Shown: positions 1 through 64,000 of the stretch, one piece after another | How positions within the stretch are numbered: the stretch's first letter is position 1 | How the letters are laid out: every line of letters begins with the position of its first letter | Source: Octopus vulgaris | Lineage: Eukaryota | Reading direction: 5' to 3' | Assembly: GCA_951406725.2 (NCBI GenBank) | Contig: OX597828.1 | Coordinates: 21,266,001-21,330,000 of the forward strand | DNA: 64,000 nt | Notes under the pieces: generated by a model | What the model saw: the letters and a program-made list of their open reading frames with translations, nothing else | What the model was told of the DNA's origin: nothing | Database searches by the model: none | Position numbers and translations under genes: made by a program

Positions 1-1078
1 TAACAAAAATAGAAGTTCTCACCAACCTTGAACAACACAACAGTGTATTCTTCATGGGTGACTTTAACTTCCCCAATTTGGAATGGCCTGGGGGGGGGCA
101 TATGCTCCCAGGGATGACACACCATCAGCAGGCACAAGCAGAGTCCCTGCTCCATCTAACAAATGCCTCTTTCATGGAGCGAATAGTTCTGCAACCAACA
201 AGGGCAGATAATATACTGGATCTCTGATTCACAAACAATATGGATATTATCCATAATGTTAAAGTGATGCCGACAATGATCTCGGATCACAACATAATAG
301 AGCTGTCTATGTATGGACCAAAAGCCCCCGTAGACACACAGCCTATACGATGCATCTACCATCTCTCCAACTTAAACTTTCATAAAGCAAACTGGAAGTT
401 GATTGAGAAAGAGATCCTCAAACAGGATTGGCCTAAATGTCTCTCCACACCAGACATTAACATGAAACACAAACACTTCATGCCCATAATACAAGCCATA
501 TGTGACAAATATGTCCCAGTGTCCAGGGCCAGCACACACAAAAACAAAAACAGGATCCCTAGAGAAAGGAAGATTCTTATGAGACGACGGACAAGGATTG
601 CGAACCTCTTCTCCCTAGAGAGAAGGCGGGAGAGATATGCGGTGATATACATCTGGAAAATCCTGGAGGGTCTTGTCCCAAACTTTGGCATTCAAAGTTA
701 CCCCAACCGCAGAACTGGGCGCCACTGCATGGTGCCAAAGATTCCAACATCACCATCAAAATACAGGACCAGATACTGCAACAGCTTCGGTTTCAGAGGA
801 CCACAGCTCTTTAACATCCTCCCTAAATGCCTGAGAGACTTGCATGGTGTGGATGTGGCTTTCTTTAAAACTAAACTGGATCTCTTCTTGTCGGGGGTCC
901 CAGATGAACCTACCTCACGACAGGAGACACAGATGCGGGCAGCGGCATCGAACTCCCTTGTTGACCAAGTGCCACGTATCAGAGGTGGATTCACATATTA
1001 GTGTTGCTCATTCAGTGGTGGTACCCCAGCATGGCCGCGGCCTTCGGACTAAAACATTTTTAAGGATTTAAGGATTTA
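1..1078 (+). mobile_element. CR1/L2-like non-LTR retrotransposon relic: APE endonuclease C-terminal part joined to the post-RT C-terminus, RT domain deleted
   Basis: FMGDFNFP (~50-75), PTRADNILDL and ISDHN endonuclease motifs; ORF 240-1001 continues directly into LFSLERRRERY...FNILP (LINE C-terminus); 3' tail ends in TAAGGATT repeats at ~1061-1078. Confidence 0.85.
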
Positions 1079-1109
1079 TATATATATATATATATAAATA
1101 CACACACAT

Positions 1110-1204
<95 letters not shown>
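1077..1204. repeat. (TA)n/(CA)n microsatellite
   Basis: direct reading. Confidence 0.95.
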
Positions 1205-1206
<2 letters not shown>

Positions 1207-1792
1207 CATTGAAACAAATCTGATAGAAAGTTGGACAAAAGGCCGTAGACTGTTTCGAAGTGTAGACATTAAACAAAATATCCTCTTTAGAACTTCCAAT
1301 GCCAAACCGAATAAAACCACAGCCGTTTGGAAAACTTCTTAGTAACAGTTATATAGAAGAGTTGACTAGCATCCGAATGACAGAGTATCTATTTCTAAGA
1401 ACGGTAGAATATTTCACCAAAAAAGAAAGAACAAAAAAAAAACCAAAGAAAAAACAAAACGGTGCCCCAGCATGACCGCAACTTTAACGTTGGATCAACG
1501 AGATGAAAGAGATTATTTTCCACTAGTCATCTCCGCCAAAGAACTTTATATAGTGCAAGCTGCAAGTTCATACGTTGGTTGCTGTGTGGCCGAGCAATAA
1601 GCTTATCCTAAGGTTACGCGTTCAATCCTCACTGAAAGTGAAACTTAAATAGTGCATAGAAGTCACTAGCAGGGTGGGCCCGATTCCCTCTGAGTGTCAG
1701 GAATTAACGGGTAGAAACACTTGTTTGACGGAAGCTCTTCCTCTGAAAAATTCACCTGCTGTCCGCTTGCCGTGTAGCGAGTTTCCGCCCCT

Positions 1793-2187
1793 TACATACA
1801 TGCATAAATACATACATACATACATACATACATACATGCATACATGCATACATACATACATACATAGATACATACATACATAAATACATACATACATACA
1901 TACATAAATACATACATACATACATACATACGTGCATACATACATGCATACATGCATACATACATAAATACATACATGCATACATACATACATGCATACA
2001 TACATACATACATACATACATACATACATAAACACATACATACATACACGCACGCACTGCGCGCGTGTGTATAGGCAGTCAGTGTACTGTTCTCTCTAAT
2101 TCTCTATCTTTCTCTCTATGTATTAATATATACACTCACTAATATAATATTCGAAGTCAACCGCCCTCTGTTTATCTGTCTGTTGTT

Positions 2188-2254
<67 letters not shown>

Positions 2255-2276
2255 GCATACATACACATATACATAC

Positions 2277-2332
<56 letters not shown>

Positions 2333-2413
2333 TCACACACACTCGCACGCCCGCACATAAAACACACATACATATATGAATATACATACATACATATATA
2401 AGTATATATATAT

Positions 2414-2446
<33 letters not shown>
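1793..2446. repeat. compound microsatellites (TACA)n, (TATC)n, (TA)n, (CA)n
   Basis: direct reading. Confidence 0.95.
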
Positions 2447-3095
2447 TAGTTTTAAACCTCCACCCACTTCACAGCTAATCCACTATGTTGCTTTATTCGC
2501 AGATTAGATGTGATCTTTTTAGCCGGATGGAAGATTTCATTTGTGTAAGGTAACATGTGATAAATAAGAAGGATTTATAAATAGCACACTCTATTGACAT
2601 CCCTACCATAATACGCTTTTTACAATAAAATGGCTGTCGTTTAGCTTTTTGCTCTTCTCTTTTAGTTTTTTTTCTACTTTCATTTTATTATCTCCCCTGA
2701 AATATTCTAATGTCATTTGACATCCCACAAATAATATCGTCAAACACCATTATAGACTGCACAAGTCTTTTCTTCTTAGCTTCGATTCACTTCTCTTTCA
2801 TCCTTCTTTTATTATACTTCTTTCTATTTTCTTATATATTTTTTCATTCGCTATTTCTTTTGTTTTCCTCTTTCTTTTCTGTCTATATTTATTTCTTTAG
2901 TTATGTTTCCTTAAATTTTTTCATTTTTTTTTATTCTTTTAACTCTGTTTTTCTTTCTTTCGTTTTAGCTCTCCTTCCTTCCTTGCTCTATTTTTTCTTC
3001 TTTTTCTCCCATCTTTCTTACTTCCTTCATGCTATCCTTTCCTTTCTTTTTTCTATCTTTATTTAAATATTTCTGGCTTTTTGCGCAGGAATTAG

Positions 3096-3184
<89 letters not shown>

Positions 3185-3601
3185 GTCTATCTATCTATCA
3201 TTAATGTTCTCTTCCTATCATAGTTTCATCTTGTCCTGAAGTGTGTGTTTGTGTATATATATATATATATATATATTTGTTAACATACATACATATATAT
3301 ACATTTGATGCTTGATCGCATGCGCGCCCACACACACAAACACACACACACATACATCACTGCAAGCAAAATCTATAAGCAAATAATCAGGTTTTACGTT
3401 GAGTACCTTTTGGACAGAGATCAAATGGGTTATATATACATGTGTGTGTGTGTACGTGTGCGTGTGTGTGTGTGTGTGTGGGTGGGTGGGTTGTTTGGTT
3501 GGGTGTGTACGTACGTATATATGTGTGTGTATATATAGATACATACATTTATATTTTTTATGTATTATATATATGCATATATATATATATGTATATACAT
3601 A

Positions 3602-3644
<43 letters not shown>

Positions 3645-4098
3645 TATATATATATATGTATTTATATATACACATATTTCTATATGTATATATATATAGC
3701 AGTATATGTATGTTTACATCATACAGATGCACTCATGCAAGTTTAGCTAAACGAACGCCCGAAAAGTTTGTTAAACAATTTAATGTTGTGCTGTTTGCAT
3801 TCTCTCTCAACGTGTTTGGAAAGTAAAGGAAGTGACAACAATACGTCTCGTCTGCTAATGGAAGAGGAAAGATTAATTGAAACAGCGGTCCTGTATGGAG
3901 CTATTTTAGAACGAAGGTGTTTATGTAAGGATGTTGTCAGCTTGTTACTGAGAGAGTGGATGATGTTAGTGATGTTGTACTTGTAGTTGTTGCGTGGTCT
4001 CAGATGAGCGATGATCGAACGCACATCAGATCAAAAGTTACTCCAGCCATGTTGTTGCCATATTCGTTTTAAGATCATGTAGGATAATATCCTGTACG

Positions 4099-5135
4099 GA
4101 AGGCGGCGAGCTGGTAGTGTCATTAGCACGTCGGACAAAATGGTTAGCCGATTTTCTTCCGGATCTTTGCGTTCTGATTTCAAATTCTTCCGTGGACGAC
4201 TTTATCTTTTATTTTTTCGGGGTCGATAAAATAAGTACCCGTTGAGCACCGGGGTCGATATATATTTCTTTACTACCCACAAGGGGCTAAACACAGAGGG
4301 GACAAACAAGGACAGACAAAGGGATTTAGTCGATTACATCAACCCCAGTGCGTAACTGGTACTTACTTTATCGACCCCGAAAGGATGAAAGGCAAAGTCG
4401 ACCTCGGCGGAATTTGGACTTAGAACGCAACGACAGACGAAATACGGCCACGCATTTCGCCCGGCGTGCTAACGTTTCTGCCAGCTCGTCGATATAGGTC
4501 GACCAGCCCATTCAGGCCATTGTGCATATAGCAGAAAGAATCATTATTACTATTCGTTAGAACACCGGGCAATTACTTCGTGGCATTTCTTCCGTCTGCA
4601 CGTTTTGAGTTCAAATTCCACCCAGGTTGATTTTTCTTTTCATCCTTTCTGGGTCGATAAACTAAGTACCAGTGAAACACGGGTCGATGTAATCGACAAG
4701 TCTCCTGCCCCCAAATCTCGGGCCTTGTATCTTTAGTAGAAAGAATTATTATTATTATCATTGTGATAAGCTAGCAGAAGCGTTAGCACGCCGGGCAAAA
4801 TGCTTAGCGGCATTTCGTCAGTTTTCATGTTCTGAGTTCAAATTCCGCTGTGGTCGACATTACCTTTTATTCTTTCGTGGTCGATGGAATAATTATCAGT
4901 GGAGCACTGGGGGTCAATGTAATCGACTAATCCCCTCCCCCAGGATTTCATGCCTTGTACCTGTCGTAGAAAAGGCGGCGTGCTTGCATAATCATTAGCA
5001 GGCCGGAGAAAATTCTTGACGGCATTTAATCCGGCTCTTTACACTCTGGGTTAAAATTCCGCCGAGCTCATCTTTACCTTTTATCCTCTTGGGGGTTTGA
5101 TAAAATATAAAGTACTACATCGACTTGCCCCCTGG
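4099..5135. mobile_element. cluster of about 5 copies of tRNA-derived SINE family A (Deu/Nin-like core); full minus-strand copy at ~4263-4488
   Basis: repeated GGCGAGCTGGCAGAA...GTTCTGAGTTCAAATTCC (B-box-like) and GCCTTTCATCCTTTCGGGGTCGATAAA..AGTACCAG core. Confidence 0.85.
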
Positions 5136-5264
5136 TCTCAAAAAATGGCTGATCTCAAACCCTGTAACGGACCAGTGTCTCGTTCAGAGGAAATATTGTG
5201 ATTTCTGTAACTGAAAAGCCACGATAACTGGGTAACCTGTCTTATAGCCCAAGACTCGAGAAAA

Positions 5265-5360
5265 AGGATATTCTGTATGGAACCGAAACCTGGCTCCTGA
5301 AGAAACAGTTTGATGATCATCTTAGTGGTTAATACACTATACTTCTCAGAACATCTCATG
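5265..5360 (+). mobile_element. degenerate RTE-clade LINE fragment
   Basis: translates ILYGTETWLLKKQFDDHLSG*YTILLR, matching the RTE post-RT LYGxETW motif. Confidence 0.55.
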
Positions 5361-5534
5361 ACGTGAGCTTTGTATCACAAGTGATATGTAGAGGCACTTT
5401 GAAAGCTATATATTTTCGAGCGGGAATTCAGTAACGCCACCTAGCCAAGCAGCTACTCTGTGTTGATAAACAACAGTAATAATCGTCCCTACCAGGACAG
5501 TCACATCATGTTGGCAAATCCCCTTTACTATATA

Positions 5535-5565
<31 letters not shown>

Positions 5566-5734
5566 TTTCTCTCCTTGTTTCTCTTCTTGTTTTTTTTCTG
5601 TGTCTCTTTCTGTAGAAAAGCGTAGGCTCGAAACGTAAAAGACTTTTATAGTAATATACTGAGCGTTATACTAATACATCTGTTTGTTTTGTACACCACC
5701 TGTCTTTGTCTTTTGTTTTTTCGTAAACTCTCCC
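5566..5734 (+). mobile_element. family E short non-coding repeat (Penelope pLTR-like) with minimal hammerhead motif
   Basis: near-identical copies at 6228-6408(-), 43500-43685(-), 52483-52688(+) and 63193-63373(+); flanked by (TA)n. Confidence 0.75.
5605..5642 (+). ncRNA. minimal type I hammerhead-like motif, variant core (family E)
   Basis: TCTTT-CTGTAGAA-aAGC GTAG GCTC-GAAA-CG-TA-AAAGA. Confidence 0.55.
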
Positions 5735-5750
5735 TATATATATATATACA

Positions 5751-5811
5751 TTCTACTGAAGAAGAATGTATCCTTTATAGGGATTAATTCCGAAATTGAT
5801 TCAATATAGAG
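5751..5811 (+). ncRNA. type I hammerhead ribozyme motif (slightly degenerate)
   Basis: TTCTA-CTGAAGA-[29-nt stem II hairpin]-GAAA-TTG ATT CAA-TA-TAGAG; stems I, II and III all pair. Confidence 0.7.
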
Positions 5812-5940
5812 ATAACGAAATTTAAATTTTCTAAAGGTTAGTTGCTCGATTTCAGTTCAATTTTCCTGTAACAAGTAGATTATAAGTGGATAAATCAGTG
5901 TATTGGCTTTAGGATAACCTTCTTTAGCCCTTAATTATAA

Positions 5941-6008
<68 letters not shown>

Positions 6009-6167
6009 TACTTTATGAATAAAACTGCAAAAATATCACAAAAGGTGTTACTCAGCCTCACGTTCTCACTCGTCGGGCAATTTTGGTTGAGAATTAATAC
6101 AGCATATTACTCTACCTCCGGTATTCGAGTACTATTTTTTCCCACCTAGTTTCACATTTATGTGCTT

Positions 6168-6221
<54 letters not shown>

Positions 6222-6227
6222 ATATAT

Positions 6228-6408
6228 AGGGAGAATTCACGAAAAAATCAAAACACGAAGTAACGTGGTGTAGAAAACAAACAGATGTATTAGTATAACG
6301 CTAGGGAATTGAAAAAGTCTTTTACGTTTCGAGCCTATGCTCTTCCACAGAAAGGAACACAGAAAGAAACAAGGAGAGAAAAAAGTGTGTGTAGTGGCTA
6401 CCGATCTA
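6228..6408 (-). mobile_element. family E copy; hammerhead-like motif at 6318-6355
   Basis: reverse complement reads CCTTT-CTGTGGAA-GAGC ATAG GCTC-GAAA-CG-TA-AAAGA. Confidence 0.75.
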
Positions 6409-6439
<31 letters not shown>

Positions 6440-6459
6440 CGTACATATTTTTTACGTTC

Positions 6460-6625
6460 AGTCATTGGATTGTGGCCATACTCGGACACAGCTTTGAAGG
6501 GTTTAGTCTCTGACAAACTGACCCCAGAACTTATATCTTTAGACCCTGGTACTTATTCTCTTTTGCCAGACCGCTAAATCACGGGGACGTAAACAAACCA
6601 AACCTGATGTCAAGCGAAGGTGGGT
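6460..6625 (-). mobile_element. SINE family D, 3' half
   Basis: similar to 40045-40248. Confidence 0.65.
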
Positions 6626-6683
6626 GAGAAACAGAAACACAGACAGACAGACACAATACATGCACATACATACATATATACAT

Positions 6684-6746
<63 letters not shown>

Positions 6747-7069
6747 TGCACACACGCATACATGTATAAAATATTTGTGATGTATGTTGAATATGTTATG
6801 ACGATAATGATGTTGATGATGATGTCGATGAAGACGATAATCACAATATCTTTGTTGCTGTAATTGTTTAAACCCAGGCGAAACTTTATCGAGCAGGTCT
6901 ATGATCAAAGGCTTGCCATCTCTGACCATCCCGTCTTTTGCTTACAGCAAATAAAACCAGGATCCAATGAATGCGCGCATCCTTTTTTTCAAGATAGCAG
7001 TATGTGTTTTGAAGGGGATTTGGTAGCTATTGTTAGCAGGTCAAGCGACCAGTTAGTGGTTCCCTTGCT

Positions 7070-7686
7070 GGTATGATGATGTTGACAGTGATGTTGATAA
7101 TGGTGCTGATGATGCTGATTATGGCGATGATGATGATGACAATGATTGGCTGGTGCTGGATATGGTGGCGTTGGTTGCGTCGGTGTTTTGTAGGTTTTGA
7201 TGTTGATGTTGATGATGGTTGTGGTGGTAGTGGTGGTGGAGGTGATGGTGTTGGTGATGGTGGTGGTGGTGGTTGTGGTTATGTGAAAATCAATGAAGGA
7301 GAAAAGAAGAAACTGGAACTAGAGATAGGAAGAGGAAAGATGAAAAGAAGGAAAGAATAACGCAGAAAATTAGAGAAAAAACTGAAGTAGAAACGAAGAG
7401 AATGGGTAGTAGTAGTAGTTGTAGTAGTAGTAGTAGTAGTAGTTTTAGTAGCAGTAGTAGTAATAGCAGTAGTAGTATTAGTAGCAGTAGTAGTAGTAAT
7501 CGTAGCAGTAGTAGAAGTAGTAGTAGAAGTAGTAGTAGATGTAGTAGTAGCAGCAATAGTAGTAGAAGTAGTAGTAATAGTAGAAGTGGTAGTTGTAGTA
7601 GTAATCGTAGCAGTAGTAGAAGTAGTAGTAGTAATAGTAGTTGCAATCGTAGCAGCAGCAGCTGCTGCTGCAGTAGTAGAAGTAGC

Positions 7687-7727
<41 letters not shown>

Positions 7728-7783
7728 GGTAATCGTAGCAGCAAGTTGTAGTAGCAGCAGCAGCAGCAGTAGTAGTAGTAGCT

Positions 7784-7815
<32 letters not shown>
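7070..7815. repeat. degenerate trinucleotide tracts (GAT/GGT)n and (AGT)n
   Basis: direct reading. Confidence 0.9.
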
Positions 7816-7816
<1 letters not shown>

Positions 7817-7817
<1 letters not shown>

Positions 7818-8025
7818 GGAGGCGCGTGGCTCAGTGGTTAGGGTGTTGGATTCGTGATCGTAAGATTGCAGTCTCGACTTCATGGATCTGGGCGATGCAT
7901 TGTGTTCTTCATTTCATGTCACTCCAGTCCACCCAGCTTTCAAAAATAAGCAGCCCTGGGACAGACTGGTGACCTGTCTGTCCAGTGTGGGGAATATGTT
8001 CACCACAGAATCCGGGAAACCAGTC
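7817..8025 (+). mobile_element. tRNA-derived SINE family C
   Basis: GGCGCGTGGCTCAGTGGTTAGGGTG head; similar to 46037-46217(-). Confidence 0.7.
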
Positions 8026-8029
8026 TTAT

Positions 8030-8439
8030 GAGATGATATGAAGGAATAAGACAGAACGAAAGAGGAGATGAAAGAATGAGAAATATAGAAGAGAAGAGGA
8101 GAGAAGAGTAAGAAGTAGCTTATGAAAAATATGAAGACGTTGATGAAAGAAGGAAGATGAACAAGAAAAAGAAAATTGATAAGAACGAAGAAATGGAAGT
8201 AACAGATGAAGTTTGAGGAAGAAAAAGGAGAAGAAAAAGATAAGAGGAGGAGGAGGAGGCGGAGGAGGAAGAGGAAGGAGAAGAAGAGAAGAAGAGGAGG
8301 AGGAAAGGATGAAGAAGAAGGAGAAGAAGAAGAATAGGAAGAGGAGGAAGAAGAAGAAGAATAGGAGGAAGAAATGGAGGAGAAAAAAAAGAAGAGGAAA
8401 AGGAAGAAGAATACGTGAGGAAGAAGAAGAAGGAGAATG

Positions 8440-8500
<61 letters not shown>

Positions 8501-9090
8501 GAAGAAGAAGAAGAAGAAGAAGAAGCAGAAGACTGATAACAACGAAACATAAGGCACATCAGACATAGAAAATGGGGAATGGTTTGAGGAAGAAGAAAAT
8601 TGGAAGAAGAATAAGAAGAAAAAAGAATAAGAAGCTGAAGACGAAGCAGAAAAATAGAAGAATAAGAAAAGTAAAAAGAAGGAACTATGAAGAAATTGAA
8701 GGAGAACAAGACGAGGAAGAACAAGGATAAAAGAAGAGGAATAATGAGAATATAGGAAGAAGAATTTAAGAAAAAGACGAATAAAGCATAAAGAAGAAGC
8801 GATATATGAAAAAAGAACAGCGATAGCAATAGCTATCGTAGCTGCGCAGCAACAACAACAGCAACAATAATAGTAATAATAATGATCATAATAAGATGAA
8901 GTAGAAGATAATAGAAAACGAAGAAGCAACTCTTGGTGAAGAAACGTAATATTAATAATAACAATATGAAGCGTAAAGCTGAAGTTAACTGAAAGAAGCA
9001 GACGATAAAGAAGTAAAAAGAAATAACAGAAAATACGTACGAAAAGGCAGGCGATGAAGAAGCTGGAAGAAAAAGAGGGGGAAAATGATT
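8030..9090. repeat. purine-rich (GAA/GGA)n low-complexity region with a (TAA)n tract
   Basis: direct reading. Confidence 0.9.
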
Positions 9091-9212
9091 ACGAAAGAAA
9101 AAAAATGGCGTCTCCTATCAAGCAATGAGTTTTCATAGAGTGGAAGAAATGTGAGGAAGTTCGACTAATTTCTTCATCAACTCCAAAAATCCTGGCTCTA
9201 TAAAGATATAAC

Positions 9213-9260
9213 GACCTGTAAAGACCTGTAAAGACCTGTAAAGACTTGTAAAGACTTGTA
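9213..9260. repeat. 10-bp tandem repeat GAC(C/T)TGTAAA, about 5 copies
   Basis: direct reading. Confidence 0.9.
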
Positions 9261-9724
9261 CGTTTTCTAGGTTTTGCTACTAATTTCCGTTCTGAAATGG
9301 ACTTTGGAGAAGGTGGAGTACGCTGAGACGAACCCAAAGCAAAAACCTACGTCGTGTAACACATCAGGTGTCCTGTGCCTGAAGTAATTCAAATCTATTC
9401 CCTCCCACCTCCACCACTATTGCAATCTATTCTTCTTGTTTTTCTTCGTTTTTATTCTTTGTTTCTTCTCCGTCTCTTTCTTCTTTCTTCTAACTTATAG
9501 CAGAACAGCGTTAGCAAATTAGATGTAAAACAAATACGCATACATACATACATTCATACATACATACAGTCATATATACATACATACATACATACATACA
9601 TACATACATACATACATACATTCATACATACATACAGTCATACATACATACATACATACATACATACACAAAAACACGCCCACAAACTTGCATATATTCA
9701 TGTAGAGGTGTATATTTGTGAATG

Positions 9725-9817
<93 letters not shown>

Positions 9818-9879
9818 ATTTCAGAGATGGATATATATATATATGTAATTATATAACTATCACAGATACATATCTATCA

Positions 9880-9953
<74 letters not shown>

Positions 9954-10002
9954 TCATAAATATATATATATATATAAATACATTATATATATGCATTACG
10001 TG

Positions 10003-10118
<116 letters not shown>

Positions 10119-10515
10119 GTAGACAAACATACACGTACACAGTATCTAAAGAGAAATATATCCATTGAACGCCGTCTTCTAATATGGCAGCCATTACAAT
10201 TTGAATTCTTGTTTGTTTCTCGCTTGCTCTTTTTGGTTTTCGCCTCTCTCTGTTCTTGTTTGTGTTGCTATTACAACTATCACCGTATTGTTTGCTGATT
10301 GTGTATTTGGTGCTGCTGTTGTTGTCGTTGTTATTGTCTAGATTGCTTCTGGTGGTGATTAGCTGGTGTTCACGACTTTGTTGTTGCTGTGTAACCCCTG
10401 GCGAGCCTTGGAGGATCAGATCTAAAATCGAGGTGTTCCACCCTTTTCGAATCTGTATCCAGATAGAGTGCATCTCGTGTAACATCCATAGAGCATTTAG
10501 TACAAAACACGCACC

Positions 10516-10576
10516 CGCACGCTAACACGTATGCGCACGCTAACACGTATGCGCACGCTAACACGTATGCGCACGC
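10516..10576. repeat. 18-bp tandem repeat CGCACGCTAACACGTATG, about 3.4 copies
   Basis: direct reading. Confidence 0.9.
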
Positions 10577-10787
10577 ACATTTACACTATATAGTTTTAAA
10601 AGAGTTCGTGCTTACTTACCTTTTGCGTCATGCTAAGTAGCTGAAAGGAGAGTAAGAAAGAGAAAGCCAGAGGGGAAAAAAAGGAGGAACAGAAAAAGCG
10701 TCGATAAATGGTAAACGGTGGTGGTTATGGTGGTGGTGATGTGTACAAGTTGATATGACTGGTGTTGTTTTTGTTCTTGTTATTAGG

Positions 10788-10960
10788 TGTCATGCTGGAG
10801 CACCATGATTTGAAGGGTTTTGTTTGAACAAATAGACCGCATTGACAGACTTATTTTCAAAGTCTGGCACTTTATCAGTCTATCAGTCTCTTTTGCAGAA
10901 CCGCTAAGTGACCGGCACGTAAACAAACCAACACAGGTTGTTAAGCAGTGGGAGGGGAAA
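10788..10960 (-). mobile_element. SINE family D, 3' half
   Basis: similar to 40045-40248. Confidence 0.65.
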
Positions 10961-11183
10961 ACACACACGCACACAAAAACACACCACATATACATATGTA
11001 TTTTTACACACACGCAGTCATACATACAGCGTGTATATATATACAAGATTAATCAGCCGAAATTACTACGATGATCCGGTTCTTGACTGAAGACTGAGGG
11101 CTTCGAATGTCCTGTCTGTGTTTGTTGTATCGTCTTCTAAGTTTTTATGCGTTCTTGTCTCAGTTTGTATTTTTCTACATATC

Positions 11184-11213
<30 letters not shown>

Positions 11214-11217
<4 letters not shown>

Positions 11218-11415
11218 AATATAATATGTGACAATTATTCGGTAGCCATGGTAAAACTCCGAGTTTCGGAATTTCCCTTTGTTTAACGGTCATTATCATA
11301 GCATTTTTTCGATGGCCGGATAACTGAAGAGATGGGGGCGTGGGTTTCCGCCCCGACATCCGGAACTCGGAGTTTTATCATGGCTACCGAATAATTGTTA
11401 CATATTGTATTTACA
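11214..11415. repeat. 57-bp inverted repeat (11214-11270 / 11359-11415) of a Penelope pLTR-like element
   Basis: the arms are reverse complements with about 4 mismatches. Confidence 0.85.
11319..11379 (+). ncRNA. type I hammerhead ribozyme motif
   Basis: GATAA-CTGAAGA-GATG GGGGCG..CGCCCC gaCATC c-GGAA (GAAA in the inverted arm)-CTCGGAG-TT-TTATC. Confidence 0.7.
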
Positions 11416-11834
11416 GTTAAAAATCTCTATTCACAAAATATTGAGGTCTCTTTCATTATTTTGTTGTCTTACCATTTCTATCAATATATATATATAATTA
11501 TTTATAATTGTATAGAATACAATTATAATTAAGGTCACAGAAGCTACCATGCCTACATGCTAGAAAGAGACGTCAAATGCGTCCAACCACTATAAATCTC
11601 ACTTCCATATACACGGGTTGAAAGTGCGAAAAGTGGACCGACCAAAAACTCGTAATATAATTCAGATAGTTCTAGATTGATCAATTTATGGATAAGTTTA
11701 ATAACTCTTCCTTCATCAGTATTATTGTATTCTGTACAATTATAAATCTCTATAATGGTAAACAGACTCCTTTCTCTCTTTCGCCCAATCCTTCCATCCT
11801 GCCCTCAAATTCTCTTGCACTATTTCCAACACTT

Positions 11835-12720
11835 CCGTCACATTTCGCGACATTTCTATCAACATACACCACTCCGCTCTCACTACCTCCATCCACTACA
11901 AACACACCGACTTACACTTTTACCTTAACTTCTCCTCCTCCAACCCTACCCATCCCCCACTCCCAATTCTTCCGTCTGCGCAGGTTCTGCAGTGACAACC
12001 ATGACTTTGAGACTCAGTCTCAACTCATGGCTCACCACTTCATCCACACAGCCCTTGCCAGGGCATGTTCCGTAGACCGTGACTCTGCTCTCTCTCCGCA
12101 CCTGTCCCGCCGTTGCCCGCCGCCCGTTTCCCCTCACCTACCACCCTTCACTCTGCCCCTCCAACACACCATTCTCCAAGCCTTCCGGCGACACTAGTCC
12201 GACCCCTCCACCTCGCAATCTTTCCCAACCCATCCCTTCCCTCATTCAAACGAGCCCACAACCTACGTGACCTCCTGGTCCGCAGTTTCTTCCCTAACCC
12301 CACCTCTCAACTTGGCTCATTCCCTGCTCCTGCCCACGCTGCCCACTTGCTCCTACCTCTCCAACACACCATCCTCACAGGCACCCATCATCATCCCTGT
12401 CATACCACTGACTCCTTTACCTGCACTTGTAGCAACGTCATTTACGGTATCTCCTGCTCTTTCTGCTCTTCTCTGTACATCGGTCAAACGGATGCCACTT
12501 GGCCGACCGGTTCGCGGAGCACCTCTGAGGCATCAGACTCGGCAATGATACACCGGTCTCGTGCCATTTCTACTCTACCAGTCATTCACTACAACACCTG
12601 TCTGTGTTCGGATTGTCTTTGCACAGGGACCATCCGGACTCCCGCCTTCGCCGTAAACAAGAATTTATCTTCTCTCTTCGCTCCTTTACCCCACATGGGC
12701 TCAACTCCCCTCCACTCTTC
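11835..12720 (+). mobile_element. Penelope-like element, frameshifted RT C-terminus plus GIY-YIG endonuclease
   Basis: HYKHTD..YL, IPHSQFFRLRRFCS, FKRAHNLRDLLVRS, FTCTCSNVIYGISCSFCSSLYIGQT and IFSLRSFTPHGLN motifs spread over several frames. Confidence 0.9.
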
Positions 12721-12986
12721 ACTCCTACCTACCTCTCCTCTCCTCGTCTCTTTTCATCTGACACCTACTTCATCTCTTCACTCCTACCTACCTCTCTTCA
12801 CTGATACCGCTCCAGTCAGGGAATAGTTCACAGTTTCGAATGACGGAAAGTTTACCGTCATAATACAAATAAATGTTCAAGTGAAATTAACTGCCCTTGT
12901 GTGTTTCTGAACGACTAACTATCTCTACCACGCTGCTATCTGCTTCTTTCTCTCTCTCACTTTCTTTCTCGCTACACGCTCAAACA

Positions 12987-13032
<46 letters not shown>

Positions 13033-13629
13033 CTCTCTCTCACTCACTCACTCATATACATATAAATGTACTAAAGCTCATATGAACCCATATAAATGCA
13101 TACCTAATTTGAGCAGTGAGACTATACATTTTTTCAGAGGAAACGAGAGACACTTACATAAATATATAAAAAGACACCTACATGAGCAAAACGACTATCA
13201 ACGAGTGTCGAATGTTTCGGTGATGAATATGTCTCGTCAGAACGTAATAAAGACCTAAACAACACCAGAAGGTATCGTATTGCACTGCTCATGGCAAGCA
13301 AGAAAGGGCTTGAAATATCGACTCTTTGGTTTGCAATTAACGATTGCTAGACAACTGGAGGAGATTCTTGTTAAGGTTTCCAATGCCGACCATACAATTG
13401 CACATGCGTGAGTGTGCAAGCCTGGGCAAGCTTTTCCGTTTGAGGAAGACTAGCTGTTGCTGATGCACGCAGTTCTCCCCTCCACACACTACCAATGTTT
13501 ATTCAAGAGAAAGGCCGCTAACCTGGGCCGCTGGAGTTTCGCACCAGTGTCACCTCAGGAGACGAAAAAGCTACAATAGACGTCATACGGCGTCTTGCCT
13601 GACCGCCTAAGAGTAACGTGCCTGGAAAG

Positions 13630-13925
13630 GGCGTCGCTTTGTGGTTAGGGTATTCAGTGCACGATTGTATTGTTGTGAGTTCGATTCTCGGCGGCGCTTT
13701 GTGTCCTTGAGCAAGACACTTTATTTTCACGTTGTTCCAGCCCACTCAGCCGGCAAAAAATGAGTTGTACTTCTATATCAAAGGGTCAGCCTCGTCACAT
13801 TTTGTGTCACGCTAAATCTCCCTGAAAACTACGTTAAGGGTACACTTGTATGTCAATTTAACGAGCAAGCTGTTTCGTTGATCGGATCATCTGGAACCCT
13901 CGTCGTCGTAACCGACGGAATGTCA
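13630..13925 (+). mobile_element. SINE family C head/core joined to family B-type tail
   Basis: GTGTCCTTGAGCAAGACACTTTATT core followed by CTACGTTAAGGGTACAC...GTCGTCGTAACCGACGG. Confidence 0.75.
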
Positions 13926-14685
13926 ATAAAAAAGTACTTCGCATCAGAATGGTAGTCTTTTATTATTTTTTAAAATCGAACCCCAAAAGCCTAAGAGTAA
14001 AGTTGACCAAGATATGGCGTGATCTCAGTGCTTAAAATGTGGAAACAGATGGCGGGTGCGAGGCATTTTATCCAACACTGTAACGATTCTGCTAATTCGC
14101 CGAAGACAGCTTTTAAGGAATTAATGGACCCTCTCCCCCAGCAGAAAAAAAAGAACAAAACAAAATAAGAACAAATGCACACACAAAAAGTAGGTTTCTC
14201 CTCACAGTCTAATACCAAAAAAAAAAACTAACAAAATAAACAAAATGGCGCCTAATCTTAGTGCGGGAGTCACGTGCATAATGGACATAACAGTTTGTGT
14301 GTGTGTACGTGAAGAGTAAGGAAGCGAAATATGTTTATATGTGAGGAAATCGGAGCGTGTTTGTATTAAACAGCGCTGCGATTCCACAAGGAATTCATGC
14401 TAATCTTTAGTCTAAATAATAGTTGACGATTACGCTGAACCAAAACTATCCAAGGTGCCAAATTTCACAAAGAATAGAAGACAATAGCTTCATAGAAGTA
14501 TTTTAAAGATTCCTCTTAAATGACTTCAGGAAGTAAAAAAAAAAAATCCAATTCCAGTTTTGCTATTTTGGGGTACGTTATGCAGAGAGTTGCTTTATGG
14601 TACGTTATGGAATGCTATGTTGTGATGCGTTTGGTTTGTGATGTTGGATGTTTAATCTAGCGGAAATCTAATCTTTTGTCGGAGT

Positions 14686-18840
<4,155 letters not shown>

Positions 18841-19085
18841 TCAGTGTTTACGGATAGAGAGCGAGTCCAGAACTTCAGCTAAATCGGGAGAATGTCTTGA
18901 CACGGTTACTATAGAAACCGGCGAGAGGTCATCGGACTGAGAGTGTGATGTTGAAGTGATCATGTTTTATAGACATACAGACAGACAGTAAAACATACAA
19001 CCATAGCAATAACAACGACAGCAACAACAAGAATAGCAAGGAAATTATCAAAACTAGGAACAACAATAACGAAAACTGTGGTTGC

Positions 19086-19760
19086 ACACCACCACCACCA
19101 CCACCACCACCACCACCACCACCACCACCACCACCACCACCACCACCACCACCATCACCACCACCATCACTACCACCACCATCACCACCACCACCACCAC
19201 CACCACCACCACCACCACCACCACCACCACCACCACCACCACCACCACCACCAGTATCAACAGCGGATATCAAGAACTACATCATCATCAGCAGCACTAC
19301 CTCCACCGCCATCATCATCATCATCATCATCATTATCATCATCATCATCACGCCTACCACCATCATCATCGTCATCATCGTCATCACTAACGCCACTACC
19401 ACCCCCACTACCAGCATCGCCACCATCATCACAACTACCACCACCACCACCACCACCACCAAAACCGACCCGACACAAACATACCAGCATAACCACCTCC
19501 CCCACTACCACTACCACCACCGCCACAACAACAACAACAACAACAACATCAACAACAGCACCACAATAGCCACCATCACCAGCACCACCAGCAGCACCAT
19601 CAGCATCACCAACACCATTACAACCACTGCTATCCCCCACCGCATCCCCCCAGCACCCACAACACCCCTCCCCTCAATATCCTCCAGCACCCCAGCACAC
19701 CCCAGTACCCCCCAGCATCCCGCCGGCACCACCACCCGCAACACCAAGAACAAGATGTCC
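19086..19760. repeat. (CAC)n/(CAT)n/(CAA)n trinucleotide tract
   Basis: direct reading. Confidence 0.95.
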
Positions 19761-20044
19761 AGTTGTTTTACATATGTAATGCAGATGAAGACCGGATGAC
19801 TATAACACGTATAGTTTACGGTAATAGTAGCGGCAGTAGTAGCAACACTACTACTAGTAGTAGTAGTAGTAGTAGTAATACTAGTAGTTGTTATTTGTAT
19901 TACTGTTGATGGTCTTGATGTATGTTGTAACTGTTGTTGTTAGTATTGTAGTTGTTACTGATGATGGTTGGTGTTGCCACTGCCGCTGCTGCTGCTGCTA
20001 CTGCTCCTGCTATCACTGTTGTTGTTGTTGTTGTTGTTTGTGTT

Positions 20045-20340
20045 GGCGTGGCGAAGTGGTTAGGCTATTCAGCTCACGACTGTTAGCCCGTGGGTTCGAC
20101 TCCCGGCGATGCGTTATGCCCTTGAGAACAAGACACTTTATTTCGCGTTGCACCAGTCCACTCAGCTGGCATAAAAATGAGTAGTACCAGTAATTGAAAA
20201 GGGGCCAGCCTTGTCACATTCTACGTTGCACTGATTCTTCCGGAAAACTACGTTAAAGTTACACGTGTCTGTTGAGTACTCAGCCACTTGCATGTTAATT
20301 TCACGTGCGGGTGATTCCGTTGATCGGATCAACTGGAACC
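20045..20340 (+). mobile_element. SINE family C head/core with B-type tail, followed by (CTT)n
   Basis: GGTTCGACTCCC B-box; CAAGACACTTTATTTC core. Confidence 0.75.
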
Positions 20341-20732
20341 TTCTTCTTCTTCTTCTTCTTCTTCTTCTTCTTCTTCTTCTTCTTCTTCTTCTTCTTCTTC
20401 TTCTTCTTCTTCTTCTTCTTCTTCTTCTTCTTCTTCTTCTTCTTCTTCTTCTTCAGGATTCACGCCATTAGCCACAAATAATACTCTCTAATTCGAGCCT
20501 ACTCTAAGCTACTAAAAATGCGCGTGGCAACTTGAAGATCGACCCACCACACGCCATAGACTGGCGGTTGCACGGGCGCGAAAGCTACGTTGTTATCCTC
20601 ATTCTGTAAACAGTGGGTTTTAATGGGTGGAGAGCTGAACCATCCTGGGGTACAGAGGATTCGCAATCTAGACTAGGGTCTGAAAGTTTACCACACCATA
20701 GTGTGTTACACCACGGTTCCTCTGCTTTGTGA

Positions 20733-20930
20733 CAGAAGTAGGAAGAAAGAGTGAGAGAAAGTTGTTGTGAAAGAGTACAGCGGGGTTCACCCCCCCCCCG
20801 CCGCCGGAGCCACGTGGAGCTTAGGTGTTTTTGCTCAATAAACACTCACAATACCCGGTCTGGGAATCGAAACAGCGTTCTTACGACCGCGAGTCCGCTG
20901 CCCTAACCACTGGGCCATTGCACCTCCACT
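20733..20930 (-). mobile_element. SINE family B, 5' part
   Basis: reverse complement of 44270-44460. Confidence 0.8.
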
Positions 20931-21099
20931 GGTGTGTTGGTACTGGTGGTGTTTCTGCTTGCACTGTTGAGACTAGTACTGATACTCGCCGTGTCGTGGC
21001 GTTCATGATGTCACTGGAAGAAGTGATGAGGCTTGCTTTGATGTTGGCGGCGTTGCAAAGATAATGGTATCAGAAATTGCGATAACGAGGCTTCAATCT

Positions 21100-22154
21100 A
21101 AGTTATTGGTATTGTAATAATACCATCGGAGGTGGGGGTGGTGATTGCGGGGGTGGTGTTGATGGTATTGGCGGTGGCAGGGGTAGTGGTAGTGGTGGCC
21201 TTTGTGATGATGGTCCCGGTAGTGGTGGTAGTGGTGGCGGTAGCCTTGGCGATGGTGATGTCGATTGTGTCAGTGATGGTGGTGTTGGTACTGGCTTTTG
21301 TGATGATGAGGATAATGATGATGATGGTGGTGGTGAGTGGTGTTGGTGGCAGCGGTGGGTGATGTTGGTGCTGGTGGTGGCGTGGTGATGATAGCATTGA
21401 CGGTGACTGTGGTAGTGGTAGTGGTGGCCTTGATAATGATGATGATGATGTTGTTGTTGGTGGTGGCGATGGTGATAATGGTGTCGATGGTGATGAAGGT
21501 GGTGTAGTGGTGTGGTGTTGTTGTTGTTGGTGGTGGTGGCTTTGATGATGATGGTATTGGCGGTGGCAGCGGTGGTGGTAGTGGTGGCCTTGATGATGAT
21601 GACGATGATGATGTTGGTGGTGGTGGTGATGGTGATGAAGGTATTGATGATGGTGGTGGTGTTGTTGTTGGTGTCTTTGATGATGATGGTATTGGCGGTG
21701 GCAAGTGGTAGTGGTAGTAGTGGTATCGGTGATGATGGCCTCGGTGGCGGTGGCTCCTTAGTGACGATGGCATCGGTGGTAGTGTGGATAAAGTAGCTAG
21801 TTACATCGGCAGCCGTACGATGGTTTTGATGATAATGGTGTCAGTGGCAGTGAAAGTGCAGTTGATTTTGATATGGTGGCAATATAATAATTTTCATGGT
21901 AATAACATCAGTGATAACCATGGTGAGGTAGATAGCAATGTCAGTGGTGCTGTGGTAGCTTTAGTAATAGTGGTGGTGCAGTTGGCAGTATTGATACTGG
22001 AGACGGAGCCGACTATAGCAGTGGTATGGCTTGTTTTGATATCTGCGGCTTTGTGGTGTTGAGGGGGTTTCTACCGTGATGACGGCATCAGCGGTAATGG
22101 TGGCGAGGCTGGTATTGATGTTGTTGCTGCTATTGTTATCGATGTTGTTATTGA

Positions 22155-22235
<81 letters not shown>

Positions 22236-22270
22236 TATTATTATTATTATCATTATTATTATTATTATTG
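21100..22270. repeat. degenerate (GGT/GAT)n tract and (TTA)n
   Basis: direct reading. Confidence 0.9.
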
Positions 22271-22501
22271 AGGATGAAATGAAAACTACAATTGTAGTGA
22301 GATGTAAAAGACATATAGAAAAGGCAGGGCGATGGAACCCTTCATAAAGGATCATTGTCGGACAAAGGTGGACTAGCAACCAAATTGATCTACAGAAGCT
22401 TCTTCTTTGTGTAACAATGATGTAAGACATTATACACACACCCAACTCTCTCAACCACACACATACACCACACTTCACTCCTTCTCTCTCCATTATATCA
22501 T

Positions 22502-22543
<42 letters not shown>

Positions 22544-22872
22544 ACACCACTACCGCTCTTTTTTTTCATTCATTCTTTCTTTTTTTGTCTTACCTTTTAT
22601 TTTGCTTGCTTTGAATCTGTTTTCCATTCTTGCTCCCTATCTTTCTTCCCTGATCTTTCTCTCTCTCGTTCTCAATTTCTTCTTTATTTTTCAATTTTCC
22701 TGCTTTTTACGTATATGTTTGTATATTTTGCACGTACACACACGCACATGCACACACACACACACACATACACACATATATGCATATATAAATATATATA
22801 TATCTATATCTATCTTCCATATATGCATGCATTTACACATACACACATATACATATATGAATTTCCGTACGC

Positions 22873-22914
<42 letters not shown>

Positions 22915-23329
22915 ATATATATATATATATATGTATGTGTATATGTATGTATATATATATATATATATATGTGTATATTTGTGTGTGTGTGTGCGCGTAT
23001 ATATATTCATATATACATGCATATGTGTACATATATACACACAAACATATCTATCCATCAATCTATCTCCATATCTATACCATACAAAGGTCGTATGCTA
23101 CAAATGTACATTTGTTTCTTCCCTATGTGAGGTTGACAAGCTTTGAAAAAAGAAAAAAAAAAGAATAAAAAAAACACTATTAATTATTCTTATATATACC
23201 TGTCGGTGAGTATACAAAAGAGACATTTATGCAAACCTGTGAATGTGTGCAGGATTATTCAGGTTACAAAAAAAAAATGTTATTGCGTAGAATCTTATCG
23301 ATTTAATTTCGGTGGTTTTTATCACCATA

Positions 23330-23506
23330 GGCACAGGCGTGGCTGCGAGGTAAGAAGTTTTTTTTTGCCAACCACATGGGTCCGGGTTCAGTCCCACTCC
23401 GTAGCACGTTGGGGAAATGTCTTCTAATTTAGCCTCGGGCCGACCCGACCCGACCCGACCAAAGCGTTATAAGTGGATAAAGTAGACGGAAACTGAAAGA
23501 AACCTG

Positions 23507-23545
<39 letters not shown>

Positions 23546-23699
23546 GGTATGTATATTTATGAATATATAGGCGCAGGTGTGGCTGGGTGAGAAGAAGTTT
23601 GCTTGTCATCCACGTGGTTTCAGGTTCAGTCCCACTGCATGACACCTTAGGCAAGTATCTTCTACTATAGTCTCTATTAACTCTGAGTGTCTTCTACTC

Positions 23700-23761
<62 letters not shown>

Positions 23762-24010
23762 ATATATGTATATTCATGTATTTATGTATGTATGTATGTA
23801 TGTATGTATGTATGTATGTGTGTGTGTGTGTGTGTGTTTGTCCCCTTCCACCGCTTGACCACTGGTGTTGGCGCGTTTATGTCCCTGTACCACAGAGGTT
23901 CGGCTTAAGAAGCCGCTAGAATAAGCGCCAGGCTTAAAAAAATCATCCCTGGCCTCAATTTATTCGGTTAAAATTCTACATGGTGCTGCCCCAGCATGGC
24001 CACAGTCTAA
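23330..24010 (+). mobile_element. SINE family D copies (two heads plus a 3' half) separated by microsatellites
   Basis: GGGTTCAGTCCCACT, GGCAAGTGTCTTCTA CORE-like motif, GACGGAAACTGAAAGAA; 3' CCCCAGCATGGCC. Confidence 0.75.
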
Positions 24011-24116
24011 TGTTGTCACTTTGAAAACTATATATTTCGAACGGGAATTTGGCAGTGCCACCTCTAGCCGAGCAATTATTCTGTGCTGATGAAGAAGAGA
24101 AATAACCCAGAAATAC

Positions 24117-24464
24117 CGATACACAGATATTGTTTTGAGCTGAGTGGGGATGCTAGATTCCCTTGTCCGAAAACATAAAGACACAGATTGTGTCGTATAG
24201 CTAGCTGGAGACGATGTCTCCAGGGGCTAAATTACAGCAACATTCATCCTAAACCATGACTGCTATGTTATGTTGGCAAAAATTTTTAACCCGGAAATCG
24301 CGATACACAGATATTGATTTGAGTTGAGTGGGGGTGCTAGATTCCCTTCTTCGAAAATATAAGTACATAGGTTATGTTGTATAGCCAGCTGGAGACGATG
24401 TCTCCTTGGGCTAAATTACAGCAACATTAGTCCTAAACCAGGACTGCCATGTTATTTTGGCAAA
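24117..24464. repeat. 184-bp tandem duplication, about 2 copies
   Basis: CGATACACAGATATTG...TTGGCAAA at 24117 and 24301. Confidence 0.85.
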
Positions 24465-24879
24465 CAATCGTTACTACAAAGTACTGTTGCTGAATATGTC
24501 ATGTTGTGAGATTTTAAAATGGTAATTTTCTAAATCCTTTATTGTTTGGACGCTTGCTGTTCTGCGTGCACCTCAGTAATTATTATCTGTTTGTCAGACA
24601 GCGGCATGCATCAGCCAATAATCTGTTTCATGATTTCTATAAGCATGAGCTAGTATTCTTGTTACCTTCGTTGAGAAGGGGATAGCTTCGACTGAGGAGA
24701 CGTGCAATAAGGTTGAAACAGCGTGTTATTTCAAAGTCCCTTTATACCAGAGAATCACGTGTGTTATGAACACACATCGTCTAAAGGATGGAAGTATTCT
24801 TCGCTGACAAAAAATCAACAGCGATCAGCATATTCACGTTCGAATCTGCCAGAATGTATTTAAAAAATTAATACTCCAT

Positions 24880-25083
24880 TGGTGTTATTCAAGGGAAAGG
24901 CAAAGGCCGATACAGCTTGCCACCAGTGACGTCGCAACTCATTTCTACAGATGAGTGAACTGAAGCAACGTGAAATAAAGTGTCTTGCTCAAGAACACAT
25001 TGCACAGCTCGGTCTGGGAATCGAACTCACTACCTCGTGATTGTGAGCCCGACACTCTAACCATTGAGTCATGCATCTTCACA
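24880..25083 (-). mobile_element. SINE family C
   Basis: similar to 52900-53096. Confidence 0.8.
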
Positions 25084-25094
25084 GGAATTTGGAA

Positions 25095-25660
25095 GGCTGC
25101 TAGCTGGCTGAGACGTTAGCATGCCGGGCAAAATTCTTAAGCAGTGTTTCGTCTGCCGCTACGTTCTGAGTTCAAGTTCCGCCGAGGTCGACTTTGCCTT
25201 TCATCCTTTCGGAGTCAATTAAATAAGTACCAGTTACGCACTGGGGTCGATCTAATCGACTTAATCCGTTTGTCTGTCCTTGTTTGTCCCCTCTATGTTT
25301 AGCCCCTTGTGGGCAATAAAGAAATAAGAATTTGGAGTAGATAAAGCTAAAAATAATTGTATAAAATATCGGATTAAAAACCAAACGTTTCACCCGGCAT
25401 GCTACAATTCTGACAGCACGCTGCCTTAAATAATAAGGCCAATATTGGTATCAAGGTTTGGCATAAAGCCAGCAATTTCGGGAAAGTGGCTAAGTCGATT
25501 ACATCGGCTCCAATGTTCAACAGGTACTTATTTTATTGCCCTCGAAAGGATAAAAAGAAAAGTTAATCTCGGTAGAATCTGAACTCACAACGTAAGGACG
25601 AACGAAATACCACTAAGCATTTTGTCCGGTGTGCTAACGATTCTGCCAGTTCGCGGCCAT
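25095..25660. mobile_element. two SINE family A copies (+ 25095-25330; - ~25455-25660)
   Basis: match to the family A consensus. Confidence 0.8.
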
Positions 25661-26421
25661 AAATCATAAAAAACAAAACTGAGCTCAAATGAGATCAGAT
25701 TCCATTAGGACCAGTACAAACGCTTGATTCTAACCGTAAACCCATTCTTTGAATGACATCTACGATACATACCAAATTGAAGAAAGTTTAAAATTTCAGC
25801 GAAAGTCTTATCTTTTTGCATCGTTTAAATATAAACATCATATAGATAACTTATTGATAAAATATAGACAATTTATTGATAAATTATTGATAATACATAG
25901 ACAGTTTATTGATGATTTAGAGATAATTTTTTGCTAATTAATTGGTAATTTGTTGCTATACAAAGAATACCAATTAAATAAAGAATAACATTTATGAATG
26001 TATGTATATATGTTTGTGTGTATCCCATTGTGTATGTACGCAAGTATGTGTGAATATACATTTATATATTTTGTATGTATGTATGTATGTATGCATGTAT
26101 GTATGTATGTATGTATGTATGTATGTATGTATGTATGTATGTATGTATTTATGTATGTATGTATGTATGTATGTATGTATATAAATATGTACATGTATAT
26201 ACATATATGTATATAAGAATAGAATGTATGCATATACGTACATATTTATAAATATATATATATATACATATGAATATATATGAATAATATATATATATAA
26301 ATATATATATATACATATGAATATATATGAATAATATATATATATATATATACAAATATATACATACATATTTATATATAGATATATAAATATACCTATG
26401 AACATATATATGTGAACATAG

Positions 26422-26487
<66 letters not shown>

Positions 26488-26492
26488 GTCTT

Positions 26493-26582
<90 letters not shown>

Positions 26583-26734
26583 CACTTAACTATTTCTCTT
26601 TCCTCACATTATTCTGCGTGTGTCTATACACACACACCCGCGCACAGGTGTACATACATACATACATACATACAGACACACATACATACAGACACACATA
26701 CATACATACATACATACATACATACATACATACA

Positions 26735-26768
<34 letters not shown>

Positions 26769-27047
26769 CATACATACCAATATACCCGTAGCTATATGCA
26801 TACATATATATATTCATATGTGTATACGTACTCTCAAATACATATGCGTGTGCGTAAAGGTACAGTACATCTTTGTGCACGCATTTACACACACACAAAT
26901 ATGATCTCGAACATTCTCTCCTCATGTGTATATTTATTTACTGTTTTCTCCATAGAGATATACTTGTAGATATACATATGGGCATTTATGGTCACATATA
27001 CATCTGTAAATACATGCATTCTTGTATACAAAGGTATAGTCACAATC

Positions 27048-27100
<53 letters not shown>

Positions 27101-27269
27101 CATATATATATGTATGTGAGTGTGTGTATGTATATATATATATGTATATATATATATATGTATTATATATATATATATATGCATTTATATGTTTACATGT
27201 GGAGGTGTAACTACTTGCATGTTAAGATTTGCATACGTATATATATCTTTATATATATATACATTTAAA

Positions 27270-27309
<40 letters not shown>

Positions 27310-27447
27310 CATGCACACATATATGCATACGTATATCTTTATATATATACGGGTTTGTATATATGTATATATATATATACATATACATACATACACACAC
27401 ACATATATATATATATATATGTATATATATGTGTATATATATATATG

Positions 27448-27523
<76 letters not shown>

Positions 27524-28712
27524 ACACCTACGTACACATCAGTTGATCTCACGGCATGGTGTAAAAGAAGTGAAGTCATCTCAGTACCCTGTGGTTGGTC
27601 GTCACATCGAAAATTAGCAGATCTGTCATAGTGAGCCATTGTTAGCCGCCGGCTAAGCTACGCGTAGACTATTTTTAATACAAAATAGATTCTTGCAGTC
27701 ACTCCACATTGGCACATCCAGATTCTTCTTCTCAACCATCATCATCATCATCATCATCATCATCACCACCATAGTGATGATGGTGATGATGAAGACGGTG
27801 ATGATGATGACGATGATGATGATGATGATGGCGATTGTGATGATGGTGATGATGAAGACGATGATGAAGATAATGATGAATATGATGATGATGATAGTGA
27901 TGTTGATAATGATGGTGATGTTGGTGATGATGATGATTACAATGATGATGGTGGTGGTGATGGTAGTGGTCATGATGGTGATGATGATGGGCGGTGTTAT
28001 TGATGATTTTGGTGATGTTTGTGATTGCTGTTGCTATGATGATGATGATGATGTTGATAATGAACATCATCGTCGTCATCATCATCTCCCACACATCCCT
28101 TCTCCATCGTCCTCCACTTCCTCCTCAATTCCTTCTTTCGCCCCTCCTTTTCTTCCTCCATCTTACCTTCCTCTTCCTCATCATCTTCACTCTATGCACC
28201 ATCATCGTCACCAGAATCCGCTTACTCCTCCTCCTCCTCCTCCTCCCCCAACTCTACCGCCTTCATCCACCTCTGCAGCATCCTCCTCCCTCTCTGTACC
28301 GCCCTCCTCCTCTTCATCGTCCTTCTTCCCTTCACTGCGCTTCTCCCACTCATCCCCGTCCTCTTCTCTCTACCACCCCTTCCCCTCTCCACCATCCTCT
28401 TCTCCCTCTCAACCGCCTTCCTCCTCCTCCTTCTCCCCCCATTCTCCTTCCTTCCTTCCTCTTTTCTACTTGGCGGGTATTTCGACCGTTTTCACATTCT
28501 GAGTTCAAAATTCCTCCGAGGTCGACTTTGCCTTTTAACCTTCGGGTTCGATGGAATACGTATCAGATGGCGATCAACAATTCCTCTTCCCGCAAAATTT
28601 TCAGGTTTTATGCCAAAAGTAGAAAAGATTATCATAGATTTCAGGTTTTCATTTTCTAACAGAATTATTCAGTTAATTCATAAAAGTTTCGTCGCAAAAA
28701 AATAAGATATCA

Positions 28713-28751
<39 letters not shown>

Positions 28752-28753
<2 letters not shown>

Positions 28754-29522
28754 ATTGAGATAGGGGTTGTGAGTGCAACCCACCATGGGATAACATATAT
28801 CCAATATACTGCCAGTAAAGCACCCAACAAAGTTAATACATAAATGTTAAGAATTGCGATACAATTAATTCAATTATTGTATTATATGGGCGAAGGTAAA
28901 ATGTTTTACCACAAATTCATAATACAAAATAAGAAAATGGAGAAATACATCTTAATCAATAATCAACTACCAGATAATACCCAATCACATAACTTATCAA
29001 CCAACTACATATGAACATCAAGGTCAAACATAATAATACAGAACAAAACAATGCACATCAATGAGTAATATGATACAATAAGTACAATATGTACAAATAA
29101 ATAAAAATAAATATAAATATAAATATAAACTACATCTTACAGCTGTTTCAGCCATGTAGATATGAGTATCTCATTATGCTCATATTAGCCAGGTGTGATA
29201 AGTTAATATGTGGTTATAAATGAGACACTTACAAATATATCCCAAGGCTTCTTCAGAGATTATAAAGTACAATCTAAATATGAATATCAGAGAAGGTACA
29301 CCCGTACAAGAATCGGTACATAACCATAATATATAATATACACATACGTATAAGTGTATATACTCATGCTCCTATATATATATACACGTATATACATAAT
29401 AATATATAATAATATACATACATATATATAAGGTTACAGTTAGTCAAATCAATATATTAGAATATTACAATATACAAACATACACATATCTATATGCAAA
29501 TGTACATATACAAAGTCAAGAG

Positions 29523-29525
<3 letters not shown>
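28752..29525 (-). mobile_element. (TA)n-flanked non-coding element carrying a hammerhead (Penelope pLTR-like)
   Basis: bounded by (TA)n on both sides; contains the ribozyme at 29134-29260. Confidence 0.55.
29134..29260 (-). ncRNA. type I hammerhead ribozyme with large stem II insertion
   Basis: reverse complement: ATCT-CTGAAGA-AGCC...(~90 nt)...GGCT-GAAA-CAGCTG-TA-AGAT; intact core and palindromic stem III. Confidence 0.75.
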
Positions 29526-29567
<42 letters not shown>

Positions 29568-29601
29568 CATATTATAAATATATATATATATATACATATA
29601 T

Positions 29602-29632
<31 letters not shown>

Positions 29633-29849
29633 GTATATAATTATATATATATATACATATATATATATACATATATATATATATACACACATATATATAT
29701 ATACATACAAATATATATATATGTATATATACACATATATACATATATGTACATATATATATATATATACACATATATACAATATATATATATTGTCTAT
29801 ATATATCTATATCTATATCTATACCTATATATCTATATCTATATCTATC

Positions 29850-29915
<66 letters not shown>

Positions 29916-30176
29916 CATATACATAGGTAATTGCAAATTGACAACCTATTTCGAAAAGAAAAACAAAAAAATAACGTGAAAGTTTACGGAAGAGGATCTC
30001 CTGAGTTGTCAGTTGGCAATTAGTGCTGCATCTAGCTTATTTAGTTCATGTAAGATATGTCTTATTTTCTGTGATGCAATCATCGTAAGTTACGTAAAAT
30101 GATGCTGTTGGCCGGACAGACATACAACCCCATTCATAAGTCCATAAATCTTCACAGCCGTAAACTTTCAAAATAA

Positions 30177-30221
<45 letters not shown>

Positions 30222-30312
30222 TTCATTTACTTTTCGGTATGATTTGTCAATTTGCCGTTACATTTACACACACACACACACACCAACACACACACACACA
30301 CACACACACACC

Positions 30313-30365
<53 letters not shown>

Positions 30366-30660
30366 ACACAGGCGCGTGTAAGAGAAATGTGTTATTTTCT
30401 ATGATGAAAATCTCCATAACTCTATTACATAAATTCTATTGAGAAATGAGAAATAAAAAAAAACCGTTTAAAAACCTACTTTCAAGCACTCATTCATTTC
30501 GCAAATCCAAGTCTATTTTTGTACATTCCCAATTTTACTTCTTGTTTTCAAATATTCTGTTATGCACTTGTATGTTTATAAAGTGAAAGATCACTAAATT
30601 CTTTATATTTTATAATGCTCAACTTGGTCGTGATCATTGCAGATGATGATGATGATGATG

Positions 30661-30790
<130 letters not shown>

Positions 30791-30809
30791 TAATAATAAC
30801 AATAATAAT

Positions 30810-31228
30810 AAAATATAAAGATCTTGAAATAGAAATCAGCAAAATGTGGAAGCTGAAGACTAAAACAATACCTGTTGTCATAGGTGCCCTGGGAATGATA
30901 GCGAAAGGGACTGATTTGCTACCTAACTCAGATACCAGGAAACCCCAAAATGGCAGAAATTCAAAAGATAGTGCTCATGGGAACTGCTCATATCCTACGC
31001 AAAATACTCTCTATGTAATCCCAAGGTTTAAAACAAACTTTATTTATTTATTTATTTATTTATTTTTTTTTATTATGTATTAGACATTCACTAGTACAAC
31101 ACAAAAAAAAAAGAAAAAGAAAAACCCCAAATTTATGGTACATAACTTCCAACCTGTTGTCTCTTGAGGTCTCTGGGTGAGACTTGGAGCCAACTTGTAC
31201 AGACATAAAGCAAAAGTGAAGCATAGAA
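30810..31228 (+). mobile_element. R4/Dong-type (RLE) non-LTR element 3' end within (TAA)n
   Basis: KYKDLEIEISKMWKLKTKTIPVVIGALGMI...IQKIVLMGTAHILRKILS; (TAA)n on both sides. Confidence 0.85.
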
Positions 31229-31249
31229 TAATAATAATAATGATAATAA

Positions 31250-33169
31250 TTGCCCTGATGCAGTACCAGGCAGTGGCTCACGTGGCTTCTAATCTTAACT
31301 GGTTGGGAGTGTTATCACGTACATTGTTTTGTCTTGGTATAAAGATGGGCTACAGCAAATATTCTGCTCAATACCACAGATTAGTGGCTAACGATATGTG
31401 CATCTCTGATCACGAGCAGAAGTAGTGAGGGAGCATCATAACCATGTGCTGAAAGGAATTCTGTGGGGTTTGAATAATTCACCTTTGGAAACATGGGTGT
31501 TTCGTTCAACATCCTTAAACAACAGCGATAATCTGCCCAATTTTCAAGAAAGGGAGCCGCGAAGACCCACTTAACTACCGGCCGGTTTCCCTTACTTCAA
31601 TAATCAGCAAGATGTTCGAAATCATCCTTAAGAAGAGTATGTTGCTCCACCTCCAAGACACAGCCTCTATCTCTGATTCCCAATACGGCTTCGTGCCGAA
31701 GAGATCATGCTTGACCAACTTACTGGTAATGGAAGAATTGGTGACGCGTATCCTGCATGATGGTGATACTGTTGACATCGTTTTATTGGACTTTGCTAAA
31801 GCTTTTGACTCGGTAAACCACCGCCTATTACTTGTCAAGCTTCAAGCATATAGTTTCCATCCGGATATTGTACGATGGGTTGGTGCCTTCCTCTCAGATC
31901 ACTCCTTCCAAGTCCAAGTTAATGGTTCGCTGTCCGACGTCTCCAGTGCGAGCAGTGGCGTGCCTCAAGGTTCAGTGCTTGGGCCCTTATTGTTCTTAGT
32001 CTTCATAAATGACTTGCCCGACGACCTCACACAACACACCCTTCTATTTGCCGATGATGTCAAACTGGTCGCTCCTCGCGGTGATGTACATGATTTTCGT
32101 CGATGCCTCCACCAAGTTTGGAGATGGTCTAACGAATGGGACCTGTGCCTGAACGTGTCAAAGTGCTGTCATCTGCCTGTTGGCTCTACTCCTGCAACTC
32201 AACTTGATTTCGAGCTGGGTCGTCTGCTGCTGGAGAGGACCGACCAGGTAAAGGACCTGGGTATCTTGGTGGATTCTTCCTTTTCGCCTTCGGCCCAGTG
32301 CGTCCATGCTGCCAACAAAGCACGCGGAGTTCTGTTTTTGATTCGTCGGTCATTCGGAATGCTCACAGCAGCCATATTCCTACCGCTCTATGTCACACTG
32401 GTGAGACCCATATTGGAGTAAGGGATTCAAGCCTCTGCTCCTTATCTCCTCAAAGACATACATCATCTCGAAAGAGTCCAGTAGCTGGCTACCCGCTTGG
32501 TTCTTGGTCTCAAGCATTTGTCTTATGAAGAAAGGCTGAAGACGCTTGACCTTTATTCTCTAGAAAAACGACGACGCCGTGGTGATCTCATTCTTGCTCA
32601 CAACATCATAAACGGAAAGTGTAACCTCTCGAAAGAGCTGTTCTTCACTCCTGCTCCAGAGCGTTGGCTGCGGGGTCACTCCGAAAAGCTCTATCTGCGA
32701 CGATTTCATCTCAATCGAAGGAGAGGGGCTTTCTCCGTCCCGGTTGCCGATCCGTGGAATAAGCTGCCGGACGAGATAGTGAAGATGCTGACGACAGCTC
32801 GGTTCAAAGTCTCTCTTGACCAGAAATGGCATGAACTCTTTGCACGAACACTACCCTGTACATAACTCCATGTCCCCCTACATGGCCTTGCTTTTTGCTT
32901 CTTGAGCCAAAAAATTAACTTAACTTAACAACCCTTATTCAGGGACCTTTTGTGCGGGATGGGTTACTCGACCAGAAGAAAATCCTAACTGGGCCCCACC
33001 TGCAAGGTCATGTGCTTTTTATCTTGATATGAGATCACCATGTCGCGCACATATGGTTGTGGTGCATGTGTCTAGTGTACCCTTACCAGACGGTAGTCAT
33101 GATGGGTATACTGGACTTCGTATATTTTAACCCAGTATCACTTTGATGGCATGCAATCCTCTCTCACTC

Positions 33170-33170
<1 letters not shown>
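31250..33170. mobile_element. (TAA)n-flanked non-coding repeat split by a LINE insertion (parts 31250-31523 and ~32930-33170)
   Basis: uninterrupted homolog in reverse orientation at ~57200-57685. Confidence 0.7.
31524..32929 (+). mobile_element. 5'-truncated CR1/L2-like LINE with reverse transcriptase pseudogene
   Basis: PIFKKG..NYRPVSLTS, QYGF, LDFAKAFDSV, GVPQGSVLGPLLF, FADD, KDLG, LYSLEKRR; in-frame stops at ~32419 and ~32482; (TTAAC)n tail. Confidence 0.95.
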
Positions 33171-33228
<58 letters not shown>

Positions 33229-33231
<3 letters not shown>

Positions 33232-34414
33232 AAACAAGAAATCATACCACCTAACAAATATGAAGAAGAAGAAGAAGAAGAAGAAGAAGAAGAAGAAGAA
33301 GAAGAAGAAGAAGAAGAAGAAGAAGAAGAAGAAGAAGAAGAGGAGGAGGAGAAGAAGAAGAAGAAGAAGAAGAAGAAGAAGAAGAAGAAGAAGAAGAAGA
33401 AGAAGAAGAAGAAGACACAACAAAAGCTATAAAACAAATGAAATCCAAAATAAAACTAGAACAGTAACGGACCATGATAAAACGATGTCAAGAAAAGCCC
33501 CTTCATGGCAAATACTGGACTAAACTAAACGCAAATGAAATAGACAAAGAAAAATCCCAGCAATGGTTGAGAAGCTGAGGACTCAAAGCAGAGACAGAGG
33601 GATTTTTAATTGCAGCACAAAACCAAAGCTTCCCCACCAGAAATTACCAAAAACATATAATGAAAATTAATAGTTATCGCCACACTAATATGGCAATCTT
33701 ATAAATATTTTAATATTTCTATTATATAATGAAAAGAAATATAACAAGTAACTGCAGAATATGTGGAGATTGACAAGAAACAATAAATCATATTATCTCT
33801 GGCTGCCCAGTCCTGGCTAAGAAGGAATATATTCACAGACACGACAGAGTTAGGACCTACATACACTGGAAGCTATGCCAACATTATGGAATAACAACAG
33901 AAAAAAGATGGTATAGGCACACACCAGAAAAGGTCACAGAAAACGAGAAAGCGACCATACTCTGGGATATGCCAATACACACAGACAGAGAAATTAAGGC
34001 CAACAGACCAGATATAGTTGTCAGGGATCATGAAGAAAAAAAATACTTTCTAATTGATGTATCAATACCAGCAGATGACAACGTGTCTCTAAAAGAAATG
34101 GAGAAACTTTCAAAATACAAAGACCTGGAAATCGAGGTAACTAGAATGTGGAATCTAAAAACAGAAAAATTCCTATCATAGTAGGTACATTAGGCATGAT
34201 AAAAAAATATTCAGACAAATACATAACAAAAATACCAGGACTTACAAACACATATAACATACAGAAAATTGCACTACTGGGCACTGCACACATCCTACGC
34301 AGAACACTTTCAATACAGTAACCATCAGAGCATCACGACAAATCACAGCACATACCCAAGGCACACAGAGCTGCGCTCGTAGTGAAGTGAAAGCACGCTA
34401 TAAAAATAAAACTA

Positions 34415-34418
<4 letters not shown>
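33229..34418 (+). mobile_element. R4/Dong-type non-LTR element C-terminal region (CCHC zinc knuckle plus restriction-like endonuclease)
   Basis: KPLHG, ETEGFLIAAQ, CRICG..ETINHIISGC, RHD, NRPDIV, IDVSIP, EKLSKYKDL; flanked by (TAA)n. Confidence 0.92.
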
Positions 34419-34474
<56 letters not shown>

Positions 34475-34615
34475 CCTTTCTACTGGAGGAACAAGGTACG
34501 AAATTCGTGGGGAGGGCTTAGGTCGATTTCATCGACCCTCAGTGTTTCATTGGTACTTAATATATATATATATATACACACACACATGCACACATACACA
34601 CACACACACACTTAC

Positions 34616-34677
<62 letters not shown>

Positions 34678-34706
34678 ACACACACACACACACACTTACA
34701 CACATA

Positions 34707-34784
<78 letters not shown>

Positions 34785-35130
34785 CATATATTCGGCACAG
34801 TCCATGCAGTTTTAAAAGGAGGAGAAAACTGATTACATCATCCCTTGCGTGGAATCGGTACTTATTTTATCGAACGCGAAAGGACGAATGACAGAGTCAG
34901 TCTTTGGCGGAATGTGAACTAATAATGTCGAGAGCCAAAAGAAATGTCGCCAAACATTTTAGGCTCCACTTTCGAGTCTCGTCTTTTTCCAGGTCTTTGT
35001 ATTTTGAAAGTTTATCCGTTTCTTTTAGAGAAACATCATCATCTGTTGGTATTAATACATCGATTAGAAAGCATTTTTGTTGTTATATTTTGTTGTTGTT
35101 GTTGTTGTTGTTGTTATTATTATTATTATT

Positions 35131-35445
35131 ATTCTATGTTTGACTTTTGCTTTATATTTGTACAAGTTGGCTCCAAGTCTCACCCAGAGACCTCAAGAGA
35201 CAACAGGGTTGGAAGTTCATGTTGTTGTTATGCCTAGTGTGCCATATATTTGGGGGGGGTGGGGGTGTTGTACTAATGAATGTCTAAAAAAGGTTTTTTT
35301 ATTTTTTTAATTTTTTTTTATTTTTTATTTATTTATTTATTTTTTTAAACCGAAAATTATGTTTGTTTTAAACCTTGAGATTACATAGAAAGTATTTTGC
35401 GTAGGATATGAGCAGTTCCCATGAGCACTATCTTTTGAATTTCTG
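35131..35445 (-). mobile_element. R4/Dong-type 3' end in (TTA)n
   Basis: reverse complement of 30955-31228. Confidence 0.85.
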
Positions 35446-35538
<93 letters not shown>

Positions 35539-35540
<2 letters not shown>

Positions 35541-35937
35541 AGCTGCGAGCTGGCGGAATCGTTAGTACACCGGTCGAAATGCTTAACGGTATTTCGTCTG
35601 CCGCTACGTTCTGAGTTTAAATTCCATCGAGATCGACTTTGCCTTTCATCCTTTCGGGGTCGATAAATTAAGTACCAGTTACGCACTGGGATCGATGTAA
35701 TCGACTTAATACCTATGTCTGTCCTTGTTTGTCCCCTCTATGTTTAGCCCCTTGTGGGCAATAAAGAAATAGGTATTTCGTCTGCCGCTACGTTCTGAGT
35801 TTAAATTCCATCGAGGTCGACTTTGCCTTTCATCCTTTCGGGGTCGGTTAATTAAGTACCAGTTACACACTGGGGTCGATGTAATTGACTTAATCCCTTG
35901 CCCCAAATTTGAAGCCTTGTGCTTCCAGTAGAAAGGA
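35539..35937 (+). mobile_element. SINE family A head-to-tail dimer (184-bp period)
   Basis: GGTATTTCGTCTGCC at 35588 and 35772. Confidence 0.85.
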
Positions 35938-36075
35938 TCATCATCATCATCATCATCATTATTATTATTATTATTATTATTATTTTATTATTATTATTAT
36001 TATTATTGTTGTTGTTGTTGTTGTTGTTGTTGTTATTATTATTTATTATTATTATTATTATTGTTGTTGTTGTTG

Positions 36076-36161
<86 letters not shown>

Positions 36162-36163
<2 letters not shown>

Positions 36164-36410
36164 GGCTGCGAGCTGGCAGAATCGTTAGCACGCCGGACGA
36201 AATGCTTAACTGTATTTCGTCTGCCACTACGTTCTGAGTTCGAATTCCACCGAGGTCGACTTTGCCTTTCATCCTTTGGAATGAGCGCGTCGGACAAAAT
36301 CCATTAACGGTATTTCTTCTTGCTCTTTTTCGTTCTGAGCTCAAATCCCGCCGAGATCATCCTTGCCTTCCATCTTTTTTATAATCGATGAAATAAAATC
36401 TGTCAACTAC
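36162..36410 (+). mobile_element. SINE family A partial copies
   Basis: consensus match. Confidence 0.7.
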
Positions 36411-36798
36411 AAGTTCTGGTGGGAAGGAAGGGCTGTGCGGTCGGTGTCATCGTACAATCCATCCTCTTAATATTGTTGGCCCTGTGTCAACATGCGAAAC
36501 AATCATTAGATACTTTTTTGCAACTCTGTACATGTTTTTAAAAATTGAAGTGCTTTCCACGCCCACACTCTGTAGTAAATAATATTTCATTTCCATCTCG
36601 AAAAAAAAAAATAACCACCCACCCCAAACATACATACATATATACATACATACATACATACATACATATGTACATACACACATACATAAGCGCGCTCACA
36701 CACATACACACACATGTAATTTTACGATGCTGAGCCTCTTTTTCTCTCTACTCCCTCCCTCTCTCTATATATATATCTATATATATGCAATATATGTA

Positions 36799-36880
<82 letters not shown>

Positions 36881-38054
36881 GCATACACTGTGATACACGA
36901 TCCCTATTGATCGTTTCTTTTCCTCTCCCCCTTTTTTCCTCTTTTTTCTTCTTTTTTCATTTTTCTTTTCTTTTTTTCCCTTTTTTCTTTTTTTCTTTTC
37001 CTTTTTTCTTTTTTCTTTTTTTTCCTTTTTTCTTTTTCTTTTTTTTTCTTTTCCTTTTTTTCTTTTTTTTTTCTTTTTCTTTTGTTCTTTCTTCCCTTTT
37101 ACGATCCCTTTTGATCGAAAACCTACGCCACCTTTTTTTTTTTTCTCCCTCGAAAGAAAAGCTCTACCTTGTAACTTGTCCCATCTGTGTGCAGCCCTGT
37201 GTGGCCAATAAAGAAACTTATCTTGCATACATACATATATACATACATACATACATACATACATATACATACATACATACATACATACATACATACATAC
37301 ATACATACATACATACATTACATACATAATACATACATACAGACATTAACACACACATGTGTATACACATAAAGTTAAATATACAATAAATTACATAATT
37401 AATACTAAGATTAGTGTATGCTATCGATATAATTACACGTGTTATTCGTACCTGGTTACCCTTCTAAAGAAAAAAAAAGAAGCTAAATATAAACATAAGA
37501 TCAATATACATGTTATGTATTTCTGTTAATCAATGTTTTTGAAATCCTGATTTATCCGTTAAAATAATAGTTAATAGTTATTAATGATGTGTAATTTTGT
37601 TAGCATAAACATTATGAAAATGTCAGCCAAAAGTAACAAGCACCAAATTTATAAACATGGAGAATTACAGTAAATTATATAATTAATACTAAGATCGATG
37701 TATGTTAATGATGAATTTATACCCGTAATTTGAATGGCGAATTTAAGTACCTAAACATCGCAGAAAGGTTTAGCTCTGGGTGTATGTTTTTTTTTTCCTG
37801 ACTGTTAGTTAAGATAGCGTGATGAATCGAAAATAAGTCGGGAATTAAAAAGTGAAAAAAAAAAAAATGAAAATCCAAGATGGAGGCTCGCAAAAATTAT
37901 GACTCGTTGTGATATTTGATTCAGTGGTTCAGTGTTATTTGATTCCTTAAAAAAATGCCATAAAACTACATTTTCATGAAAATAAAATTAATATTGAAAT
38001 TTTAGAAGATATCCTATTCACTCTTTTGTTAAGATTATCTCTACCTTTTTTGGG

Positions 38055-38352
38055 AAGCACTCCGTCGGTTACGACGACGAGGGTTCCGGTTGATCCGATC
38101 AACGGAACAGCCTGCTCGTGAAATTAACGTGTATGTGGCTGAGCACTCCACAGACACGTGTACCCTTAACGTAGTTCTCGGGGATATTCAGCGTGACACA
38201 GAGAGTGACAAGGCCGGCCCTTTGAAATACAGGTACAAGAAAAACAGGAAGTAAGAGTGAGAGAAAGTTGTGGTGAAAGAGTCTGGGAATCGAAACCGCG
38301 ATCCTACGACCGCGAGTCCACTGCCCTAACCACTGGGCCATTGCGCCTCCAC
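38055..38352 (-). mobile_element. SINE family B copy with internal deletion
   Basis: matches 44270-44650 but lacks the ~80-bp middle segment. Confidence 0.85.
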
Positions 38353-39331
38353 TATCTCTACCTATGTTCTATAAAAATTAAAGCCCGCATTGATTTTGTT
38401 TCGACGTTTCGTATACGAGACACCAGATGTAAACAAACAACGAGATCGAAGACGAAAAATGGGTAATGAGCGTATACGACACATTCCAGGAATTTAATAT
38501 ATTTTGTAGCATATTTATGGTTGCCTAATGAAATACGGAGTCCCTAGAAGTCATTAATATTTACATAACAGCTTCCAAGAATATGTTTAACATGTAAAAT
38601 TCTATTCTTTTCTAGGCACAAGGCTCGAAATTTTTGGGTTGGGGACCGGTCGATTAGATCGACCCCAGTACGCAACTGGTACTTAATTTATTGACCCTTT
38701 CTCTCACTCTCTCTTCCTATTTCTTGAGTAACGCTGCGATGGACTGGCGTCTCGTCCAGCTGGGAGGAACACATACGTCGCACAAACCGGGAAACCGGGC
38801 CCATGAGCCTGGCTAGGCGTGAAAAAGGCGACGCTTATCGTTATATATCAATCTATCTATCTATATATACACACACACACATATATAGTTAGTTTGAGTC
38901 ACAAAATCATCCCCCTTTTAAAATGACGTAGAAAAATCTGTCATATTAAACATTCATTTCTTATTCAGGATCTAATTTGTTTCATTCACAAAATTTGCAT
39001 TTTTAGAAAGGAACTAAAAATTTGAAAATTGGTTATATCGATGCAGTTTTCCACGCTTATTCCTGTGAAGCCATGAACTTCTGGGGAAATATTTGACACA
39101 CGTTTTGTTTTAATTCGTGGTTTTAAGATACGGACAGTTCGAAATCTACCATCCGTTTCTCTTTATAATTTCCAAATAATTTTTTAAATACTTCAAAATC
39201 AAAATTGCGTAAATATGTGTGCCAGAAACAGTAGTTAGTAATGAAGGAAATAGATTTTTGGGAGATCTCTTATTATACAAATATATATACACACACATTC
39301 ATTTTTACAGAGTTAGTTTTATGCACATCCT

Positions 39332-39390
<59 letters not shown>

Positions 39391-39529
39391 AAATATTTCG
39401 GCATATCAACGCAAATGTGCCCCAAAGATTTGCTTCTTCATAACCTTGAGAAAATTAAATACTTCTTTCCTACAAATATGTTTCAGATCGTGTAGATTCC
39501 GATTAAATTGGAATTCCTTGTGTATATGT

Positions 39530-39740
39530 GGAGGTGTGTGGGGGTGTGGTTAAGGTGTTACACTCATGATGCGTTGTGTTCTGGAGCAACGCACTTTACT
39601 TCACGTTGTTCCCGTTCAGTCGACTGGCAAAAATGAATAACCTTGCGACAGACCGGCTTCCCGACCAGTGGGGAAATAGTTACGTCACAGAATCCCGTTA
39701 ACCGGCCTAAGAAGGAGCATATGGCTCGCAAAGGACCTTT
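39530..39740 (+). mobile_element. degenerate SINE family C
   Basis: GTTGTGTTC..GAGCAA..CACTTTA core. Confidence 0.55.
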
Positions 39741-39759
39741 GATATTTTCATATATATAT

Positions 39760-39807
<48 letters not shown>

Positions 39808-39834
39808 ATACACACACACACATACACACACACG

Positions 39835-39994
39835 CACAGGCGTGGGTGTGTTGTAAGAAGCTTGTTTACCAACCACATGCTTCCGGGTTCGGTTTCGCTG
39901 TGCGGCATCTTGGCTAAGTGTCCTCTAATATAGCCTCGGGCCGACCAAAGTTTTGTGAGTGGATTTGGTAGACGGAAACTGAAAGAAGCCCGTC

Positions 39995-40032
<38 letters not shown>

Positions 40033-40248
40033 GTGTGTGTCAGTGTTTGTCTATCCGCCATCGCTTTACAACCGATGTTTATGTGTTTATGTACCCGTAA
40101 CTTAGCGGTTCGGCAAAAGAGACCATTAGAATAAGTACTAGGCTAACAAGGAATAAGTCTTGGGTCGATTTCTTCGACCAACACCCTTTAAGGCGGTGCT
40201 CCAGCATGGCCGTAGTCAAATGACTGAAACAAATAAAAGAATAAAAGA
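39835..40248 (+). mobile_element. full-length SINE family D with internal (TA)n(TG)n
   Basis: head 39835-39996, microsatellite, 3' half 40045-40248 ending CCAGCATGGCC...CTGAAAC AAATAAAAGAATAAAAGA. Confidence 0.8.
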
Positions 40249-40252
40249 CTAT

Positions 40253-40289
<37 letters not shown>

Positions 40290-40702
40290 CACACATATAT
40301 ATATACACACATATATATATATATACACACACACATATATATATATATATACACGCACGCACACACACGACCCCATATATATATGTATGTTTACATATAT
40401 CGTCGTCGATTCTATCTCGTATCCGAGACTTTATTTTTTCTTCTTTGCTGAACGCTTCCTTTTTGGTGATGCTGCAGATTCCTCTGTTGACCAATTCTTG
40501 CATAGAACTGATGGCAGTGACTGCATGGTAATGTTGGTGAAGGATGAGGCTTGTTTTGTCGAGCCTTTCTCTCCTTTCCTTTGATTTCTTCCTTTCCTCT
40601 TCTGCTGGCTTCGAAGTTTTTGGTTCCGATGGGGATGGAACATTACCGATTGGTACGGTATCGGATTTGTGTTTCGAACGTACGTTTATTGACAGATCTA
40701 TG

Positions 40703-41465
40703 CACTCGTTCACTCACTCACTCACTCACTAACTCGCTTGCTCATTCACTCACTCACTCGCTTGCTCATTCACTCATTCACTCACTCACTCACTCACTTG
40801 TTCACTCATTCACTCACTCCCCCCTCTCTCCTTCCCCCTCCTTCTCTCACTCACTCACTCATTCACTCACTCACTCACTCACTCACTCGCATGTTCACTC
40901 ACTCACTCACTCGTTTGCTCACTCACCCATTTGCTCAATCACTCGTTTGCTCAATCACTCGGTTGCTTACATACTCACTCACTCACTCGCTTGCTCACTC
41001 ACTCACTCACTCACTCACTCACTCACTCACTCACTCACTCACTCACTCGTTTGCTCACTCACTCAGTTGCTCAATCACTCGTTTGCTCAATCACTCGGTT
41101 GCTCACATACTCACTCACTCACTCGCATGTTCACTCACTCACTCACTCATCACTCACTCACTCACTCACTCGTTTGTTCACTCACTCGTTTGCTCAATCA
41201 CTCGGTTGCTCATATGCTCACTCACTCGCTTGCTCATTCACTCTTTCTCTCACTCACTCACTCGCTTGCTCACTCTCTCTTTTACTCAGTTAGTCAGTCA
41301 GTTAGTCACTCACTCACTCACTCACTTGCTCACTCACGCACTCATTCAGTCACTCACTCACTCACCCACTCATTCACTCACTCCCTGACTCACTCACTCA
41401 CTCACTCACTCACTCACTCATTCACTCCCTCACTCATTCTCTCACTCACTAACTCATTCATTCAC
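40703..41465. repeat. complex (CACT)n tetranucleotide array
   Basis: direct reading; interspersed GTTTGCTCAATCACTCGG variant. Confidence 0.9.
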
Positions 41466-41824
41466 AACATAATCCCTCACTCATACTCGAACATTACTTC
41501 TCCTCCCTTCTCATCCTTCCCATTCTGCCCATCCCTCTTTAATTCCTTTACTCATTTAAACAAATACCCACTGTTTCATTTATTCACCCAGGCGCTCTTC
41601 TCTCTCCCCTCCTCCGCTCCCCTAATCTATTCTACCACCCATCTTTTACATACCCTTTCCTCTCCATCTTCTTCCTCTTTTATTCTTACCAATCAATGTA
41701 GTAAGTATTATTCTGTCTCTCTATTTCTCTCTCTTTCCAAATCCCTCTCTCTCTCCATGCATAAATGGATATATACATAGATACATGCATACATACACAC
41801 ACACATACGTATATACGTACGTAC

Positions 41825-41976
<152 letters not shown>

Positions 41977-42219
41977 ATGTGTGTGTCAGTGTATATAGGG
42001 ATACAGTGAGAGAGAGGGAGAGAGAGAGGGGGAGAGAGAGAAAGAGAAAGAGAGAGGCGGGGGAAGCAACAATTCATTGATTTCCAACTTTGCTTCCTCT
42101 AAAGACTGAAGAGTGCTCAAACATGTCTACCGCCGTCAGACATGTCAACATTGTACAGCTTTATTAGACACATTGTCTGTGGTGGTGGTATTCATGTCGA
42201 ACTATACAATAACACACAG

Positions 42220-42253
<34 letters not shown>

Positions 42254-42363
42254 ACACACACACATACTCATATTTATGTTTAACGCAATCCATACGCACA
42301 CACATGCACGCGCACACATAAATATACATATACGAATATATATGTGGATGACTATATACATAC

Positions 42364-42432
<69 letters not shown>

Positions 42433-42612
42433 TATATACATATATATATACATATACACACACACATATATATATGTATATGTATATATACACAGAGCTA
42501 GCTAGATAGATAGATGGAAAGAAAGAGAGAGAGAGAGAAAGAGAAAGATAGAAGAAAAGAGAGAGTGGTCTTTTCTGGTTTGTGCAGGTAGACGTTTACA
42601 CATGCATGTATT

Positions 42613-42652
<40 letters not shown>

Positions 42653-42662
42653 CATACATACA

Positions 42663-42723
<61 letters not shown>

Positions 42724-43024
42724 CAGTGTCTGTGGGTTTATAAGCACAAAGGGATGAAAAGAGCACTTAATACATTGTGAAAAGTTTGTATATACTTTAT
42801 ATAACTTATAAATAAGTTTTCAGTTGATGATTCGCTCCATTTTCTATTCTCTGAAAGACGTTTGTTCTCAGTCGCCAAGGTTATTGCTCCCTCAAACGGT
42901 CAAAACTTTTTCAGACCGGGAGAAAGATAAACTGTACGACTATAATTGAAGGAAAGCAGCGAAACCAGGATCAGAAAGGGAAGCAATTCTTAGTAACCCA
43001 TGATTTTTTATTTTTTTCGAATTA

Positions 43025-43215
43025 CTAAGCTGGTGAGCGGGTAGAATGCTTGACGGATTTTTCTTCCGTCTTTACGTTTTGGGTCCAGATTATGTCGAGG
43101 TCACCTTCGTCTCTCATCCTTTCGGAGTCGATAAAATAAATACCATTTGAGCATTGGGGGTCGATGAAATCGACTTTCCCCCAAATTTCCGGCCTTGTAG
43201 CTGTTGTATAAAGGA
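43025..43215 (+). mobile_element. degenerate SINE family A
   Basis: CATCCTTTCGGAGTCGATAAA core. Confidence 0.65.
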
Positions 43216-43499
43216 TTTTACGCGGTTATTTCATTGACTCTGCAGTGCTCAGAAATTTTCTGGAGATTTCACGAGTCTCTTGTTAAGAGATACCACAGGC
43301 TGCTTCAATATCTGATCTCATGAAAAGCCTATTGTCACACGATCTGTTTGGATGAGAGCAATTCTATAGACAATATTCCAAGTTGAAGAAGGGTGATGAA
43401 AACATTTGTCTTGGAGTTTTAGATAAATTATGGCTGATATTACTCTAAAAGAACATAAATGCCGATGATAAAATATGATACAAACATAGTTGAAATTTA

Positions 43500-43685
43500 T
43501 TAAAAAAAAAAGAAACAAAAGACGAAGACAGGTGTATGAACAACAAGAAGATGTATTAGTTTGATGCTCGGAGAAAATGAGAAAGTCTTTTATGTTTCGA
43601 GCCTACGCTCTTCAGCAGAAGGGAATAAGAAAAAATAAACAGAGAATAAACAAACTTGTGGATTTAACAATCAAGCATGGCGACT
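43500..43685 (-). mobile_element. family E copy; hammerhead-like motif at 43586-43623
   Basis: reverse complement: CCCTT-CTGCTGAA-GAGC GTAG GCTC-GAAA-CA-TA-AAAGA. Confidence 0.7.
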
Positions 43686-43703
43686 AATACATACATACAT
43701 ACA

Positions 43704-43737
<34 letters not shown>

Positions 43738-44269
43738 CATACATACATACATACATACATACATACATAAACACACACACAGATACATGTATTGCATTTA
43801 CATACGTACATCCAATATAAGGGTTAAGTTGCCCAAGGACATGTACGGTGAAATTGTGAAAGCAATTTTAATCGATAAAGAAAAATATAGCAAGTTGAAG
43901 GGAAAATGTAAAGTTAAACCACGAGGCTTCGTGGTGGAGTTCGATGAACTGCCACTAGTAGTAGAACTAAGGGAAATAGAACCATGCATAAGATATTAAA
44001 AAAAAAGAAAAAAAGAGTAAACAAAATGATACTATTAGGAAAAACAAAGAAAAAGAAAAAGATTATAAACTGAAGGTAAGAACGTTCAAATCGTACCGCA
44101 TGCAGCCATTTCATCAACATCATTTCATTATACATTTTTCATTTTTCGTTCGTTTTGTCTTTTGTCCCCACTGCGGTGTTCCGTCTGTCCTTGTGTTGTC
44201 CCTTTTGTGTTAAAGGCTGAGTACTTAATAAAAGAATTACATACGTACTTGCACATATACGTGCATACG

Positions 44270-44650
44270 TGGAGGCGCAATGGCCCAGTGGTTAGGGCAG
44301 TGGACTCGCGGTCGTAGGATCGCGGTTTCGATTCCCAGACCGGGCGTTGTGAGTGTTTATTGAGCGAAAACAACTAAAGCGCCACGAGGCTCCGGCAGGG
44401 ATGGTGGTGATCCCTGCTGTACTCTTTCACCACAACTTTCTCTCACTCTTACTTCCTGTTTCTGTTGTACCTGTATTTCAAAGGGCCGGCCTTGTCACTC
44501 TCTGTGTCACGCTGAATATCCCCGAGAACTACGTTAAGGGTACACGTGTCTGTGGAGTGCTCAGCCACTTACACGTTAATTTCACGAGCAGGCTGTTCCG
44601 TTGATCGGATCAACCGGAACCCTCGTCGTCGTAACCGACGGAGTGCTTCC
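44270..44650 (+). mobile_element. full-length tRNA-derived SINE family B
   Basis: A-box TGGCCCAGTGG, B-box GGTTTCGATTCCC; multiple copies in the window. Confidence 0.9.
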
Positions 44651-45732
44651 ATCCACGTGCATACATACATACATAAATACATACATACATACAAGAATAT
44701 ATACACACATATATACAATATAATAAAAGATTCTTCTAGCGACAATACATAGCGCTGTGAGAACACATAGCCACAATATGTTGGGAGGTAGAATATATTT
44801 TACTGGGAAATAGTCTACTCACCAACAAAAGCACGCAGGTTGTAAAATAGTCGAATGTATTTCTTATCAGTATACGGTTACAAACATGTAGGACATTAAA
44901 CGGAGCTAAAAGAAAACATTATTAAATACATTACAAAATCAGGAAAATAATATTTAAATCAAAAGATGTGGTCTTATGTTTTATACTGGTTTTAATGGAA
45001 GTGTATATTTTATTCAAAGTTTTGTCATAAATATAGAGAAGATAAGAAAGATATTGAAAATAAAAACGAGTATTGGCTAGAGATGAAACCGAGTTTTTAT
45101 TCTTTTAATACGACATAATATGACAACGTTCTATATTGTATCTGGGGCCTATATATTTCGTATGGAAAATAATAAAGCAAATTCGTATTAAAATATACTG
45201 CAATCTTTTAGGCATGTGGAGCTGAGATGATGGATGTCACATGTAAATTCGATTAGAAATATTTATGTAATATTTGCCATAAATATGACTGTCATATAGG
45301 ATGTACAATTATAATTCTGTGTCATAGATTGAATATAAAACCTGCTTCAATACTAAAGCATAGCGGTACTGACAATATCATATAAGGCAGAAAATTAAAT
45401 TTCATAACCAAACGTTTATGGGTTAACGGAAACAGAATATGTGATTATGGATGGACTACAATCCAATGTAATATTATATAGAAGTTAGCAGTCTATTAAC
45501 ATACTATAGTTGTGCACCCAAACCTGATTCGAACGACCAAGAAAACAAAGAAACAACCTAGAAACAGCCAATAATTAATACGAAACACCATTTACCATTT
45601 CCCATGTCTCATCTCTGTTACTTTAAAACAGTGGTTCCTAATCTTTTCCCAGTGGTTTCCAACAGTGTTTTCTCAACCTTTTCATTTAAATGAGTTTTCC
45701 CAAGGACTCCTTTTAATATGCTTATCCTCATG

Positions 45733-45782
<50 letters not shown>

Positions 45783-45889
45783 CGTGTACATTAGAACACA
45801 TTAAGAGGCTTCCAAATAGGAAAGCCTTGTGCTAGAAAGAGCAGTAGAAAACTCAAACTACTAATTATGGATAAATTCTCGAAAGGATT

Positions 45890-45929
45890 GAAAATTAAAA
45901 ACGTTTACCGGTAAACGTTTTTAATTTTC
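45890..45929. repeat. perfect 40-bp palindrome
   Basis: GAAAATTAAAAACGTTTACC|GGTAAACGTTTTTAATTTTC. Confidence 0.95.
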
Positions 45930-46217
45930 GCTCAATAAACACACACAAAGCCTGGTTTGGGAATCGAAACCGCGATCCTCCGACCGCGAGTCCGCTGCCC
46001 TAACCACTGGGCCATTGCGCCTCCACTTGCGCCCTTTTAAAGTCTAGCCAGGTTCATGGGCCCGGTTTCAATGGCATATGTGTTCCCCAGCTGGACAGGA
46101 GCAACGTGAAATGAAGTGTTTTGTTCAAGAACACAACGCGTCGCCCGGTCCAGGAATCGAAACCACAATCTTACGATCATGATGCTGACACCCTCACCAC
46201 TAAGCCACGCGCCTCCA
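45925..46217 (-). mobile_element. truncated SINE B head (45925-46026) and SINE C (46037-46217)
   Basis: consensus matches. Confidence 0.8.
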
Positions 46218-46423
46218 CGATTATTCAAAATTAAGGAACATAAAAGAATTAAAAGACAATAATTATGTTTTCCTTCTTCATTATCTATTTGTTACTATTC
46301 AGGACGAAATTCGTTTTCCGGCTACTGTAAACTGAATTTTACAGTTTTATCTCATATGGTGATTGTGCTTCTCTATCTGCTTCCGCTGATAAGAGAACTG
46401 CAAGTAAAACTTTATGATTTCAG

Positions 46424-46551
46424 CAGAGATGGAGAAAGAAGCACAATCACCATTTGCTATAAACTTTATACTGCAGCAGTCAAAATATGGATTTAATCCT
46501 AAACGAAACATCAATGAAGAGAGAAAAGACATCAAGAATATTCTGCATTAA
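46424..46551 (+). CDS. possible terminal coding exon of an unidentified gene
   Basis: TTTATGATTTCAG acceptor; open frame EMEKEAQSPFAINFILQQSKYGFNPKRNINEERKDIKNILH*; AATAAA shortly downstream; no recognised homology. Confidence 0.2.
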
Positions 46552-47158
46552 CGACAGAATAAAATGTAATTCCTGGTTTAATTTCTTCTAACAGCTACAT
46601 ACAGTTCTGACCACAACATATACAATACAGCAATTCAGAGACTACGAATATTTCTTTGAAATATGACGCGTCTTAGAATGTAATGTTTTTTTTTTCTAAC
46701 CGGGATTGCAAAGAGCTGTTCTGATGAAACATAATAGGCCGAAACTCACGCGCAGGTGATGAAAATATTATTTGTTGAAATTAAATGGTTGTCTTCTGGT
46801 TTTATAATATTAAGGAGAAAAATATGTTTATAGGTAGAATTCAGAACGATAGAGACTCTAATGCCATTTCACTCACTCTCATTTTGTCTACTCTCTTGTG
46901 GTGAGGGGTTAAAATATGTCCCAGTTATAAACTGAATATCTGTATCTTCTATTCTTAGAAATGTTGAAGCTTTGGAAATTATGTTGATAAATTATTTTAA
47001 CGGCGTATGTCGGAGTGGACACTGCTATAAATAATAGCTTATAATCAATATAATTGGGTTTAAATCTTCGTTTATGGAAGAAAGGCTGAAGGCTACATGT
47101 GATTCTCCATTCGTTATAATAGACACTTCATCGTACCCACAACCACCCCATATGTATG

Positions 47159-47202
<44 letters not shown>

Positions 47203-47228
47203 CAGGTAGACAGACACACACATATGCA

Positions 47229-47336
<108 letters not shown>

Positions 47337-47338
47337 AT

Positions 47339-47402
<64 letters not shown>

Positions 47403-48786
47403 ACTGTGTGTATGCGCGCGCGTGTATGCTTGTGTGAGGAGAAAAAGAATTGCATGATTCGCGATGTAAATAGAAAAAAAAGGTATCAAATAAGAAACGG
47501 AACATACGGGAAATTTTCCTCTCATCAGTTTGCTAGACTAAGAGTTGATCAAACAATTTTATGCAGGGAAACCATAACGCTATTTTAGCCAACTAGTTTG
47601 GGGAAAATTCTTTAATAAATCGTGATGAACTTGTTAAAAAGGAATTCACGAATGTCATCCTTTTGTCCGAATTTGCGAAAAAGGCTGTAACTATACTACA
47701 GTGTTACACTTTGACGATAGGGAAATATTGCATCATCTGGCTCCAGTAATCTAGCGGGCCATCATGTTTTTTAATCACTCAGAATGTATTATAATTGTTA
47801 GTTATAATACTTTATACACCAGATGTATTTCGAGAGTAATGTGGAAAGCTGTTTTCGTCAGTATTTGAATGCTCTTAAACATATTGCAGAAATTCAAGAG
47901 AATTTTTCGTTAGCTCCATGTAGTTTTGGCTTCTGTTTCAAAGTCATCTGGTGGAACATATTTTGATAAATTAACACTTTTAGATTGTCGTTGATATGGC
48001 AGATATTAGGTTCGCTTCTATAGAAGGGAAGAATTTTACACGTTTATACGGCAAAAATTGCCTTATACAGGCTGTAGAAACAGCAAAAGCTTTAGAGTAT
48101 CTATAGATTACTGTATAACCATTTTCGAAAAAAATCTTGTGATATCTCTGGTGTATGGAGAAATGCTGAATTAAACTTTTAGAAAACCGTAGATATTTTT
48201 GCATTGTTTGATGTTTCCATGGATCAAAACATGGAAATGAGGTTTGTAAATTAACAGGATTGCACAGGCTGGATATACCTCGGAAAAAAGGCTTGTTTTA
48301 TTTGAATTATTATCCATTATCAATCGGTGAAATTTAAAAGGTCATATAATGGATGCTATAAGGAAGGAGTTCAGTAACATCTTGAAAGTGTTAGATTTAG
48401 GATATCATAGTCAATACGAATATATGCAGTTTAATTTCTCTAGAATAATTTCTTAGATATAGCCGTAATAATTTATCTTTTAGGTTCTAATATATAATCA
48501 TATCTATAAAAGGCATGATATGTGTGTACGTGATTGTAATTTATGCACATCCACAAATTAGCACGCATGTCACTCAAATTTTAGGAGGACATTCGTCAAC
48601 ATCCTATCTGGGTTTTATCAACTTATTTTTTTCCCAAGTCAACCGCGTAAAAATCTATTTTCAACCATAGCTTTTAGCCATGAAAATATCAGCCATAGCT
48701 TTATTGACGGCGTCTAACAAAAAAAGATAAAGAAAAGTGGAAGAAGGAGGCAGAGAGTTTCACGGGAAAGACAAAGTGAGAAAGGA

Positions 48787-48832
<46 letters not shown>

Positions 48833-49381
48833 TAAGTGACAACGTTCATAAAAAATAAAATGTAAAATGTTTTGTTTTTTGTTTTTGAAAGACACCATAT
48901 TTGATAATTATAGTATATATACTTTCTCACACAACAATTACAATATATTTATTTTAAATCGTTTATCTTTCTCCTCCCTCTCTCTCACACACATTACTGT
49001 GGGTGCGAAAGAGTTTTGTTTTTATTTTACGCCGAGTAAAAAAGTGTTTTGTTGACAATCCATTTATTTAACAACAAGGAAACAAAGAGGTGAGTACCAA
49101 TTTGCCAGTAAATTACACAATATAAATGGGTACAATTTGCGAGGCTTCCACCGCATCCAACTCCGTTTCACGGAGCACAAAAAGGGTTTTGAGGCCAGAG
49201 TAGTTGATTCTACGCCAAAAAAAAAAAAACGATTTTTTTCTTCGTGACAATCGTGCGAGTGTTAATCTACAAATTTAACAAAATTTTTCCATTCATTTCT
49301 GTTTATGAACATGTATGCGTGCACAAAACACGCAATAGGTGTACGCACGTACGTGTGTGTATGTATGTTCATATCTGTTGC

Positions 49382-49409
<28 letters not shown>

Positions 49410-49416
<7 letters not shown>

Positions 49417-49870
49417 ATCAACAGTACAGTTCTACCTGCAATGTTGTATGGTAGTGAAACATGGGCTACAACAAAGAGAGAAGAGCAGAGACTGGTAACG
49501 GCTCAAAGAGCCATGGAAAGGTCAATGCTTGGTATCTCGTTGAGAGAGCACATCAGTAGCGAGATCATCAGAAAGAAGTCCGGCGTGAGGGATGTCATCG
49601 CAGAGTATACACGCAGCAAGTTTAGATGGGCTGGACACGTCGCCCGGCTCACCGATAATCGGTGGACCCGCGCAGTTGTCGAGTGGTACCTGCGCGAGCG
49701 GAAACGACCACCCGGAAGGGCTCCACGATGGTGGAGTTACGATTTCAGGAGGACGATTGGGATCACGTGGATGAGAAAGGCGTGATCCAGAGAGGAGTGG
49801 ACAGCGTGCTGTGACCAGCGGTGTCAAATGGACGCCCGACGGACAGGTCGGTCAAGGTGATCAAGATGAT
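49410..49870 (+). mobile_element. RTE-clade LINE 3' fragment
   Basis: VLPAMLYGSETW...QRAMERSMLG...RWAGHVARLTDNRW...KRPPGR. Confidence 0.92.
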
Positions 49871-50404
49871 ATATATATATAATATATATAATATAACTAA
49901 TTTCAACGGATTTCGCCCAAATTTGACGTCTATATTACTTAGTTTGGTTTGAAATAAAGAACTTGATTAGTTTAATAATCGTAACTTAATCCCGGGCAAG
50001 GCCGAGTTATATTGCTAGTATATATATATATATGAATAAATAAACGTTTTGTTTATCATGTAGGCAGTCATCGTAATTATTGTTTTGTCTTGTTGTTGAG
50101 AGAGGATCCCTTTCTTTCCCGATGAGAAGATTGCATCTTACACCGTTTATTCCTTTGGAATAAAACCATGTTGTCTTCGAAACATATGTCGAAAGTAAAG
50201 GCATTTTATTAACACCTTCGTTCAACTCCATTTATTTATTTATTTATTCATATATAACACACAAATTTCTGCACATGAACCCGGAGTTTCTACCTTTGGA
50301 TAGGTCGCTTCAACCGTGTTTCTGACGTGACTTTGCTACCCTGGTATCGGTTCATCGAACTTTCCATATTGACGGTAAACATAGGATAATTCATTCACCC
50401 ATCG

Positions 50405-50461
<57 letters not shown>

Positions 50462-50464
50462 TAT

Positions 50465-50516
<52 letters not shown>

Positions 50517-50807
50517 CACATATATATATATTATATATATACATATGAATATATATATTACATATATATAAATATATATAAATCTATACACATATACACA
50601 CAATTTACAAACATATATATACGCACATGTAACGACGTTCATGTAAATGTATATAATATAATACTTGTTTGTTTGTATGTGCGGATGCATGCATGTTTGT
50701 GTGTGTAGGTGTGTCTATATGTCTGAGGGTGTGTATAAATATGTATTGAAAAAGGATGAATTTATGCTGAATTTAATTGGTTCAATCATAATAAATGTGT
50801 CACGTGC

Positions 50808-50887
<80 letters not shown>

Positions 50888-51082
50888 CTCTGTCTGTCTG
50901 TGTTAAGATCATTTAGAATGCATGTGTATATGTATGTGTGTATATATATGTGTGTTTGTATATATATATGGATATTCCTGACATACTTATTCTCGCTCAG
51001 TCAATGAACTTTCATTTCTCTGAACACGTAGTCACACACACACATTTACACACACTTATTTAATGTGTTTACATCCATTCCT

Positions 51083-51166
<84 letters not shown>

Positions 51167-51180
51167 ATATCGATCTATCT

Positions 51181-51587
51181 TGAACTGGAAGAAACGTTAG
51201 CGCGCCGGGCGAAATGCTTAGCGGTATTTCGTCTGCCGTTACGTTCTGAGTTCAAATTCCACCAAGGTCGACTTTGCCTTTCATAGTTTCGGAGTCGATA
51301 AATCAAGTACCAGTTACGCACTGGGGTCGATATAATCGACTTAATCCGTTTGTCTGTCCTTGCTTGTCCCCTCTGTGTTTAGCCCCTTGTGGGTAGTAAA
51401 AAAATAGGTATTTCGTCTGCCTTTATGCTCTGAGTTCAAATTCCGCCGAGGTCGACTTTGCCTTTCATCCTTTTGGGGTCGATAAATTAAGTACCAGTTA
51501 CGCGCTGGGGTCGATGTAATCGACTTAATCTCTTTGTCTGTCTTTGTTTGTCTCCTCTATGTTTTGCCCCTTGTGGGCAATAAAGAA

Positions 51588-51588
<1 letters not shown>
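51181..51588 (+). mobile_element. SINE family A dimer (184-bp period)
   Basis: GGTATTTCGTCTGCC at 51223 and 51407. Confidence 0.85.
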
Positions 51589-51667
<79 letters not shown>

Positions 51668-51668
51668 C

Positions 51669-51777
<109 letters not shown>

Positions 51778-52482
51778 TTACCTGTCTGTCTATTTATTTA
51801 TCTCTCTCTCTGTCCACACACACACGCACACACACACACACACACACATATGGCCGTTATTTTCGCTATTATCTCGATATCCTTCACTTTATAAAAGATA
51901 TATTACGTATAACATACACTGTATTTTGTCAGAGTTCATTTTCTGAAAATATATATCTTCGTTATTGATAATAATAAATATTAAATTCATATTTATACCT
52001 ATAATTACGCTCAAATTTATTGCCTCTAACAAACGGTAATCTTTTAATTCTCTCTATATCATTAAAAAAAGTCCATTTGCCATCCTTGTCATAACAAATT
52101 AGTTTTTGTTTCGTTTTGTTTGTTGTTATGTATTTACTTTTTCTTTTCAGAAATGGTTCATCCTGTAATATTGTTTATAATCACATGCTGACATAGATTA
52201 TATGTGAGTATCACTGTAAAGAGTACATTGCCTGTGGAATACTCAACCACTTAAGTTATTAAATACATCGAATAGTTAGGTTGATATCGAACAGTTTGGA
52301 TCTTGGAAAATTATCTTTGAAACTAATATTAGATCGCTTCACATCATATACATACAGAAGCATCAAGTCATCCATTCATCCACTTATCCCTCCATCAATC
52401 CAACCACCCATCAAAAATCCATCCATGCATGCATATGATATACATATTCACATACATTTATGTTATATATATATATATATAT

Positions 52483-52684
52483 AGAGACGCCATGATTGAT
52501 CGTTAGCTCCTACACGCATTTTTCTCTCTCCTTGTTTCTCTCCTTGTTTTTGTCTGTGTATCTTTCTGTCGAAGAGCGTAGGCTCGAAACGTAAAAGACT
52601 TTTTCTATTCCTGAGCGCTATACTAATACATTTGTTTGTTTGTACTCCACCTGCTTTCGCCTTTTGTTTATTTTCGTAAACTTT

Positions 52685-52688
<4 letters not shown>
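52483..52688 (+). mobile_element. family E copy; hammerhead-like motif at 52561-52598
   Basis: TCTTT-CTGTCGAA-GAGC GTAG GCTC-GAAA-CG-TA-AAAGA; (TA)n on both sides. Confidence 0.75.
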
Positions 52689-52759
<71 letters not shown>

Positions 52760-52760
<1 letters not shown>

Positions 52761-53095
52761 GAGACCCCCTTCGGTCACGACACAGATCATGGGATTGCAC
52801 CTAGAAAGTTACCCTCCCAAGCACAAGTCCGGGCAAGGTTGTTAATGGAAGACCAGCAGTCGCCCATGCATACCGGCCTCCCGTCTCCACGCCACCAGTG
52901 TTATCCAAGGGAAAAGCAAAGGCCGTTACAGCTTGGCACCTGTGACGTCGCAACTCATTTCTACAGCTGAGTGAATTGCAGCAACGTGAAATAAAGTGTC
53001 TTGCTCAAGAACACAACACGCAGACCGGTCCGGGATTCGAGCTCACAACCTCACGATCGTAAGCTCGACGCTCCAACCACTGAGCCATGCGCCTT

Positions 53096-53096
<1 letters not shown>
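52760..53096 (-). mobile_element. full-length SINE family C with long tail
   Basis: tRNA-like head, CTTGAGCAAGACACTTTATTTCACG core; tail also at 63790-63990 and ~13400-13560. Confidence 0.85.
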
Positions 53097-53194
<98 letters not shown>

Positions 53195-53223
53195 CGAGAA
53201 AAAAGCAACAAGAATGGATAGGT

Positions 53224-53314
53224 TTTTAGTACAATCGTTTCATACAAGGACAGGCTTTATTAAAAGTTGCAAAAATTGCAGCATATAAACGTGTCCCGTA
53301 CTCATCAGCTAAAA
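53224..53314 (-). ncRNA. mirror copy of the hammerhead in the left arm
   Basis: reverse complement of 53655-53745. Confidence 0.8.
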
Positions 53315-53654
53315 TACATGTGAGTTCTCTAGACATCCTAGTGGTTGAGGCTATACTCATGAAGTAATGTAGATAATTAAGTAACATAAACAGATTTCCA
53401 AAGTTCATTAAAGTTCTTTAAAGATGATGTACAGTCTTATCACAGAATTTTAAAAAAGTTTTAATAGCATCACAGAGAAGGTGACTTAATCCATAGTGTA
53501 CATATGAATTTCCAGAGATATTTCTGTGATAAGACTGTACATCATCTTTAAAGAACTTTAATGAACTTTGGAAATCTGTTTATGTTACTTAATTATCTAC
53601 ATTACTTCATGAGTATAGCCTCAACCACTAGGATGTTTAGAGAACTCACATGTA

Positions 53655-53745
53655 TTTTAGCTGATGAGTACGGGACACGTTTATATGCTGCAATTTTTGC
53701 AACTTTTAATAAAGCCTGTCCTTGTATGAAACGATTGTACTAAAA
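53655..53745 (+). ncRNA. type I hammerhead ribozyme, intact core
   Basis: TTTTAG-CTGATGA-GTAC GGGACA...TGTCCT t GTAT-GAAA-CGATTG-TA-CTAAAA. Confidence 0.8.
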
Positions 53746-53892
53746 ACCTATCCATTCTTGTTGCTTTTTTCTCGCTTATAATCACCCCACATTACTGTAT
53801 TGTTAAAACCGTATAGTTTGTTTTGGTGCATCTAAGTTAGGTACCATATTCAAGTAAATTCATTTAAATTAACTTGAATCTTTATTGCTTTT

Positions 53893-53981
<89 letters not shown>

Positions 53982-54004
53982 GTATATGTATATATATATA
54001 TGTA

Positions 54005-54598
54005 CACTTGTTTTCAATAATAGAAATATTTCCCACGGCGTGTTCGAAGGTTATAATGGACACAGTTTGTGTGTCAAATAGGTATGTTAAGGCGATGGCC
54101 TCATGGAGCTAATCAGCGACAGCTTTTAGTCTTATATCTATAAGACTGCCATATTAATATGGCGATAACAATTAATTTCCAGTAACGCTGCCGTAATCTC
54201 TTTTAGAGAGACTTAGTAATTTTAATATTTCTATTATTGAAAACAAGTGAATGTATTCCACCGAAACTAGGTAAATAAAACCTTCGAACAGAGACGATCA
54301 GTGGCGACACCTGCTGGGTCGACTACGCTACATTGACAAAGGGCAAATACCCTGAAACGCGTATGTAGCTGTCTGACTAGCAGTGTGAAGCGGCTGACCT
54401 CCCTTGTTCGAAGGTTATAATGGACACAGTTTGTGTGTCAAATAGCTATCTTAAGGCGATGGCCTCATGGAGCTAATCAGCGACAGCTTTTAGTCTTATA
54501 TCTATAAGACTGCCATATTAATATGGCGATAACAATTAATTTCCAGTAACGCTGCCGTAATCTCTTTTAGAGAGACTTAGTAATTTTAATATTTCTAT
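54005..54598 (+). mobile_element. retrozyme/pLTR-like element: 194-bp direct repeats (54041-54234, 54405-54598; period 364) plus 26-bp inverted 5' piece
   Basis: direct reading; hammerhead located between the repeats. Confidence 0.75.
54327..54369 (+). ncRNA. minimal type I hammerhead motif with degenerate core
   Basis: GCTACA-TTGACAA-AGGG CAAATA CCCT-GAAA-CGCG-TA-TGTAGC. Confidence 0.65.
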
Positions 54599-54672
54599 AT
54601 TTTTGTTTTTGTTTTTGTTTTTGTTTTTCCAGTTTCAGCTCTTGAGCTGTGGCCATGCTGGGGCACCGCCAT

Positions 54673-54834
54673 TGTGGTGAAAGAGTACAGCAGGGATCAC
54701 CACCCCCTGCCGGAGCCTCGTAGAGCTTTTAGGTGTTTTCGCTCAATAAACACACACAACGCCCGGTCTGAGAATCGAAACCGCGATCCTGCGACCGCGA
54801 GTCCGCTGCCCTAACCACTAGGCCATTGCGCCTC

Positions 54835-54838
<4 letters not shown>
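54673..54838 (-). mobile_element. SINE family B, 5' part
   Basis: consensus match. Confidence 0.8.
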
Positions 54839-54924
<86 letters not shown>

Positions 54925-55369
54925 TAAATGAGATGACAAAGGGAAAAACGATTGTTATGAGCTTCAGTAGCTTACCGTTGTTTCTGCTATACGATGCAGT
55001 GGACTCATTTTTGAGAGCTTGTAGCTTCTTCGGAGCCTCGAATATGAAGTGCAATTTATTTAGGAAAAGAACTACATTTGTGCATATATGTAGGGAAACG
55101 CATTACCAGTGAGAAAGTTAATACAGACATCCGTGAAGTGCTCAGCCACTTGCTGCAAGTTAATTACACGAGGAAGCTATACCGTTGATCGGATCCAACC
55201 GGAACGCTCAACTCACCATCGTAACGGACGGTGAACCAGTTGGTCGATAAAGGACCAGTTGAACACTGGGGGTCGATGTAATCGAAATACCTCTTCCTCT
55301 GAACTTCCTGGACTTGTGTCAAAATTTGAAACCAACGTCATATATCAACTGATTATAGTTTCTCGTTTA

Positions 55370-56200
55370 CCTGAGCTTTGACAATTTCTACAAAAGAATC
55401 TTGTTATGTTGAGTGCTACCTGTGCAGGTCTTCTCTATTTAGTAGATAATTTCTGTGAACACCTGCCTATGGATGGGTTAATTTAGCTATTGTCAGCATT
55501 TTCTGTTTTAGTATCTAGTTTCTTCATTTTACTCCTTGTCCAGTTTATGATATTGTAACTTGTTATTACACGTTAAGCTAAATTATTGATGGCTTCAAAT
55601 TTGTTTGACGTATATTTAGCTCTTCTTAAGTCTAAATCACGCTCTCTTGGAATATTTAACTCCTTCTTCAGTATAAATCTTGCTCTCCTTTGGAGGTTTC
55701 TCTTGCATGGAAAACTGTTCTATGGTACCTCCTTTATCTACAACTGCTACTTGTATGCCTTCCTGTTCAAACTGCTTGATTTCATTGTTATAATAAAATG
55801 TTTGTATATGTTTTAAGTCACGGTAAGCTAATCCTTCTTGAATGTGGCTTTAGTATATTTATCTGAACCAATCTCCTTTTTAAAGCCATCACTGAATGTC
55901 ATTACAATATTTCGTAGGCGATCTTATTGCTACAGTTATTTTGGCGAAGGCTTTTCAGATCATCTACATAAAACAGTTCAATGAGATATTTTCTGTTTCA
56001 TACTTATAGTGGTTGTTGTTGAGTAAAGTAGAGAGTGATGTTAGCGCAATACAGAGAAGCATTGGAGGGAGTGAGTCTTCTTGAAGAACTCTACTCTTCA
56101 AGTTAATGAATCTTGATGCTATTGACCTTCATTGCAGTTTAGATATAGTGCTGTTTTCTAAATTTTCGCGCTTCCAATCATTATAATTAATACGCTAGTG
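55370..56200 (-). mobile_element. degenerate R4/Dong-type RT fragment
   Basis: GVLQEDSLPPMLLCIAL, FYVDDLK, TFSDGFKKEIGSDK, YNIINWT..KKLDTKT. Confidence 0.75.
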
Positions 56201-56229
56201 CAAGTAATTTAGTTAGTAAGTATTTCATC

Positions 56230-57190
56230 TTGAGGTTTGATGACAAGTTTCCTTAAATCTTAAGAAGCTTTTTTAGGATTCTTCCAAAATATACGAGGGT
56301 GAGTCAAAAAATAATGCCATTTTGTTTAGGACAGGTTTAATTACCAACACAGGAACATGTATCATGCATAAAAATGAAGCTGGTCCTCTGTGAATCACAT
56401 CCCTATTTCTCAACACAGTCACCGTTTCTCTCAATAGTAATGTTCCACCTTCGAATGAGAGCATGTATCCCTGTCCCGTAAAATTCTGTTGACTGTTCTT
56501 TGAGCCATTTCTTCACTACAGTTTTCACTTCCTCGTCACTGGACTATCATCTCTTCGGCCTCTTAGGCAAACATTATTCTAGTGACGAGGAAGTGAAAAC
56601 TGGAGTGAAGAAGTGGCTCAAAGAACAATCAACAAAATTCTACGGGGCAGAGGTACATGCTCTCATTCGAAGGTGGAACATTGCTATTGAGAGTAACGGT
56701 GACTATGTTGAGAAGTATGGATGTGATCTATAGAAGACCAGCTTCCTTTTGATGTATGATTCATATTCTTGTGTTGGTAATTATACCTGTCCTAAACAAA
56801 ATGGCATCACCTTTTGACACATCCTCGTAGGACGGTAATTTATGCAATCGACAAGGCAAGTTCTAATTCCAATCTCCTTCAGACTTTTTGGTAGCGTTTT
56901 AGATGTTGAGCTAAATGCACCTGTTGCCCCAGGTTTCCATAGTCTACTTAACTATGGTTAAATCCTGATTTTTCTTAGTTTTTCAATTTTCTTTGATATC
57001 GACTCAACTATCATAGGGAATTGCAAAATATAAGATCTTACACTGTATATTTTGTCCTCTATGATCATATCTGATCTTTATGTGTCAGTAGTATGGTCCG
57101 CCTATATGTCCCACAAGTTCTTGTAATTCACGCTTTCTATAACACCTTCTGGTTCGTGTTCATACCACCTTTTCTGCTACTTTGAAGATA
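56230..57190 (-). mobile_element. degenerate R4/Dong-type RLE C-terminus interrupted by the mariner MITE
   Basis: WYEHEPEGVIE..LWD; ...GRILKKLLKI* resumes on the far side of the MITE. Confidence 0.65.
56292..56829. mobile_element. mariner-derived fold-back MITE made of two inverted 3' ends
   Basis: TA-CGAGG...CCTCG-TA termini; ~250-bp inverted arms; DYHLF...RW....NGDYVEK transposase C-terminus. Confidence 0.9.
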
Positions 57191-57199
57191 GACACTTAG

Positions 57200-57685
57200 G
57201 TGGCATCCCAGCCTCACAACCATATGTGAACGGCATGGTGATCTCATATCAAGAAAAACATTGCATGATCTTGCAAGTGGGACCCAGTTAGAATTTTCTT
57301 CAGGCTGAGTAGCCCATCCCGCTCAAAAGCTCCTTGACTAAAGGTTTGTTTAAGGATGTCGAACGGAACACCCATGTTTCCAGAGATGAATTATCCAAAC
57401 CCCAAAGAATTCCTCTTATGCGCATGGCTATGATGCGCCTCTACTACTTCTGCTCATGATCAGAGATGCACATATCATCAGCTACCAAAGGACATGCTCA
57501 ACTTGTTAAGGTCAAACAACTGACAAGCAAATCTGTGGTATTGAGCAGAATATTTGCTGTAGCCCATCTTTTATACCAAGACTCTATATACGTATGATGA
57601 ATATATATATATATGTACAAGATAACACGTCAAATCAGTTAAGATGAGAGGCCATGAGAGCCATTACCTAGTCTGCATCAGGGTA
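57200..57685. mobile_element. second copy of the non-coding repeat at 31250-33170
   Basis: reverse-complement similarity. Confidence 0.7.
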
Positions 57686-57717
57686 TTTCATCATCATCAT
57701 CATCATTATTATTATTA

Positions 57718-58136
57718 TTCTATGTTTGACTTTTGCTTTATGTCTGTACAAGTTGGCTCCAAGTCTCACCCAGAGATCTCAAGAGACAACAGGTTGGAAG
57801 TTCATGTTGTTGTTATGCCTATTGTGCTATATATTTTTTGGGGGGGAGTTTTTGGTGTTGTACTAATGAATGTCTAAAAAAAAAATTTTTTTTAAAAACC
57901 GAAAATTATGTTTGTTTTAAACCTTGAGATTACATAGAAAGTATTTTGCGTAGGATATGAGCAGTTCCCATGAGCACTATCTTTTGAATTTCTGCCATTT
58001 TTGGGTTTCCTGGTATCTGAGTTAGGTAGCTATCAGCCCTTTTTGCTATCATTCCCAGGGCACCTATGACAACAAGTATTGTTTTAGTCTTCAGGTTCCA
58101 CATTTTGCTGATTTCTATTTCAAGATCTTTATATTT
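57718..58136 (-). mobile_element. R4/Dong-type 3' end in (TTA)n
   Basis: reverse complement of 30810-31228. Confidence 0.85.
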
Positions 58137-58150
58137 GCTTTATTATTTGC

Positions 58151-58229
<79 letters not shown>

Positions 58230-58237
58230 CATCATCA

Positions 58238-58269
<32 letters not shown>

Positions 58270-58274
58270 GTTGT

Positions 58275-58332
<58 letters not shown>

Positions 58333-58435
58333 TTATTATTACCATCACCACCACCACCACCACCACCACCACCATCACCACCACTACCATCATCATCATC
58401 ATCACCATCATCATCATTATCATCATCATCATTGC

Positions 58436-58480
<45 letters not shown>

Positions 58481-58501
58481 CATTATTATCATTATCATCA
58501 T

Positions 58502-58555
<54 letters not shown>

Positions 58556-58842
58556 TATTATTATTATTATTTTGTTGTTTCTGTAAAATCCTTCTAAATA
58601 AAAATAAATGCTATTAGAAGGTGAACGTCAAACGGAAATATTTAACCTTTAGCTGGGTTAAACCGGAGGATTGTTATTCATGTTGGTGTTGGAGTATGCG
58701 CGTGGGCGAGGATGTGAAGCTATGAATGCGTGTATGCATATATGTGTAGGGGTGTATATCTATGTAAGCGTGCATATGTATGCGTGTATCTATATATATG
58801 TGCATGTATATGCATGCATACATAACTCTATGCATACATAAC

Positions 58843-58903
<61 letters not shown>

Positions 58904-58960
58904 ACACATTATGTAAATACGTATTTATGGTTGTATATACGTTGATAAATACATATATAT

Positions 58961-59002
<42 letters not shown>

Positions 59003-59132
59003 GGAAAGATAGAGAAGTATGATACGTGTGTAAGCATAACTGAATGTATCTGTTTATGAATGACTGTATGTGCATATATGTATGTATAAGCACATCTGTG
59101 TGAGGGTATATTAATTACATATATCAGTTATG

Positions 59133-59181
<49 letters not shown>

Positions 59182-59631
59182 TATTATATATACATATATA
59201 CATAATGTATGTTTTTGCATGTGTGTACATTATATGTGTGTACGTGTGTATGCTTATGTGCTTGTTTTATGCATTTGTGTTAATGTACACACACACACAC
59301 ATTCACACACTCATACACATGTATATTTACATACATAGATAAAAATATGTGTATAATTCAATATGACGTCATACTTTGCAGAGGATTACTCTACATCACG
59401 ATTTTAAAACAGCAACAGCAGCAGCAACAACAACATCAACAACAACAAAAGCAACTAGCCACATCGTCACCAAGTCACCAATAAGAATGAAATCATAAGA
59501 AAAGCGAGGAATAAAGAACAAAAAAAAAAAACAAAAACATACCGCAACAACTACAATAACAATAACAAGAATATAGATTATGAGTCTAAGTTGAAAGTAA
59601 GCAACGTTTTGAAATATGAAATTCACCACAA

Positions 59632-60795
59632 TACATTTCAACAATGCGGAAACTCCTTAAATGCACTTTCAAAAATGCGGAAATTTTATTCATCAAGGTA
59701 AATATCATTACAATGAACAAGTTTTTGCCAACGAGTTACAAGTTTGTTTCTTCCGGTTACATACATTTCAACAATGCGGAACTCCTTGAATGCACATTCA
59801 AAATTGCGGAGAAGTTTTTGCCGACGAGTTACAAGTTTGTTTCTTCCGGTTACATAAGAACATAGAATTCTGGAAGTGATGAACTCCTTGAATGCACATT
59901 CAAAATGCGGAAATTTTATTCATCAATAACAGTAAAATCAACACGTTTTTGCTAACGAGTTACAAGTTTGTTTATTACGGTTACAAAACAATATGGAAAT
60001 CTGGAAGTGATAAACTTTTTGAATGCACCTTAAAAATGCGGAAATTTTATTCATCAATAACAGTAAAATCAACACGTTTTTGCTAACGAGTTACAAGTTT
60101 GTTTATTCCAGTTACATAAACACCTGGAATTCTGGAACTGAATGCACCTTAAAAATGCCCAAATTTTATTCATAGAGATAAGTATCATTACAATGAACAC
60201 GTTTTTGCCAACGAGTTACAAGTTTGTTTCTTCCGGTTACATAAGAACATAGAATTCTGGAAGTGATGAACTCCTTGAATGCACATTCAAAATTGCGGAG
60301 AAGTTTTTGCCGACGAGTTACAAGTTTGTTTATTACGGTTACAAAACAATATGGAAATCTGGAAGTGATAAACTTTTTGAATGCACCTTAAAAATGCGGA
60401 AATTTTATTCATCAATAACAGTAAAATCAACACGTTTTTGCTAACGAGTTACAAGTTTGTTTATTCCAGTTACATAAACACCTGGAATTCTGGAACTGAT
60501 GAACTTCTTGAATGCACTTTCAACAATACGGACATTTTATTCATCAATCTAAGTATTAGTACAATGAACATAATTTTGCCAACGAGTTAGAAGTTTTTTC
60601 TTCCTGTTACTTAAACACCTGGAATTCTGGAACTGATGAACCCATTGAATGCACCTTAAAAAATGCGCAAATTTTATTCATAGAGGTAAGTATCATTACA
60701 ATGAACACGTTTTTGCCAATGAGTTACAAGTTTGTTTTTTTCCGGTTACATAAAAACCTGGAATTCTGGAACTGGTGAACTCCTTGACTGCACTT
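59632..60795. repeat. tandem array of about 10 units (102-139 bp) derived from a mariner 3' end
   Basis: ATGCAC anchor at 59661, 59790, 59892, 60023, 60142, 60279, 60381, 60512, 60649 and (as CTGCAC) 60788. Confidence 0.9.
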
Positions 60796-61000
60796 TGAGT
60801 AACGGTCTGATTTTCGAACTCCTTGTCTCACAGGAAACCATCAGAGTGCTTGAAAAAGTGGTTGTCGGCAAGAATAAGTTCAAGAGAATAAGCTTGGTAG
60901 GGAAGAATTTCATAGCGAAATTCCCTCAACTTCTGGAGCGTCATTAGTGAAACGTATGGTTAGCATCGTCATGAAGAATGATTGGCCCTCCTTTGCCGAC
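60670..61000 (-). mobile_element. mariner transposase C-terminal relic
   Basis: GPIILHDDA..H, TLQKL...EILPY.AYSLEL..ADNHFF, KLVTHWQKRV. Confidence 0.8.
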
Positions 61001-61051
61001 CAGTCTGGGATGGAAGATTGGGAGGTTTTCATTCCTTTCGGTATATTCAGA

Positions 61052-62186
61052 CTTAATCCGTTTCCCTGTCCTTGTTTGTCCCCACTGTGTTTAGCCCCTT
61101 GTGGGTAGTAAAGAAATAGGTATTTCGTCTGCCGTTACGTTCTGAGTTCAATTTCCGCTGAGGTCGACTTTGCCTTTCATCCTTTCGGGGTCGATTAAAT
61201 AAGTACCAGTTACGCACTGGGGTCGATATAATCAACTTAATCCTTTTGTCTGTCTTTGTTTGTCCCCTCTTTGTTTAGCCCCTTGTGGGTAGTAAAGAAA
61301 TAGGTATTTCGTCCGTCTTTACGTTCTGAGTTCAATTTCCGCTGAGGTCGACTTTGCCTTTCATCCTTTCGGTGTCGATAAATTAAGTACCAGTTGCGTA
61401 CAGGGATCGATCTAATCGACTGGCACCCTCCCACAAAATTGCAGGCCTTGTGTCTAGAGTAGAAACGAAAAGAAATAATCATATTGGTTTCAAATTTTGG
61501 CACCAGGCCAGCAACTTCAGGCGAGAGAGTAAGTCGGAACGCATCGACCCCACTGATCGACCGGTACTTACTTTATCGACCCCACATCTGAAAGTTGGAA
61601 AGTCGTGGTTGCCTCGGCAGAATTTGAACTCAGATCGTTAAAGACGGACGAATTGCCGCAAAGAAATTTGCCTGCCGCACTAACGATTTTGACAGCTTGC
61701 CGCTTTGACAGAAATGTTGATATTCGTTTCTAGGCACAAGGCCCGAAATTTTGAGACAGGGGTCCTGTCGATTAGATCGACTCCAGTACGCAACTGATAC
61801 TTAATTCATCGACCCCTAAAGGATGAAAAGCAAAGTCGACATCGGCGGAATTTGAACTCAGAAAGTAAAGATAGACAAAGTGCCGCTAAGCATTTCGCCC
61901 GGCGTTGTAACGATTCTGCCAACACGCCGGCTTAACAGAAATGTTCTGCCAGCTGCGAGCTGGCAGAAACGTTAGCACGCCGGACAAAATGCCTAGCGGT
62001 ATTTTGTCTGCCGTTACGTTCTGAGTTCAAATTCCGCCGAGGTCGACTTTGCCTTTCATTTTTTCGGGGTCGATAAATTAAGTACCAGTTACGCACTGAG
62101 GTGGCTCTAATCGACTTAATCTCGTTGTCTGTCCTTGTTTGTCCCCTCTATGTTTAGCCCCTTGTGGGCAATAAAGAAATAAGAAA
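61052..62186. mobile_element. SINE family A cluster: + multimer 61052-61460, two - copies, + copy 61950-62186
   Basis: consensus matches. Confidence 0.85.
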
Positions 62187-62239
62187 TGTTAATATCGATA
62201 TTTAACATAAGCTCACGCCTCAATTTTACAGGAGGAATA

Positions 62240-62450
62240 ATTTCGATAAAATTGATACCCCGTATTCTTCTGGTATCCGACGATTATCTATTAGGATTGT
62301 ATCTCCAGAAAGAGAGATATATGCCCAATATATTAGCTGGAAGGACCTTAGTCCAAGTGAGCACTTAGTAAACTTGTTGGGTAGAATGGATAAGTTTATG
62401 GGTTGCGAAACTCTTGCCATTCAGCTATCTCGTGTATTAGAAACATCTGC
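62240..62450 (+). mobile_element. possible very degenerate Tc1-like transposase fragment
   Basis: SWKDLSPSEHLVNLLGR resembles SPDLSPIEH.W..LGR. Confidence 0.35.
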
Positions 62451-62565
62451 ATATGCGCAGAGAATACGAATCTGGTGAACTGCTGAAGCTTTTGTTACAA
62501 ATAAACAATGGATTTGTATGTTTGTATATAGGTACGTTTGTTGCATACATACATACATGCATACG

Positions 62566-62667
<102 letters not shown>

Positions 62668-62734
62668 GGATATCTAATCTATCTATCTACACATACACAC
62701 ATTTATATATATATGATATGTGTACACATACATA

Positions 62735-62800
<66 letters not shown>

Positions 62801-63192
62801 TATATGAATATCCGTAAACCTACTTACGTACGTACATACGTACACTTTAAATCTGAAGGCTTTTTACGAGCACACGAAAGAAGATTATATGCAACAGAGA
62901 TTCAGGATGAATCGAAGAGAATTCCCTGCCAGGGTTTAAAATGTCAGATCTTCCTTCAACTTTTACCAAACCTGAAATGATAGATGCTGAATATGACACA
63001 AAGGAAGTCAGAACCACATAAACACGTTGGTTGCTATTGACAACGGATACAACATCTACAACATCGATATTAACGTTATGTGGTATTGTAGCAAAAGATT
63101 ATATTGTAATATATGGTATGTCGGCAAAAACATGGCTGAGTGGTTAGCAAGCTTGCTTTCTAACTACGTGATTTCGGGTTCAGTGTGTATAC

Positions 63193-63473
<281 letters not shown>

Positions 63474-63488
63474 GTATGTATACACGTA

Positions 63489-63990
63489 TGGCCCAGTGGT
63501 TAGAGCAGTGGACTCGCAGTCGTAGGGTTGCGGTTTTGATTCCCAGGCCTGACATTGTGAGTGTTTATTGAGCGAAAACACCTAAAAGCCCCACGAGGTT
63601 CCGGTTGGGGTTTGTGGCGAACCCTACTCTACTCTTTCTCCCACAACTTTCTCTTCCTCTTGCTTCCTATTTCTGTTGTACCTGTATTTCAAAGAGCCAG
63701 CCTTGTCCCCCTCTGTGTCACGCTGAATCTCCCCAAGAACTACATTAAGGGTACGCGTGTCTGTGGAGTACTCGGCCACTTTCACATTAGTAAATGAGCT
63801 GCGACGTCAGTGGTGCCAAGCTGTATCAGCCTTTGCCTTTCCCTTGGATAACATCGGTGGCGTGGATACGGGAGGCTGGTATGCATGAGCGACTGCTGGT
63901 CTTCCATAAACAACCTTGCCCAGACTTGTGCCACGGAGGGTAACTTTCTAGGTGCAATCCCATGGTCCTTCATAAACGAAGGGGGTCACA
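63489..63990 (+). mobile_element. SINE B (63489-63785) followed directly by a family C-type tail (63790-63990)
   Basis: consensus matches. Confidence 0.8.
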
Positions 63991-64000
63991 AAATATGTAT

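Follow-up and report, generated by a model that had tools for sequence, protein, structure and literature searches.

A 364-nucleotide unit in the genome of Octopus vulgaris is probably a young, protein-free retroelement, a non-LTR retrozyme and thus a non-autonomous Penelope-like element (PLE), which carries a predicted hammerhead ribozyme and would be copied into (TA)n microsatellites by a Penelope-type enzyme, probably from a unit-length RNA circle. The copy described here lies in a 64,000-nt stretch of contig OX597828.1 (assembly GCA_951406725.2, positions 21,266,001 to 21,330,000 of the forward strand), referred to below as the window and numbered from its first letter. At the DNA level every feature expected of non-LTR retrozymes is present, and the unit appears to be a new family of this known class: it is short, non-coding and multi-copy, bears a type I hammerhead motif, and is inserted as partial tandems. 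A retrozyme-type element had been proposed from the window copy by itself; the anatomy described for it holds, apart from a 'decayed' core, and the interpretation is supported in part.

The window copy follows a 5' target flank of (TA)n and (TATG)n microsatellite (53895-54004). It opens with a short inverted arm on the minus strand (54005-54030), assigned by complementarity and family comparison to unit positions 354-364 plus 1-15 and complementary at 26 of 26 positions to 54224-54249. A 10-nt filler (54031-54040) separates this arm from the next; it occurs once in the whole 64-kb window, where no source sequence for it was found. On the plus strand there follow a 5'-truncated upstream copy (54041-54234, unit 171-364), which forms the pseudo-LTR (pLTR) of a partial tandem and carries two private changes, and the full unit (54235-54598), which is non-coding, with a longest stop-free stretch of 56 codons. 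The resulting 194-bp direct repeats (54041-54234 and 54405-54598) are spaced 364 bp apart and differ at 54082 and 54086 (BLAST E 4e-96). Both the near-identical repeats and the 26-bp inverted piece had been part of the original prediction and were recovered as described. Two features set the copy apart from its relatives: most inverted arms in the family end at unit 300-308, and most arm junctions are short overlaps, unlike its 10-nt filler. Within the unit itself it departs from the family only by GUA for GUC at the cut site and by one other base. Its 3' end is unit 364, no target duplication is visible around it, and the 3' flank (54599-54672) is putatively a SINE-like end with its T-rich tail, lying on the minus strand.

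A second, tiny insertion of the same family lies at 33655-33735, where an inverted and a direct piece totalling 57 bp are flanked by 12-bp target duplications (33655-33666 and 33724-33735) inside a LINE-like ORF remnant. The window also holds two inverted repeats of other kinds: a perfect 255-bp repeat with a 74-nt spacer (53193-53776), which adjoins the (TA)n tract and resembles a young MITE or fold-back element, and a 255-bp repeat at 88% identity (56292-56829), probably an older MITE. A tRNA-derived SINE was considered for the 364-nt unit and rejected, as no tRNA-like head with A and B boxes is present: ARAGORN reported no tRNA gene in the unit, and simple pattern searches found neither a B box nor a sense A box.

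The predicted type I hammerhead occupies 54327-54369 on the plus strand, with a U3-A8 core at 54333-54339, a 4-bp stem II and a predicted cut after 54363. Its parts are stem I GCTACA/TGTAGC, core TTGACAA, stem II AGGG/CCCT, the conserved GAAA, a palindromic CGCG and the triplet GTA; stem III is thus a 4-nt palindrome of the dimer type. Each element of a type I hammerhead can be recognized in the motif, namely the C3/U3-U-G-A-N-G8/A8-A core, GAAA, an NUH triplet and covarying helices. Stem I is extended by a long predicted rod (54279-54416, plus strand) of -64.2 kcal/mol (z -7.5), a stability equalled by none of 200 shuffles; the fold of the whole unit has z -6.8. The longer rod capped by the hammerhead had also been foreseen, and the fold agrees with it. 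A search of Rfam with 54230-54600 returned no hammerhead match at E up to 10, and its other matches were only chance miRNA ones on microsatellites and inverted repeats. The ribozyme is therefore a predicted one, assigned from motif and covariation.

The TTGACAA core of the window copy had been considered decayed. This view is ruled out by the abundance of the core, by the absence of the alternative form and by compensatory changes. The 31-nt ribozyme core has 106 exact matches in the genome, on many contigs (reversed control, 0), while the C3-G8 form in the context of family A, in which an intact CTGANGA consensus had been expected, has none. Of 63 motifs from the young subfamily A1, 61 have TTGACAA; TTGATAA occurs in 40 of 40 motifs of subfamily A2, and CTGATGA in 26 of 33 motifs of sister family B; the triplet is GTC in 60 of the 63 A1 motifs. 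When 33 sequences from three subfamilies are aligned without gaps, 92% of the cells of the hammerhead are paired, compared with 24-48% in slid controls, and double changes are seen at 7 of 14 pairs. At the 3:8 pair, 18 sequences have U-A and 15 have C-G, with no broken pair, and the stem III palindrome alternates between CGCG, CATG and CTAG among subfamilies. These tallies count sequences rather than events, the changes amounting to few events between the three subfamilies; the compensatory changes fit a selected, dimer-type hammerhead, though with few independent events. By this comparison, the U3-A8 core is a family-wide compensatory variant and the family norm. The same variant has already been published for PLE hammerheads of Schistosoma (PMC4209133). 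As for cutting, eight of nine Xenopus elements are reported to show none in a 2026 preprint (10.64898/2026.07.22.740005).

Copies of the unit are dispersed in the 2.8-Gb genome. All 40 loci scored, out of 3,322 candidate matches, are 96-100% identical to it, and in 117 copies the departure from the majority base has a median of 1.9%. Relatives in the genome are an older subfamily, A2, about 87% identical to the unit, and, at a greater distance, the sister families B and C. Family B (L032:885-1250, L061-L090) is also older, with about 80-87% identity between copies, a canonical CTGATGA core and a CTAG palindrome, and shares with A2 the same two-end layout described below. Family C (L129:4085-4318, L270-L299) is small, with a canonical core, a 6-nt palindromic stem III and a tail region related to that of B; the weak match at L129 was at one point a candidate for a PLE's own end and proved to be this third small hammerhead family. 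Tandem copies with two hammerhead motifs on one strand do occur in the family, on 8 arms among 150 loci and also at L011. Double cleavage could not free a unit from the window copy, whose hammerhead is single; this copy is therefore probably not a source of circles but a dead end.

The ends of the insertions are not circularly permuted, as had been expected from a circular template, but fixed. This was established with 91 insertions chosen by the ribozyme 31-mer alone, which cover 99 of the 100 listed matches (106 in total). Among their 130 outer 3' ends, 68 fall at site A (unit 354-364), 56 at site B (unit 300-308; 54534-54542 in the window copy, plus strand) and 6 elsewhere, so that 124 of 130 lie at one of two sites 58 nt apart, and only the 5' ends vary, scattering from unit 1 to 352. 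Random circular permutation of the copies is ruled out by these fixed 3' ends. The 58-nt segment between the two sites (54541-54598, plus strand) constitutes a tail. The flanks are AT-only (at least 11 of 12 nt A or T) at 111 of the 124 outer A and B ends, and 53 of 136 arms cross the unit join. The 5' truncation points of this ribozyme-selected set seem clustered near predicted hairpin borders, at unit 27-50, 85-99, 163-180, 263 and 319.

The pairing of the two sites is strict. Among 150 loci, 69 insertions are two-armed and head-to-head: 57 combine A with B, one combines B with B, none combines A with A, and 11 have another end; the 91-insertion set gives 33, 1 and 0 for the same three combinations. 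Sixty of the 150 loci came from queries favouring the A end, a bias which does not explain B on the other arm. The tiny insertion at 33655-33735 likewise joins an inverted B end to a direct A end. Single-armed insertions number 73, of which 49 end at A, 22 at B and 2 elsewhere. At the arm junctions, overlaps of at least 3 nt are found in 34 of 69 cases, against 5.8% expected, an excess that is somewhat inflated, since BLAST ends gave the overlap counts and exact matches the null. Identical arm junctions recur in two pairs of loci, L224/L253 and L158/L162, the latter pair sharing its flanks as well (segmental duplicates). At non-periodic targets, duplications of 11-13 nt can be recognized (L041, L164, L218 and window 33655-33735). 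The insertions thus display what has been described for PLEs, namely a partial tandem, an inverted truncated copy, a tail and TA targets (PMC8557442, PMC3846280): fixed 3' ends, 5' truncation and partial tandems (124/130 ends, 53/136 arms), an inverted 5'-truncated copy with the tail at one end only (57/69 A+B), and an AT-microsatellite target with a short target duplication.

These ends also bear on the template. If a cleaved linear monomer had been copied, copies would stop at the cut site, unit 130; a 30-mer starting at this point shows that 0 of 71 copies begin there and that all keep upstream sequence, those nearest to the site retaining about 4-7 nt, so this template was rejected. The join between unit 364 and unit 1 is exact in 45 of 47 cases, and arms of 2 to 2.6 units exist (L011, L156). 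Divergence within an insertion is 2.2% between direct and 1.9% between inverted copies, compared with 3.9% between insertions, and non-consensus variants, rare ones included, are shared at 10-11 per kb within an insertion and 1.8 between insertions. It follows that both arms and both tandem units of an insertion would have been copied from one unit sequence. A circular template, as originally predicted, is favoured by the missing stops at the cut site, the arms of up to about 2.6 units and the variants common to an insertion, and would be the simplest source; such a circle model has been proposed for PLE hammerheads (PMC4209133). Among the sequencing records that contain the unit, none is catalogued as RNA. 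Contigs assembled from runs guessed to be RNA do span it, in one case across the cut site, and leave uncovered a unique flank that is present in two DNA-like runs, a pattern that low-coverage DNA would also give.

The strongest competitor keeps the same non-autonomous PLE and replaces the circle with a linear, uncut tandem transcript on which the enzyme makes template jumps, the hammerhead being weak or serving for end trimming. This reading is unlikely, though it has substance: the DNA footprint left by template jumps on an uncut transcript would look no different, most arms are shorter than two units (the longest in the 91-insertion set has 684 nt), and minimal metazoan hammerheads often cut poorly in vitro according to PMC4209133. 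Against it stand the arms of more than two units, and the tandem units of L029, L183 and L008, which share rare variants and would need one unit to be copied twice. Furthermore, the hammerhead has been maintained by compensatory change across subfamilies, and related retrozymes are reported to form circles in mussel, coral and axolotl (PMC7229834). A circle therefore remains the preferred template.

The likely carrier is a Penelope-type enzyme with reverse transcriptase (RT) and GIY-YIG domains, acting in trans. A survey by Pfam GIY-YIG scan and protein search yielded at least five PLE families among its top matches. Intact ORFs of 781 and 753 aa occur in many copies, with RT plus, C-terminally, a GIY-YIG domain preceded by a CxxC motif, and these PLEs end in (TA)n and carry U3-A8 hammerheads (cores TTGATAA and TTGACAA). 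The full-length 781-aa element at L139:778-5700 has a U3-A8 hammerhead in both pLTRs, 4,787 nt apart; the young 753-aa Neptune-type PLE (L330-L333, L339), whose intact ORFs are numerous and nearly identical, shares its TTGACAA hammerhead core with the unit. Two alternative ends occur in both groups: a tail of about 38 nt is present at 6 of the 22 3' ends listed for the 781-aa group, and one of about 50 nt in 1 of 4 copies of the 753-aa group, both shorter than the 58 nt of the unit. Comparison of the unit with 90 GIY-YIG PLE loci, all top matches, revealed no shared sequence beyond the hammerhead core and no shared ends, so it is the class of the carrier that we infer.

Fixed ends could also be expected if the unit were the pLTR of a coding PLE and its copies 5'-truncated or solo pLTR remnants, and indeed the ends, the tail, the inverted arms and the (TA)n targets are as in coding PLEs, the survey of which covers top matches. 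The evidence makes this origin very improbable. An autonomous PLE has an ORF for RT and GIY-YIG between pLTRs; here no ORF lies in the unit or continues it, and the sequence upstream of unit 1 is either unit 364 or unrelated flank, never an ORF. A tblastn search with the 781-aa protein found only unlinked fragments near a few loci, and head-to-tail units reach 2.6 copies. The original prediction had named fixed ends attached to a coding PLE, together with a failure to detect circular RNA, as the result that would speak against a retrozyme; the fixed ends were found, but none of the copies examined adjoins a coding PLE, so the unit is not an ordinary pLTR.

For a non-autonomous PLE copied from a circle, the following course can be suggested. 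Those few insertions in which a single arm bears two hammerheads would, by read-through transcription, yield multimers, which would cut themselves as dimeric hammerheads and be ligated into a 364-nt circle. A PLE endonuclease, to judge from the footprints, would make staggered nicks about 11-13 bp apart in AT-rich DNA. Priming would then begin from one target strand at site A (unit 364) and from the second at site B (unit ~306), both of which are AU-rich and could pair with the target; the pattern of ends is observed, and priming is the mechanism proposed for it. How far each cDNA extends round the unit would vary, its path leading past the 364|1 join and the cleavage site. The two cDNA ends would then be connected, in many cases through 2-4 nt of microhomology, or a single arm would be attached to the target. 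The outcome would be partial tandems, inverted arms in head-to-head order and, at one end, a 58-nt tail; the window copy would represent an arm of 1.5 units primed at A, with an inverted piece that is short and atypical. The more general proposal, that PLE enzymes insert circular hammerhead RNA by asymmetric twin priming, in which two nicked strands start at two fixed sites of one circle, is offered more tentatively, as an explanation with somewhat less than an even chance of being correct. The opposing proposal, made for PLEs in PMC3846280 and PMC8557442, in which the inverted arms arise by fold-back self-priming on an antisense template and the tail by endonuclease resolution of the intermediate rather than by two-site priming, could account for the atypical inverted piece of the window copy and is otherwise hardly credible, as an insertion's two 5' ends mostly lie at unrelated positions, with short overlaps instead of palindromes where they join, and as A and B each end single-armed insertions (49/73 and 22/73).

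Set beside known systems, the octopus family resembles metazoan non-LTR retrozymes in its non-coding unit of about 360 nt, low GC and single type I hammerhead per unit (PMC7229834; 10.64898/2026.07.22.740005), as well as in head-to-tail copies, target duplications above 4 bp and co-occurrence with PLEs. It differs from those described there in its dispersed insertions of 1-2.6 units rather than long arrays, in its U3-A8 core, and in its fixed two-site ends and inverted arms, which are documented here for the octopus family. For the Xenopus retrozymes, 21 matches are reported to be PLE termini (10.64898/2026.07.22.740005), whereas the octopus unit has no pLTR homologue among the 90 PLE loci. 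With Neptune-type PLEs, which have a C-terminal GIY-YIG domain, it shares the partial tandem, the inverted 5'-truncated copy, the optional tail, the TA-microsatellite targets and a target duplication of about 10 bp (PMC8557442, PMC3846280); with the hammerheads of PLE pLTRs it shares a palindromic helix III and the U3-A8 variant known from Schistosoma (PMC4209133). Unlike the PLEs of these accounts, the unit lacks an ORF, the complete element is about as long as a pLTR, and the tail measures 58 nt instead of 30-40 nt; moreover, the distance from the cut site downstream to the unit ends is 177 and 235 nt, compared with under about 120 nt in the 781-aa PLE of the same genome. Chlamys elements such as MRC1 are likewise non-autonomous PLEs that form pLTRs and head-to-tail insertions, yet, as described in PMC8557442, they resemble their autonomous partner at the 3' end and belong to a clade without canonical hammerheads.

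Twin priming by L1 produces head-to-head inversions with a microhomology joint by priming from both target strands. The octopus unit departs from this scheme in that its proposed second priming site is fixed and its arms can exceed one unit. A literature search found no description of fixed two-site priming, although the search was thin on subscription journals and is thus weak evidence of absence.

Much of the setting is already in print, including the class, the U3-A8 variant and the link to PLEs, retrozymes having been presented as non-autonomous PLEs in the 2026 preprint on vertebrates (10.64898/2026.07.22.740005); the gain lies in mechanistic detail and not in a new kind of element. The mobilization of animal retrozymes by PLEs has so far been argued mostly from co-occurrence and pLTR homology, and the route by which PLEs produce tandem, inverted and tailed insertions is described in PMC8557442 as still open, with a call for an in vitro system. 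Two fixed sites, strict A+B pairing and the lack of any stop where the ribozyme would cut are insertion statistics of the octopus family that speak for carriage by PLEs and for a circular template. As a young, short, many-copy family, it offers a small test substrate, and a 364-nt retrozyme would be a minimal one for asymmetric twin priming. The strict pairing of two fixed priming sites provides a testable account of the PLE tail and, if it is true, asymmetric twin priming alone would explain the tail, the inverted pLTR and the partial tandem of PLEs.
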